Source of the DNA: a virus
Length of the DNA: 64,000 bases
Virus record (IMG/VR): IMGVR_UViG_3300032722_000006
Span: 1-64,000 of that record
Strand: one strand, 5' to 3'
The notes beneath the pieces are model-generated. The model saw only the letters and a list, made by a program, of their open reading frames with translations. It was not told the origin of the DNA and ran no database searches. Positions 1 to 64,000 of the stretch are shown here, one piece after another. Both the position numbers and the translations under genes were made by a program. Position 1 is the stretch's first letter. Each line of letters starts with the position of its first letter.

Positions 1-1110
1 CGTGATCGCCTCAATCTCAATGAGACCACGATCCTGCATCAACTGCAGGTAGAAGTCATCATCATGTTGACCACGACCCTGAGCTCCATTTCTCTGCGGC
101 TTGGGACGCGTCCTACGTGAATCAAATAGGAAGTTAAGGTTGTCCCTGATAGGTGCAATCCAGGGTTCCATCTTCTCCTCGAGCGTTCCAGGAAGGAAAC
201 CGATGTCCTTGCCAACTGGCTGCACAGGACGTGTGACGACTAGCTTGTCGTACTTTGCCTTTGATACATCTCCTGCGCCTTTCAATTGCTCAAGCCCTGC
301 GGCAAGTGCTAGCAAGGTCTTGCCAGTCCCGCTGGGACCCACAAGGGTCAGAAGCTTGATGTTGTCATCAAACAGCAGATCAAGAGAGAACGTCTGTTCC
401 TTGTTCCTGGGTTTGAGACCGTACGCCTGATCGATCTTTGCGATCGCAACGAGAGGCTCATCAGGATTGAGACACTTTGCGATCGCAGACTTTGACGTCT
501 GTCCGTCACGGACATTCTTGATGATTACGATCTGGTTGGGATAGATCTTGTTTGACCTAAGCTGCTCTTCTGGAAGAGCGATCTGACCATTCTTGTAGAA
601 CTCATCTACCGATTGCTCAGGTACCTCGATAACCGCAACTCCACGGTAGAACTTCTGCGGGTCATCGGCGACGCGCATCTTGCGGTAATCTTCACACTTC
701 ACACCAAGACTATCACACTTGATGCGAACGTTGATGTCCTTTGATACAAGGATAGCACCAGCGCTTGCCATTGACAGTGCAAACGAGATGATCAGATTGT
801 CTGGCTTGTCAGCCTGCAGACCCGGGGGCAAGTTGGTCGCTGAGGCAGTCTCAGGAACAGCGACACGCAGCGTGCCATTGTCCTTTAGTTCCACACCTGT
901 GACCAGGCTACCTTTTTCTCGCAGGTTGTCGAGTGAACGAGTGACCTCCCTCGCGTTACGACCGACCTCATCAGGCCGGCTCTTGTGCCTGTCAAGCTCC
1001 TCGAGAACAACAAGCGGGATCACAACGTCATGCTCCTTGAAGGAGAAGATCGAATTGGGATCACTGAGGAGTACGTTTGTATCCAGAATGTACGTCTTCT
1101 TGTCGCTCAT
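1..1110 (-). CDS. phoH: PhoH-family protein with N-terminal PIN domain (YlaK/PhoH2 type), runs off the window's left edge
   Basis: Not in the ORF track because it has no stop in the window. Manual translation gives MSDKKTYILDTNVLLSDP...VLEELDRHK (PIN), Walker A GPSGTGKT, and DIGFLPG. SD-like AGGAG lies upstream of ATG 1110. Confidence 0.9.
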   Translation of the reverse strand, partial: MSDKKTYILDTNVLLSDPNSIFSFKEHDVVIPLVVLEELDRHKSRPDEVGRNAREVTRSLDNLREKGSLVTGVELKDNGTLRVAVPETASATNLPPGLQADKPDNLIISFALSMASAGAILVSKDINVRIKCDSLGVKCEDYRKMRVADDPQKFYRGVAVIEVPEQSVDEFYKNGQIALPEEQLRSNKIYPNQIVIIKNVRDGQTSKSAIAKCLNPDEPLVAIAKIDQAYGLKPRNKEQTFSLDLLFDDNIKLLTLVGPSGTGKTLLALAAGLEQLKGAGDVSKAKYDKLVVTRPVQPVGKDIGFLPGTLEEKMEPWIAPIRDNLNFLFDSRRTRPKPQRNGAQGRGQHDDDFYLQLMQDRGLIEIEAIT

Positions 1111-1230
1111 CTGCTCTCCTGAAAGTGTTACCTTCTTGTGCGCGCTGATCATGAACTGTTTCGTTTCCTTTGAGTTTTTGTACAGTACGGCCTTCTTGGG
1201 TAACAATATCAACTGGCGGACAACTAATCA

Positions 1231-1515
1231 ATGGATCAAGACAATAAGAAGCACCTCAACGTCGTCAAGGATGAACCTAGCCGAGTCGTGGACGGCACAA
1301 CCTGTTTCGCAGTGCAAGCGCAATGTGGTGTCAGTTGTCAACGGAAACGTTGTCCTCACTGGATTCCTTGTGAAGAGGAACATAATTGCGTCATGATTGC
1401 TGCACAGAACGGTCCTCACACCCTACAGAAGATTGGTCAGATCTACGACCTGACGCGCATGCGCATCTGTCAGATCGAAAAAGCAATCTTCGAGAAGATT
1501 CGGAAGATTTCGTAG
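1231..1515 (+). CDS. Small Cys-rich protein with C-terminal sigma70 region-4-like HTH
   Basis: HTLQKIGQIYDLTRMRICQIEK matches the sigma70 r4.2 pattern (TLxEIGxxxxLTRERIRQIE). Six Cys lie upstream of it. Confidence 0.75.
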   Translation: MDQDNKKHLNVVKDEPSRVVDGTTCFAVQAQCGVSCQRKRCPHWIPCEEEHNCVMIAAQNGPHTLQKIGQIYDLTRMRICQIEKAIFEKIRKIS

Positions 1516-1517
1516 TA

Positions 1518-1907
1518 TCAGCTCGCAGGAGTGACAGGCTTCTTGCCGCGTGATTTCTTGCTGCTGGCAATCACAGTCACGTCCTCTGTCTGCGTGCCAT
1601 CTGAAGCTGTCTCGATCTTGACGTCGACCTCTGCGACCAGTTCGCCCTTGTCATCAAGAACCTCACCGACATATTCTTTTTCGTCCGCTTGAACCGCAGT
1701 AACAATCGGCTCTACCACGACAGAAATAGGCGGTGCGACAGGCACCACGACGTGTGCTGCAGGAACAACTACGGGTGGCTTCACAACGATCTTTGCTGCA
1801 GCATCAGCATCAACCAGATGACCGGTTACGTGTGAAACTTTGTGTGGCTTCGTCGGATCTAGACGAAGTTCATGAATGTCACGAAGTGCTGCTTTCGGTG
1901 CCGGCAT
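1518..1907 (-). CDS. Hypothetical protein, Val/Pro-rich linker, basic C-terminus
   Basis: 129-aa ORF with AGGAG SD upstream. Confidence 0.65.
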   Translation of the reverse strand: MPAPKAALRDIHELRLDPTKPHKVSHVTGHLVDADAAAKIVVKPPVVVPAAHVVVPVAPPISVVVEPIVTAVQADEKEYVGEVLDDKGELVAEVDVKIETASDGTQTEDVTVIASSKKSRGKKPVTPAS

Positions 1908-1941
1908 ATGCTATCTCTCCTGTTCACATAACTAGGCGCTA

Positions 1942-1978
1942 GAAACGACGAAGCCCCGGCTGCGGCAGCCGGGGCCTC
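1942..1978 (-). terminator. Intrinsic terminator after the Hc1-like gene
   Basis: GC-rich inverted repeat gccccggctgc-g-gcagccggggc (1953-1975), followed on the minus strand by TTCGTCGTTTCT. Confidence 0.7.
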
Positions 1979-2000
1979 ATCACTGCTCAGTTCAGGCGTT

Positions 2001-2273
2001 TCACTCGTCATCGTCGCTTGAGGCGACTGCAGCTTCCCCGGGTGTCTTTGCCTTCTTGTCGCGCGGCGGACGGGATGCACGCTTGTCCTTGTCAAGGACG
2101 ACAGTGAGCTTCACAAGCTCAGCAGCCTTGAGCTTCAGGGTACGCAATCCCTTCCTCGAGCGAACGCCAGCAGCCGCAACGCCACGGGCATTCTTTGCGA
2201 TGTCATATTCCAGTCCATCGATCACTGCCTTGAGCTCTGTCCACTTCGCGATCACCTTGTTGTCTGTTTCCAT
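2001..2273 (-). CDS. Histone H1-like nucleoid protein, Hc1 family
   Basis: DIAKNARGVAAAGVRSRKGLRTLK resembles the Hc1 core (D..K..KGNKAAG.R.RK). Lys/Arg-rich tail. Confidence 0.65.
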   Translation of the reverse strand: METDNKVIAKWTELKAVIDGLEYDIAKNARGVAAAGVRSRKGLRTLKLKAAELVKLTVVLDKDKRASRPPRDKKAKTPGEAAVASSDDDE

Positions 2274-2352
2274 GTTTATTAACCTCGATCAATATCTATA
2301 TCGCTCTCACACAGTCGTAAAACAATTTATGCTACGAGCGTGTCCCGTAGGC

Positions 2353-4026
2353 TTAGGTGAGCGCAGCCAAAAATTCACTTGGAAACATCTGGTGATTGGC
2401 TTTGTAGAGCCGTTCCCAGTCAGTGTCGAGAATGTATGAAGTTGCGTGATCCCGTTCATTCCTGACCGATCTACCGAACGCCTGGACGATCGAACGTACC
2501 GTCTGACACGCATACCAGTCGGGATTCTTTTCTTTACGTAGCTGCACGACCTGGTCACCCAGGTACGGGAAGGGAACCTTGCAGAGAATCTGAAACCTGC
2601 TGGCGTCATCAACAAGGTCAACGCCCTCCGTCATTGAGGGACTGATGAGGACAGTTGGATCCGGACACTTCAGATGAAAATCGATCATCTCATCACGATT
2701 ATCTGAATTGTGAAGCAACAGCCTCGGCGACTTGAGCGTGTCAACGATGTACTTTGCGATCTTATAATTGACACAGTGACAGATGCCCTTCTCGTCCTTG
2801 TGCAGGTCGAGCAGTTGACCCACAACGAGCGCGAGCTTCGGCAGCGTTGTCTCGATGTTCGCTCGTGACATGCTTCCGACCGCGAGGTAATGGATGGGCC
2901 TGTTCGCGACAGGGAACGGAGATGGAAGATGCATGTATGCAGCGTCGTCAGGATTGATGCCTACTGACTTGCAGAAGACGTCCTTGTTGATGACTGTGGC
3001 TGACATCAACAACACGCGACTTCCAAACCTGTACAGGTGCGACTCACCGTAGGCTGAAACGTCGACCGGCTTGAACTCGAACTTTCGTCCTGCGTTGTTG
3101 TCCTTCGAGTCGGGCCTCACGTAATTCATGACCCAATTGTCGGGGTTGTATACCTCGATGAAGCGGTTGATTTTACAGATGTGCTTGTCGAGCATCTCGT
3201 ACCGCTTGCCGACATCGTTCAAGCCCGTGTGGTCGGCGCTGTCTGACTTGAAGATCTCATTCATGCGCTTCGTCAAGCCCGACATCAGCTTTGCAACAGC
3301 CTTCTTGTAAGGTCCCTGAACCCACTCGAACACCTCTGCGGGTGTGCTTAGCCTGGGAACCTTACAACCTAGCGTCTTTGCAAACCGTTCTGAGAATGTG
3401 ACCTCGATGAACTTGCCGAGCTCGTTCTCCACATTGTGACACTCGTCGATGACCAGCAATGACCGTGGCGTAAGTTGCTTTGCGTACATCGTCTCAGCCA
3501 GGAAGTACGAAAAGTTCGTGATGCCAAGTGGATGCTCGAGGAACTCCTGCTTGTCTAACACGTACGGACACGCCTTCTTGCAGCACTTTGCGAAAGGCGT
3601 GTCGTCAATTGACTTGCCCATCTGTTTGAGCAATCGACGTGAATCAGAACATCGAAGGTCAGCGTAGAAGCGGCAACAGTAGTTGTTCGCAGATTTGAGC
3701 GATCGCATGAGATTCCTGCCCGACCCAGGACCAAAATCGTCAATGTATTGCTGCTGCAGGATCTTCTGCGTTGTGATGAAGTACGAACCCTTCACCGGGT
3801 CGCTCTCTCCGTCAACGTTCTTTACGTACGATTGACCACCGTGTTCCTCTAGAAACCTCGCTAGCGTAACGCCGATAACAGACTTGCCAATGCCTGTACC
3901 AGCATCGAGGATGACGAAGCGCTTTTTCTGATTGAGAAACGCATCAAGCGCGAACTCTATCGCCTTTCGTTGCTCATCACGGATGTTTTCGAAAGGAAAA
4001 TAGGGCGTGTAGTCCGGATAGGTCAT
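2353..4026 (-). CDS. DinG/Rad3(XPD)-family SF2 helicase
   Basis: Q motif (RDEQ), AGTGIGKS, DECH, MSAT, EGVD and QAFGRSVR. Cys cluster consistent with an Fe-S domain. Confidence 0.9.
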   Translation of the reverse strand: MTYPDYTPYFPFENIRDEQRKAIEFALDAFLNQKKRFVILDAGTGIGKSVIGVTLARFLEEHGGQSYVKNVDGESDPVKGSYFITTQKILQQQYIDDFGPGSGRNLMRSLKSANNYCCRFYADLRCSDSRRLLKQMGKSIDDTPFAKCCKKACPYVLDKQEFLEHPLGITNFSYFLAETMYAKQLTPRSLLVIDECHNVENELGKFIEVTFSERFAKTLGCKVPRLSTPAEVFEWVQGPYKKAVAKLMSGLTKRMNEIFKSDSADHTGLNDVGKRYEMLDKHICKINRFIEVYNPDNWVMNYVRPDSKDNNAGRKFEFKPVDVSAYGESHLYRFGSRVLLMSATVINKDVFCKSVGINPDDAAYMHLPSPFPVANRPIHYLAVGSMSRANIETTLPKLALVVGQLLDLHKDEKGICHCVNYKIAKYIVDTLKSPRLLLHNSDNRDEMIDFHLKCPDPTVLISPSMTEGVDLVDDASRFQILCKVPFPYLGDQVVQLRKEKNPDWYACQTVRSIVQAFGRSVRNERDHATSYILDTDWERLYKANHQMFPSEFLAALT

Positions 4027-4034
4027 TTGGACTC

Positions 4035-4064
4035 ACAGTATCATTCTGTGAGGCAAATGTACAC
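4035..4064 (-). promoter_or_regulatory. Sigma70-like promoter of the helicase gene
   Basis: GTGTACA-17 nt-TACTGT, ATG 8 nt downstream. Inverted repeat CTCACAG/CTGTGAG (4032-4052) overlaps the -10. Confidence 0.55.
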
Positions 4065-4684
4065 TACTTGTTGGTACCAATGACCTTGTCAACAATCCCG
4101 AACTTGATCGCATCGTCAGGTGTGATGTAGTAATCGAGACCACGTCTCATGACTTTCTCAACTTGAACTTGGGTCATCTTTGACTCATTGACAAGAGCGT
4201 CTACCATGAGCTTCTGAAGGCGCTTTGCCTCGTTCGTCTCATTCTCGATCTCAAAGATGTTTCCGTATAGACCAGCGCTGAGAGGATGCATCATGATCCT
4301 AGCCGACGCGCCGATGAGTCTCTTTCCCTTTGTTCCTGCCGCTAGCAGTAGAACACCGGCTGACATCACCTTTCCCAACGCAACGGTGTGCACAGGACAT
4401 GGTAGGAACCTCATCGTATCGTAGAGGCTAAACATCTCATCAAGAGAACCTCCGTACGTTGACACGATCAGATAGATTGGCGCTTGACTGACGTTTGCCA
4501 GCACGAGCATCTGTGCAATGACGTTCGAAATCGCATTCTCTGTCACGTCACCGTGAAGGAACACCATCCTCGTGTTGTCGACCTGAGGCATGAACATCTG
4601 CTCAAGCATTTCGGCAGGCATCCCATTGCGAGTGCGTGCTGCATGTTCCGATCCTTTGTTCTCAAACGTTTGGCGTCCCATCAT
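4064..4684 (-). CDS. clpP: ATP-dependent Clp protease proteolytic subunit
   Basis: RMVFLHGDV, STYGGS, catalytic Ser (KVMSAG), His (RIMMHP) and Asp (LDYY). Start set at ATG 4684 after GGAGG. Confidence 0.9.
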   Translation of the reverse strand: MMGRQTFENKGSEHAARTRNGMPAEMLEQMFMPQVDNTRMVFLHGDVTENAISNVIAQMLVLANVSQAPIYLIVSTYGGSLDEMFSLYDTMRFLPCPVHTVALGKVMSAGVLLLAAGTKGKRLIGASARIMMHPLSAGLYGNIFEIENETNEAKRLQKLMVDALVNESKMTQVQVEKVMRRGLDYYITPDDAIKFGIVDKVIGTNK

Positions 4685-4937
4685 TTCCTCCCGTAATCTC
4701 GTGGTCAGGTTCAGGTGTCCCAATCAGGAATAGGTCCTCGCCGCCGAGCTCTCTCACCAGGGACGTGATAGCACGTGTTTGTTCCATGCTCTCAAGCTCT
4801 GAAGCTAGCAAATAGATGACCAGAAGCGTCTGTCGTTGCGTGACGCCAAAGTTGTTGATCTCTCGCACGATCTGACGACACACCTGATTTTCCGCGGCGC
4901 GCTTCTCAGATTGTGCCTCTCCATACAATGTTGTCAC
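4662..4937 (-). CDS. Hypothetical protein
   Basis: 91-aa ORF overlapping both neighbours in a co-oriented run. Confidence 0.65.
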   Translation of the reverse strand: MTTLYGEAQSEKRAAENQVCRQIVREINNFGVTQRQTLLVIYLLASELESMEQTRAITSLVRELGGEDLFLIGTPEPDHEITGGNDGTPNV

Positions 4938-5398
4938 TTGACTACCTCCTCACGGGTGAACGTCTCAACCTTGTAAAGATCCTCACCAAAGATGCGTAGG
5001 TACTTTCCTTGCCTGAGACCTGCTTCTTCATCCGTCGATAGCACAACAAATGACCCCCATTGTTTGTTGTCAATGATGAACTTCACAGATTCCCAGGTTG
5101 GAAGATCAGCCTTGTTCAATTCTAACAACTCAACGAGATTTGCGTTCATGCCAACACGTACATCCTCGATCGTCACTAGCGACTTCATCGATTCACGTGA
5201 AACGATCTCGGACTTACAAACGTCAAGCACCTTATGAACGATTCCGCAGTTGTTACACTGTGCGAACTTCACACGAGCAGATCCATCGTCCTCTATTACA
5301 GAGAAAACAACGAACTGGTGTGAGGGCGGATCCTTAGCACGTTTGAATTGTGGCAAGATACATCGACACGTGATCAGGTGTTTCAGACCGGTCGCCAC
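4934..5398 (-). CDS. Hypothetical protein with CxC and CxxC motifs (possible Zn-binding)
   Basis: LITCRC and QCNNCGIVH. 4-nt overlap with the next gene. Confidence 0.7.
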   Translation of the reverse strand: MATGLKHLITCRCILPQFKRAKDPPSHQFVVFSVIEDDGSARVKFAQCNNCGIVHKVLDVCKSEIVSRESMKSLVTIEDVRVGMNANLVELLELNKADLPTWESVKFIIDNKQWGSFVVLSTDEEAGLRQGKYLRIFGEDLYKVETFTREEVVK

Positions 5399-5408
5399 GC
5401 GTCAGACC

Positions 5409-5672
5409 TTACTTTGCCAGGTCAACTGCGTTCTCTTCAACCTTCTCGATCACTCCCGCAACAGCTCGAGAGAACGTCTTCGAACCCTTGTGAAAACCTT
5501 CCTCGATCGAGGAATTGATGATTGCAAGCAACTTGACAAGCACCTGAGGATCAACCTTGAGTGCAGTACGTGTTGCTGTCGTGACGTTGTTGTTGACAGA
5601 GTCCTTGATGCCCTCCATTAGGGTCCAAGCTGCCTTGCTGATCTGATCGTGTGGATTAAGATGATTGCTCAT
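5409..5672 (-). CDS. Hypothetical helical protein
   Basis: 87-aa ORF in a co-oriented run. Confidence 0.6.
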   Translation of the reverse strand: MSNHLNPHDQISKAAWTLMEGIKDSVNNNVTTATRTALKVDPQVLVKLLAIINSSIEEGFHKGSKTFSRAVAGVIEKVEENAVDLAK

Positions 5673-5736
5673 GAGGTACCTTCATCTCTAATGATACCGC
5701 ATACTTAGACGTAGTAAACAGCAAGGTGAACTAAAC

Positions 5737-6777
5737 ATGGCACAATCGCTCAAGGAACGGTACGAAGTCAAGCGCCTAAACGATCTTCGTGAACGCTTGC
5801 ATGTCATTGATGAGCAATGGGACTACACAGATGCACTGATCATTGAAGCGTTCGACAAACAGCAAGTGATCCAGGCTGGTGAACTGTTCAAGAAATTGAA
5901 CGGCGTCAACTTTGGATCGTTGGGAGAATTGACGAACGCAAAGAAGAAAGTCATGTCTGACATCAGCGACATCGTTGGTGGGAAAGAGGGCGGGGGTCGC
6001 TTCTTCAAGAAGATCATCAATGCACTCCGGAGTAAGGAGACAGACAATCCGCTCTTGGATGCAGGTGAATTCTGCGAGAAACTTGAGGAATTTTTCGATA
6101 CGTTCCCAAGCCTCATGCAATCACAACTTAACATCTCACAAGATGAGATGAAGGGAGACAAGACGCTTGCTGAAATCATCGCTGCAAAAGGTGGCGACGT
6201 AACTAATGCCGACAAACAGAGCATTAGTGGACTTCGTGGAAGTACAACAAAACCGGTAAAAAAAAGCCTAAACCAGCTGTCGAACATCATCAAGAAGGGT
6301 TTATTGCCCAATCGATACATCGAAAATCCCAAAGATCTAGCAGAGCAAATTGCTAGCATCAAGCTTTCAGAACTCAGCACAATCACACAAGCTGTCAAGG
6401 GAGCACTTTCTGGTGCGGCAGAGATTTTCAAAGGCATGACTGCAGCTCAACAGGCCGGACAGGGACAACCCACTGGTGGAGCTTCTGGCACGGCGCCCGC
6501 AACAGCGGGCACAGGAACTAGCCCTTCGTCTCCTAACACGCCTGGTCAACAGCCTCCCGCACCGACCGGCACGAATGCGCAGCCAAAGCAAACTGTCAAT
6601 AACGTTGTTGCTGCCGCTGCGAAGGCAACGAACCTGGGTGCTGACGAGATCAAGAAAGTGATCGATCATTTGGTGAGTGCCAACGTGATTGACAAGGACA
6701 AATTCGCTCCGGAGCCTGCAGCTACACAAAAGAAAGCAGGACGTGCAGCGAGAACAAATCGGCCTCGTCGACCGTAG
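5737..6777 (+). CDS. Hypothetical protein with P/Q/T/G-rich linker, possibly late/virion-associated
   Basis: 346-aa ORF with AAGGTG SD, preceded by the ATACTTAG motif at 5701. Confidence 0.75.
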   Translation: MAQSLKERYEVKRLNDLRERLHVIDEQWDYTDALIIEAFDKQQVIQAGELFKKLNGVNFGSLGELTNAKKKVMSDISDIVGGKEGGGRFFKKIINALRSKETDNPLLDAGEFCEKLEEFFDTFPSLMQSQLNISQDEMKGDKTLAEIIAAKGGDVTNADKQSISGLRGSTTKPVKKSLNQLSNIIKKGLLPNRYIENPKDLAEQIASIKLSELSTITQAVKGALSGAAEIFKGMTAAQQAGQGQPTGGASGTAPATAGTGTSPSSPNTPGQQPPAPTGTNAQPKQTVNNVVAAAAKATNLGADEIKKVIDHLVSANVIDKDKFAPEPAATQKKAGRAARTNRPRRP

Positions 6778-6779
6778 TA

Positions 6780-8003
6780 CTACGCTAGATAAGCGCCCAC
6801 GTTCGTGAGCATCTCGTAGCATCTGTCAGCGTACACTTGAGAGGCAAGTTCTGTCGTGATCGGCAGACCGTCATCTGTCACGCCATAATCAACGATGGAT
6901 TTGATCGCTCGTAAAGTGTAGTCTATCGCTTGTGAATTGATGACGAAATCCTTATCATTCGGCAGGCGTATCACGACATGGTTCGGACTCAATGACTTGA
7001 TGCGTTTGTCGAGCAACATGGACACGTCCTCAATGCTGACATTCTCGCGGCGTTTCCTTAGCTCAGCAACGTGTTCCCTGACGCGGTCGTGGGTAGACGT
7101 GTTAGTCACGATCGTGCGACCGTGGAAAATTGTCACCTGATCTACACATGGGAGACATTCAAACTTGATGCTGCTGATCAGGTCACCTTTCAGGCTTGAG
7201 GTTAGGTCACATCCTGACACGACTGAAATGTCGATCAACGAGTTCATTCCTTCAAGGTCAAATGGCACGCCTACTGGCACAACACGAAGACTTCCTCTGT
7301 CGTAGTTCACCTTGAGCGTGTGCTTGACGTCCTCTGACATTCCCCTTGAGAATATGATGACGGGTTCTTTTGCAGCACTGGAGGCTTCGAGCAGGTGATG
7401 CACCTCTGACACGTCTTCGACGTAACCGTCAATGCACACGATCCGAGGGCGCATGAAACTTACGTCCATGGGCAACAGCTGTTGAAGCTCAAACGTGTAT
7501 CCCCTGACGAGCTCAACAGATGGCGTGTTTGACGTTGTCTTTTCGACAATGATTCGTCCTGCAAATCCCGCCAGAGAGATCGCTTCCTTCACCATCGCTG
7601 CAGTCAATTTTCCTCCTGATGAGGTGTATGACCCTACGATCTTGTCAACGTCACTGACAGACGCGTGTCTCGGGTTTGCACGTGACGAGCAATTTTTCTC
7701 TTGGTGGACACTGCCACGGTGACTTTGAAATTTCTCAAGCAGCAACGTGATGGCACGATTGAATCCTCCCGGGCCTAGCTTCTCTGCTCGTGTGGCATGG
7801 GTCATCATCAGTTCGTACACCATCCGATCAAGAACGTTGTTGAACTTGATGTTGAACAGCGTCTGCAAGCGCGTGTGGACAGTGGGCTTGCCTGAAACCT
7901 CAGCAATGAACCTGCCATTTTCGCACGACTGCAACGGTGTCAATGCAGACACAATGCGTTTCACGGACGCAGAAAGTTCCTCAGCAGTGTACACCTCCAC
8001 CAT
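6780..8003 (-). CDS. Divergent, shortened GroEL/Cpn60-like protein lacking the GDGTTT motif
   Basis: GRIIVEK...ELVRGYTFE, PRIVCIDG, HHLLEA...EPVIIF, TLKVNYDRGSLRVVPV, LIDISVVSG and LDKRIKSL align with GroEL intermediate/apical segments. Confidence 0.75.
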   Translation of the reverse strand: MVEVYTAEELSASVKRIVSALTPLQSCENGRFIAEVSGKPTVHTRLQTLFNIKFNNVLDRMVYELMMTHATRAEKLGPGGFNRAITLLLEKFQSHRGSVHQEKNCSSRANPRHASVSDVDKIVGSYTSSGGKLTAAMVKEAISLAGFAGRIIVEKTTSNTPSVELVRGYTFELQQLLPMDVSFMRPRIVCIDGYVEDVSEVHHLLEASSAAKEPVIIFSRGMSEDVKHTLKVNYDRGSLRVVPVGVPFDLEGMNSLIDISVVSGCDLTSSLKGDLISSIKFECLPCVDQVTIFHGRTIVTNTSTHDRVREHVAELRKRRENVSIEDVSMLLDKRIKSLSPNHVVIRLPNDKDFVINSQAIDYTLRAIKSIVDYGVTDDGLPITTELASQVYADRCYEMLTNVGAYLA

Positions 8004-8024
8004 GGAGGCATCGTACTCAATGGG

Positions 8025-8447
8025 TCAATGGAAGTGTTGAACGATATAGTCGAAGAGAATCTTGCCACCACCTGCGATTAGCAACCCACCGACTGTCCCA
8101 AGAACCCACTTCCAGGTGCTGTTCACCTTCATGATCCACACGTCGTGGTGCTTCACCTTGACGTAAATTCCGTGATCTGGGTCATTGATAGACGCATTGA
8201 TGTGATCGATCTTCACACTAGCAGACTCGAGTTGAGACTTGATGCTCTTGATCTCACCAACTTCCTGAACCAGGTCATTGTAGCCTCCGTTGAGGATTGG
8301 TGCATCAAGACGGTCCTGAAGTTGAGCAAGAACGTCATTCTGTTGTGCCAACACGCGATTTTGCTCTCGAAGAGTCCTAGTCGTCTTCTTTTCGAATTCC
8401 GACGTTACCCTTCGCGCTACACTGACCTGTGTCTGCTTACGTGCCAC
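8025..8447 (-). CDS. Hypothetical coiled-coil protein with C-terminal transmembrane helix
   Basis: GTG start after GGAGG. Hydrophobic segment WKWVLGTVGGLLIAGGGKILF. Confidence 0.7.
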   Translation of the reverse strand: MARKQTQVSVARRVTSEFEKKTTRTLREQNRVLAQQNDVLAQLQDRLDAPILNGGYNDLVQEVGEIKSIKSQLESASVKIDHINASINDPDHGIYVKVKHHDVWIMKVNSTWKWVLGTVGGLLIAGGGKILFDYIVQHFH

Positions 8448-8456
8448 GTATCCTCC

Positions 8457-8545
8457 GCTAGATCAAGATTTCTAATTTCTAATTTCTAGCAGATCGGATC
8501 AGAAATTTCTAGATCTTAGATCTAAGACTAAACCTGCTAGATGTA
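8457..8545. repeat. AT-rich intergenic patch with GATC cluster, 3x ATTTCTA and palindromes (origin-like)
   Basis: Five GATC in about 65 bp, three tandem ATTTCTA, and palindromes AGAAATTTCT and TCTTAGATCTAAGA, between divergent genes. Confidence 0.6.
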
Positions 8546-8620
8546 AATGGACAAATGTGCACGTTCGTCGTGCTGAACGTAAGTAGGAAGTTCGAGTAAG
8601 AACATCAACGTACAAATAAC

Positions 8621-8650
8621 GTGAACAGGTTTCAATCGAGTGCATACAAT
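8621..8650 (+). promoter_or_regulatory. Sigma70-like promoter heading the glycan island
   Basis: GTGAACA-17 nt-TACAAT. Confidence 0.6.
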
Positions 8651-8666
8651 GGTCTCGAGGCCACAC

Positions 8667-10649
8667 GTGCAACCAGTAGACTTTGCTAGCAATGTTTTCG
8701 ATTTCAAGATCAACATCCCGCAGACAGCGAAAGTCATCTTCGTAGCAGACATGTTCGTTGACGACTACGTCGGAGGGGCAGAACTCACATCTGAAGCACT
8801 CATCCAGGAATGTCCGTTCGAGGTATTTCGACTGCATTCCAAGGACGTGACGATGGATCTGCTCAGACAGGGTCACGAGCTCTTCTGGGTGTTCGGCAAC
8901 TTCGTGCAGTTGAACATGCAACTCATCCCGACAATCATCGGGAACATGAAGTATGCCATCCTCGAGTACGACTACAAGTTCTGTCGTGCCAGGTCACCTG
9001 AGCTTCACCTCAACGCTACTGGTACAGCATGTGACTGTCCGAGCCAGATGAATGGAAAGCTGATCAGCTCATTCTTCCAGGGAGCCCAGGGACTATTTTG
9101 GATGTCGCAGGCACAGAAAGAGCGCTACCTGACAGCGTTCCCATTTCTTAGCGAAAACGACAGCGTCGTACTCTCTAGCGTCTTCGAAAAGAAGACCCTT
9201 GGGCTCATCAAGAAGCTTCGTGAATCTGCCCCCGAAGAACGTAAGGGATGGATTGTGTTGGGATCCAAGTCTTGGATCAAGGGCGCTGAGGACGCAGAGA
9301 AGTGGTGTAAGGACAATGAAAAGGAGTACGACGTTGTCTGGGATTTGCCCTACGACAGTCTACTCGCCAGGCTTTCTGTTGCCGAAGGTTTTGTCTACCT
9401 TCCGAGAGGCGGAGATACCTGTCCCCGGATGGTCATCGAGGCCAAATTACTTGGATGTCAACTACGACTCAATGATTTTGTCCAGCACAAGAACGAGGAG
9501 TGGTTCGCCACCGATGACCTGGTCTCAATTGAGGAGTACCTCTTCACGGCCCCCAGTCTCTTCTGGAACTCGATCAGGAAGATGATGGAGTACAGGCCCA
9601 CGATCTCAGGTTACACGACGACCTACAACGCGGTCAAGCAGCAATACCCGTTCGAACAGTGTGTTCAATCGATGTTGCAATTCTGCGATGAAGTGTGTGT
9701 CGTCGACGGTGGTTCGACTGACGGCACCTATGAAGTTCTGCTAAGAATCGCAGCGGAAACTGCTACTCAAGACAACAAAGGCAACGTCAATCTGAAACTC
9801 AAGGTCAAGCAGGTCAAACGCGATTGGAAGTCAAAGCGTCATCCTATCTTCGACGGCATGCAGAAAGCAGAAGCACGTGCCATGTGTACAAGTGAGTACT
9901 GTTGGCAGATGGACAGCGACGAGATCGTGCACGAGGATGATGCACCGAAGATTGCAGGTCTGTGCCGCGTGATCCCAAAGGGCGTTGATGTCATGTCTCT
10001 TCCTGTCATCGAGTATTGGGGAGGACCAGAGAAGGTTCGTGCTGACATTCAGCCTTGGAAATGGAGGTTGAGTCGCAACCTTCCTCACATCACGCATGGT
10101 ATCCCAAAGGAACTTCGTGCAACGGATGCAGACGGACAGCCGTACGCCGTCGGTGGAACTGACGGATGCGACATGGTGCACAAGGAGACGGGTGACCGGT
10201 TGCTCAGCGTCAACTTCTACACGCCAGACGTAGAGAACGCCCGCAGGATTGCATTGTCGGGTACAGATCAATCACCCGTCGCTCTCACAGAGTACGAGCG
10301 TTGGTTCAATCAAGTCGTAGAAGGTTTGCCTTGTGTCTTCCATTACTCGTGGTATGATCTTCCGAGGAAGATCAGGTTGTACCGTGATTACTGGACGAAA
10401 CATTGGGTGCAGTTGATGGGAGGCGAATACGTAGACACGGCAGATATGAACATGATGTTCGATCTTCCATGGTCACAGGTCACTGATGAGATGATCGAGG
10501 CACGTGCGAAAGAATTTGCACAGATCGGCGGCTGGATTTGGCATCGTAAGTGGGATGGAACGAGGACACCGTGGATCACCGTCAGTAGAACACAACCCAA
10601 GGTGATGTGTGCTGAAAGAGAAACGAACGACACAGCGTCAATCATCTAG
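8667..10649 (+). CDS. Two-domain glycosyltransferase (GT-B-like N-terminus plus GT2 C-terminus)
   Basis: DTCPRMVIEAKLLG (GT4-like Ex7E region), then VVDGGSTDGT and WQMDSDE (GT2). Start set at GTG 8667 after GAGG. Confidence 0.85.
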   Translation: MQPVDFASNVFDFKINIPQTAKVIFVADMFVDDYVGGAELTSEALIQECPFEVFRLHSKDVTMDLLRQGHELFWVFGNFVQLNMQLIPTIIGNMKYAILEYDYKFCRARSPELHLNATGTACDCPSQMNGKLISSFFQGAQGLFWMSQAQKERYLTAFPFLSENDSVVLSSVFEKKTLGLIKKLRESAPEERKGWIVLGSKSWIKGAEDAEKWCKDNEKEYDVVWDLPYDSLLARLSVAEGFVYLPRGGDTCPRMVIEAKLLGCQLRLNDFVQHKNEEWFATDDLVSIEEYLFTAPSLFWNSIRKMMEYRPTISGYTTTYNAVKQQYPFEQCVQSMLQFCDEVCVVDGGSTDGTYEVLLRIAAETATQDNKGNVNLKLKVKQVKRDWKSKRHPIFDGMQKAEARAMCTSEYCWQMDSDEIVHEDDAPKIAGLCRVIPKGVDVMSLPVIEYWGGPEKVRADIQPWKWRLSRNLPHITHGIPKELRATDADGQPYAVGGTDGCDMVHKETGDRLLSVNFYTPDVENARRIALSGTDQSPVALTEYERWFNQVVEGLPCVFHYSWYDLPRKIRLYRDYWTKHWVQLMGGEYVDTADMNMMFDLPWSQVTDEMIEARAKEFAQIGGWIWHRKWDGTRTPWITVSRTQPKVMCAERETNDTASII

Positions 10650-11382
10650 ACGCACTAGAACGTACACAAGTACGATTTATGTGTATGAATGTGATGAATG
10701 TCATCAGACTTTCGAACGCAAACGACCTGAACGGCGTTTGATGCAATACTGCACTCGTGAGTGTTACCAGAATTCTGCGCGACACGGTGTGGCACATGTA
10801 TACACATTGTCAGTCATGACACCTGAGGTTCTTGAGCGAAAGAAGCAGACGATGATTGAACGCTATGGTATTGCGTCATTCATGTCATTACCAGAAGTAC
10901 GGGCAAATGCTCGTCAGACGTGCATTGAACGTTATGGTTCTCCGAGCAGTATGGGTGATTCGAAAGTTCGTGCAAAGAAAGAAGCGACTTTTATCGAACG
11001 TTACGGCACTACGGTACCCATCGCATATAACGTTGATGTCATAATGAAGTCGTGCAAAGCAATGTCGAATGTGCAGACGCTACATCACTGGAAAACGAAT
11101 GCACGTTTATGTTGCAGAGGTTCATATGAGATCGCCTTCATCAATTGGTGCAACACAAATTGTATCGACTTTGACTGGCAGATTCCATTCGAGATGCCTG
11201 ACGGTCACACGTATATCATTGATGCTTTCATCAAGGATGGCGATCATGCAAATACATGGGTGGAGATCAAGGGTTATATGAGACCGAAAGGTCGTCAGAA
11301 ATGGGAATGGTTCTGCACGGGCCATACAAATGCAGAACTGTGGGATATGGTGAGACTTCAGGAAGTAGGTGTGTTGATATGA
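10609..11382 (+). CDS. Putative free-standing homing endonuclease (ERYG repeats plus PD-(D/E)XK domain)
   Basis: CDEC zinc ribbon, three TxIERYG repeats, RGSYE...YIIDAF...WVEIKG. Confidence 0.7.
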   Translation: MLKEKRTTQRQSSRRTRTYTSTIYVYECDECHQTFERKRPERRLMQYCTRECYQNSARHGVAHVYTLSVMTPEVLERKKQTMIERYGIASFMSLPEVRANARQTCIERYGSPSSMGDSKVRAKKEATFIERYGTTVPIAYNVDVIMKSCKAMSNVQTLHHWKTNARLCCRGSYEIAFINWCNTNCIDFDWQIPFEMPDGHTYIIDAFIKDGDHANTWVEIKGYMRPKGRQKWEWFCTGHTNAELWDMVRLQEVGVLI

Positions 11383-11612
11383 CACTTCGTAAACGAATCG
11401 TTGAGGCGCTTGAGAATTATTTCCTGTGTTCAAGCGCCTACTACACCGCTGTGGAGATCAAGCGCATGCTCGATCACTCAAGGATCATTCATCCTCAAGT
11501 CGTCAAGCTGTCCTCATTGTCAAGTGTCCTGAAAAGGATGTACGATGCTGGAGAGCTTGAGCGCATCGATGGGGTAGGACCGCGTGGTGGCTTTGGTTAC
11601 AGGGTGAAATGA
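11379..11612 (+). CDS. Small winged-helix-like protein
   Basis: ATGA-coupled start. SLSSVLKRMYDAGELER...GFGYRV is a wHTH-like pattern. Confidence 0.55.
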   Translation: MTLRKRIVEALENYFLCSSAYYTAVEIKRMLDHSRIIHPQVVKLSSLSSVLKRMYDAGELERIDGVGPRGGFGYRVK

Positions 11613-12337
11613 TGAGAACTGTGAACATCAGGCAGAAGCTCGAGGAGATGGGTGTCGTCCTTGACTCGATCGTCATGGGTGACTTTGATCACATCGGAGA
11701 GTTCACAGCAAAACGAAACAGGGAACCCAACGACCCGAACTACAAGAAGCATGGCATGTTCTTCCGCCCGAACTACGAGCGCGGGATCCTCATCTACTAC
11801 CTCATTCGCCAGTTCAACCTGACTTCGATGTTAGAGGTCGGCATGGGTCGAGGCTACTCAACGTTCTGTGCTGCAAGAGCGTTCCACGATGCAGGTGTGC
11901 AAGGCAAGATCATCACCATTGACCCGGTCATCGATGAGAAGTACCTCGGTATGCTGCAGCAGGTGCTACCTCAAGAGTGGTTCAAGTATGTGAATTTTGC
12001 TCGCGGCACATCAGCTGCAATCCTTCCGCAGATCAACGAGAAGTTTGATCTTGTCTACATTGACGGTGATCACTCGTACAATGGAACGAAGTTTGATTGG
12101 GAGAACACGAAGGAAAAGTGGAACAAGTTCCTCCTGTTCGATGACTATCACATGTCTACAAAGAACGATCCCGGTATCCAGTGCAATCGTCTCATCGACG
12201 AAATTGACGATTCCTCTAAGGAGCTGATCATCATGGACAGGCGTATTTTCTTCGATGATCGTCGCCTCACTGACGACCAGGTCGACTACGGACAGGTGCT
12301 GCTCAGCAAGGAAGGAACTACACGTGATGATTGGTGA
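11609..12337 (+). CDS. Class I SAM-dependent methyltransferase (Methyltransf_24-like)
   Basis: LEVGMGRGYST, ITIDP, FDLVYIDGDHSY and LFDDY. Confidence 0.85.
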   Translation: MMRTVNIRQKLEEMGVVLDSIVMGDFDHIGEFTAKRNREPNDPNYKKHGMFFRPNYERGILIYYLIRQFNLTSMLEVGMGRGYSTFCAARAFHDAGVQGKIITIDPVIDEKYLGMLQQVLPQEWFKYVNFARGTSAAILPQINEKFDLVYIDGDHSYNGTKFDWENTKEKWNKFLLFDDYHMSTKNDPGIQCNRLIDEIDDSSKELIIMDRRIFFDDRRLTDDQVDYGQVLLSKEGTTRDDW

Positions 12338-12686
12338 GTATCGATGTAGGAGACCTCCCACCGGATGGTCGTGTTCTCGTAACGAAGATCACGAAGGACC
12401 TTGCGCAGCAACACCGGTATGGACGTCCGAACAGTTGAGAAGGGTCGAGGAGCGTCGAGGTGATCCAATCTTCTACCTCACAAAGGAGCAGCAAAAGGAA
12501 ATCCGTGACTGGCGACGTTCTCATAATCGAGAAAAGCACATGGAGACTGACGACGTGCCCAGAAATGTTGGCTCAATCGGTGGAGAATATACGTACTGCA
12601 TCACGCCCACGAGCCTCGGTGAAGGCGTTCGTGTGAAGTGCTCATGTGGGGAGGAGATTGATGTCTCACACTACGAAAACTGGTGA
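12327..12686 (+). CDS. Hypothetical Cys/His-containing protein
   Basis: CRRPPTGWSCSRNEDHEGPC and GGEYTYCITPTSLG...KCSCG. Confidence 0.6.
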   Translation: MIGEYRCRRPPTGWSCSRNEDHEGPCAATPVWTSEQLRRVEERRGDPIFYLTKEQQKEIRDWRRSHNREKHMETDDVPRNVGSIGGEYTYCITPTSLGEGVRVKCSCGEEIDVSHYENW

Positions 12687-13416
12687 CAATCGATTCGTCT
12701 TTGTCGCGCCGATGTACAATGCGTCTAAGACGTTGGGCAGGATGCTGCACTCTGTCTGTGGGCAGTCCTATGACAAATGGAAGGTCATCCTAATCGATGA
12801 TGTTTCGTCAGAGGAACACAAGAAAGTTGAGGAGGAGATCGTACTGCAATTCCAGTGCTTGATGAACGGTACGTACTCCGAACAAATTGAGGTCGTATGG
12901 AATGCTGAAAAGAGGTGGGAGGTCGCGAACGTTCTCAAGGGAATCTCGATGTGTAAGGATGACGACATCATCTGTCGCATCGATGCAGATGATTGGTTGA
13001 CTGACCTCGATGCATTGCAGTACATCAATGCGATTTACAATCACACAAAGTGTGAGGCCGCGTGGTCTGCACACAGGTGGGGTTACACGGACAAGAATAT
13101 CAGCGGTCCTCTGCTTCCGGAGATTGACGTGTACAACCAACCCTGGGTGAGCTCGCACCTCAAGACGTTCAGGAAGCACGTCATCAATGGTGTGAAGGAC
13201 GAGAACTTCCGCGGTGAGGACGGCGAGTACATCACGCGCGCCGGGGACCAGGCGATTTATTTGCCAGTCCTGCACAACACAACGAATTGTGGGTTCATTC
13301 CGCGAGTGTTCTACCACTACACGATCGAGGACATCCCTGAAACGTACCAGACGCCTGACGCATATTTCCAACGTGACGAAGCGGAGTTCCTACGAAAGCG
13401 TGGGTACGTAGAGTGA
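12661..13416 (+). CDS. Glycosyltransferase family 2
   Basis: APMYNA, ILIDDVS and CRIDADDWL (DxD). Confidence 0.9.
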   Translation: MSHTTKTGDNRFVFVAPMYNASKTLGRMLHSVCGQSYDKWKVILIDDVSSEEHKKVEEEIVLQFQCLMNGTYSEQIEVVWNAEKRWEVANVLKGISMCKDDDIICRIDADDWLTDLDALQYINAIYNHTKCEAAWSAHRWGYTDKNISGPLLPEIDVYNQPWVSSHLKTFRKHVINGVKDENFRGEDGEYITRAGDQAIYLPVLHNTTNCGFIPRVFYHYTIEDIPETYQTPDAYFQRDEAEFLRKRGYVE

Positions 13417-13442
13417 AAACCTGACGCTCACCGTGGTAGACT
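13413..13442 (+). promoter_or_regulatory. Leaderless-type promoter
   Basis: GTGAAAA-17 nt-TAGACT, ATG 6 nt after the -10. Confidence 0.55.
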
Positions 13443-13448
13443 AAGAAC

Positions 13449-14429
13449 ATGCAGGTCTACATCAATAGAGGTCCCGTGCAAGGCCCTTGGGGCGGCGGAG
13501 CAAAATTCTTCAACGCGTACTGGGAGTTTACAGGTGAGCACGATCCGCTAACTCTAGCTGTGTCGCAAGGATTTCCAGCTGGGTCGCGTGGTGACATCGA
13601 ACTGTGTGACGATCCATCGATGAACATCAATCCGGACGTTATGCTCATCGTGGGTCTTGATAACCAGGGACCGACACAGATCAGCATCGATCAGGCAGTG
13701 ATGTACCAGCTCTACGTGAAGCCCACGTGTAAGATCGTGCTTCGCGTCAACGAATGTGATGCTCGAAAGGGTACCACAGGCATGGACGAGATGCTGCTCA
13801 AGGTCTCAGAGCATGTCGATGGCACGGTGTTCGTGTCAAACTGGCTAAAGGACTACTTCAATGAGAAGGGGTGGGCCTGCAAGGAACAGACCGTCATCTA
13901 CAACGGTGTTCAACGTAGCATCTTCAAGCAGCAACCAAAGCTCAACAACGGCAAGCTCAACATCGTCGCCCATCATTGGAGCGACAATCGCATGAAGGGT
14001 GCTGACGTCTACGAGAAGATAGACGAGCTGGTAGGTGAGCAGCCCGACAAGTTTGCTTTCACGTACGTCGGGCGGCACCAATGTGACTTCAAGAACACGA
14101 AGGTCATTAGACCTCTTCACGGCCATGCATTGGGTGCGGAGCTCGGCAAGCACGACGTGTACGTGTCAGGGTCGTTGTTCGACCCAGGACCCAATCACAT
14201 TCTCGAATCACTTGCATGTGAGCTACCCACGTACGTACACAGAGACGGCGGTGGAGCTGTCGAGTTTGCAGGTTGCGATTCGACATACGTGTCATGGACT
14301 GACCTCAAGAATCGTCTCGAGCATCACCTGCATCCCACGGGCGTCCCCGCAATACATCTGCGTTCGTGGAAGGAATCTGTAGCAGAGTACAACGACTTCC
14401 TCAAGTCGATCGTAAACTTGCCAGCGTGA
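13449..14429 (+). CDS. Glycosyltransferase, GT4-like
   Basis: PWGGG, VFVSNW, VIYNGV, KG and DPGPNHILESLACELP. Confidence 0.85.
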   Translation: MQVYINRGPVQGPWGGGAKFFNAYWEFTGEHDPLTLAVSQGFPAGSRGDIELCDDPSMNINPDVMLIVGLDNQGPTQISIDQAVMYQLYVKPTCKIVLRVNECDARKGTTGMDEMLLKVSEHVDGTVFVSNWLKDYFNEKGWACKEQTVIYNGVQRSIFKQQPKLNNGKLNIVAHHWSDNRMKGADVYEKIDELVGEQPDKFAFTYVGRHQCDFKNTKVIRPLHGHALGAELGKHDVYVSGSLFDPGPNHILESLACELPTYVHRDGGGAVEFAGCDSTYVSWTDLKNRLEHHLHPTGVPAIHLRSWKESVAEYNDFLKSIVNLPA

Positions 14430-14460
14430 TCAATGGCACACGACGTTGTACAGTGTACGC

Positions 14461-14844
14461 ATGTCTGACGAAAATAAGCGCATCAGGTTTGCAGAGTTGC
14501 TGGAACTGCACCTCAACAACGTTGTCCAGCAAAAGTTCATCAATGAATCTCTAACTCCAAATCTGATGCGCGAGATCAGAGCATCAATCAGGACAACGAT
14601 TGATAGCGTCTTCACTGCTAGCAAGTACAAGATCGGTCCAAATGCCCGTGCATGGTTGACAGATCAGTTCTTCAAGTCAATCAAGTTCAATGGTGGCGAG
14701 ATGATGGCTGACCAGGTCATCATCCATGAATACAAGTTGTCGGATCTGCCGTACAATGACGTCCAGCTGCTGAAAAATCTCTTCAATGAGACGGTCATGG
14801 GACCTCTTCTCGAGGAAGAATTTCGGCGAAGGAGCACGTCATGA
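14461..14844 (+). CDS. Hypothetical protein (paralog of the next ORF)
   Basis: Aligns end-to-end by eye with 14841..15209. Confidence 0.7.
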   Translation: MSDENKRIRFAELLELHLNNVVQQKFINESLTPNLMREIRASIRTTIDSVFTASKYKIGPNARAWLTDQFFKSIKFNGGEMMADQVIIHEYKLSDLPYNDVQLLKNLFNETVMGPLLEEEFRRRSTS

Positions 14845-15209
14845 AGCCGGCCGAATTGCACGAGACCATCAGCAAGTTGCTAGGGACGAAGCTGCAGCCC
14901 CTCATCACGGGAGAGCGCAAGCTCAACCTGGTGTCCTGCGTCGAGATCTACACGACCATCTTCGATTCCCTGATCGAGGTGCTCGTCGAGTCCGGGATCC
15001 ACATCCCGAACGAGGCGATGAATTTTCTTGCACAATCATATTACGATGGGATCCTCGTGAATGGAAAAGAAGAACTTGACCCTGACATCTTCACACAACG
15101 AGCGAAATTGGAGAACATTGAAACCAAACACCTTGCGATCCTTGCTGCGATCCTGAACGGCACGGACTTTGCCGTGCCGATCATTCAGGAGATCAAGAAG
15201 CGATCGTGA
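14841..15209 (+). CDS. Hypothetical protein (paralog of the previous ORF)
   Basis: ATGA-coupled. FLAQSYYDGILVNG versus WLTDQFFKSIKFNG in the paralog. Confidence 0.7.
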   Translation: MKPAELHETISKLLGTKLQPLITGERKLNLVSCVEIYTTIFDSLIEVLVESGIHIPNEAMNFLAQSYYDGILVNGKEELDPDIFTQRAKLENIETKHLAILAAILNGTDFAVPIIQEIKKRS

Positions 15210-15210
15210 C

Positions 15211-16164
15211 ATGAAGGTACATCTTGACAGCGTAAACCTCCTGGCGGCGTCGGGGCCCAATACGTTCGCGTACAGGCTATCGAAAGCATTGCTCGAGCTG
15301 GGTCACGATGTCATCTTCGGCGATGGAACAGACGCTGACGTATCACTCGTTTTCATCCAGCCCACGATCGGTGCAAAGCTTGCGAAGAGGATCGTTCAGA
15401 GGCTCGATGGCCTGTGGAGCAAGCCAAGCGAGTTTCATACAAAGAATAAGCCTCTGAAGTCGCTCTACAACGTTGCTGACGCAGTCGTGTGGCAATCAGA
15501 ATTTGATCGCAAGATGACTCTGCGATGGTGGGGCGACAAAAAGAAAGGCGTTGTGATCCACAATGGGATCAACTTGGATCCAATCAAGGAACTAACGCTA
15601 CCTGCGCTCGTTGACATGCGACAGATGTACCAACAGATGTACGTTAGCAGTTCGCACTGGCATCCGCAGAAGCGGCTTGACGCTAACATCAGATTGTTTC
15701 ATCGTCTACGCGAGAAGAATCAAAGCAGCTGTCTCATCATCTGCGGACGTAATCCGTACAAGATGCAGCCACATCCACACATCTTCTACACAGGGGTAGT
15801 TCCACAGGAAGTGTACCTGCAAATCTACTCTGCAGCAAACTACATGCTTCATCTTGCATGGGCAGATCACTGTCCGAACGTTGTGGTCGAAGCATTGTCG
15901 CAAGGCACTCCTGTGGTATGCAGTGAGGTCGGTGGCACACGTGAACTGATCAGGAACGTCACCGGCAATGACTATGGTGTCGTCTTGAAGGAGCAAACAC
16001 CTTACAACTTTGAGCTCGTTGACTATGATGATCCTCCCGACATCGACGTTACGCAGGTCGATGACCTTCCCCCTCGCGATCGTCTTGGTGAGTTCTACAC
16101 GGGCAACATCGACATCAAGCAAGTCGCAAAGAAATACGTGAAACTCTTTGAAAGTATCAAATGA
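15211..16164 (+). CDS. Glycosyltransferase, GT4-like
   Basis: SGPNTF, VWQSEF, VIHNGI and DHCPNVVVEALSQGTPVV. Confidence 0.88.
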   Translation: MKVHLDSVNLLAASGPNTFAYRLSKALLELGHDVIFGDGTDADVSLVFIQPTIGAKLAKRIVQRLDGLWSKPSEFHTKNKPLKSLYNVADAVVWQSEFDRKMTLRWWGDKKKGVVIHNGINLDPIKELTLPALVDMRQMYQQMYVSSSHWHPQKRLDANIRLFHRLREKNQSSCLIICGRNPYKMQPHPHIFYTGVVPQEVYLQIYSAANYMLHLAWADHCPNVVVEALSQGTPVVCSEVGGTRELIRNVTGNDYGVVLKEQTPYNFELVDYDDPPDIDVTQVDDLPPRDRLGEFYTGNIDIKQVAKKYVKLFESIK

Positions 16165-17069
16165 ACAAGGTATTCATCCTCGCGCCCAACGAGAGTTGGA
16201 TCGTTGACCGCCTCGACAAGGAGTGGTATGATGACAACCCTGACATCAGCGTTGATGATCCTCGTGAAGCAGATGTGATCTGGTTACATGCTGATTGGTG
16301 TTTTGATCAGCTCCCATATGAGCTTCTTCAACAGAAGCAAGTGATCACAACGATCCATCACATCGTTCCTGAGAAATTTGACGTCGCTGCGAGGCTAGCG
16401 TTCAAGCATCGTGACATGATCACTGACATGTATCACGTGATGAACATTCACACGTTGGACTTCGTCAGACCATTGACGTCAAAACCCATCGAGCTCATCC
16501 CGTACTGGGCAAATCATAGGATCTGGAAGCGAACGGATGATCGCGCTAACCTCCGGAGGAAGCACGGCCTCCCGGTGAACGGTTATCTTGTGGGTTCATT
16601 TCAGCGTGACACAGAGGGGGCAGGTATTCCCAAGGGGATTTACCTACCCAAGCTCGAGAAGGGACCTGACCTGCTCGCGAACTATCTCGAAGCGCTCAAC
16701 GTCTTCAGACCGATTCATGTCGTTCTCGCAGGCTGGCGCCGTCAATACATCATGTCCAGACTTGAAGAGATGAACATCCGATGCACGTACTTCGAGATGC
16801 CAGAACAAGAAGTCGTCAATGAGCTATACCAGACGCTTGACCTGTATCCCGTCACCGCGCGGCAGGAAGGTGGACCACAAAGTCTCATCGAGTGTGGGCT
16901 GGTGGGCGTGCCTTGCGTCTCTCGAGACATCGGAATTGCATCGCAGGTGTTACCTCCGTCAGCAGTCAACGACAACACGTTGCTTGCGACGCCTGCAATT
17001 CCAAACGTAGAACACATGAGGATCCCAAAGGCATACGAACCCTACAGGAAACTCATTGAATCACTATGA
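16161..17069 (+). CDS. Glycosyltransferase, GT4-like
   Basis: GSFQRDTEG, EKGPD and EGGPQSLIECGLVGVP. Confidence 0.85.
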   Translation: MNKVFILAPNESWIVDRLDKEWYDDNPDISVDDPREADVIWLHADWCFDQLPYELLQQKQVITTIHHIVPEKFDVAARLAFKHRDMITDMYHVMNIHTLDFVRPLTSKPIELIPYWANHRIWKRTDDRANLRRKHGLPVNGYLVGSFQRDTEGAGIPKGIYLPKLEKGPDLLANYLEALNVFRPIHVVLAGWRRQYIMSRLEEMNIRCTYFEMPEQEVVNELYQTLDLYPVTARQEGGPQSLIECGLVGVPCVSRDIGIASQVLPPSAVNDNTLLATPAIPNVEHMRIPKAYEPYRKLIESL

Positions 17070-17881
17070 GACCAAGCATTCTACTGGTCACATGTTGCCT
17101 CGAGCAGTCGCGTTACGATGTGTTGAAACGGGTGATCGCCAACATCAAGGATTCTTGTCCTCCTGAGTGGGCAAACGAAATCACTGTCTTTGACAACGCA
17201 TCAACGTTCGTTGGTATGGGTGAGCTTTGCTCTGCCTTCAAGAATGTCTATCGTGCTGACCGTAACGTTGGGTATTGGACAGCAATCGACTGGTGGCTCG
17301 ACTCGCTAGCGCAGAATCCGCCCGAGTACACGTACATCATCGAATCGGATATGATCCACTACGGTGCGCACAGAATGCAAGATTGCGTCACGTTCATGGA
17401 CGAACATCCTGACGTAGGGGCCGTACGATTACAGGAGTACTCAGTAGAGAACTTTCGCCTCTACAACAAGGAGAGACCTGTACAGGGCTCCCACAAGAAC
17501 ATCTGGCAGGTGCACACAAATCGTGTGACGAACGAAGGCGTGAAACACGAACGCGTCGGTGAGGGATCGTTCTGGAGAACGAACTTCTTGACGCAGCTAC
17601 CCGCTCTCAACCGATACGTTGCGATGAGAGACGCGTTCAATAAACTACGTGTAATGCACAGCTTCACTGAATTCGACTTTCAACAACTCTATCATTCGTC
17701 ATACCCGCGAAATGCCCTCATCAATGGAGGCATCTTTACATGTGAGCAGCAGCCCCATGACAAAAATGTCATCACAGGATCATGGACGTTGCCCAAGGTG
17801 TTAGCCAAACAGGGGTACCTGCCCACACGCCAGGCATTCATCGCTCCACGTGACCAGTACACGGTGGTCCGTCTGAAGTAA
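17066..17881 (+). CDS. GT-A fold (GT2-like) protein
   Basis: ITVFDNAS, NVGY and YIIESD. Confidence 0.65.
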   Translation: MRPSILLVTCCLEQSRYDVLKRVIANIKDSCPPEWANEITVFDNASTFVGMGELCSAFKNVYRADRNVGYWTAIDWWLDSLAQNPPEYTYIIESDMIHYGAHRMQDCVTFMDEHPDVGAVRLQEYSVENFRLYNKERPVQGSHKNIWQVHTNRVTNEGVKHERVGEGSFWRTNFLTQLPALNRYVAMRDAFNKLRVMHSFTEFDFQQLYHSSYPRNALINGGIFTCEQQPHDKNVITGSWTLPKVLAKQGYLPTRQAFIAPRDQYTVVRLK

Positions 17882-17890
17882 AGTTTGAGC

Positions 17891-18949
17891 ATGTCAAGGG
17901 TCCTGATCTTCGGCGGCACCGGTTCTCTTGGTCGAAAACTGATCGATAGGTGGTTGCCTCCGGGCGTAGTCGGGACAAGAGAAGTCGCTGTATATTCACG
18001 TGACGAAGCGAAGCACTGGACCATCAGAAATGAGCTCTCGGCCGGGGCATTGGCTCCATCCCTCGACAGGCTGCGATTTTACGTGGGTGACGTGAGGGAC
18101 CGAGCTCGGGTCCAGGACGTCCTCAGGCAATACAGGCCGACCACCATCATCATAGCGGCGGCATTGAAGCAAGTTGATACCTGCGAATTGACGCCTGATG
18201 AAAGTGTGAAGACGAACGTAATAGGAACGCAAAACATCATCGATGCCGCGAACGCCGCGTCAGATGACATCGACATCAGGACCGTCCTGTTCGTCAGCAC
18301 TGACAAGGCATGCGCACCGGTCAATGTCTATGGGATGTGTAAGGCAATCTCAGAGCGTATCGTCACGAGTCAGGCTGACACTGGTTCAAGGCTGATACGC
18401 TACCTTGCAGTTCGTTACGGTAACGTCCTCGAATCACGAGGTAGCATCATCCCGCTGTTCAAACACCAGGCGTTGAACAGCGAATTCCTTACTGTCACCG
18501 ATCCCTCAATGACGAGATTTTGCATGACGCTTGACGACAGCGTCAGTCTGATTGAGAAAGCGATCAATCATGGCGCAAATGGTGAAACTTGGATACCGTG
18601 CCTTCCCTCAATGAGGATCGGCGATCTTGCTGACATCTTCTCAGAGAGGTATGGCAAGCCTATCAAGATCATCGGGTTGAGGCCCGGCGAGAAGAAACAC
18701 GAAGATCTGGTGAATGAATCAGAGTCTGTACGGACTCGCAAGCTACAACCTCCCGTTGGATTCAACTATGTCATCAAGCCTGCATTCAACGCAGGGACAG
18801 GTGCGAGGTTCACGTACTCGAGTTCAGACATCGTGATGGATCGTTCTTCTCTTGAACGGTATCTCAACACGTTGGGCGTGCTGGATGCACCTCTTGAGAG
18901 TTTCAAGGGCGCATCGATCGAAGAGATCGCAACCAATCGTAAGGAATGA
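17891..18949 (+). CDS. UDP-N-acetylglucosamine 4,6-dehydratase (PseB/FlaA1/CapD-like SDR)
   Basis: GGTGSLG, YSRDE, AAALKQV, STDKA, YGMCK, RYGNV and RPGEKKHE. Confidence 0.92.
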   Translation: MSRVLIFGGTGSLGRKLIDRWLPPGVVGTREVAVYSRDEAKHWTIRNELSAGALAPSLDRLRFYVGDVRDRARVQDVLRQYRPTTIIIAAALKQVDTCELTPDESVKTNVIGTQNIIDAANAASDDIDIRTVLFVSTDKACAPVNVYGMCKAISERIVTSQADTGSRLIRYLAVRYGNVLESRGSIIPLFKHQALNSEFLTVTDPSMTRFCMTLDDSVSLIEKAINHGANGETWIPCLPSMRIGDLADIFSERYGKPIKIIGLRPGEKKHEDLVNESESVRTRKLQPPVGFNYVIKPAFNAGTGARFTYSSSDIVMDRSSLERYLNTLGVLDAPLESFKGASIEEIATNRKE

Positions 18950-18950
18950 C

Positions 18951-20102
18951 ATGAAGACGTATCCTCTTTTCAAGGTGCACGTTCCTTCCGATGAAGCGCT
19001 GGAGGAAATCAGGAAGGTTTTCACTTCAGGTTTCATCAATGAGGGTGAACAGGTCACGCAGTTGACGAAGGGATTGACCGGTCGACTATGTGCCAAGAAC
19101 GTCATTCTGACAAACAGTTGCACGTCAGCGTTGACAACTGCGCTGTACATGTGTGGCAAGGGTGAGGTCATCACCACACCAATGACGTGCGTCGCAACCA
19201 ACGCGCCTATCGAACACGTAGGATCAAAGATCGTGTGGGCAGACGTGGATCCTGACACGGGAATGATCGATCCACTCAGTGTCAGTGCTCGCATCACTCC
19301 TAGAACAAAGGCAGTCATTGCAGTCGCTTGGGCAGGTACACCTCCTGAGCTCGCCGACCTGTCAAGGGTATGCAAGGCAAACAATGTGAAGCTCATCCTG
19401 GATGCAGCACATGCGTTCGGGGCGTTCTACAGAGGGGCGCCGATCAATCGATGGGCGGACTTCACCTGCTACAGTTTCCAGGCGATCAAGCATTTCACGA
19501 CAGGAGATGGAGGTGCTCTCATCTGCCTCGATCCGAACGATCACCAACGTGCGAAGGCTCTGAAGTGGTTCGGTCTAGACCGTGATCGTACGAAGGATGA
19601 CAAGGGTAACTGGAAGGGTCAGCAGTGGGACGCTGACATTGAAGAGATTGGTTTCAAGTTCAACATGAATAATGTTTCTGCTGCGATCGGCCTTGCCAAC
19701 CTGAAGCATATCGATCACATCCTCGCGACTCATCGCTACAATGCAAGTGTGTATGATTCCTTATTCAAGGATTGTGCTACGGTCGTGACCACAAGAAAGA
19801 ACAATCTTCAATACTGGCATGACAGTGGCTCAGGATCAGCATGGGTGTACACCATGAAGGTTGTGCCTGAAAAGAGCTCTCGTCAAAGAGATGAATTGCT
19901 CAAGGCGTTAAATGAGGAAGGCATCATGGCTGGGCTCGTTCACGTGCCGAACGATACGTACACCTGTTTCAAGGACAGCGCTGTCGAACTTCCAGGTGTA
20001 AGGGAATTTTCATCACGTCAATTCTCGTTGCCATGTGGATGGTGGCTCGACCGCGAGGACATTGAGCACATTGCCACTCGTGTGAAGGAACTTACAAAGT
20101 GA
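18951..20102 (+). CDS. DegT/DnrJ/EryC1/StrS PLP-dependent sugar aminotransferase
   Basis: NSCTSAL, LDAAHAFG and SFQAIKHFTTGDGG (PLP Lys). Confidence 0.92.
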   Translation: MKTYPLFKVHVPSDEALEEIRKVFTSGFINEGEQVTQLTKGLTGRLCAKNVILTNSCTSALTTALYMCGKGEVITTPMTCVATNAPIEHVGSKIVWADVDPDTGMIDPLSVSARITPRTKAVIAVAWAGTPPELADLSRVCKANNVKLILDAAHAFGAFYRGAPINRWADFTCYSFQAIKHFTTGDGGALICLDPNDHQRAKALKWFGLDRDRTKDDKGNWKGQQWDADIEEIGFKFNMNNVSAAIGLANLKHIDHILATHRYNASVYDSLFKDCATVVTTRKNNLQYWHDSGSGSAWVYTMKVVPEKSSRQRDELLKALNEEGIMAGLVHVPNDTYTCFKDSAVELPGVREFSSRQFSLPCGWWLDREDIEHIATRVKELTK

Positions 20103-20662
20103 AGCGTCCCAGCACGCCTCCTGACATGCGCTTGCGCTGCGTGTATCCGGAGGATCATGAATGGCTCGTTGAACTACACAATGATCCCGTTGTGCTGCAC
20201 AACCTGACCGACCCTCGACCCATCACTCTCGAGAGTCACATGAAATGGTGGTCGACGATTGAAAAGAATCCCAAGGAAGATAGACTGATCTTCGTGAAGG
20301 ATTCAGTCGATGGAAACATGGGAACGCCCGTTGGGTTTGCAAAATTCTACTCAATCGACACGTACAATGGTACGTGCGTCCTCGGCGCGGACATTCATAA
20401 AGATTTTCGTGGTCAAGGCCTTGCGAAGTACATGTGGTCGAGGATGCTCGACTATGCGTTCGGATCATACGGTCTAATGCTTCAGCGCGCATCATTGACC
20501 ACTGCAACGTACAACGTAATAGGTCAAAAGGTGTACAATCACATAGGCTTCAAGGAAGAGGGACGTTTGGTTCACTCCTTGATGCGTGATGGCAAGTACT
20601 ATGATCAGATCTGCATGTATGCGCTCAGGAGTGACTGGCATCTCGCGGAGATAATGAAATGA
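20099..20662 (+). CDS. GNAT N-acetyltransferase (RimL/PseH-like)
   Basis: FRGQGLAK (acetyl-CoA motif A) and N...VYNHIGFKEEG. Confidence 0.85.
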   Translation: MKRPSTPPDMRLRCVYPEDHEWLVELHNDPVVLHNLTDPRPITLESHMKWWSTIEKNPKEDRLIFVKDSVDGNMGTPVGFAKFYSIDTYNGTCVLGADIHKDFRGQGLAKYMWSRMLDYAFGSYGLMLQRASLTTATYNVIGQKVYNHIGFKEEGRLVHSLMRDGKYYDQICMYALRSDWHLAEIMK

Positions 20663-21360
20663 CAAGGATCTTTGTCGGTACGATGTACTCTCAGGAAGGC
20701 GAGTTCGATGAGTGTGTCAAGCGTGTACGTCAGCAGGTTGATGTTGACGTAACGCACTTCGTCATCGCAGGGTATAACGAACAGGAAGCTCACAACGCAT
20801 TGTGGGATGAGTGGAACAAGTGTAAGAACGATCATGACCTATTCGTGAAGGTCGATGCTGACACTATCCTTATGAAATACAACACATTGTCATGTATCGC
20901 TGAACTGTTCAAGGCAAATCCACGCATCACAGGCCTGCAAGCACCGTTGTTTGACTACATGACAGATGCGCACATCAACGGTCTCAATGTTTTCAGCCCT
21001 AAGGTCACGTTCAGACAAACGCAGGATGGATTGTACTGTGATCGTGGCGTTGATATTGACCATGACATCGTCTTACGTGAAGCAGAACTTCCACAATCAC
21101 TAAGACCTGCGGGAACTCACTGTGCACATTGCACTGATCGACAAGCATTTCACTTCGGACTTCACAGGGCGTTGAAGAACCAGCAGGCAATCATCTTCAA
21201 AGTGACACAAGCATGGATGAAGCACCACGACAGACCCAGAGCGTTTGCCCTGTTAGGAGCGCATGCGAGGGATAAGTTCTCGAGTGGGCAAAACTTCAAC
21301 TACTGTGATGAACAATTCATTGCTGCGTTCGAAGATGCAAAGAAACAGTTCGAAGGGTGA
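20659..21360 (+). CDS. GT-A-like protein
   Basis: FVKVDAD (DxD). Coupled inside the glycan operon. Confidence 0.55.
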   Translation: MTRIFVGTMYSQEGEFDECVKRVRQQVDVDVTHFVIAGYNEQEAHNALWDEWNKCKNDHDLFVKVDADTILMKYNTLSCIAELFKANPRITGLQAPLFDYMTDAHINGLNVFSPKVTFRQTQDGLYCDRGVDIDHDIVLREAELPQSLRPAGTHCAHCTDRQAFHFGLHRALKNQQAIIFKVTQAWMKHHDRPRAFALLGAHARDKFSSGQNFNYCDEQFIAAFEDAKKQFEG

Positions 21361-21364
21361 CATC

Positions 21365-22636
21365 ATGAAGATCGGATTCTTAGGATTGGGAAAGCTGGGA
21401 CTTCCGTGCGCACTTGCAGTTGAGGCTGCAGGACACGAGGTGATGGGATACGATCCCAGTCCTACAGTTGTTGACATCATGAACACCCGGGTGTTGCCCT
21501 ATCAAGAGGTAGGTGCACAGGATCTACTCACGAACACGAAGATCAGGCTTGTGGGTGTAGCAGATCTTGTCGAATGTGACCTGATCTTTGTAGCAGTCCA
21601 GACACCCCATCACCCGAGGTACGAAGGTGTCAATCGTCTTCCTCAAAAACGTGTTGACTTTGACTACCGGTACCTGAACGCTGCAATGAAAAGCCTCTCC
21701 TCGGTTCTTTCATCGAATCAAAAGTACGGCGGTCCCACGGAAGCTAGAGTTGTGATCATCTCAACCGTGCTTCCTGGCACGGTTGATCGTGAGATCATGC
21801 CTCATCTTCATGGAGGAATCAAACTGTGCTACAACCCCTTCTTCATTGCAATGGGAACGACTATCCATGACTTCACAAACCCAGAATTCGTGTTGTTTGG
21901 TGTCGATGACGTGGAAACAGCTGATCTAGCTGAGAAGTTCTACAAGACGATCCACGATCGACCCTTTTACAGAACGAAGATCAGGAACGCTGAACTCATC
22001 AAGGTCGCGTACAACACGTTCATCAGCACAAAGATCGCATTTGTAAACACACTCATGGAGATCTGTCACAAGACTGGCGCGGACGTCGACGCAGTCACTG
22101 ACGCATTGAAACTAGCTGACGATCGCTTGATCAGCACAAAGTACCTCACTGCTGGCATGGGCGACGGTGGAGGGTGTCATCCTCGTGACAACATCGCACT
22201 ATCGTGGCTAGCGAGGAGACTCGACCTTGGGTACGATCTATTTGAGGCGATCATGATGCAGCGTGAACGTCAGACAGACTGGTTCGCAGACATCATTGAA
22301 GAGTACGTTCAAACGTACCCAGCATATCAGGTGTACATCATGGGAAAGTCGTTCAAGCCTGAGACAAACCTCACGGTAGGAAGTCCGTCTCGTTTGTTGG
22401 AGAGCGTACTTCGTGAGCGAAACATAAACGTAACCATGGTCGATCCGATCGTGACTGCAGGGGACAACGCTGACACGAGGAATGGATTCCACCCAGCGAT
22501 CTACTTCATCGGTACGAAGCACGCTCAGTTTGCAAAGAAACGTTATCCGAAAGGTAGCATCGTCATTGATCCACACAGGTACGTTCCCGATCAGGATGAC
22601 GTCGTCGTGATTCGTCTCGGCGAAGGCACAAAATGA
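21365..22636 (+). CDS. UDP-glucose/GDP-mannose dehydrogenase family, full length
   Basis: GLGKLG, AVQTP, STVLPGT, AELIK, GDGGGCHPRD and FKPET. Confidence 0.9.
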   Translation: MKIGFLGLGKLGLPCALAVEAAGHEVMGYDPSPTVVDIMNTRVLPYQEVGAQDLLTNTKIRLVGVADLVECDLIFVAVQTPHHPRYEGVNRLPQKRVDFDYRYLNAAMKSLSSVLSSNQKYGGPTEARVVIISTVLPGTVDREIMPHLHGGIKLCYNPFFIAMGTTIHDFTNPEFVLFGVDDVETADLAEKFYKTIHDRPFYRTKIRNAELIKVAYNTFISTKIAFVNTLMEICHKTGADVDAVTDALKLADDRLISTKYLTAGMGDGGGCHPRDNIALSWLARRLDLGYDLFEAIMMQRERQTDWFADIIEEYVQTYPAYQVYIMGKSFKPETNLTVGSPSRLLESVLRERNINVTMVDPIVTAGDNADTRNGFHPAIYFIGTKHAQFAKKRYPKGSIVIDPHRYVPDQDDVVVIRLGEGTK

Positions 22637-23337
22637 AAGGCGGGAAACTCATCAGCCTCCTCACGCCGTCCCGAGCACGCGTTGAGAGATTACAGGCATC
22701 GTTGAACTCGCTTGACGCAATGACGAAGAACCCTGAAGACATTGAGGTGATCATTCGGATCGATTCTGACGATGATGCAACCAGAATTCACCTCATGAAT
22801 GGATCAAAGCACTCGTTCAACACGACAGTACTCATCGGCGAGCGCGGGAAAGGTTACGCAGATCTTCACCTGATGTACAACGAGATGGCAAAGGTCGCAT
22901 CAGGACGTTTCATGATGATCTGGAATGATGATGCAATCATGACAACACGCAGGTGGGACGATCAAGTGCGTCAATTTGACGATGGAAAGCTGAAGTTCAT
23001 CAGATCATACGTCGATGACATCAGCGGCAAGCGCAACAAGGATTTCTTTCCGATCGTCCATCGTTCATACTACGATTGCCTGGGACACCTCTCGATGTCT
23101 GCGCACAATGACACGTACATCAACGAGCTGTTCTACAAGATGCCGCAATTGATCTGCGATACAAGCATTGTCGTGCGGCACGGTGCGCTTGAATTGAATG
23201 ATGACCTGACAATGAAGGAAGGCAAGGCATGTTGGCCCGAGACAAAGAGATTGTTCGGTGAACCTGAAGTGCAGAATAACCTTGCATCTGATGCGTTCAA
23301 CCTGAACTCGCTCTTGCTCTTACAAGAGAAGAAGTGA
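22633..23337 (+). CDS. GT-A-like (GT2-like) protein
   Basis: LLTPSRAR, IRIDSDD and IWNDDA. Confidence 0.65.
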   Translation: MKGGKLISLLTPSRARVERLQASLNSLDAMTKNPEDIEVIIRIDSDDDATRIHLMNGSKHSFNTTVLIGERGKGYADLHLMYNEMAKVASGRFMMIWNDDAIMTTRRWDDQVRQFDDGKLKFIRSYVDDISGKRNKDFFPIVHRSYYDCLGHLSMSAHNDTYINELFYKMPQLICDTSIVVRHGALELNDDLTMKEGKACWPETKRLFGEPEVQNNLASDAFNLNSLLLLQEKK

Positions 23338-23341
23338 CTGC

Positions 23342-23370
23342 TTGAACACCGTCAGAACATGTGATACCAT
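23342..23370 (+). promoter_or_regulatory. Leaderless-type promoter
   Basis: TTGAACA-16 nt-TACCAT with TG extension, ATG 6 nt downstream. Confidence 0.6.
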
Positions 23371-23376
23371 CTGCAC

Positions 23377-23535
23377 ATGTCAATCGACTTTATTGAGCGG
23401 GCTCGTGAAAAGCAAAACAAAGCTAAGCTTCGTGAACAAGAGGAGTTGCTTCAACATTGCGCAAACGCTCTCTTTGAAAACATCATCGATTGTGCTGTTC
23501 TAGATGAACAAAATGACACGTATCATTTTGCATGA
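23377..23535 (+). CDS. Small hypothetical protein (52 aa)
   Basis: MSIDFIERAREKQ...YHFA, directly after the promoter. Below the ORF-track cutoff. Confidence 0.45.
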   Translation: MSIDFIERAREKQNKAKLREQEELLQHCANALFENIIDCAVLDEQNDTYHFA

Positions 23536-23645
23536 GAGTTTATAAGGATAGCACGTTGCCGCATGAGAAGGCGAAAGTATCCGTCGTGTACGATGAAACG
23601 TGTTACGTCTGTGATGTGACAGTGCTCGACATCAACATCATCTGA
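23532..23645 (+). CDS. Small hypothetical protein (37 aa)
   Basis: ATGA-coupled to the previous ORF and fills the gap to the next gene. Confidence 0.35.
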   Translation: MRVYKDSTLPHEKAKVSVVYDETCYVCDVTVLDINII

Positions 23646-23654
23646 AAGGAAGAC

Positions 23655-24644
23655 ATGAAATCAATCGCAGTCATCGGTCAGGGGTTCGTAGGCGGTTCAC
23701 TCACGACCGTGTTCGCAGAGCGTGGTTTTGACGTGTACACCCTCGACAAGGCAGGCATCCGCAAGCCTGGTGGCAAGGCTCCTATTCTGCATGCCCGGGC
23801 TGATTCTCAGCCAGTTGAGGCCACAACGACCAAGGGTCTCGTCTATGCTATGCATGAATTGGGCACAAAATTCAGCGGCGTCTACTTCATCTGCTTGCCA
23901 ACGCCCATGTTCGAAGACGGAGAGGCTGACCTATCGATCGTCGAGAACGTGCTGTTTGAATTGTCTGATGCATGTTCCATGTTGCCGCACGGGACTGTCA
24001 GTATCGCTGTCATCAAATCGACAGTCCCGCCTGGAACTGTCGAACGTTGGAACTCTCATGAGCGCCTGGTTGGTTCAGGTCTTCACGTGGTCTTCAACCC
24101 TGAATTCTTGACTGAGGCGAACGCTCTCGATGACATGCGAAACCAGGATCGGATCATCCTCGGAGGTCCCAGGCCGTGGATCAACAACGTCAAGTTGCTG
24201 TTTCAGACTGCATTCAAGGGAGTTCCTATCGTCAAGACCAGTTCAACGACTGCCGAGATGGTGAAGTACACAATCAACTGCTTCCTGGCGACGAAGGTTG
24301 CATATGCGAATGAGGTCGCTCAGATCGTCGAAGCCTTGGACGACAAGGGACTGAACGTTGACTATGACAAGGTTGTCGAGTACGCAAAGCTCGACAAGCG
24401 TTTGGGTGACAGTCACTGGGCTGTGCCTGGGCCAGTGCCTACACATGACGGACGTTACGTCAGGGGATTCGGAGGACACTGTTTCCCGAAGGACCTCAAC
24501 GCGCTTGCCTACGTTGCGAAGGGCCTAGGCGTTGATACGAAAGTTCTCAATGGCGTCTGGGCAAAGAACCTCGAAGTCCGTCCTCCTGAGGATCGTGACT
24601 GGGAAAAGATGCAGGGTAGGGCAGTCAGCAAGAAGAACCGATGA
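23655..24644 (+). CDS. UDP-glucose/GDP-mannose dehydrogenase family, short form lacking the C-terminal domain
   Basis: GQGFVG, CLPTP, KSTVPPGT, NPEFL, AEMVK and GFGGHCFPKD. Confidence 0.9.
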   Translation: MKSIAVIGQGFVGGSLTTVFAERGFDVYTLDKAGIRKPGGKAPILHARADSQPVEATTTKGLVYAMHELGTKFSGVYFICLPTPMFEDGEADLSIVENVLFELSDACSMLPHGTVSIAVIKSTVPPGTVERWNSHERLVGSGLHVVFNPEFLTEANALDDMRNQDRIILGGPRPWINNVKLLFQTAFKGVPIVKTSSTTAEMVKYTINCFLATKVAYANEVAQIVEALDDKGLNVDYDKVVEYAKLDKRLGDSHWAVPGPVPTHDGRYVRGFGGHCFPKDLNALAYVAKGLGVDTKVLNGVWAKNLEVRPPEDRDWEKMQGRAVSKKNR

Positions 24645-25441
24645 AACGGCGCTGTGCCATCCTCGCGATAGTCAAAAATGAGGAAGTATTTCTACCTTTC
24701 TGGCTTGAGCACTACACGAGGTGTTCTGATCCACAGGATCTTTTCATCCACAGCGACGGATCAACGGACTCAACCGCAGGATTGTGCCGCGGGGTCGGGG
24801 TCAACTTCCACGAAATTCCACCTGGCACCGTGCCAGTGGGCAAGAACGATCGTTACATCAAGGGCGTGATCACACAATTGCTCGCGTCTTACGAATGTGT
24901 TCTATTCGCGGAGAGCCCTGATGACATAATCGTGCCGGGCCACGAGCACGGACACGACATGACCACTTACATTGATGAATTCCTCGAGAGTGCAGACCGC
25001 CATAGGTTCCTGACAGCTATCAACGTCATGCACACAGATGATGATGCAGCGTACGATCCGAAGAAGGGAACGTTGCTATCACAACGCACACGAGGCGTTC
25101 GTTGCCCGCAATACGACAACGCTTTCATGTGGAAAGACACTCCGACATGGGGACGTGGGTGGCACGACTTGGGAGGACCACGCATCGTAGGTGGAGGTGA
25201 CACGCAAGGTGAGAACAAGCGCCTCTACAACTTGCACATTCACTACGCCGATTTTGATCTATGTAACCGTCGACACCACGATCGTCAGAGGACATTCTCA
25301 CCCGAGCAGCTAAACGCGTATGAATCACGTACTGATCTCAGCCTACGTGGCCTGATTCGTCAGATGGCCGATCATCCAGAAAAACAATTTTCAGGCGGTT
25401 ACATTGTGAAACTTGAACCCTGGATGCAAAGAGTCATCTAG
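24641..25441 (+). CDS. Glycosyltransferase family 2-like (Glyco_tranf_2_4 type)
   Basis: AIVKNEEVFLPFWLEHY and HSDGSTD. Confidence 0.75.
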   Translation: MKRRCAILAIVKNEEVFLPFWLEHYTRCSDPQDLFIHSDGSTDSTAGLCRGVGVNFHEIPPGTVPVGKNDRYIKGVITQLLASYECVLFAESPDDIIVPGHEHGHDMTTYIDEFLESADRHRFLTAINVMHTDDDAAYDPKKGTLLSQRTRGVRCPQYDNAFMWKDTPTWGRGWHDLGGPRIVGGGDTQGENKRLYNLHIHYADFDLCNRRHHDRQRTFSPEQLNAYESRTDLSLRGLIRQMADHPEKQFSGGYIVKLEPWMQRVI

Positions 25442-25443
25442 AG

Positions 25444-25527
25444 TTGAACAAACCCTATTGAGAGAGATACAGTATTTGCAGATGGTGCTTCACCATCCCA
25501 ACGCTAAGCCCAGAGAGGGCTTGTTGG
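25444..25527 (+). promoter_or_regulatory. Promoter plus two-hairpin 5' leader of the NadM-Nudix gene
   Basis: TTGAACA-17 nt-TACAGT, then hairpins GATGGTG-ctt-CACCATC and CCAAC..AAGCCC-agaga-GGGCTT-GTTGG. Confidence 0.5.
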
Positions 25528-25546
25528 ATTCTACACGGAGAGTGTC

Positions 25547-26557
25547 ATGCATGAATTTGGCGTCGTCATCGGACGGTTTCAACCTTTTCACAATGCGCAC
25601 CTAGAATTGGTGCGTTTTGCGCTTAAGCAAGCGCAGAAGTTGGTCATCGTCCTTGGAAGCGCCAACGCGGCGCGGGACACGATGAACCCATGGTCCAGCA
25701 CTCAGCGCGCCGAAATGGTCCGAGCGTGCCTCTCTTCGGAGGAGAACCTTCGAGTCGAGTTCGTGCATGCCAAAGACTATCAGTCCAACAACATGTGGTT
25801 GGCATCCGTCCAGAGCGCGATCGATGATATTACGGGCGGGTCCTGTGACATCAAGCTGATTGGGCACAAGAAGGATGCAACGAGCTTCTACTTGAAGCTG
25901 TTCCCTCAATGGGGCGACTACGTCGAGTCGGGAGTCTCTTCGGAACTCGATGCGACGAGTGTCCGAGACAACCTGTTTCGCCAAGACAAGGTCGATGTCA
26001 AGAAGATGGTGCCGCTGCCCGTCTTCAACATCATCGAGGCCTGGATGGCGACCCCCGAGTTCCAGCGCCTCCACGGCGAGTATGAGGACATTCAGAACGA
26101 ACATGCGGCCTGGCTCGGAGCCCCCTACAAGCCCACCTTCGTCACCACCGATGCCATCGTCATCTGCAGCGGTCACGTCCTGGTCGGCCGCCACGGTGGC
26201 AAGTACGGCAAGGGGCTGATTGCCTGGCCAGGCGGCTACATCAACGCCGACGAGTACATCATCGACTCCTGCATCCGAGAACTTCGGGAAGAGACCAAGC
26301 TCAAGGTGACGACCGAGGACCTCAAGAAGTCCATCATCGACAAGGAAGTCTTTGACAGTCCTCGTCGCGACCAGCGCGGCCGCGTCATCACCCACGCGTT
26401 CTGTTTCAAGCTTCCGGACGGGGCTCTTCCCAAGGTCGTCGGTTCCGACGACATGGCGAAGGCCTGGTGGATGACGATCCACGAGTTTCACCGCCGAGAG
26501 GAAGAGTTCTTCGCAGACCACTACAAGATGGGCTGTCGCTTCGTAGACCGTTTCTGA
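25547..26557 (+). CDS. nadM: Bifunctional NMN adenylyltransferase / ADP-ribose pyrophosphatase (NadM-Nudix)
   Basis: GRFQPFHNAH, GSAN, NPW, ATSVR and Nudix box GGYINADE...RELREET. Confidence 0.92.
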   Translation: MHEFGVVIGRFQPFHNAHLELVRFALKQAQKLVIVLGSANAARDTMNPWSSTQRAEMVRACLSSEENLRVEFVHAKDYQSNNMWLASVQSAIDDITGGSCDIKLIGHKKDATSFYLKLFPQWGDYVESGVSSELDATSVRDNLFRQDKVDVKKMVPLPVFNIIEAWMATPEFQRLHGEYEDIQNEHAAWLGAPYKPTFVTTDAIVICSGHVLVGRHGGKYGKGLIAWPGGYINADEYIIDSCIRELREETKLKVTTEDLKKSIIDKEVFDSPRRDQRGRVITHAFCFKLPDGALPKVVGSDDMAKAWWMTIHEFHRREEEFFADHYKMGCRFVDRF

Positions 26558-26581
26558 GATGATTTCATTCGAGTGTACATG

Positions 26582-26611
26582 GTGCAACATTGTTGCCCTT
26601 GGTGATAGGAT
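26582..26611 (+). promoter_or_regulatory. Leaderless-type promoter of the nuclease/helicase island
   Basis: GTGCAAC-17 nt-TAGGAT, ATG 6 nt downstream. Confidence 0.5.
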
Positions 26612-26617
26612 GGAATC

Positions 26618-27295
26618 ATGAAAGTCAAGCTGAAACACCTCCGAACGTTGGACGTCGCTCAGGCCAACGTCTTGGAAAACGTAAAGTGCTACGACAGCCT
26701 GGACGAGGCGATACGCAGTTGGGGAGTGGACGGTGGTGAAGTCGGGTCTGAGACCTACAACGACCGGGTCGGTGCAGCATTCGAGGTGTTCACTGAGTTC
26801 TTTTACGCTCGTTACGGCACCGCGTCGAACCCGTTGCTCGGCGTCACCGATGTCTCTCACACTAGTCAAGATCCGATGCAGTGCGGTTTCGATTTCGATT
26901 ACACCGATTTGAGCGGTGACAGGGGCATCATCCAGTCGAAGTGGCGTAGTAACCCAATGCGCCTGTTCTCGCTTAGCGAGCTCGGCACCTTCATCGGTAT
27001 GGCTGACGGTGAGGGCATTCCGTCACATCGTCGCATCCTCTTCACTAACCTCGAGCATTCGCCTTCAGATTCCAGCAACGGTGTCTTTCATCGTGGCTTC
27101 AAGCATGCTCGAAACCAGATGCGAGTCATGGGACGGTCACAGCAGGTCGAGTTCATCGACCGCGACCCGAATTTCTGGCCCGATCTGTTGATTTCGGTGC
27201 TCGCTAGTGCCAAGCCTCCTAAGACCACTCGAGCGCCCAAGATGCGCCTCCACCAGCTCGAGGCATTCGAAGGCGTCCTGCAGGTGATGAAGTGA
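26618..27295 (+). CDS. Mrr-like restriction endonuclease domain followed by a helicase Q motif
   Basis: GAAFE...GFDF...IQSKWR (E-D-QxK). C-terminal MRLHQLEA. Confidence 0.7.
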   Translation: MKVKLKHLRTLDVAQANVLENVKCYDSLDEAIRSWGVDGGEVGSETYNDRVGAAFEVFTEFFYARYGTASNPLLGVTDVSHTSQDPMQCGFDFDYTDLSGDRGIIQSKWRSNPMRLFSLSELGTFIGMADGEGIPSHRRILFTNLEHSPSDSSNGVFHRGFKHARNQMRVMGRSQQVEFIDRDPNFWPDLLISVLASAKPPKTTRAPKMRLHQLEAFEGVLQVMK

Positions 27296-28749
27296 ATCGC
27301 GGTCGCTTCATCGTCTCGACGGGAGGCGGAAAGACTCTGATCGAGTACTACGCCCTACGACATGGTTTCTTCACGCTCGGTCACTCGCTGCAGGTCATCG
27401 TCGCTCCCACTATCGATCTGCTTCGGCAACATGATGAGACTTTCGCATGCTATGGGATGTTTCACGTGGACGATGTGGCTCGCATTCACTTCAGGACGGG
27501 TGATGAGGCACGTCTCGATGCCAACGCTCCGTACTTCCAGACCACAAATCCGGGTGAGCTGTTCGAAGCCCTGAAGCACTGTGAAAAGCACAAGGTGCTC
27601 ATCTTCGTCACCTACGCCTCTGTCAAGAAGCTGTTTGCCATCCTATCGAATTCAGACCGAAAAGTCGATGCTTGTATGTGGGACGAGTTTCACCACCTGT
27701 GTCAGCAGATCGAGGAACAGAAACGTTGGTTGCAGACGCTGTGGTCTGACCGTAACCTATTCTTCTCTGCTTCAGAAAAGCGCGGTCGCATCGTCAGCAC
27801 CATCGACGAAGAATTGTTCGGCCCAAAGTTAGCTGACATCGGTTACGCTCGCCTTCGAGCTGACGGCATCGTCGTCCCAAACATCGTCATCAAGCCCATC
27901 CGGATGAACGAGGAAGGTAAGCGAGCTAAGGCATTGTCACGGGAGATGAAGAAGACAGCTGAACGCAATGGTTTCGACCTGAAGGATGCTACTCTAGAAG
28001 CTGCAGGCTGCATCGTCGCCGTCAGGGACATGTTGGAAACTGTTGGTACTGCGAACGTGGTCACTTTCAGCCAACAAGTCGCAATTGCGAAGGCTATCAT
28101 CTCTTCTCAGGCGGTCAAAGATGAACTTCCTGACGTATTGCTGCAGACAGTGCATGCAGGTGTCCCTGGGCGAGAACGTAAAGAAGTCTACGCGAGGGTC
28201 AGAACGTCAGTGGCTTCGCTCCTCGGACAGCACTCCATCGTCAAGGAGGGTATCGACATCACCTGCTTCAATGCTCTGGTGATGGCACGTAACATGGAAG
28301 TCATCGGTGTTCAGCAGGCGATCGGTCGCATCGTCCGTGCAGACCCGCGGGACACGGAGGCGTTGAAAGCGGGTCGCATCTCGCTCGATTCTCCAGAAGG
28401 CTGGCACAAGTACACGGCGACAGTCTACGTCCTGGTCCGTGACGAGAGTGCTGATGACTTCAGACTGTGGCTTCGAGGCTTCATCGAAAAGATGACGTTA
28501 TCGGGCTTCAGTCCCGCCGACTACCAGTTCGCTGACATCACCGAAGAACGACACGGCAAGAAATCCATGAACACCGAGTGGGTGCTCCCATTACTGGCGA
28601 AGGCTGAACTCGAGTCCGAAAATCTCAAGGGCATTGTCAAGAACCTCATCGTGGAGATCGATGACGTCGAGGCTCACGAGCAGGACATGAACCGGTGCAG
28701 CAAAATGAGCAATCTCGAACTATTGGAGGCCGCCTGTGCCGTCGTCTGA
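27292..28749 (+). CDS. SF2 helicase/translocase (restriction Res-subunit type), starting just before Walker A
   Basis: STGGGKT, VAPT, TYAS, DEFHH, FSAS, EGID and QAIGRIVR. Confidence 0.85.
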   Translation: MNRGRFIVSTGGGKTLIEYYALRHGFFTLGHSLQVIVAPTIDLLRQHDETFACYGMFHVDDVARIHFRTGDEARLDANAPYFQTTNPGELFEALKHCEKHKVLIFVTYASVKKLFAILSNSDRKVDACMWDEFHHLCQQIEEQKRWLQTLWSDRNLFFSASEKRGRIVSTIDEELFGPKLADIGYARLRADGIVVPNIVIKPIRMNEEGKRAKALSREMKKTAERNGFDLKDATLEAAGCIVAVRDMLETVGTANVVTFSQQVAIAKAIISSQAVKDELPDVLLQTVHAGVPGRERKEVYARVRTSVASLLGQHSIVKEGIDITCFNALVMARNMEVIGVQQAIGRIVRADPRDTEALKAGRISLDSPEGWHKYTATVYVLVRDESADDFRLWLRGFIEKMTLSGFSPADYQFADITEERHGKKSMNTEWVLPLLAKAELESENLKGIVKNLIVEIDDVEAHEQDMNRCSKMSNLELLEAACAVV

Positions 28750-29944
28750 GCCCACTCGAGCCACCCAGAAAAGTCTTCAAGCTCGACTTGATGAAGCTTA
28801 CATCGACGACCTATGTAAGCCTGCGTGTACCCTGTACGCCACACTCGGCAAACAGATGGTCGAGCGACTCGACCTCACTGGTCATGTTCTCGTGCTGAGT
28901 GACTTGGGTCTGCTCGCAGCCGTTCTCATTCATCGTCGAGAGAAGCGCGTCGCAACCGGTACTGTCACCTTCGTCTGTCACACTGAAAAGGTCGCCACGT
29001 TCACTCGCAGCCTTGGCGTAGAACCGATCTTTGTGCCCTACGATGGCCTCGATTTGTTCTTCACGGGACACGAGAATATAATATTTAGAGGTACCTTGAA
29101 TCGCAAATTCGACGTTCTGATCGGGAACCCACCCTTCAACCCACCCAAGTCAGGCGACGGGCGTAAGGAAGGTAGCAAGATCTGGCAGAAGTTCATCGAA
29201 CGTGCCTTCGAGCTCGCCGCTGACGACGGTCACCTGCTGTTCGTCACCCCACACAACTGGCGCCAGGGCAACTTCAAGCCTCGAAGCCTTCACCGTCAGG
29301 CGCAGTCACTGATGTTCGATAGCAAAATCAAGTGGTGGATGGACACCCGAGAGCCTGTCGATCACTTTCCGATGCTCGGTGACACCTCAGTGGACGCCTG
29401 GCACGTGATCAAGGGACAGAAGAACGAGCTTCATGAGGTGCTGCAGAAGTTGTGTCTGCTCCCGAAGTCAAGTGACCCTGAGACACTGGCGAAGGTGGCT
29501 AAGTTTTACGAGGTGTGCATGCGGGAAGAACCAATCGAGAAGCAAGCAAGACTTCGAGGGTGGGCTTCGATTCCGTCTGACACTGAACCTGACGGACACC
29601 CGTATCCGTTGGCGAATACTAGCGCTCAGGTCAAGAAAGGTCGTTTCAACTGGTCGGCTGAGAAGCCACCTCATTTCGAAAGCAAAAAAGTACTCGTCAG
29701 TGATAGCGGTGCGTTCGTCATCGGATACGATGATGGAAAGTGTTCAGTTGGAGAACACACTGCAGCCTACATCGTCTCCTCGAAACAAGAAGGAGATCGA
29801 GTGGTAGAGTTCCTGCAATCACCGCTCGTGAAGTTCGTTGCTGAACAGTTCATGAAGCCCGGTGCATTGGGATTTCCCATGGAGCTCTTTGAGCGCGTGC
29901 CGAAAGCGATCCTGACTAAGCCGTGGGAAGAGGTGTTCAGGTGA
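28736..29944 (+). CDS. N6-adenine DNA methyltransferase-like protein (NPPF motif IV plus TRD-like C-terminus), motif I not recognisable
   Basis: FDVLIGNPPF, IWQKFIE and LLFVTPHNW. Confidence 0.8.
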   Translation: MPSSEPTRATQKSLQARLDEAYIDDLCKPACTLYATLGKQMVERLDLTGHVLVLSDLGLLAAVLIHRREKRVATGTVTFVCHTEKVATFTRSLGVEPIFVPYDGLDLFFTGHENIIFRGTLNRKFDVLIGNPPFNPPKSGDGRKEGSKIWQKFIERAFELAADDGHLLFVTPHNWRQGNFKPRSLHRQAQSLMFDSKIKWWMDTREPVDHFPMLGDTSVDAWHVIKGQKNELHEVLQKLCLLPKSSDPETLAKVAKFYEVCMREEPIEKQARLRGWASIPSDTEPDGHPYPLANTSAQVKKGRFNWSAEKPPHFESKKVLVSDSGAFVIGYDDGKCSVGEHTAAYIVSSKQEGDRVVEFLQSPLVKFVAEQFMKPGALGFPMELFERVPKAILTKPWEEVFR

Positions 29945-31080
29945 ACAAACCTGAAAATCAGCACAAGGCGTTACCCAGGTTTTTGATCAAGAGATTCAAA
30001 GACGCCGAGCATCAAGTGCTGCTCGGCGATAGAACCAATCTTGTTGGTGAATGGAAGCTCCAAGATGCTGGTCAGACAAAGAGCGGGCCGTTCACAGAGC
30101 GTAACTACTACACAATACCTGACATTGAAGATCCTTTTGCAGTTGAAATCTTGCTCAGCAAGACGGAAGCAGCTGCAGCTGCTTCAATCAAACACATCGT
30201 TAATGGGAAGCATTACGCAGCGATCAACGATAACAGACCAGATTCTCACAAAGAACATCTCAGCATATTCTGCGCACTATTGTTCACGCGCGGTGATACA
30301 GCACGTATGCTGCGCGTGGAAGGGATGAAACAGCAATCGCGGATTCTCATAGAGAAAAGCAAAGAGTATGTGACGTCACCTCTTGTGCAGCAGTTGCTCA
30401 TTCACGATCCATGTGAAGTCATCTCACGAACAGGTGATTTCATGCAAGCTGTCAACTTGCCCGTTGCAGGCCCCATGGGTTTTCGTAAGCTTTTTAGCTT
30501 AGGAAATTTTAGCTTAGGAAAACAAGACATCGGAGGGGAATATGAAGCTGATGAAGTCGTGGACGCAGTCAAAACGTATGATCCCAATCAGTTCAACATT
30601 GATGTCACTCATCAAGAAAAACTGCACTTGGAAGTGATGCGTGAGGCTATCAAGTCATATGTGTCAATCTTCATGGCTCGTGAATGGGAAGTCATCGAAT
30701 TCCCTGAAGACACGCTCATCACCGGGGATGAGCCCATATGTCTCTTGGGATCTGATCACAGACCGGGCATAATGCCCCTTGGTTTGATCTGTAATCAGAT
30801 TGTCATTCCTGTTGATCCGAAACACGCATTTGTGGCATCAATGCCTGATTACAAGAGACTAATCACTTCAGCATCGATGAAGAATGACTGGCAGCACTGT
30901 GCAGGCATCATCAATTCGAATCTTGCATATGGGTGTTTACACTACGTAGTGTGTCGACCTCAGAATTGTAAAGGTCGTCATCCGCTCAAAGGTTGGGTCG
31001 TTCCTGACATGTCGCCTCATGTACATACAGAGGACGATTACATCATTTCTCATGTAAGACCAGTTCGATTGGTGCCATGA
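29941..31080 (+). CDS. DUF4238-like protein
   Basis: NQHKALPRFLIKRF, FTERNYY and LITGDEPI. Confidence 0.6.
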   Translation: MNKPENQHKALPRFLIKRFKDAEHQVLLGDRTNLVGEWKLQDAGQTKSGPFTERNYYTIPDIEDPFAVEILLSKTEAAAAASIKHIVNGKHYAAINDNRPDSHKEHLSIFCALLFTRGDTARMLRVEGMKQQSRILIEKSKEYVTSPLVQQLLIHDPCEVISRTGDFMQAVNLPVAGPMGFRKLFSLGNFSLGKQDIGGEYEADEVVDAVKTYDPNQFNIDVTHQEKLHLEVMREAIKSYVSIFMAREWEVIEFPEDTLITGDEPICLLGSDHRPGIMPLGLICNQIVIPVDPKHAFVASMPDYKRLITSASMKNDWQHCAGIINSNLAYGCLHYVVCRPQNCKGRHPLKGWVVPDMSPHVHTEDDYIISHVRPVRLVP

Positions 31081-31481
31081 GAACTCCTGAACGCGTCGAT
31101 AAGTTCGGTGAGATCTTCACTCCACGCTCGTTGACCCTCGAAATGTTGCGTCAAGTGCCCAAGGAAACCATCTCCGATCCCTCGAAAACTTTTCTGGACC
31201 CATCCTGTGGTGACGGTGCATTCCTGTCGTGTATCGTCTACCTCAAGGTGAAGACGGGCTCTACACCGGTGCAGGCATTGTCCACTACGTTCGGCGTTGA
31301 CATCATGCAAGACAACGTGGATGACTGCAGAGAACGGATGTTGAAGCACGCTGAGAAGGCGTCAGGAGAGACACGCACAGACGAGTGGGTAACTTGGGTG
31401 AACCGAAACGTAGTGTGTCACGATACGCTGACGTATGACTTCGAGTTTACGGGTGACGAAGGAAGGATTCCTAATTCTTGA
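31077..31481 (+). CDS. Stand-alone SAM-binding half of an N6 DNA methyltransferase (motifs X, I, II, III)
   Basis: GEIFTP, FLDPSCGDGAFL, FGVDI and VCHDTL. No NPPY/F motif. Confidence 0.8.
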   Translation: MRTPERVDKFGEIFTPRSLTLEMLRQVPKETISDPSKTFLDPSCGDGAFLSCIVYLKVKTGSTPVQALSTTFGVDIMQDNVDDCRERMLKHAEKASGETRTDEWVTWVNRNVVCHDTLTYDFEFTGDEGRIPNS

Positions 31482-32242
31482 AGCTTGTCTCTCGTCCACA
31501 GCTCGAAGTTGGACATGATAGTCTTGAACCACTCGCACTTGGCTCGGGACCCGTCGGTCAGCCAACCCTTGATGTCGATCCACAGGTCCATGTCCACGAC
31601 ATAAGCATCAGGACGGTAAGAACGCCCGTTGGGCATCTTGAATGTCTTGGGTTGCCACTGGAAATCTATCTTTCTGTCATTGAACCACTTCACAGTCGCC
31701 AACTCGTAGGAGCTAGAACAGAAGCACGACTCACCAGTCTTCCAGTGGTCAACGTGTCCGTGCTTGAAGGTCTTGTTGATCATCTTGACCTGATACGCCG
31801 GCAAGTGAGCAAAGTGCGAAACGCCGTAGCGTTCCTCACAGGTCTTGTGAAATCTGACGCGACCAAATTTCGGGTGACGAGTCTTCTTGTAGAGGACGTT
31901 AGTCGCCAGAGCTTCAAATTCTCCGAATTGTTCATCAAGGAACTTGTAGCGAAAGTTCACTCCTCGGAATGTGTCAAGAATGGTGACAGCATCACCATGA
32001 ACCTCACGAAGCATGACGACGAATTCACATTTCAGCATCTTTCGACCATCAGATTTCAGCTTCCTGCTGTGCGTCGGATGTCGAGAACTGCGCAGAACAT
32101 TGCGAGGAAACGCCTCAAATTCACCGTATTCGGGATCGACAAAAGTGGCAAGTTCATTCACCCCAACGAACGTTCCCAACTTCAACTGAATTCGCCCATC
32201 ATGAATGAGCGACAACTTGCGAATCACATCTTCTTGGTTCAT
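31418..32242 (-). CDS. Putative free-standing homing endonuclease (PD-(D/E)XK)
   Basis: Two F.D..(Y/F)GEFEA...NVL....RHP repeats, TCEERYG and HWKT...SSYE...YRPDAY...WIDIKG. Confidence 0.7.
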   Translation of the reverse strand: MNQEDVIRKLSLIHDGRIQLKLGTFVGVNELATFVDPEYGEFEAFPRNVLRSSRHPTHSRKLKSDGRKMLKCEFVVMLREVHGDAVTILDTFRGVNFRYKFLDEQFGEFEALATNVLYKKTRHPKFGRVRFHKTCEERYGVSHFAHLPAYQVKMINKTFKHGHVDHWKTGESCFCSSSYELATVKWFNDRKIDFQWQPKTFKMPNGRSYRPDAYVVDMDLWIDIKGWLTDGSRAKCEWFKTIMSNFELWTRDKLQELGILPSSPVNSKSYVSVS

Positions 32243-32282
32243 GCAAGTCTAAATGTACATCACTGAAAGAAAGCGTAAACTC

Positions 32283-33689
32283 ATGAGCGACGATTTTAAC
32301 ATCATACTTGATACTGACTCGTACAAGGCCAGTCACTGGTTACAGTACCCTCCGAACACCACAAGTGTCTTTTCCTACATCGAGAGCAGAGGAGGACGCA
32401 GCACCGAAACGGTCATGTTCGGGCTTCAGTATTACCTCAAGAAGTACTTCACAAAGCCGGTGACCATGGACATGGTAATGGAAGCGAAGGAATTCTTCGC
32501 GGCCCACGGTGAGCCTTTCAATGAGGAAGGATGGGTTCATGTTGTGAAGAGCCACGGTGGACACTTACCCGTTCGCATCCGTGCCGTGCCCGAAGGCACT
32601 GTCGTTCCGACACACAACGTTCTCGTCACCGTCGAGAACACCTGTGATAGGTGCTTCTGGATCACCAGTTGGATCGAGACGATGCTATTACGCATCTGGT
32701 ACCCGATCACAGTCGCTACTGAGAGCCGCGAGATCAAGAAATTGATCCTCTCACACCTCAAGCAGACGAGCGATGATCCTCAGGCAGAGATCAACTTCAA
32801 GCTGCACGACTTTGGCTCACGTGGCGTCTCAAGTCAGGAGAGCGCAGGGATCGGTGGAGCGGCGCACCTTGTGAACTTCATGGGAAGCGACACGGTCGTC
32901 GGCGTGTTGACTGCGAATCGTTACTATGACTCTTCAATGGCAGGATTCTCGATCCCGGCAGCAGAACACTCCACGATCACATGTTGGGGACATGAACACG
33001 AGGCTGATGCGTACCGTAACATGCTTCGAAATTTTGCGAGGCCGGGCAAGCTCGTTGCGGTCGTCAGCGACAGCTACGATATCTTCAATGCATGCGAACA
33101 CCTGTGGGGAGGTGAGTTGAAGCAGGAGGTCATCAACTCCGGCGCGACAGTCGTCATTCGTCCCGATAGCGGCGATCCGGCGACTGTCGTGGAGCACTGT
33201 CTCACGCTGCTTGACAAGAAGTTTGGGTCAACGATCAATTCTAAAGGGTTCAAGGTCCTCAACAACGTACGTGTGATCCAAGGCGATGGAATCAATCGAG
33301 AGTCAATCGATGAAATCCTCACACTAGCTCGCCAGTACTTTTTCAGCGCATCAAACATCGCATTCGGAATGGGTGGTGCGCTCCTGCAACAACACAACCG
33401 CGACACGCAGAAGTTTGCGATGAAATGCAGCTACATGGAGGTCGACGTCAAAGGCGTTGACATCTTCAAGGATCCCATCACAGATCCTGGAAAGAAGAGC
33501 AAGCGAGGTCGCCTTGACCTCATCAGGACGCTTGATCGTGGGATCGAGACCGTGAAGCTGGAGAAGTGGGGACCGTTCAAGCACTTCCCTGATGCTCACC
33601 GTGATTCGATCATGGAGACGGTCTTCGAGAACGGTGAGATCACGAAGACGTACACGCTTGACGAGGTACGGCACAATGCACGGACATGA
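32283..33689 (+). CDS. nadV: Nicotinamide phosphoribosyltransferase (NAMPT)
   Basis: DTDSYKASH, LHDFGSRG, SIPAAEHST, VVSDSYD, IRPDSGDP and QGDGI. Confidence 0.93.
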   Translation: MSDDFNIILDTDSYKASHWLQYPPNTTSVFSYIESRGGRSTETVMFGLQYYLKKYFTKPVTMDMVMEAKEFFAAHGEPFNEEGWVHVVKSHGGHLPVRIRAVPEGTVVPTHNVLVTVENTCDRCFWITSWIETMLLRIWYPITVATESREIKKLILSHLKQTSDDPQAEINFKLHDFGSRGVSSQESAGIGGAAHLVNFMGSDTVVGVLTANRYYDSSMAGFSIPAAEHSTITCWGHEHEADAYRNMLRNFARPGKLVAVVSDSYDIFNACEHLWGGELKQEVINSGATVVIRPDSGDPATVVEHCLTLLDKKFGSTINSKGFKVLNNVRVIQGDGINRESIDEILTLARQYFFSASNIAFGMGGALLQQHNRDTQKFAMKCSYMEVDVKGVDIFKDPITDPGKKSKRGRLDLIRTLDRGIETVKLEKWGPFKHFPDAHRDSIMETVFENGEITKTYTLDEVRHNART

Positions 33690-33703
33690 TGTAAAGTCTT
33701 AGC

Positions 33704-34156
33704 ATGTCATACCAAGCACACAAGATCGCTGAACGCCTATTCCAAGGTGGTTACCCACCGGGTGGGCCTGGACTCGCAAATGCACACATCGACGTCTTGG
33801 TACTCTGTGCAAGGGAACACCAGGACACATCGTTGTACCCGGGCGTCCATGTGATCCTCGCAGGTGGTGACGACGATGCTCGACCTGAACGACTTCGACG
33901 ATTCCTGGAGATGTGGGAAGGCGCCGCCCGCGAGGTCGTGAAGGCAGTGAGAGAAGGAAAGAACGTCCTCGTCACTTGCATGGCAGGTCATAATCGTTCT
34001 GGATTAGTCGTTGCATTGGCACTTCGTGAACTAACGGGTGCAACAGGCAAGGAGATCGTGGAACACATCCAACGAACTCGTGGTCCGTTTGCCCTGAACA
34101 ACGAGACGTTTGCGAAGCACATTGAGAACAAATTTCGTGATCGCGTCGCAGTTTGA
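33704..34156 (+). CDS. Dual-specificity/tyrosine phosphatase (CX5R)
   Basis: VLVTCMAGHNRSG. Confidence 0.85.
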   Translation: MSYQAHKIAERLFQGGYPPGGPGLANAHIDVLVLCAREHQDTSLYPGVHVILAGGDDDARPERLRRFLEMWEGAAREVVKAVREGKNVLVTCMAGHNRSGLVVALALRELTGATGKEIVEHIQRTRGPFALNNETFAKHIENKFRDRVAV

Positions 34157-34175
34157 CGTTATACGTGGATAGCAA

Positions 34176-34508
34176 ATGAGAAATTGCTCTCGATGTCACA
34201 AAGATCTAGGTCACAATATTGCAGCACAATCGGTGGGCATGTGCATTGATTGCAGGATGCAATGCGCAAATCCTACGTTCACCAACTTGGGCATGTCCGG
34301 CTGCGATGATTGCAATGCATGCGATGACGATTGTTCTTCTCAGGATGATTCTTGCGATGAAAAGCCCAAAGAAACAGGCAAGCCTGAGAACGACTATGCA
34401 TGCCCAATCTGTGATCGCATGTGTAATCATGCAGAAGTGAAGTGTTGGTGGTGTGGCAATGACTTTCCCGGTACGCCGTGGTCGAGGATCCCATGCTTAC
34501 ATACTTGA
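34176..34508 (+). CDS. Cys-rich zinc-ribbon protein
   Basis: Several CxxC pairs (CSRC, CIDC, CPIC, CWWC). Confidence 0.55.
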   Translation: MRNCSRCHKDLGHNIAAQSVGMCIDCRMQCANPTFTNLGMSGCDDCNACDDDCSSQDDSCDEKPKETGKPENDYACPICDRMCNHAEVKCWWCGNDFPGTPWSRIPCLHT

Positions 34509-35008
34509 AAGGTAGTGCGACAGAACCGCAAGGAAATGGGAAGAAGGTAATCGCGCATATCTGCAATGATATCGGTGGATGGGGCCGGGGATTCGTACTG
34601 TCAGTGACGAAGAAGTGGCCGAAGGCCGAGGCCGATTATCGCAACTGGTACCAAGGAAATTTGCCTCTAGAAACTGACGCGCCTCCCTATCCTGCTTTCA
34701 AGCTCGGAAGCGTCAGGTGCGTGAAGGTCTCAAACGACACCTGGGTTGCAAACATGATTGCTCAACATGGCATCATGCAGGACGCGAACGGCATTCCTCC
34801 CATCCGTTATGATGCACTACGTGATTGCCTTCGCACGCTTGCAATGTTGGGCTTTGACAGCATTCACATGCCACGCATCGGGTGTGGCCTTGCAGGTGGA
34901 AAGTGGAGCGAGATCGAGCCCATCGTGCTTGCTGAACTATCTGATGTCGATGTCTTCGTGTATGACTACGATGTTTCCGGACCTGCAAAGATCGCATGGC
35001 AACCATAG
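34493..35008 (+). CDS. Macrodomain protein (Poa1p/DarG-like ADP-ribose processing)
   Basis: IAHICNDIGGWGRGF, VANMIAQ and HMPRIGCGLAGGKW. Confidence 0.88.
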   Translation: MLTYLKGSATEPQGNGKKVIAHICNDIGGWGRGFVLSVTKKWPKAEADYRNWYQGNLPLETDAPPYPAFKLGSVRCVKVSNDTWVANMIAQHGIMQDANGIPPIRYDALRDCLRTLAMLGFDSIHMPRIGCGLAGGKWSEIEPIVLAELSDVDVFVYDYDVSGPAKIAWQP

Positions 35009-35010
35009 GA

Positions 35011-35039
35011 GTGTACATCCTAGAAACGATGGTTATAGT
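35011..35039 (+). promoter_or_regulatory. Promoter of the leader/Pth2-like/tRNA operon
   Basis: GTGTACA-16 nt-TATAGT, ATG 7 nt downstream (35047). Confidence 0.65.
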
Positions 35040-35046
35040 TACGAAC

Positions 35047-35140
35047 ATGACTGGCTTCCTCTGAATGCAAGGCGCTTAAAGCGCGTGGACCTCCCATGGT
35101 AGTGATTCTCCGGGTTTCGTTGAGTTTCACTTTCACATAA
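35047..35140 (+). promoter_or_regulatory. Putative regulatory leader: uORF MTGFL-UGA; its +1 frame encodes CKALKARGPPMVV... to TAA 35138-35140
   Basis: Manual translation of the 35040-35151 intergenic region. Confidence 0.45.
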
Positions 35141-35151
35141 AGAGGTTCATC

Positions 35152-35667
35152 ATGTCACATCACATCGGTCTTCAGGTCCTCCGCGCGAAGGTTCGCGGTT
35201 TTCAAGCATCAGGTCAGTCACTCACACACCTCATCTCCAAGACGGAGAAAGAGCGCAAGAGCAATTTGTGGAACAAGAAGCGTGATTTGGGAAAGTTCGC
35301 CCGTCTTCACCTCATTGCATACGGATTGCTTCGCGGTATTCCCTACGAAAGGATCGAGAAGTGCGCAAAGGACAACAGGCCAAATCCTCAGCAGGTGTTC
35401 GAAATCATCAAGGAACACAGCAAGAACGTGTGGAAACCGTTCATGGTCGACGGAAAGCAGCACGGATGTCGACTCGACGAGTGGACTCTCGAAAGGGTAA
35501 GGGAACTCCTCACGGTGAAGGATGCCGTTGCGGAGCCTGTTGCTGCAAGCGAGCCGTGCTCGACAGCAACCGTCGCCTCGCAGCAAATCCAGTCCCAAGA
35601 ACCACCTCCTCGGTCTATCTTGGACCGTCTCGTGGCCCTCACGCGGCCGCAAGAAAAAAGGGCCTGA
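35152..35667 (+). CDS. Basic hypothetical phage protein with RLHLIAYGLLRGIPYERIE motif
   Basis: 171-aa ORF with AGAGG SD. Ends in UGA. Confidence 0.8.
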   Translation: MSHHIGLQVLRAKVRGFQASGQSLTHLISKTEKERKSNLWNKKRDLGKFARLHLIAYGLLRGIPYERIEKCAKDNRPNPQQVFEIIKEHSKNVWKPFMVDGKQHGCRLDEWTLERVRELLTVKDAVAEPVAASEPCSTATVASQQIQSQEPPPRSILDRLVALTRPQEKRA

Positions 35668-35675
35668 GGCGGACC

Positions 35676-44720: not shown

Positions 44721-46565
44721 ATGACACTTCAAAGAGACGATCTCAAAGTAGTACGACAGAGGAAGTACCTCGCGAAGGACTTTGATGCGTTACGTGCGAA
44801 CTTGCTAGAGTACGCTCGACAGTACTATCCAGATCGTCTTCAAGACTTTTCTGAATCTTCATTGGGAGGTCTGTTCCTTGATTTTGCTGCGTACGTGGGC
44901 GACAACCTGTCGTTCTATCTGGATCACCAGTATGGCGAACTGAACCCAACGACTGCGATCGAGCAAGGAAACATTCAACGTTTGTTAGACGCAAGCGGTG
45001 TTCCAATCACGGGTGCATCTCCTGCAATCGTTGCAGTTACGTGCTACATTGAGGTACCAGCTGCAAACATCAACAGTGTTGTTCAGCCTGATCCGACGGC
45101 ATTGCCAGTCATCAGAGAAAATTCGACATTTGTGTCAAAAGGTGGAGTCATCTTCACACTCACTGAAGATATCGACTACAACGCAACTTACTCAGATGGT
45201 ACGCTTCAAGCATCTGTTACTATCGGTTCAAAAACGCCCGCCGGCCAAATCAAGACGTTCATACTTTCTGCGTCTGGCTTGTGTCTGTCAGGCAATGAGT
45301 ATACTGACAACGTTTCCGTTGGTTCGACATTTACGCCGTACATGCAGATCACTCTACAGAATGCGAATGTTTCAACGATCATTTCTGTCAATGATCAACT
45401 GGGAAACATCTACTATCAGGTAGACGCGTTAACGAACGACGTTGTTTATGCAAACGTCCTCAACACAGCTGCTGACAATGATCTTGCACCGCAAGTAATC
45501 AAAGTGATCCCGGCACCTTACCGGTACATCATCTCAACCAACATTTCAAGTCGTAAAACAACACTCACGTTCGGCGCAGGAAATGCTCAGTCTCTTCAGG
45601 ATGATATCATCCCTGATCCATCGAGCTTTGCAATTTCGCTTCCATTCACAAAGACATTCTCGCGAATTCCCATCAATCCGCAGCAACTGTTGCAGACGAC
45701 AACGTTAGGTATCGCTGCTGCAAATACGACGTATAACATCACGTATCGAGCAGGAGGTGGCCTTAGTCATAACGTGAATATCAACAACATTCAAACTGCG
45801 AAGACGGTCAATATGTTCTTTCCTGGGAATCCATCTCCTGCAGTTGCTGGACGTATCAAGGCTAGTCTCGAAGTCAACAATCTTATCGCTGCCTCTGGTG
45901 GAGAGGATCCTCCGACGCCTGCCGATCTAGTTCAATTGATCCCATCGATCACAAATTCGCAAGAAAGAATCGTTACACGCGAGGATCTCCTTGCACGTGT
46001 TTACACGATCCCATCAAATTTCGGTCGTGTCTTCCGTGCAGGAGTCAGGAACAACCCAAACAATCCTCTTGCGACGCAGTTGTACATCATCTCTCGCAAT
46101 GCGTCCGGACAACTAATCATCTCACCAGACACATTGAAGACTAACCTCGTCAAGTATCTCAATCCATACAGGATGATCAGCGATGCAATTGATATTCTGG
46201 ATGCTAGAATTGTTGACCTGACGTTCAGCTTCAGCGTCCTTATCGATCCATCGTTGAACAAAACGACAGTCATCAACAATGCATTAGTACAGCTTCAGGC
46301 GTTTTTCGATGTCAAAAACTTTCACATTGATCAACCGATCGTGTTGTCAAATCTGACGAACATCCTCTTCAACGTACCTGGGATCATGTCGATCAACAAC
46401 ATTCAGTTCAACAACGTCTCAGGTGTTGTCAATAACAGGCAATACAGCAACGTGACATTCGATCCAACGTCAAACACGTCATCTGGGTTGATGTTCCCGC
46501 CTGCTGGGGGTATCTTTGAGGTCCGTTACCCGACGGTCGACATCACTGGACAATCATCGGTGTAA
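44721..46565 (+). CDS. Baseplate wedge protein, T4 gp6/baseplate J-like
   Basis: YLAKDFD, DFSESSLG..F....AYVGD.LSFY.D, FG.G, ASGGED and QERIVTRED. Confidence 0.88.
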   Translation: MTLQRDDLKVVRQRKYLAKDFDALRANLLEYARQYYPDRLQDFSESSLGGLFLDFAAYVGDNLSFYLDHQYGELNPTTAIEQGNIQRLLDASGVPITGASPAIVAVTCYIEVPAANINSVVQPDPTALPVIRENSTFVSKGGVIFTLTEDIDYNATYSDGTLQASVTIGSKTPAGQIKTFILSASGLCLSGNEYTDNVSVGSTFTPYMQITLQNANVSTIISVNDQLGNIYYQVDALTNDVVYANVLNTAADNDLAPQVIKVIPAPYRYIISTNISSRKTTLTFGAGNAQSLQDDIIPDPSSFAISLPFTKTFSRIPINPQQLLQTTTLGIAAANTTYNITYRAGGGLSHNVNINNIQTAKTVNMFFPGNPSPAVAGRIKASLEVNNLIAASGGEDPPTPADLVQLIPSITNSQERIVTREDLLARVYTIPSNFGRVFRAGVRNNPNNPLATQLYIISRNASGQLIISPDTLKTNLVKYLNPYRMISDAIDILDARIVDLTFSFSVLIDPSLNKTTVINNALVQLQAFFDVKNFHIDQPIVLSNLTNILFNVPGIMSINNIQFNNVSGVVNNRQYSNVTFDPTSNTSSGLMFPPAGGIFEVRYPTVDITGQSSV

Positions 46566-46566
46566 T

Positions 46567-48081
46567 ATGTACAAGGTTCTCAAGCCAATCAAGGACACAT
46601 ACATCACGAACAGGTACGTCAACAACGTACCACAGGTCACGGCGAACGTCGGCGCGGCGGGGTCGCTCGACCTGTTCAAATTGTACGGCGTGACATCAAC
46701 AGCGAGCGGGACGACGTCAGTTCCTAACACGGAACTCAGTAGACTTCTAGTACAATTTGATCTTGACCCGCTCCGGGAGCTCGTCGAGGCGGGGGCTGTC
46801 GATCCTGGCGATCCGAGCTTCTCATGTCACTTACGCATGTCTGATGTGTATGGTGGCCAACCAACACCCAGCAATTTCACTGTGAATGTGTGTCCGATGT
46901 CAGCATCGTTCGATGAAGGCCTTGGTCGTGACGTTGTGTTTTACTCGGACAGTGACGTATGTAACTGGCTCACGGGATCTTCGACGTCAGGTGCGTGGTT
47001 AGTAGAAGGATGTGGATTCAGCGGTAGCGCAGGTCCGACGCCGTGTGACTACATCATCGATCCTTTATTCGAAGCGAGTCAGGCGTTCAAGACCGGTCTA
47101 GAGGACCTGTACGTCGACATTACGTCCATCGTGTCCGCCACGTTGGCTGGTGCCCTACCCGACGAGGGCCTGAGAATATCTTTCGACCCCTCGATGGAGG
47201 ATAACCAGTACACATATTTCGTAAAAAGGTTCGCGAGCCGCTCGGCGTACAATGAGGACAAGAGACCGAACATACTCGTCAAGTTCGACGATTCGATCCA
47301 AGATGACACAAACGATGGCGTGTTCCTTGATTCGACGAGCTACCTCTTCCTCTACAACTACGTTAGATCCGGACTAACGAACCTGATGTCAGGCTCGAGC
47401 GCAATCACGGGCGCTGACAGCATCATCTTGCAACTCACGACACCCGTGTCTGGCGGGATCTGGTCAGGGTACTTCACGGGTTCACAGCACACACGAGGGG
47501 TGTTCCCAGTGACTGGTATCTACTCATGCTCAGTTGACATCCTGTCGTCTGATCCTCTCTTGCAACCTCAGTGGCAAGCATCGGGTTCCATTACGTTCAC
47601 ACCGATCTGGCAATCGCTTGACGGAACGTTACCATACCTCACAGGCAGCACATTCAAGGCATACCCTCCCCAACGCGGTGCACAGTCTCTTGCACCGCAT
47701 CGATTTGTCGTGTCCGTGTATGGAGTGGCAGACGAGCTCGACGCTTGTGAAAAGACGACATTGAGGGTGAACATCTTCGATTACAGCGCTCCGTATGTCA
47801 CAACAGCGCTGAAACTTCCTGTTGATCTACCTGGGATAGTCGTCAGGGACGTACACTACCAGGTGCGTGACGTCATGTCAGATCAGGTTGTCGTACCGTT
47901 CGACACAAAGAACAACTCAACTAGGGTTTCGAGTGACAGCACCGGCATGTACTTCACCCTTGATGCGTCCAACCTCAAGTCAGGAAATTCGTACATCATT
48001 GATGTGATGGTCTTCACAGACAACAACAAGCAGCTGTACAAGTCTGCATCTCCAGCGTTCAGAATAGGTGGCGTGGCGTAG
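46567..48081 (+). CDS. Baseplate-associated structural protein
   Basis: KDTYI...SRLLVQFDL (DNRLRE-like start), in baseplate gene order. Confidence 0.65.
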   Translation: MYKVLKPIKDTYITNRYVNNVPQVTANVGAAGSLDLFKLYGVTSTASGTTSVPNTELSRLLVQFDLDPLRELVEAGAVDPGDPSFSCHLRMSDVYGGQPTPSNFTVNVCPMSASFDEGLGRDVVFYSDSDVCNWLTGSSTSGAWLVEGCGFSGSAGPTPCDYIIDPLFEASQAFKTGLEDLYVDITSIVSATLAGALPDEGLRISFDPSMEDNQYTYFVKRFASRSAYNEDKRPNILVKFDDSIQDDTNDGVFLDSTSYLFLYNYVRSGLTNLMSGSSAITGADSIILQLTTPVSGGIWSGYFTGSQHTRGVFPVTGIYSCSVDILSSDPLLQPQWQASGSITFTPIWQSLDGTLPYLTGSTFKAYPPQRGAQSLAPHRFVVSVYGVADELDACEKTTLRVNIFDYSAPYVTTALKLPVDLPGIVVRDVHYQVRDVMSDQVVVPFDTKNNSTRVSSDSTGMYFTLDASNLKSGNSYIIDVMVFTDNNKQLYKSASPAFRIGGVA

Positions 48082-48112
48082 AGTTTGATACGTAGTCTCT
48101 AGTACTCCGTCC

Positions 48113-51100
48113 ATGTCAACACGACCTCTCAATCCGTACATCCCCGCATACCCGCAGTCAGCAGTGACAGGTAGCAGGCCAGTCGCTGTCACCCTCGACG
48201 CGATGTCGGACACGAACATCCTGTCAACGTCGTCATTCGTGTACGATGTTCCTGGGACCGGTCTGAAATCAACACAGCAACTCAACGTTGATTGGTCACA
48301 GTTTCAGAATCACACCTTCTTCATGTCTGCTGAGGCAAAGGTCAACCTCGCATTCGATGCAATCATCAATCAGTTTCCATTTGATGGAACGCGGCAGGAA
48401 GTCGAGGTCTTTGAAGAGAAGCTCTCCGGATTTGAGAAGTGGGTCTTTGACAGCTTCCCATCATATGCGGGTGAACTTCTATTCTCCGGGACACAGGTGG
48501 GGGAAACATCACCTCAAGCCGGCACGTATATCAAGGTTGAGAACAAGGCGGGTGCACTGTACCCTGCGCTGTCGAAGCAGAACACGGGCGTTCCTATACT
48601 GAACCCAACCGGTTCACAGTCGTACACGATCGAGATGCAGTTGTACCTGCCACCAATCAAGAATGATGTCCAAACGATCTGCCAGATGCTATCGACGTCT
48701 GCAGGAACGCTTGGTTCAACGCAGGGATGGACGCTGTACATGACGCAATCATTGTCAACGTCTTCTGTTGATGCTACGTTTGCGATGGTGTCAGGCAGCA
48801 GTTTCATGACTGTTCCTCTCACGTTGAACAAGGGAATGTTCAATCATGTCGCTGTCGAACTCAATCGCACGCAAGGTCTACCGTGGCTCGAGTCTTTCCT
48901 GTTGTCAGTTCCGTATGCTGAGTCCCAGACACAGGTCGAACTTGGTGATATGGCAATCGATGATGCACCGTTGCTTATCGGAAGCGGCACTGCGATACAG
49001 ATCGGTCAATTTCCTTCGGGCCTTATCACACCCATGCAGACGTTGTCCGGCACGATCGACGAATTTCGCATCTTCAACTCGCCTCGTACGCCTCAACAAC
49101 TCGCTGCGTATGCTGGCAAGGCACTGTACTCAACGAACGACCTGCTTCTCTACTATCGTTTCAATGAACCGCCGCCTCCCATCGCAACGTTTCTAAACGA
49201 TAGCGTCAATAGCATCGTCCTTGACTCAAGTGGAAATTCACTTCATGCGATGATCAGCGGCTTCTTCAACATGGGAACGAGCAGCAGCATCGGAATCGGA
49301 CAAACGCCCGGTTCAGGTGCAGATCAAACTGCGTGTGTTTTCAGCTCGAGCGTCATCGGAACAAACGTCGTTGGCAGGAACACGTACTACACCAGCAGCA
49401 TCCAATACACCGTGGGTCCCGAATTGCGCCTCGATGTGACGCAAGATCCACTCAGTCCAGTCGTCTATGAACGTCCTGATAGCCTACACGTGCTGTTCCC
49501 AGCATACCCTCCCACGATGCTATTCAACCAGCAACTTCTGACGAGCGCTAGCGCTTACGATCAGGAGAATCCAAACCTGATCACGCGCCTCGTGCCACAA
49601 CACTACTTCCTCGAAGGCGGCTTCCAGGACGGCTTCATCGACCCACCTGAAGGCAACGCAGGTCAACCTTACGGTGGTGATGGCATCCCTGGTCAAGGCC
49701 AGATGGGTAACGTGCAGATCCTCGTTTCGTTGCTCTTCATCTGGGCACGTTTCTTTGATGACCTCAAATTGTATGTCGATTCATTCAGCACGCTGAGCAC
49801 TGTTGATTATAACACGAACGAGACGATCCCTGACGTATTCCTGCTCGACATGGTGGACAAGATGGGATTCCACCTTCCTCCGTTGTTCAATGATTCGACA
49901 ATCGATCAGTACATCCGAGGAGAGAACGTCGACCTGCACAATTACACGACATCAGTGAATTCACTTCAGCAGGTGCAGAATCAGCTTCTACGTCGCGTCC
50001 TTACCACGTTGCCTCACGTTCTAAAGTCAAAAGGGACACAGTACAGCATTCAGGCATTCCTGCGCTCGATCGGCATCGATCCTGGGAACAACATTCGCAT
50101 CAGGGAATACGGCGGTCCGACGTCAAAGCAGCTGTCATTCACACGAGAGAGCAAGTTCGAGCCAGGAACGATGGTACAGTTCAACTCAACTGCGAGCATC
50201 GTGACATCTCCTCCTCTCGTTGCATCTCGTGTGGAGCCTGGGTACCCAACTCCTGCTGGAACGTTCGTCAAGAATGTTTTGGGTCAGAACATCGGCACCA
50301 CAAACGCAAATGACAACCTTCTCACATCCGGATCCTGGACGTGGGAGGGCATCGTGAAGTGGACACCTGCAGCCATTCCATTGATGACGTCTGCGACTCA
50401 GTCAATTGCACGGTTGTGCACCACAGGCTCGAATTCACCTGGCAGCGAAAATGTCATCGTCAACCTGCTCGCGATCTCGTCATCGATGCAACCTAGGTTG
50501 TTGCTGTTCGCACGCCCGGGCGATGGTCCGAATTCGCCGACGTTGAGTCTGGAACTTGACACGCCCGTCCCCGGGTACCTCAATTCCAACGACATGCCTC
50601 CTGGCATGTTCAACTTTGATCATTGGAATGTGAGTTTCGGTTGCCAACGCAACGACGATGGTCTCAATAGTATCGCGTCATCGTCGTACTTCCTACGCCT
50701 CGCGTACCAGAACGCCGGCAAGGTCGAGTACATGCAGACGACGTCATCGTTCTTCTATGAAGCGCCGTACGGTGAGAACAACGTTCTTAGATCGTTGAAT
50801 TCAACGTCAAATGTCTCAGGCACGTTCCTCGCATTTGGTCCGACACAATTCGTTGCCTCGGGGTCTAGTAGCCAGTATCTGGCCCTCAACAATATTTCTG
50901 CGGCCCCTGCTGCAGCACGAGCAACTGATTTCAACGGCTTGTTGAGCAACGTCCGCTTCTGGTCAAAGGCCTTGAGCATGGCAGAGTGGCAGGAACACGT
51001 CAGGTACTACAAGTCAACTGGTGTAGAGAACCCATTGACGAACTGGAACTATGAGAACACTGCATCAGGTTCCTGGGAGAGATTGCGCATGAGCTCGATG

Positions 51101-51859
51101 ATCCAACAGGACGTCAGGCAAGCGATCTCGACCGCCTCCCACGCCACGATCTTTGGACCTCCCGGCAACCCGATCGGTCCCGTAGGAAGCATCGTGTTCC
51201 CTGACTTCAGCGAGAACGGGTTTCACCTGACGGGAAGCCTATTCCCAATCAACCAAGATGTTGTCGTTGGTGAGACATTCGAGCTTAGCCATCTCAGCCC
51301 GTACTTTGACGAAGCGACGTGCGATGAAAAGATCAGGGTGCGCTCGTACCAGGATTACTCTCTTGTTCAGCAGACACCCTGGGCACAGCTAGCGCCGTTG
51401 CACGAGATCGATCCTAGTGAAACGCCGACTGATGACGTGCGATTGAGCGTTGAGTTCTCGCTGATCGATGCGTTGAATAGGGACATCGTCACCATGTTCG
51501 CAACGTTCGACTCGATCGATAATGCGATCGGTGATCCAGAATTAATGTTTTCTCCTGATTATCCCGACATTGCACGAATGCGCGATATCTACTTCAATCG
51601 AATCAAGGCAAAGCTGAACTTTCAGGCATTCTACGAGTTCTTCCTGTGGTTCGACAAGTCGATCGGTACCTTCATCAAGCAGCTGATCCCGCGCAAGACG
51701 AGCTTCAAGGATGTCAATTTCATGGTTGAATCTCACATGCTCGAGCGCGCAAAGCAGGAGTACCTGACGTACAACAGTTACCTCGGTGACTCCAATCGGA
51801 CAAACCTCACCTCTGTCATCCTCCTGCAGCAGATCGACGGATCTGTGACAAAGTACTGA
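48113..51859 (+). CDS. Large baseplate wedge protein (gp7/tail-I-like core with LamG-like domains)
   Basis: LKSKGTQYSIQAFLRSIG (gp7/P2-I-like), GTIDEFRIF and LLYYRFNE (LamG-like), IKQLIP. Confidence 0.7.
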   Translation: MSTRPLNPYIPAYPQSAVTGSRPVAVTLDAMSDTNILSTSSFVYDVPGTGLKSTQQLNVDWSQFQNHTFFMSAEAKVNLAFDAIINQFPFDGTRQEVEVFEEKLSGFEKWVFDSFPSYAGELLFSGTQVGETSPQAGTYIKVENKAGALYPALSKQNTGVPILNPTGSQSYTIEMQLYLPPIKNDVQTICQMLSTSAGTLGSTQGWTLYMTQSLSTSSVDATFAMVSGSSFMTVPLTLNKGMFNHVAVELNRTQGLPWLESFLLSVPYAESQTQVELGDMAIDDAPLLIGSGTAIQIGQFPSGLITPMQTLSGTIDEFRIFNSPRTPQQLAAYAGKALYSTNDLLLYYRFNEPPPPIATFLNDSVNSIVLDSSGNSLHAMISGFFNMGTSSSIGIGQTPGSGADQTACVFSSSVIGTNVVGRNTYYTSSIQYTVGPELRLDVTQDPLSPVVYERPDSLHVLFPAYPPTMLFNQQLLTSASAYDQENPNLITRLVPQHYFLEGGFQDGFIDPPEGNAGQPYGGDGIPGQGQMGNVQILVSLLFIWARFFDDLKLYVDSFSTLSTVDYNTNETIPDVFLLDMVDKMGFHLPPLFNDSTIDQYIRGENVDLHNYTTSVNSLQQVQNQLLRRVLTTLPHVLKSKGTQYSIQAFLRSIGIDPGNNIRIREYGGPTSKQLSFTRESKFEPGTMVQFNSTASIVTSPPLVASRVEPGYPTPAGTFVKNVLGQNIGTTNANDNLLTSGSWTWEGIVKWTPAAIPLMTSATQSIARLCTTGSNSPGSENVIVNLLAISSSMQPRLLLFARPGDGPNSPTLSLELDTPVPGYLNSNDMPPGMFNFDHWNVSFGCQRNDDGLNSIASSSYFLRLAYQNAGKVEYMQTTSSFFYEAPYGENNVLRSLNSTSNVSGTFLAFGPTQFVASGSSSQYLALNNISAAPAAARATDFNGLLSNVRFWSKALSMAEWQEHVRYYKSTGVENPLTNWNYENTASGSWERLRMSSMIQQDVRQAISTASHATIFGPPGNPIGPVGSIVFPDFSENGFHLTGSLFPINQDVVVGETFELSHLSPYFDEATCDEKIRVRSYQDYSLVQQTPWAQLAPLHEIDPSETPTDDVRLSVEFSLIDALNRDIVTMFATFDSIDNAIGDPELMFSPDYPDIARMRDIYFNRIKAKLNFQAFYEFFLWFDKSIGTFIKQLIPRKTSFKDVNFMVESHMLERAKQEYLTYNSYLGDSNRTNLTSVILLQQIDGSVTKY

Positions 51860-51860
51860 C

Positions 51861-53168
51861 ATGGGAACGACAAGCTTCATCACGGCATCATCTGCAATCC
51901 TGGGATCGCACATCGGTTCATTCCAACCGATCTTCCAACCAATCTTCACGCATGACACGTCATTCTTTGACGAGGGGCCTAACCAGAACCTTCCCAGACA
52001 ATCGTTAGCTGTAGAACAGTCTGTGATGTCTAGCAGTCTCTCTAACCTGTCAAGCTCGTATCCGTACCTGCAAGGTATCGAGATCAGTACGCAAGCGCAG
52101 TACGACGCAGGATTCGTCAAGATTTGGTCAGGTGAACCCGGACATCGGATGCCTCAGCTTACCTTCGATGAAGGTGTTGAGGTCGTGTCTAGCCCGTTCT
52201 CAGACGGCACATCAGACTCCTTCAACGTATTCAGCAAGACAGTCACTGATTTCAACGAGAACATGCATTTTCCGGTGTTGCAATTTCCTTTGCAGAACAC
52301 CTCAGAGAATCCGCACCTGAACGCAAGGACCTTCCTCTACAAGACGATCGTTGTCAAGGCAAACGATGGAAGGACAGTGCAATACAGGCTCGATCAGGAC
52401 CTCGAAAGTACAGTGATGAGCAGCATCATTGAACCTCTTGCGATCAGACTGACGCCCTCGTTCTACAACAGTGACGTGCCCGTCAGCGTCAATCAGGTCA
52501 GAGGGTTCGCAGGACAGGGAAACGCTGATCCTTCAGGCGCATGCGATGACGTTGTGACAGTCGATCGCTTCTGGGCAACGTCAGGCATGACGAAAAGCAA
52601 GGCGCCTGGACAAGCACCGTTCATTGACGATCAGTTGGGCTTGAACCCACAAGAGTACTTCACGAACACAGTGTTGGACGTCACAGGATCGTACTACGGG
52701 GTCTTCTTCAATGACACGCTCGCTGGCGTGTACTACCCAAGCGATGCGTTCGGATTGTATGCTCCCGTCACATCATCGTACGCATTCGCACAATTGTCTG
52801 GTAGCGCTGGCACGTTCCTCATCACTGGATCCTTTCGTTTCAATAGCACACAGTTCAACGAGGAGACGATCGATGAATTGATGTATCAGGGTGTCCTCGC
52901 GCAGAGTGAGAAAACGCTAGACATGCCAGAGAAACGCCCAGCATTCTTTAGCGTTGCAAGTGCGCCCTTTGCAGACGTACGATACGTCAGGAACGTTCCT
53001 GCACCTGCGACTGAAAGCACCAGCATGTTGAACGTGATGTCGCTGATGACAGGGTCGACAGATAACTACGTCAGCTACGATGAGGTATCTGCTACGTGCG
53101 GGTGGTACTATGATAACAATACGAGCGTCGGGACAGACTCCCTTGCGTTCGGAGGGATGACATACTGA
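51861..53168 (+). CDS. Putative virion structural protein
   Basis: 435-aa ORF coupled inside the structural operon. Confidence 0.65.
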   Translation: MGTTSFITASSAILGSHIGSFQPIFQPIFTHDTSFFDEGPNQNLPRQSLAVEQSVMSSSLSNLSSSYPYLQGIEISTQAQYDAGFVKIWSGEPGHRMPQLTFDEGVEVVSSPFSDGTSDSFNVFSKTVTDFNENMHFPVLQFPLQNTSENPHLNARTFLYKTIVVKANDGRTVQYRLDQDLESTVMSSIIEPLAIRLTPSFYNSDVPVSVNQVRGFAGQGNADPSGACDDVVTVDRFWATSGMTKSKAPGQAPFIDDQLGLNPQEYFTNTVLDVTGSYYGVFFNDTLAGVYYPSDAFGLYAPVTSSYAFAQLSGSAGTFLITGSFRFNSTQFNEETIDELMYQGVLAQSEKTLDMPEKRPAFFSVASAPFADVRYVRNVPAPATESTSMLNVMSLMTGSTDNYVSYDEVSATCGWYYDNNTSVGTDSLAFGGMTY

Positions 53169-53169
53169 C

Positions 53170-56100
53170 ATGCCTGCCACAACCATCTCGACAAGGACAG
53201 CGCCTCCTCGAAAGTTCGAGAACTACATCCTGACGCACCTCGTTGATTCGTCAGCAGGCATAACGAACATCACCGACTCACAGATGGTTCTGTTGAAAGG
53301 ACCTGGTGATCCCAGAGAAACTTTTCGTACGATAGGCGACGCATACTGCAATAACGCAATGTCATTCACTTATCCGATTGGATTTGACTTTGCGCTTGAC
53401 GGCGTCACATACAAAAGTTTCGTTGCTGACACCAACGGCTGGATGGCGCTTGTTGGCCCGGGAACACCATTCAGTCTTTCTCAGATTCTTGAGTATACGG
53501 GTCCGTCCAGCAACGGATCGACAGGATATGAGGATTGGGACAACTCTTTCATCTTGCCTGTGATGGCATCAAACACCGTGTTATTGTGTCCATGGTTTTC
53601 TGACCTCAGAAACGTGCATGGTAGTTTGTATGATGACACTAGTTCAACGTATAGCCGTCAGAAGGAGAAGCGCGTCGGCATGGGACTCGAACCCATGCCA
53701 AGTGTTGTGAATGAACTGTCGCCGGGCGTAAAATACTACAATGACAATCACTCACCAGCGGGAGGTAGACGTCTGATTGTGCGATGGCACAGTCTAAGCA
53801 GTTATAACAATGCAGCTAGCGGCATCTTGAAATTTGAGGTCGTACTGTACGAGAATGGAACGATTGAGTTTAGATACGCACCTAGAACGCCTCTAGCTGT
53901 ACCCGTCAATAGCGGCGAACGTGCGACGATCGGCATTTTCATGCCTAATGGTACGCATCGTTTTCGAGATTTTTCGTCAGGGTTGGGATATGATGATCAA
54001 CGCCAGCAGTACGTGTATGGTGGATACGTGTACGATGCTAGTTATAACGACGGGCAGAGTAACGCGAACTCCTGGTATGATGCTGGTCCATCGTACACAC
54101 ATCCCGTACCATACGCATGGAACCTAAAGCCATACAACAATTGGCCATCCGTTTCAACTGGCGGCGGCACCTTCACATTCTCTCCACCGATGAACCGTCG
54201 AAAGGTGCTTCCTCGCAACCTCATTCGCAAGAATGACGCGATGCTTAAGTTACCGACCGTCGCACGAACAGGTGACAGTCGACTTGGTACCGGTCTTGTT
54301 ACGTTCGATGATCGCAGATCTCCTACGTACTCATCATCAAGCATTGTCAACTACCCATCAACGTTGCCAAGGTTCTTCGGTGGCACCGGCGTAGGAACAC
54401 TTCAACGTCAAGACTTGTTCACGAATGATTTTGTCGCTCCGGGGGGCACGAACAGCAGCGCAATCGATCAATTCATGAATGATGGACCGGTGACGTTGGT
54501 TGATGCATTTAACGAAACAAATCGTTATGAACAAGATCAGGCAACGTTGTCTACGAACTTCTTCGCCACGGGGTCTAGCACCACATATCTCGCTGATGGT
54601 TTCACGCAGAACCTAAAATCAAAGACGCAGATCAAGTTCACATTGAACGTTGACACTAGCGTCACGATGCCCGACATCACGTCAAGCATCTACTACTACA
54701 ACAACACGACGAAAGCGTGGGAAGTACCGCAGAACTCATCATACATCATCGGAAATCTGGCTAGCGGTCCTCCGTCGCCCAATCCTTACGCAGGAGGTGA
54801 TTGGACTGATGCTGCAGTCGACGGCATGAACTGGCAGATCGCTGAGGACATGAAGGGATTTGGTCCGATTGGGAACCTCGTTGCTTCAGGTACGCTTGAT
54901 CGCTACGGTGCATACGCACAGACCGATCCGCAGATCGGCGCAGTGTACGACCCCAAGGCGTTGCCGTACGCGATCGGAAAGTCATACGCAAAGAGCATTC
55001 GAAACAACAACGACTACGTTGCGAATAATGATGAAACGTTCACGCTTCCGATCACGTCACCATTCCTGATTGAAAAAGCCGTCTTTGAGATCCCATTCGC
55101 GGCCGGACCGGGATGGTTCAACGATATAACACAATGTTTCATTCCAGGCAATAGCGCGTTCTACAGAAGTGAAAATCCTGCCGCGACGTCGTTCGATTTC
55201 GCCGGTCCAGCGTTGACTGTCGCCTTATTCAGGCAAGTTCCGCTTGACGGAACTGCAACCGGACCGGGAATTCGCGACCTGATCATGACAGGCACGATCA
55301 CACACACGTACGACAACACGCGCGGAATCATGCTCGCGAGCTTCGCGCCAGCAGATTCGACAACGCAGGTATGGCCTGTTGGATTCCTATCCTATGCCGG
55401 GCCCCCAGGCGCAGTTGTCACTCCCAATTCAACAGGACATTTCACCGGATCAGTCACAATTGAATCAACGGCGCTCAGTTCCGCGGGCGTGATTGTCAAG
55501 TTTATCACAAATTTCATGGCATCGCCCGAAGGCGCAGCTGCGACGGATCTCTCGAACTTCTTGACAAGCACGCCTACACTAACATTGACGACGAACGGCG
55601 TGTTGCAGACCGATGGGAATGGCACACAAAATGTCAACATCGCGTACATCTCTCCTCTTGGGCGTGGAGGTACAGGTTTTCAGCAGGCTGGTCGTTGTAT
55701 CCTCGGAAATGAATACGTGACATTGCAGGGATTGAGCGATCCTGAAGGGTTGGTCGTTCCGAACCCACTGTACACGCCTGTCCTCTCCGATCAACAAAAA
55801 CAGGCGTTAGACCAGGTCGCGTTCGGTGACCTCGACAACATTGCGAAAGCAAACGTTTCAGCAGCAATCCCATTGATCAGTCACTTTCCATCACCTTACC
55901 TCGTGATGCCGGGTGACAAGTTGGTCCTCAGCATCTCAAAGATGCGACCGGTGTTGTATCAACCTCATGATTCATCAGACAACCCGACATACAACACGGC
56001 TTTCTCGAGCTCGACCCAACGCCCGAACGCAGGACACGACGTCAGCCTCGTTCCAGGACAAATTAACATCACACTGTACGGTAGTCAGGTACAGGAAGGT

Positions 56101-57537
56101 GTCGAATTTCATGACACATTGAACCAGCCTCTTGCGTCTGATGTGGTGCATGAGATCATCGGTGCAGAACCGGTGCTTGATCAGTTCGAGATCATGTACA
56201 GGAACGAGCTCAGTGGTAGCTTCACAGACAATGCCGTCTTTGGATCGATGTCAGAAGAAGGTCGTTTCAGATTGCTCAGCTGGCTCAATGCCAACAATGT
56301 TCCTGCAGGCAGCGCGATCACGGACTGGCCTCATGTTGGAACATTTCATATTCTGAGTCCGGAACTGCTTGGGATCAGCAATTCAAAGGCCTATTGGTTG
56401 CAACAGTGGTGGGAGCGCGCTGGGGACGTTAGACTGTCGTCATTCGTAAACTCAAGCGAGAGATTCTATGATTCGATGATGCCATCAATCGACACATGTC
56501 TGATCGCTGACGGTAATGGCATCGTTCTCGGGAATAACATCGGGAATTCTCAACAACTTACGACTAAAAATGTCGGATCAGTCAACCTAGCATTGACTAA
56601 CACAACAAGCCCTAGCGGCACACCCAATGCGATACCGAACTGGTCAATGGCATTTCCATTCGAACCACGGTATGCAAATGCTGCACGTCAGCTTGACATC
56701 TCAAAAGGTTACATCGCAACGCAGGTCTACAACGCAGACGGAACAGTGTCAAACATTTCACCGACAGAGGTGAACGGATTGATCGTCGGGACGTATGAAC
56801 AACATGAAATCTATCTGTTAGGAACAGTTGGATCTCTTCCCGTGTCAACGACAGTGTGGTCGAAATTGGGGATGGGCGTAGGCGCTAGTTGGTTTGTTGA
56901 CGTAAATCTTGCGCAGGGAATTAATTCATACGGATTGTATGTCACAGGATCAACGTCAACTGATGATACGTCACGAATACTCTACGGATACGGTGATAGA
57001 AACACTGTGTTTGCAGATCCGTACGCAGAGTCTACGTTGACAGGAGTGAAGAACTGGCCTGATCAACGCGATGTTGCGTTCCGGGATTCAATTTATGTGC
57101 ACGGAGGCGCCGGTCCCGAGCCAACCAACAATCTATGGTTCTACTCTCCTGTAATTCGAGGGTGGAAGTACGGCGTCTATAGTGGAATCCCTACGTTCAG
57201 CAAGTGCTACTGGCGTCGTGGAAAGTTCGGACAATTCAGGGACATGCTCGAGCAACGTCTAGACACGAAGTACTATGAATCTCCAGAGAATGCTCCTGAT
57301 GATCCTGACTTCGTGCAAGGCGTGAAGGACGCGTGCGTGAATGTCAAGTTCATCAGTCCAGACGGTCGCTTGACGAATCCGTCGAACACATGGTCGAACA
57401 ATCAACACTTTGAGTGCACGTCATCGTTGCCGTTTTTCGATGGTGTCATCACGAGTCGTACGCCCATCAACGTTCAGACGCTCAACAAACGCATCATCTC
57501 GTTCAACAAGGACATATTCGGTAACGTCGCACTGTGA
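53170..57537 (+). CDS. Large putative virion (tail/baseplate) protein
   Basis: 1455-aa ORF. N-terminal IGFDF...TNGW...PWFSDL...FEVVLYENGTIEFRY beta-domain. Confidence 0.7.
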   Translation: MPATTISTRTAPPRKFENYILTHLVDSSAGITNITDSQMVLLKGPGDPRETFRTIGDAYCNNAMSFTYPIGFDFALDGVTYKSFVADTNGWMALVGPGTPFSLSQILEYTGPSSNGSTGYEDWDNSFILPVMASNTVLLCPWFSDLRNVHGSLYDDTSSTYSRQKEKRVGMGLEPMPSVVNELSPGVKYYNDNHSPAGGRRLIVRWHSLSSYNNAASGILKFEVVLYENGTIEFRYAPRTPLAVPVNSGERATIGIFMPNGTHRFRDFSSGLGYDDQRQQYVYGGYVYDASYNDGQSNANSWYDAGPSYTHPVPYAWNLKPYNNWPSVSTGGGTFTFSPPMNRRKVLPRNLIRKNDAMLKLPTVARTGDSRLGTGLVTFDDRRSPTYSSSSIVNYPSTLPRFFGGTGVGTLQRQDLFTNDFVAPGGTNSSAIDQFMNDGPVTLVDAFNETNRYEQDQATLSTNFFATGSSTTYLADGFTQNLKSKTQIKFTLNVDTSVTMPDITSSIYYYNNTTKAWEVPQNSSYIIGNLASGPPSPNPYAGGDWTDAAVDGMNWQIAEDMKGFGPIGNLVASGTLDRYGAYAQTDPQIGAVYDPKALPYAIGKSYAKSIRNNNDYVANNDETFTLPITSPFLIEKAVFEIPFAAGPGWFNDITQCFIPGNSAFYRSENPAATSFDFAGPALTVALFRQVPLDGTATGPGIRDLIMTGTITHTYDNTRGIMLASFAPADSTTQVWPVGFLSYAGPPGAVVTPNSTGHFTGSVTIESTALSSAGVIVKFITNFMASPEGAAATDLSNFLTSTPTLTLTTNGVLQTDGNGTQNVNIAYISPLGRGGTGFQQAGRCILGNEYVTLQGLSDPEGLVVPNPLYTPVLSDQQKQALDQVAFGDLDNIAKANVSAAIPLISHFPSPYLVMPGDKLVLSISKMRPVLYQPHDSSDNPTYNTAFSSSTQRPNAGHDVSLVPGQINITLYGSQVQEGVEFHDTLNQPLASDVVHEIIGAEPVLDQFEIMYRNELSGSFTDNAVFGSMSEEGRFRLLSWLNANNVPAGSAITDWPHVGTFHILSPELLGISNSKAYWLQQWWERAGDVRLSSFVNSSERFYDSMMPSIDTCLIADGNGIVLGNNIGNSQQLTTKNVGSVNLALTNTTSPSGTPNAIPNWSMAFPFEPRYANAARQLDISKGYIATQVYNADGTVSNISPTEVNGLIVGTYEQHEIYLLGTVGSLPVSTTVWSKLGMGVGASWFVDVNLAQGINSYGLYVTGSTSTDDTSRILYGYGDRNTVFADPYAESTLTGVKNWPDQRDVAFRDSIYVHGGAGPEPTNNLWFYSPVIRGWKYGVYSGIPTFSKCYWRRGKFGQFRDMLEQRLDTKYYESPENAPDDPDFVQGVKDACVNVKFISPDGRLTNPSNTWSNNQHFECTSSLPFFDGVITSRTPINVQTLNKRIISFNKDIFGNVAL

Positions 57538-57602
57538 TCACATCCTAGAGGAGGAGAACGGCTCGATGTCCGTAAGTACTGAATAGCGAGCGTTGACGCG
57601 AG

Positions 57603-60600
57603 ATGGCACAGAAAACACCGACAGGGACTCTGACAGAAGCGCTCAGCTCGTTCTTTGTCTACGTCAATGACACGAACACGGGGAAGATCACGCGTGTTGC
57701 GATCCCGGGCGACACGCAGATCGGCATGGTCGGCAACCCTGCTGAACTGATGCTGACTGGCCGCATATCGTTCAACACGACGCAGTACTTCACTGACAAC
57801 GTCAACAAGGGCGTGATCCTCACGTCCAACAACGACACGATCATAGGCATCAACCTTGACGTTGTGCCCGTCAATGGTCAGATTACCGTGACGTTGCCAG
57901 CAAATCCTCGGCAGGGGCAGGTGCACTACGTCATGGATATGACCGGGACGTCACAGACCGTCCCGATCTACGTTTACCCTGCGTTGCCCGGGCAAACGAT
58001 CGACAACTCAAACGTCTCGATCCTTGAGTTCAACTACAGTTCTCTCGTACTGTGTTGGTTGAATGGACAATGGAGGACACTTGCAACCGGTGCGCATGGA
58101 GGTATCAATAACGTTGTTGGCGAAGGCGGAACAACGGCTGAGATAGTCTCAAACATCGTCACAATCTCGAGCTCGATCTACGCTAATCCGTCATCATCCT
58201 ACCTGATGGCTAGTGCGAGCAACGGTGATTCACCCACCTCACGCTATGTTGCGGCTGTGGCACAGTCTGGCATCCAGATCACTGACAATGGCCCAGGAAA
58301 TCAAATCGTCTGGTCGTTGGTATCTCCATTCGAGGCCGGGCAAGCATTAGACGGGCTCCTCGTCGAGCTGCCAGGCGTCCCTGGTCCAAATTACGGACTT
58401 GATGGCGTCTATACGTTCATCTGTCCTAGCGGCTCTGCAGACATCGCAACGATGGGAGGCATGTCAGGCAGCCTGTACGCTGTCACATTGCAATTCAGGG
58501 GTGCTGTGGCGCCGTGCCCATGGGATTCACCCATCAACGGAGAATGGGGCGCAGCTGCAGCTGGTACATGGGATGGTCAATTCTGGATGGTCAACGGAAC
58601 GCCTCAAGGTAATGAGGTTCAGTTCATACTTGACGTCTCTGATCCTCCTGCACGATATTGCCTGAATGCCGAGCCATCCTGGATCGGGAATCAACCTGAA
58701 TTTACTACTGCACTCTTTTCGATCAATTACACAAAGACAATTCCGATCCGTGGAGGGGCACACGTGACCCTCACGGCAAATGCAACATCGAACGGTGGCG
58801 GTTGGGCAGAGCCTGCCAACGATTCTCACTGCTGGCCAAGCGGTCTTGTCAGTTTTGGATCCACGCTTCCTGCTGGCGCGCCGCCGCAGCCATTCTTGGG
58901 CGAATTCGTATATGTCACGTACGTATCGTCCAGCCTCGTCAACGAGGTGTTCGTATCGAACCAGGGTCTTCAATTGCCTGGTGGAGCGTATCAGTTCATC
59001 GAGACTCTTTACGGCGGAGGTATCCTTGCGAGGAGCGGCAGCAACACAAACGTAAATCGATTCGGCAGTCAGGTCGCCGAGTTGATGATCGACAATACTG
59101 TTGTTGCGACGTTATCAGGAAGCACGTTCTCCGGACCGGTCAAGGCACCGACGATCACTGCGACGTCAACTGTCACGTCACCCATATTCATAGGGAGCCT
59201 GCAACAGGTCTCTCCAGGTGTAGCGTACATCATCGCGACCGGTACGATCACCGTCAGCACCAATAGCCTCGGTCAGATCATCATGACCGGTAGCGAGGGC
59301 GCATTCAACATCTCAGGCTCCGGTGGAACGCTGGTGACCGAGGTTGGCGGATTCTACAACGTGTCATCGAGCCTTTACGCTGATGATCATGCATCATACT
59401 TGCTAATGTCATCGTCCTTCCGGGCGTTGAATTCAAGGCTGTTAGTTGCCGGTTCTGGCATTCAGTTCATCGACGGCGGACCCGGTGGTTCACTGACGAT
59501 CATTGCGTCCAGTAGTATCAGCGAAAATGCGTTTGGAATATGGACTGACACAGGTGCAGGATTATACGCAACGTCAAGCGTGTCAGTTGATCAACAGGGT
59601 CGAACGGCGTCTCAAATTGGCACTGACGTGTGGTTCTTCGTTTCTGGCACGCAGAACGTCCCAGCCGGGCAACCCAACAGGAAGGTTGCTGTATTTGGTG
59701 GCGATCTATTCGTTTCAGGCGCTTTCACGACAACGGGATCGATGCATGTGTTCGGTGCAGAACATATCTCAGGCGATCTCGCAACTTCAGGTTCTCTAAC
59801 TGCGCTAGGTGGGTTGACAGGATCGCTTACACACCTCACAAATGGCCAGATTTACATGGTGGGTCTTGGCACCATCGTGATCTCCACGAACAGCTTGGGT
59901 CAGGTGATCCTATCTGGCACGGCGGGTGCGTCATCACTGTTCACGAGTCTGTCGGGTATCGGCGGTTCAACAGCGTCTAACGATGCGTTTGGCAACTATA
60001 CTGTGTCAAGTTCAATAGGCGCAGACAAGTACGGCAATTACATCGTCGCAGCATTCAATGGTGAGAATCCGAATGAAAGGAAGCTCACGGCCGGAGACGG
60101 CATAGTGTTCGCTGACAATGGCCCGGGGAATAACTGGATCTTTGCACTCAACGTTGTCGGTGCCGGTTCAATCAATGTGTTCACTGCGTCCGGTGGCACT
60201 GTCGTTGTCAGCGGTTCGAACTCAAACGTCACAGCTGTGTACGGTTCTGGCGGTTCAACAGTAACGCCATCAGGTACGGCTTTCACTGTGTCTAGTTCGG
60301 TTGGTGCAAACAAGTACGCACAGTATGTCGTTGTCAACGCTGACGGTGAGAACCCAAATGAGAGGAAGATCACTGCAGGATCGGGCATCTCGATCGCGGA
60401 TGCAGGTGGTAACCTCACGATCACAAATACCGGCGTGATATCTGGCACGACATACGCTGATGCATACGCTACGTACCTGCAGGTTTCGCCTGATCTGAAT
60501 AACGTCGAATCACGTTACGTTGTAGGTCAAGGCGGAATATCCGTGATCGATGGTGGTCCATTCAGCTACTTTGCGATCTCAAGTTCTATCGGATCGTATG

Positions 60601-62402
60601 CATCTGCGTCGTACGTCGTCGTCGGAGCTGACACGAGAAATCCCAATGAACGTGTGTTGACAGCAGGCGCCGGCATCACGTTTGTTGATAGCGGTCCCGG
60701 TGGAACGATCACCGTCAATGGAACTATCGGATCGAGTTCAATCTACGCAAACGTCAGCGCGTCATTCGTCGTCATGCAACCTGACGGTGAGAATCCGAAC
60801 GAGCGTGGGTTGCTAGCGACAGGAGGAAGCACGCTCATCGATACCGGTCCTGGTGGTACTGTCACCATCTCGAGCTCGATCGGCGCATACCCATCATCAT
60901 CGTACATCGTGCTCGGAATTGACGGGCGTAATCCCAACGAACGACGCCTCGTGCAAGGCAATGGAATCACGTACGTTGATCACGGTCCTGGTGGTGACCT
61001 GACGCTTAGCGTGTCAAGTTCGATCTACGCAAACGTATCCTCATCATACCTCGTTCTTGCAGTTGACACGCAGAATCCGAACGAGCGACGTTTGGTGACG
61101 CACGGATCACTACAATCTTTCGACGGCGGCGCTGGATCAGCGTACATCATGCTCGTCACCGGAACACTCAATGATAACGGTACGTTACTCAGCACGACAA
61201 GTTCATTGCAGGCGCCCATCATCACTGCAACGTCAGGATTCACGGGAAGCCTCACGCAGCTCGTTGGAGGCAATCCATTCATCGTAGGAACAGGCAACAC
61301 CACCGTTTCTACAGGGTCACTTGGACAGATCATCATCTCTTCCACGGGAGGCGGAGGAACTTCGCTCGCAGTCTATCAAGCTTCACACGGGTTCACGACC
61401 GGTCAGGCAGTGTACTACACGGGCTCGTCGTGGGCGCTAGCTGAAGCAAACAACGCAAACACGTTGGGTATCGGTGTCGTTCAGTACGTTGACGCGAACA
61501 ACTTCATCCTGTATCAGGTCGGTGAGGTGACAGGATTGTCAGGTCTTTAGTCCGGACAGTACTATTTTGTCAGCGATGCAACGCCCGGGTTGTTGACTAC
61601 GACTGCTCCTACGGCGACGACAAGCTTCTCAAATCCGTTGTTCTTTGCGATTTCGACGACTGCTGGCCTTGTGCTACCGTTCAGGCCATCTGCAATCACA
61701 AGTGGATCGTCAGGTGGTGCCGATGCATATGCATCATACATCCTTGCGTCCAGCGACCCATCGCTCACGAACTCTCGATTGCTCACTGCGGGCTCGAACA
61801 TCACGATCAATGATGGAGGGCCGCTCGGCAGCCTGATCATCAGCAGTTCATTGGGAATTAATGTTGAATTGACCGGTTCATCGCTCATCAACAACCCTCA
61901 TTCAATAATGAACTTCACCGGGAGCGGCGTGGCTGTGTCAGACGTCGCGGGCGTTGCAACAGTATTCGTTCCGTACTTTCAACAGGAGATTGTGTTCATT
62001 GCGGGTGATCAGACGACAGAGAGCAATTCAGCGTTCTTCGTCGCAGGGGCGAGGTCGATCGACACCACACAGTTCCCAGCCACGATGGGATCTCTCAATC
62101 GTTACATGAAGTTCATCGCAACGCTTCAGAACACAGCTGGTGCGACAAAGACGAAGGTTCAGCTATACGATGTAAGAAACCTAGCTGTGATCACAAGTAG
62201 CTCCATGGACAATTCAGGAGCTCCATCGCAGGTTCTACCGTATGATGTGATTAGTCCTGTCATACCTCTTGGAACGGCGACAGGAAGCATTCAGACGAGT
62301 TCACCAGGAATGTATGAGGTTCAGGTTGAGATGGTTGGAGGTTCGACGACTACTGATGCATCAACGTGCTCGAACGCACGGTTGATCGTGTACTACGCTT
62401 GA
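57603..62402 (+). CDS. Tail fibre protein interrupted by one in-frame TAG (61548-61550): 1315 aa if terminated, 1599 aa if read through
   Basis: 57603..61550 and 61590..62402 share a frame with only this stop between them. The same repeat (SY......NxR.L.AG..I...DxGP.G.L.I) occurs on both sides. Confidence 0.8.
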
Positions 62403-62411
62403 GGATGACGA

Positions 62412-64000
62412 ATGGCTAACGCTGTCACCACGAACTACCCTCTTTTCTCTTCGAATGACATGTTCAGTGCCATCTGGAAGCTGACGCGCACGATGTTGTC
62501 TGCAGGTTGGAGGTACAAGGGCAGCGGTAACGGACAGAACTTGTACGGAACTGGCACGTCGGGCACAGGAGGCGCATACATCGCATCATCATTTAATTGC
62601 GCACGAAGTGGCGGCGGTGCCAGCGTTGTTGCGTTCTCGTCAAACATCATGACGATCACAGTGCCGAACAACTATACCGGTACAGGGAACATACAAGGCA
62701 CGATATCTGTCACGAACGGTTCGACAACTATCAGTTTCTCTGCGAACCAAACGCTTCCTGTGGGCGGCGCATTCGTGTTCAACACGTCGTCTCAACCTTC
62801 AACATTGTACTTCAACTCAGCTGCGATCTCAAACACAAATACACTAACATTAGCAACGAACTTCACCGGCACAACGCAGTCTAGCGTTGCAGCATCATAC
62901 CTGTTTGCGCTACCTGGAACAGTCACCCTATCGGGGTCAACGTCTGTCACAACGTCAAGTTCATGGGTAGGCATTGTTACGCCTGGCGAGCAGATCGTGT
63001 TCAGTCCGCAACCCGGCACAACGTACACTGTCACTGCAGTGACATCATCTACAGTCACGTTGAGCAGCTCATACACGGGGTCGACTGGTTCAGGAAAGTA
63101 CGCAGTTGTCACGTCAACGTTGAACGCAGGAATGATCGGGCAGTACGTCACGTTGTCAGGCGCGGCAAATTCATCCGGAACGATCAACGGTACATGGCGA
63201 ATCACAGGGATCAGCACAACTGCAAATTCATTCACTGTGTACAATGCCGCTGGGGCGTCTACAGACTCAAACAACGGATCGATTAACTGGGCATGCATCC
63301 TTGATGCTGCAGGTGATCAATGGGGCGCCGGCGGTGCAGTCAATCTTAGCAACGCTGGACGTATATCAAACTCTGGTGCAGGCGTCGGATTAGCAGCTGC
63401 GGGTACCGGTACGTCGGGATTGTCAGTTGTCACGGGCATCACAGGCGCCACACAGGCATCCGTGGGTGACTATCTGACGATCACGGGTTCAAGTGCAACC
63501 GGCGGTCCAAACAACTCAACAGGAACAAATAACGGCTCCTGGCGCATCGTTGCGGTGTCAACCGCCGGTACGTCATGCACGGTGTACGCGCCTGGGATGG
63601 TTGCAGAGACAGGTAATGCATCGCTAAATGTTGTCGAGCAATACGGCGGCGCCGGAGCTAGCATCACATCATTCTCGTCGACAACAAGTGGTCAGTCAAC
63701 ACTCATGACGTTGACCGGCCTCAGCGGACTGTCATCATCAGACGTCGGACGTTTCATCACGCTTATCAACCCGACCAGCGTAAGCAACATCGGCTCATTT
63801 TTGATTGTGTCAGTGCTATCATCATCGAGTTGCCTCATCTACAACCCGAACGCCACTGCAAGCGATGCTCACAACGGCAGCATTCAATGGGTCGAGTACA
63901 GCACGTTGAGCCAGACATACCCACTCTACATCCAGAGCACTACCGGAGGCAGCGCATGGATCGACCTACAAGGTCCTACGATCATGAAGATCCCTATCGG
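62412..64000 (+). CDS. Ser/Thr/Gly-rich tail-fibre-like protein, runs off the window's right edge
   Basis: MANAVTTNYPLFSSND... after GAGGA. Repeats INGTWRIT, NNGSWRIV and NIGSFLIV. Absent from the ORF track, consistent with no stop in the window. Confidence 0.75.
   Translation, partial: MANAVTTNYPLFSSNDMFSAIWKLTRTMLSAGWRYKGSGNGQNLYGTGTSGTGGAYIASSFNCARSGGGASVVAFSSNIMTITVPNNYTGTGNIQGTISVTNGSTTISFSANQTLPVGGAFVFNTSSQPSTLYFNSAAISNTNTLTLATNFTGTTQSSVAASYLFALPGTVTLSGSTSVTTSSSWVGIVTPGEQIVFSPQPGTTYTVTAVTSSTVTLSSSYTGSTGSGKYAVVTSTLNAGMIGQYVTLSGAANSSGTINGTWRITGISTTANSFTVYNAAGASTDSNNGSINWACILDAAGDQWGAGGAVNLSNAGRISNSGAGVGLAAAGTGTSGLSVVTGITGATQASVGDYLTITGSSATGGPNNSTGTNNGSWRIVAVSTAGTSCTVYAPGMVAETGNASLNVVEQYGGAGASITSFSSTTSGQSTLMTLTGLSGLSSSDVGRFITLINPTSVSNIGSFLIVSVLSSSSCLIYNPNATASDAHNGSIQWVEYSTLSQTYPLYIQSTTGGSAWIDLQGPTIMKIPI

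What the first reader, a model, noticed from the sequence alone, without database searches (positions are those of the whole stretch)
35047..35140. Leader whose RGPP arrest-like motif is reachable only by a +1 shift at or before UGA-A
Seen: ATG ACT GGC TTC CTC TGA A. Continuing in the +1 frame after UGAA gives CKALKARGPPMVVILRVSLSFTFT-TAA, which stops right before the SD (AGAGG) of the next gene. That frame has a stop at 35048 and no ATG/GTG/TTG before RGPP, only a CTG at 35051. Known: RAGP (SecM) and RAPP/RGPP-type motifs cause ribosome stalling in regulatory leaders, and prfB senses RF2 by a +1 shift at UGA. Inference: the leader could sense UGA decoding or RF2 availability and gate the operon. 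The operon's tRNA loop AC-UUCA-AA is complementary to the quadruplet UGAA, which suggests feedback. A 4-residue motif can arise by chance.
Basis: partly seen in the sequence, partly recalled or inferred. Interest (0 to 1): 0.8.

Follow-up and report, generated by a model that had tools for sequence, protein, structure and literature searches.

The report
Suppressor-tRNA-gated ribosome-arrest leader in phage
A short leader in a tRNA-rich phage hides the strong ribosome-stalling motif Arg-Gly-Pro-Pro behind a UGA-A stop, so that probably only the operon's own odd tRNA (eight-base anticodon loop, UUCA) can shift ribosomes into it; the stall would unmask the ribosome-binding site of the next genes, which makes this a natural four-base codon used as a genetic switch.

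Summary
I collected relatives through the downstream 171-aa protein only, which gave 50 distinct leaders from uncultured phages.

- **Motif conservation.** All 50 encode R-[G/A]-P-P about 65-80 nt before the start codon. All six Arg codons and all four codons at the second Pro are used. One leader has RAPP.
- **Access only by recoding.** No leader has a usable start codon in the motif's frame (one has a GTG directly before the Arg codon).
- **Frame follows the stop codon.** In 36 leaders a promoter-proximal mini-ORF ends in TGA-A and the motif is always +1. Spacings are 16-58 nt, all 1 mod 3. In 12 leaders the mini-ORF ends in TAG or TAA and the motif is in frame 0. One leader has TAG-A with the motif at +1. 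One variant (L043) has the motif over the gene's start codon.
- **The operon tRNA matches the stop in 33 of 33 lineages.** These are UUCA in an 8-nt loop for TGA-A, CUA for TAG, UUA for TAA, and UCUA in an 8-nt loop for TAG-A. Two TAA lineages break the link between loop size and frame.
- **Anti-SD.** The Gly-Pro codons pair with the Shine-Dalgarno sequence, with one compensatory pair.

The likely mechanism is that tRNA-dependent recoding leads to RGPP arrest on the anti-SD, which turns on translation of gene X and the Pth2-like gene. Nothing has been tested experimentally. An earlier follow-up on the tRNA in this genome reached the same reading. I found no published description.

The parts
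35012..35039 (+). Promoter-like element: -35-like TGTACA (35012-35017), 16-nt spacer, -10 TATAGT (35034-35039)
   Evidence: Found by the consensus scan, which is not significant on its own. (C)CTGTACA is conserved, and the distance from TGTACA to the mini-ORF start is 34-37 nt (mode 35) in about 29 lineages.
35047..35064 (+). Mini-ORF 1 (MTGFL, stop TGA). It starts 7 nt after the -10 hexamer, so it is probably leaderless.
   Evidence: An ORF ending at the same conserved TGA-A is present in all 36 TGA-class leaders; lengths are 4-28 codons.
35062..35065 (+). Recoding site UGA-A, a candidate quadruplet codon
   Evidence: The base after TGA is A in 36 of 36 +1-class leaders. It is complementary to UUCA in the operon tRNA loop.
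35065..35079 (+). Mini-ORF 2 (MQGA, stop TAA) in frame 0, with its ATG directly abutting the TGA (TGAATG)
   Evidence: It is present in most TGA-class leaders, with variable length and stop codon. Its role is unknown.
35072..35084 (+). Hairpin A (GCGCU-UAA-AGCGC), 6 nt after UGAA and abutting the anti-SD
   Evidence: The stem covaries between lineages (GCGC/GCGC, GCGG/CCGC, GUGC/GCAC). It is absent from the frame-0 classes.
35066..35140 (+). +1-frame reading CKALKA-RGPP-MVVILRVSLSFTFT-stop; it has no start codon of its own
   Evidence: Substitutions between leaders are 48% synonymous in this frame against 20-22% in the other two frames.
35084..35095 (+). RGPP arrest motif (CGT GGA CCT CCC)
   Evidence: Conserved in 50 of 50 leaders, using all six Arg codons and all four codons at the second Pro; one leader has RAPP. 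RGPP is an experimentally robust, EF-P-refractory arrest core (PMC12992588).
35085..35093 (+). Anti-SD strand GUGGACCUC, which overlaps the Arg, Gly and Pro codons
   Evidence: It pairs with 35142-35150 in the minimum-energy fold and as a duplex of -13.3 kcal/mol. Seven pairs are kept in 35-41 of 41 leaders. The pair between the Gly third base and the SD+5 base is A-U in 33, U-A in 5 and G-U in 3.
35140..35150 (+). Shine-Dalgarno AAGAGG and the following bases (GAGGUUCAU), sequestered by the anti-SD
35152..35667 (+). Gene X: 171 aa, basic helical hairpin plus a small domain, no known family
   Evidence: No Pfam or PHROG hit. 65 homologues in metagenomes, one of them fused to Pth2. The AlphaFold model has pLDDT 80.5, and its PDB matches are uninformative.
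35676..36023 (+). Pth2-like peptidyl-tRNA hydrolase, 8 nt after gene X
   Evidence: PF01981, E = 3.4e-8. It lies next to gene X in almost all fetched loci whose genes were listed.
36031..36106 (+). tRNA with 8-nt anticodon loop A-C-UUCA-A-A and encoded CCA, 7 nt after the Pth2-like gene
   Evidence: ARAGORN and Rfam RF00005 at 44.5 bits. 24 nt lie between the D stem and the T stem, against the usual 23, which gives one extra loop base.

Best explanation
The 143-nt spacer is a translational switch that reports whether the operon's own stop-reading tRNA is working.

**Proposed sequence of events**
1. A promoter-proximal, probably leaderless mini-ORF (MTGFL) ends in UGA-A.
2. Without recoding, ribosomes terminate there. 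The Shine-Dalgarno sequence of gene X stays paired with GUGGACCUC, and gene X and the Pth2-like gene stay off.
3. When the phage tRNA with the 8-nt loop (anticodon UUCA) decodes UGA-A, the ribosome moves to the +1 frame.
4. It translates CKALKA and then meets Arg-Gly-Pro-Pro, an intrinsically strong arrest motif.
5. The arrested ribosome sits exactly on the Gly and Pro codons, which are the anti-SD. The Shine-Dalgarno sequence is therefore freed, and gene X and the Pth2-like gene are translated.

**Shown by comparison**
- The +1 frame is under coding selection.
- The motif can be reached only by recoding.
- The stop codon and frame covary with the tRNA.
- The anti-SD:SD pairing covaries.

**Inferred**
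- That stalling really occurs.
- That its effect is activation.
- That the shift is A-site quadruplet reading rather than triplet reading followed by realignment.
- What physiological variable is being sensed. Candidates are tRNA abundance or charging, competition with release factor, or a built-in time delay, since the tRNA lies at the 3' end of the same unit.
For: **1. Unbiased sampling.** Relatives were collected only through homology to gene X, giving 50 distinct leaders.

**2. Protein-level conservation of the motif.** Arg is kept in 50 of 50 with CGU, CGA, CGC, CGG, AGA and AGG. Gly is kept in 49, with one Ala (RAPP). Both Pro residues are kept in 50 of 50, with all four codons at the second Pro. 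Ala at position -1 occurs in 30 of 50, with all four codons. Positions after the motif are variable and sometimes a stop.

**3. Frame logic.**
- TGA-A: the motif is at +1 in 36 of 36, with spacings of 16, 19, 22, 25, 28, 34, 40 and 58 nt, all 1 mod 3.
- TAG or TAA: the motif is in frame 0 in 12 of 12.
- L086: TAG-A with the motif at +1.
- No usable start codon lies in the motif's frame in any leader; the single in-frame GTG (L042) sits directly before the Arg codon.

**4. Substitution pattern.** 48% of substitutions are synonymous in the motif's frame, against 20% and 22% in the other two. For example, CKAVEPRT-RGPP is kept through five or six silent changes.

**5. tRNA covariation.**
- 22 TGA-A lineages all carry UUCA in an 8-nt loop.
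- 5 TAG lineages all carry CUA.
- 5 TAA lineages all carry UUA.
- L086 carries UCUA in an 8-nt loop.
- Stop codon against anticodon is concordant in 33 of 33. Frame against loop size is concordant in 31 of 33.

**6. The P-site codon before UGA varies** (CUC, UUC, CAG, GGC, GCC, UUG). P-site slippage is therefore unlikely, and an A-site event is needed.

**7. Anti-SD:SD helix.** Supported by the fold, the duplex energy and a compensatory pair.

**8. Published biochemistry.** RGPP gave the most robust arrest among RAPP-like cores and is not relieved by EF-P (PMC12992588).

**9. The tRNA is not needed for the phage's own genes.**
- ORFs are intact under the standard code.
- There is no excess of +1 continuations at TGAA.
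- A TAG-class jumbo relative shows no sign of recoding.
- This fits a dedicated regulatory pair.
Against: - **No experiment.** No stall, +1 product, transcription start or regulatory output has been observed, and no RNA run was listed.
- **Two exceptions to the loop-size rule.** Two TAA-class lineages (L085, L107) have frame-0 leaders, but their only tRNA in reach has an 8-nt loop (CGUUUAAU, ACUUUAAG). An 8-nt loop therefore does not by itself dictate a +1 outcome, or a second tRNA lies elsewhere.
- **An ambiguous loop.** The loop can also be read as U33 plus the triplet UCA with one extra 5' base.
- **A very short nascent chain.** It would be only 15-16 residues at the stall, and published RGPP arrests were measured in longer contexts.
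- **A variant that does not fit.** In L043 the motif overlaps the start codon of gene X, which does not fit simple SD unmasking.
- **Non-independent lineages.** Lineages are related by descent, so the counts overstate the number of independent events.
- **Unexplained elements.** The conserved TGAATG and mini-ORF 2 have no role in the model.
Confidence: 0.65

Rival explanations
1. Recoding by the phage tRNA and arrest at RGPP both occur, but the output is not simple SD unmasking. Possible outputs include:
- The stalled complex is itself the substrate or decoy for gene X and the Pth2-like hydrolase.
- The stall controls Rho-dependent polarity, and therefore the level of the downstream tRNA.
- The stall triggers mRNA cleavage.
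- The stall represses gene X.
For: - In the L043 variant the motif overlaps the start codon of gene X, where a stall would block initiation.
- The tRNA sits at the 3' end of the unit.
- The Pth2-like gene is the conserved partner of gene X and is fused to it once.
- Mini-ORF 2 and the conserved TGAATG are unexplained by the simple model.
Against: - A 7-bp anti-SD:SD helix with a compensatory pair is conserved in 35-41 of 41 leaders.
- The arrest site lies exactly on the anti-SD, about 50 nt from the SD. This is the geometry of activating arrest leaders.
Confidence: 0.17
2. A prfB-like sensor of release factor 2. The +1 shift at UGA-A happens spontaneously when termination is slow, and the tRNA is not required. 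The leader would report RF2 availability.
For: - A short ORF ends in UGA with the continuation in +1, as in prfB.
- Termination and recoding compete at the same codon in any model.
Against: - There is no slippery P-site codon. It is CUC here, and CUC, UUC, CAG, GGC, GCC or UUG in relatives, so the P-site tRNA cannot re-pair in +1.
- No internal Shine-Dalgarno sequence lies before the site.
- The stop codon changes to TAG or TAA exactly where the operon tRNA changes to CUA or UUA, and the frame then becomes 0. An RF2 sensor would not do this.
Confidence: 0.08
3. An RNA-only element. The conserved GGACCUCC is just an anti-SD in a structured 5' UTR, such as a thermosensor or a protein- or RNA-binding leader. 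On this view the mini-ORF and the RGPP reading are by-products.
For: - CCUCC is what an anti-SD must contain, and it reads Pro-Pro in one frame.
- The fold z-score is modest, at -1.9.
- The spacer is conserved at the nucleotide level between phages whose flanking protein is 62% identical.
Against: - Arg switches between the CGN and AGR codon families, and there is a Gly to Ala (RAPP) variant.
- Every indel between the stop and the motif keeps the frame.
- The frame changes with the type of stop codon.
- There is an excess of synonymous changes in that frame only.
- The stop codon covaries with the tRNA anticodon.

An RNA-only model predicts none of these.
Confidence: 0.04

Closest known systems
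RAPP/RGPP-type arrest peptides (ApdA, ApdP, SecM variants, Streptomyces RGPP uORFs; PMC10951233, PMC10987492, PMC12992588)
   Same: An R-[A/G]-P-P core at the end of a short upstream ORF. The stalled ribosome is thought to open a stem that hides the Shine-Dalgarno sequence of the next gene.
   Different: - Here the motif is out of frame, or behind a stop codon, and needs a recoding event to be reached.
- There is no signal or membrane segment and no link to Sec or YidC.
- The nascent chain is only about 15 residues.
- The arrest codons themselves form the anti-SD.
- The setting is a phage.
prfB (RF2) programmed +1 frameshift autoregulation
   Same: A short ORF ends in UGA, and a +1 shift competes with termination to set the output.
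   Different: - There is no CUU-U slippery codon and no internal SD stimulator.
- The shift appears to be specified by a dedicated tRNA.
- The shifted product is an arrest peptide, not the regulated protein.
Frameshift-suppressor tRNAs with 8-nt anticodon loops (SufJ, SufD, SufB2) and engineered UAGA/quadruplet decoders (PMC4238358, PMC9094753, PMC4764823)
   Same: An extra base in the anticodon loop and four-base complementarity to the target (UUCA:UGAA; UCUA:UAGA in L086).
   Different: - These are conserved wild-type phage genes with a conserved natural target site, not laboratory suppressor mutants or designs.
- Two relatives with 8-nt loops face frame-0 leaders.
AMD1 stop-codon readthrough followed by C-tail ribosome arrest (PMC13025110)
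   Same: Only ribosomes that pass a stop codon reach a downstream arrest peptide.
   Different: - AMD1 is eukaryotic.
- Its readthrough is by near-cognate decoding, not by a dedicated tRNA.
- Its stall limits expression of the upstream ORF rather than unmasking a downstream SD.
Synthetic suppressor-tRNA feed-forward circuits (PMC7969014)
   Same: A gene is expressed only if a suppressor tRNA made from the same input decodes a stop codon.
   Different: - Those circuits are engineered.
- The stop codon sits in the gene itself.
- They have no arrest peptide and no SD switch.

Membership tests
RAPP/RGPP-type ribosome arrest peptide leaders | R-[A/G]-P-P (or RAGP) core at the arrest point | tested here: met
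   RGPP lies at 35084-35095. R[GA]PP is conserved in 50 of 50 homologous leaders with synonymous codon turnover.
RAPP/RGPP-type ribosome arrest peptide leaders | The stalled ribosome overlaps a stem that sequesters the SD of the downstream gene | tested here: met
   The anti-SD 35085-35093 pairs with 35142-35150. The helix is kept in 35-41 of 41 leaders with a compensatory pair. This is a computational result only.
RAPP/RGPP-type ribosome arrest peptide leaders | Demonstrated elongation arrest (toeprint, peptidyl-tRNA accumulation) | not testable with these tools
   It needs in vitro translation or ribosome profiling.
RAPP/RGPP-type ribosome arrest peptide leaders | An N-terminal signal or membrane segment that couples arrest release to Sec/YidC (monitoring substrate) | tested here: not met
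   The nascent chain would be MTGFL-X-CKALKARGP, about 15 residues with no hydrophobic segment. The downstream genes are gene X and a Pth2-like gene, not sec or yidC.
prfB-type programmed +1 frameshift | A slippery P-site codon that re-pairs in the +1 frame (CUU U) | tested here: not met
   The codon before UGA is CUC here and varies across leaders: CUC, UUC, CAG, GGC, GCC, UUG.
prfB-type programmed +1 frameshift | An internal Shine-Dalgarno stimulator a few bases upstream of the shift site | tested here: not met
   The sequence before the site is ATGACTGGCTTCCTC, which has no SD-like run.
Quadruplet-decoding / +1 frameshift-suppressor tRNA | An anticodon loop of 8 nt | tested here: met
   The arm is CGGA-ACUUCAAA-UCCG, with 24 nt between the D stem and the T stem. 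The same holds in all 22 TGA-A lineages that have a tRNA in reach.
Quadruplet-decoding / +1 frameshift-suppressor tRNA | Four-base complementarity to a natural target | tested here: met
   UUCA pairs with UGA-A. The fourth base is A in 36 of 36 +1 leaders. In L086, UCUA pairs with UAG-A.
Quadruplet-decoding / +1 frameshift-suppressor tRNA | Demonstrated +1 decoding | tested here: inconclusive
   Comparative support comes from 23 +1 leaders, all paired with 8-nt loops. However, L085 and L107 pair 8-nt loops with frame-0 leaders. No biochemical test was possible.
Leaderless mRNA | Transcription starts at or next to the A of the start codon | tested here: inconclusive
   The ATG lies 7 nt after the -10-like hexamer. 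The spacing from the -35-like motif to the start is conserved at 34-37 nt. No SD lies before the mini-ORF. There are no transcription-start data.

The most novel reading that the evidence does not exclude
Phages carry dedicated stop-reading tRNAs, including natural quadruplet decoders for UGA-A and UAG-A. The conserved, and perhaps main, target of these tRNAs is a single leader in their own operon. The tRNA acts as a trans-activator: it takes ribosomes past a stop codon into an RGPP arrest peptide, which then switches on an unknown basic protein and a Pth2-type hydrolase. This would be a self-test or timer for altered decoding, and the first natural four-base codon with a regulatory role.
Probability: 0.55. 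Interest if true: 0.92.

Novelty: new variant of a known kind. Interest (0 to 1): 0.88.

Why it matters
If true, the finding would matter in four ways.
- It adds a new input to arrest-peptide regulation: decoding of a stop or four-base codon by a specific tRNA.
- It shows that four-base decoding, so far known from suppressor mutants and from engineering, has been selected in nature together with its target site.
- It offers natural UGAA- and UAGA-reading tRNAs, with matched reporters, to genetic-code engineering.
- It gives a handle on why tRNA-rich phages that use the standard code keep suppressor tRNAs next to a peptidyl-tRNA hydrolase.

The model is directly testable with a leader-reporter fusion and one tRNA gene.

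Tried and rejected
- **Phage database searches.** DNA and protein searches of the annotated phage collection with the region and with gene X found nothing. The first pattern scan of viral contigs with the single protein also failed. An alignment-based scan was needed.
- **Rfam.** Only the tRNA was found in the window.
- **Function of gene X.** There was no Pfam or PHROG hit. Foldseek found no match with E <= 0.001, and VIA-align returned only generic helical hairpins with Z of 8.3 or less. The function stays unknown.
- **Expression data.** No RNA holder was listed, so no reads were laid.
- **The tRNA serving frameshifted or recoded phage genes.** TGAA shows no excess of long +1 continuations: 9 of 59, against 14 of 75, 8 of 55 and 9 of 69 for TGAC, TGAG and TGAT. 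Coding density under the standard code is the same in this phage and in a TAG-class jumbo relative. I rejected this idea as far as these crude tests reach.
- **Other leaders of this kind.** None was recognisable in this genome or in the 309-kb relative.
- **A second tRNA to explain L107.** The whole 12.6-kb contig has only the 8-nt-loop tRNA. The look-up for the L085 contig failed.
- **Literature.** Searches for a described tRNA-gated arrest leader or for natural phage quadruplet tRNAs found none in the held library.
- **Complex prediction for gene X with the Pth2-like protein.** I did not run it, because the report does not rest on their binding.

Full report
**Observation.**
- ATG ACT GGC TTC CTC TGA lies at 35047-35064, followed by A at 35065.
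- The +1 frame from 35066 reads CKALKARGPPMVVILRVSLSFTFT and ends at TAA 35138-35140, directly before AGAGG (35141-35145) and the ATG at 35152.
- The RGPP frame has TGA at 35048 and no ATG, GTG or TTG before the motif.
- Read with TGAA as a single step, the leader gives MTGFL-X-CKALKARGPP....
- Taken alone, R[GA]PP is not rare. It occurs 12 times in the six-frame translation of the genome.

**Setting.** The window is the first 64 kb of a 145,283-bp single-contig phage genome with 53% G+C and 52 tRNA genes by ARAGORN.
- The 143-nt spacer follows an NAD-salvage and ADP-ribose group of genes: NAMPT, a phosphatase and a macro domain.
- It precedes gene X (171 aa, no known family), a Pth2-like peptidyl-tRNA hydrolase, and then a tRNA with the 8-nt anticodon loop ACUUCAAA.
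- A sigma-70-like TGTACA-16-TATAGT ends 7 nt before the mini-ORF's ATG.

**Relatives.**
- Gene X has 65 homologues in metagenomes, one of them fused to Pth2.
- I fetched their loci by protein identity or protein alignment only. The leaders were therefore sampled blind.
- This gave 50 distinct leaders.
- A phage whose gene X is only 62% identical has an almost identical spacer. It carries a 12-nt insertion that keeps the +1 frame open.

**The motif is coding.**

| Position | Residue kept | Codons used |
|---|---|---|
| Arg | 50 of 50 | CGT 26, CGA 12, CGC 5, CGG 3, AGG 3, AGA 1 |
| Gly | 49 of 50 (one GCA, giving RAPP in L082) | GGA, GGT, GGG |
| Pro 1 | 50 of 50 | mostly CCT |
| Pro 2 | 50 of 50 | all four codons |
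| -1 | Ala in 30 of 50 | all four codons |

- Positions after the motif are free and sometimes a stop.
- Between leaders of equal length, 48% of substitutions are synonymous in the motif's frame, against 20% and 22% in the other two frames.
- No leader has an in-frame start codon upstream in that frame, apart from one GTG directly before the Arg codon (L042).

**Frame logic.**
- In 36 leaders the mini-ORF ends in TGA-A and the motif is at +1. The spacings are 16, 19, 22, 25, 28, 34, 40 and 58 nt, all 1 mod 3.
- In 6 leaders it ends in TAG, and in 6 in TAA. In all 12 the motif is in frame 0, two to five codons later.
- In L086 a two-codon mini-ORF ends in TAG-A and the motif is at +1.
- The remaining variant (L043) is described under "Unexplained".
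- The codon before the stop varies (CUC, UUC, CAG, GGC, GCC, UUG), so P-site slippage of the prfB type is not available.

**tRNA covariation.** Where a tRNA lies within the fetched operon:

| Leader class | Lineages | tRNA |
|---|---|---|
| TGA-A, +1 | 22 | N-Y-UUCA-A-N in an 8-nt loop (often two copies) |
| TAG, frame 0 | 5 | CUA |
| TAA, frame 0 | 5 | UUA |
| TAG-A, +1 (L086) | 1 | C-U-UCUA-A-U in an 8-nt loop |

- Stop codon against anticodon is concordant in 33 of 33.
- All 23 +1 leaders go with 8-nt loops.
- Of the 10 frame-0 lineages, 8 have 7-nt loops. L085 (CGUUUAAU) and L107 (ACUUUAAG) have 8-nt loops. L107's whole 12.6-kb contig holds no other tRNA.

**RNA structure.**
- GUGGACCUC (35085-35093, covering the Arg, Gly and Pro codons) pairs with GAGGUUCAU (35142-35150, the SD side) in the minimum-energy fold (z = -1.9). 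As a duplex the energy is -13.3 kcal/mol.
- Across 41 leaders, seven pairs are kept in 35-41. The pair between the Gly third base and the base after GAGG is A-U in 33, U-A in 5 and G-U in 3.
- A hairpin 6 nt after UGAA is present in most +1 leaders. Its stem covaries, and it abuts the anti-SD.

**Promoter geometry.**
- (C)CTGTACA is conserved.
- The distance from TGTACA to the mini-ORF's ATG or GTG is 34-37 nt (mode 35) in about 29 lineages.
- No SD lies before the mini-ORF. This fits a leaderless mini-ORF.

**Literature.**
- RGPP gave the most robust arrest among RAPP-like cores in several peptide contexts, in vivo and in purified systems, and EF-P does not relieve it (PMC12992588).
- RAPP/RGPP uORFs are widespread upstream of sec and yidC genes and of other genes (PMC10987492).
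- I found no description of an arrest motif gated by a suppressor or quadruplet tRNA, nor of natural phage UGAA or UAGA decoders.

**What the tRNA is not for.**
- The phage's ORFs are intact under the standard code.
- TGAA shows no excess of +1 continuations.
- A 309-kb TAG-class relative has the same standard-code coding density as this phage.
- No second leader of this type was found.

**Mechanism proposed.**
1. Ribosomes start on the leaderless mini-ORF.
2. At UGA-A, either RF2 terminates and the SD stays paired (gene X off), or the UUCA tRNA decodes the site and shifts the frame.
3. After six more codons, RGP-tRNA sits in the P site and Pro-tRNA in the A site, and the ribosome arrests on the anti-SD.
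4. The SD is freed, and gene X and the Pth2-like gene are translated.

The activating direction, the nature of the shift and the physiological signal are all inferences. One attractive reason for the +1 design at UGA is that ordinary leaky UGA readthrough would not trigger it. A plausible role for gene X and the Pth2-like protein is to handle stalled or peptidyl-tRNA products of suppression. Both ideas are speculation.

**Unexplained.**
- The two exceptions with 8-nt loops and frame-0 leaders (L085, L107).
- The conserved TGAATG and mini-ORF 2.
- The L043 variant, in which the motif overlaps the start of gene X.
- A conserved mini-ORF peptide family, M-F-G-M-Y-T-Q-C-Y-P-Q-M-I-L-R-E, which is found in all three stop classes.

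**Earlier notes.** A follow-up on the tRNA in this genome (e1-5863118) reached the same reading. I treat it as agreement, not as evidence.

Noticed in passing
L018, L035, L036, L037, L038, L069, L072, L108, L109 (leaders upstream of gene X): Many mini-ORFs encode a conserved peptide of the type MFGMYTQCYPQM(I/F)L(R/K)E. It is sometimes duplicated in tandem. It occurs in the TGA-A, TAG and TAA classes alike. Other leaders have MTGFL, MSTERIITF or MQFL instead. Its role is unknown.
   Followed up: partly
window 35062-35079: TGAATG is conserved. A second mini-ORF (MQGA here) starts on the base after the TGA in frame 0 and usually stops 7 nt before the Arg codon. It could serve termination-reinitiation or simply reflect the +1-frame Cys codon. 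It is not explained by the model.
   Followed up: partly
L043, L044, L080: This is a variant leader. TGA-A is followed in the +1 frame by RKAYEA-RGPP, but the RGPP codons overlap the 5' end of gene X, whose ATG lies 6 nt before the Arg codon. No separate SD helix is present.
   Followed up: partly
L085:2901-2978 and L107:3568-3641: These tRNAs have 8-nt loops containing UUUA (CGUUUAAU, ACUUUAAG). They sit in operons whose leaders place RGPP in frame 0 after TAA-A. The L107 tRNA shares the anticodon-arm scaffold of the window's UUCA tRNA.
   Followed up: yes
L017, L018, L106, L107 (between the Pth2-like gene and the tRNA): In several relatives the operon also holds a tRNA-binding-domain protein (PF01588) and an HD_4 hydrolase (PF13328). 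The whole unit therefore looks tRNA-centred.
   Followed up: no
P0063: This 233-aa metagenomic protein joins the N-terminal domain of gene X to a Pth2 domain. That argues the two proteins work together.
   Followed up: no
window 32253-35008: Upstream of the leader lies a conserved group of NAD and ADP-ribose genes: NAMPT (478 aa), a dual-specificity-phosphatase-like protein, a small ORF and a macro-domain protein. This group is syntenic with the gene X operon in several of the relatives fetched.
   Followed up: no
genome G000, 76570-110905 (outside the window): ARAGORN finds 51 further tRNA genes on the minus strand. They include a 92-nt gene called tRNA-Stop (tta) and three more genes with irregular anticodon loops.
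   Followed up: no
G004 (309-kb relative), 228801-228949 and 162403-162774: This TAG-class jumbo relative carries two adjacent CUA tRNAs after its gene X operon, a tmRNA gene, and a further tRNA called Stop (tta) in its main tRNA array. It shows no sign of stop-codon reassignment.
   Followed up: partly
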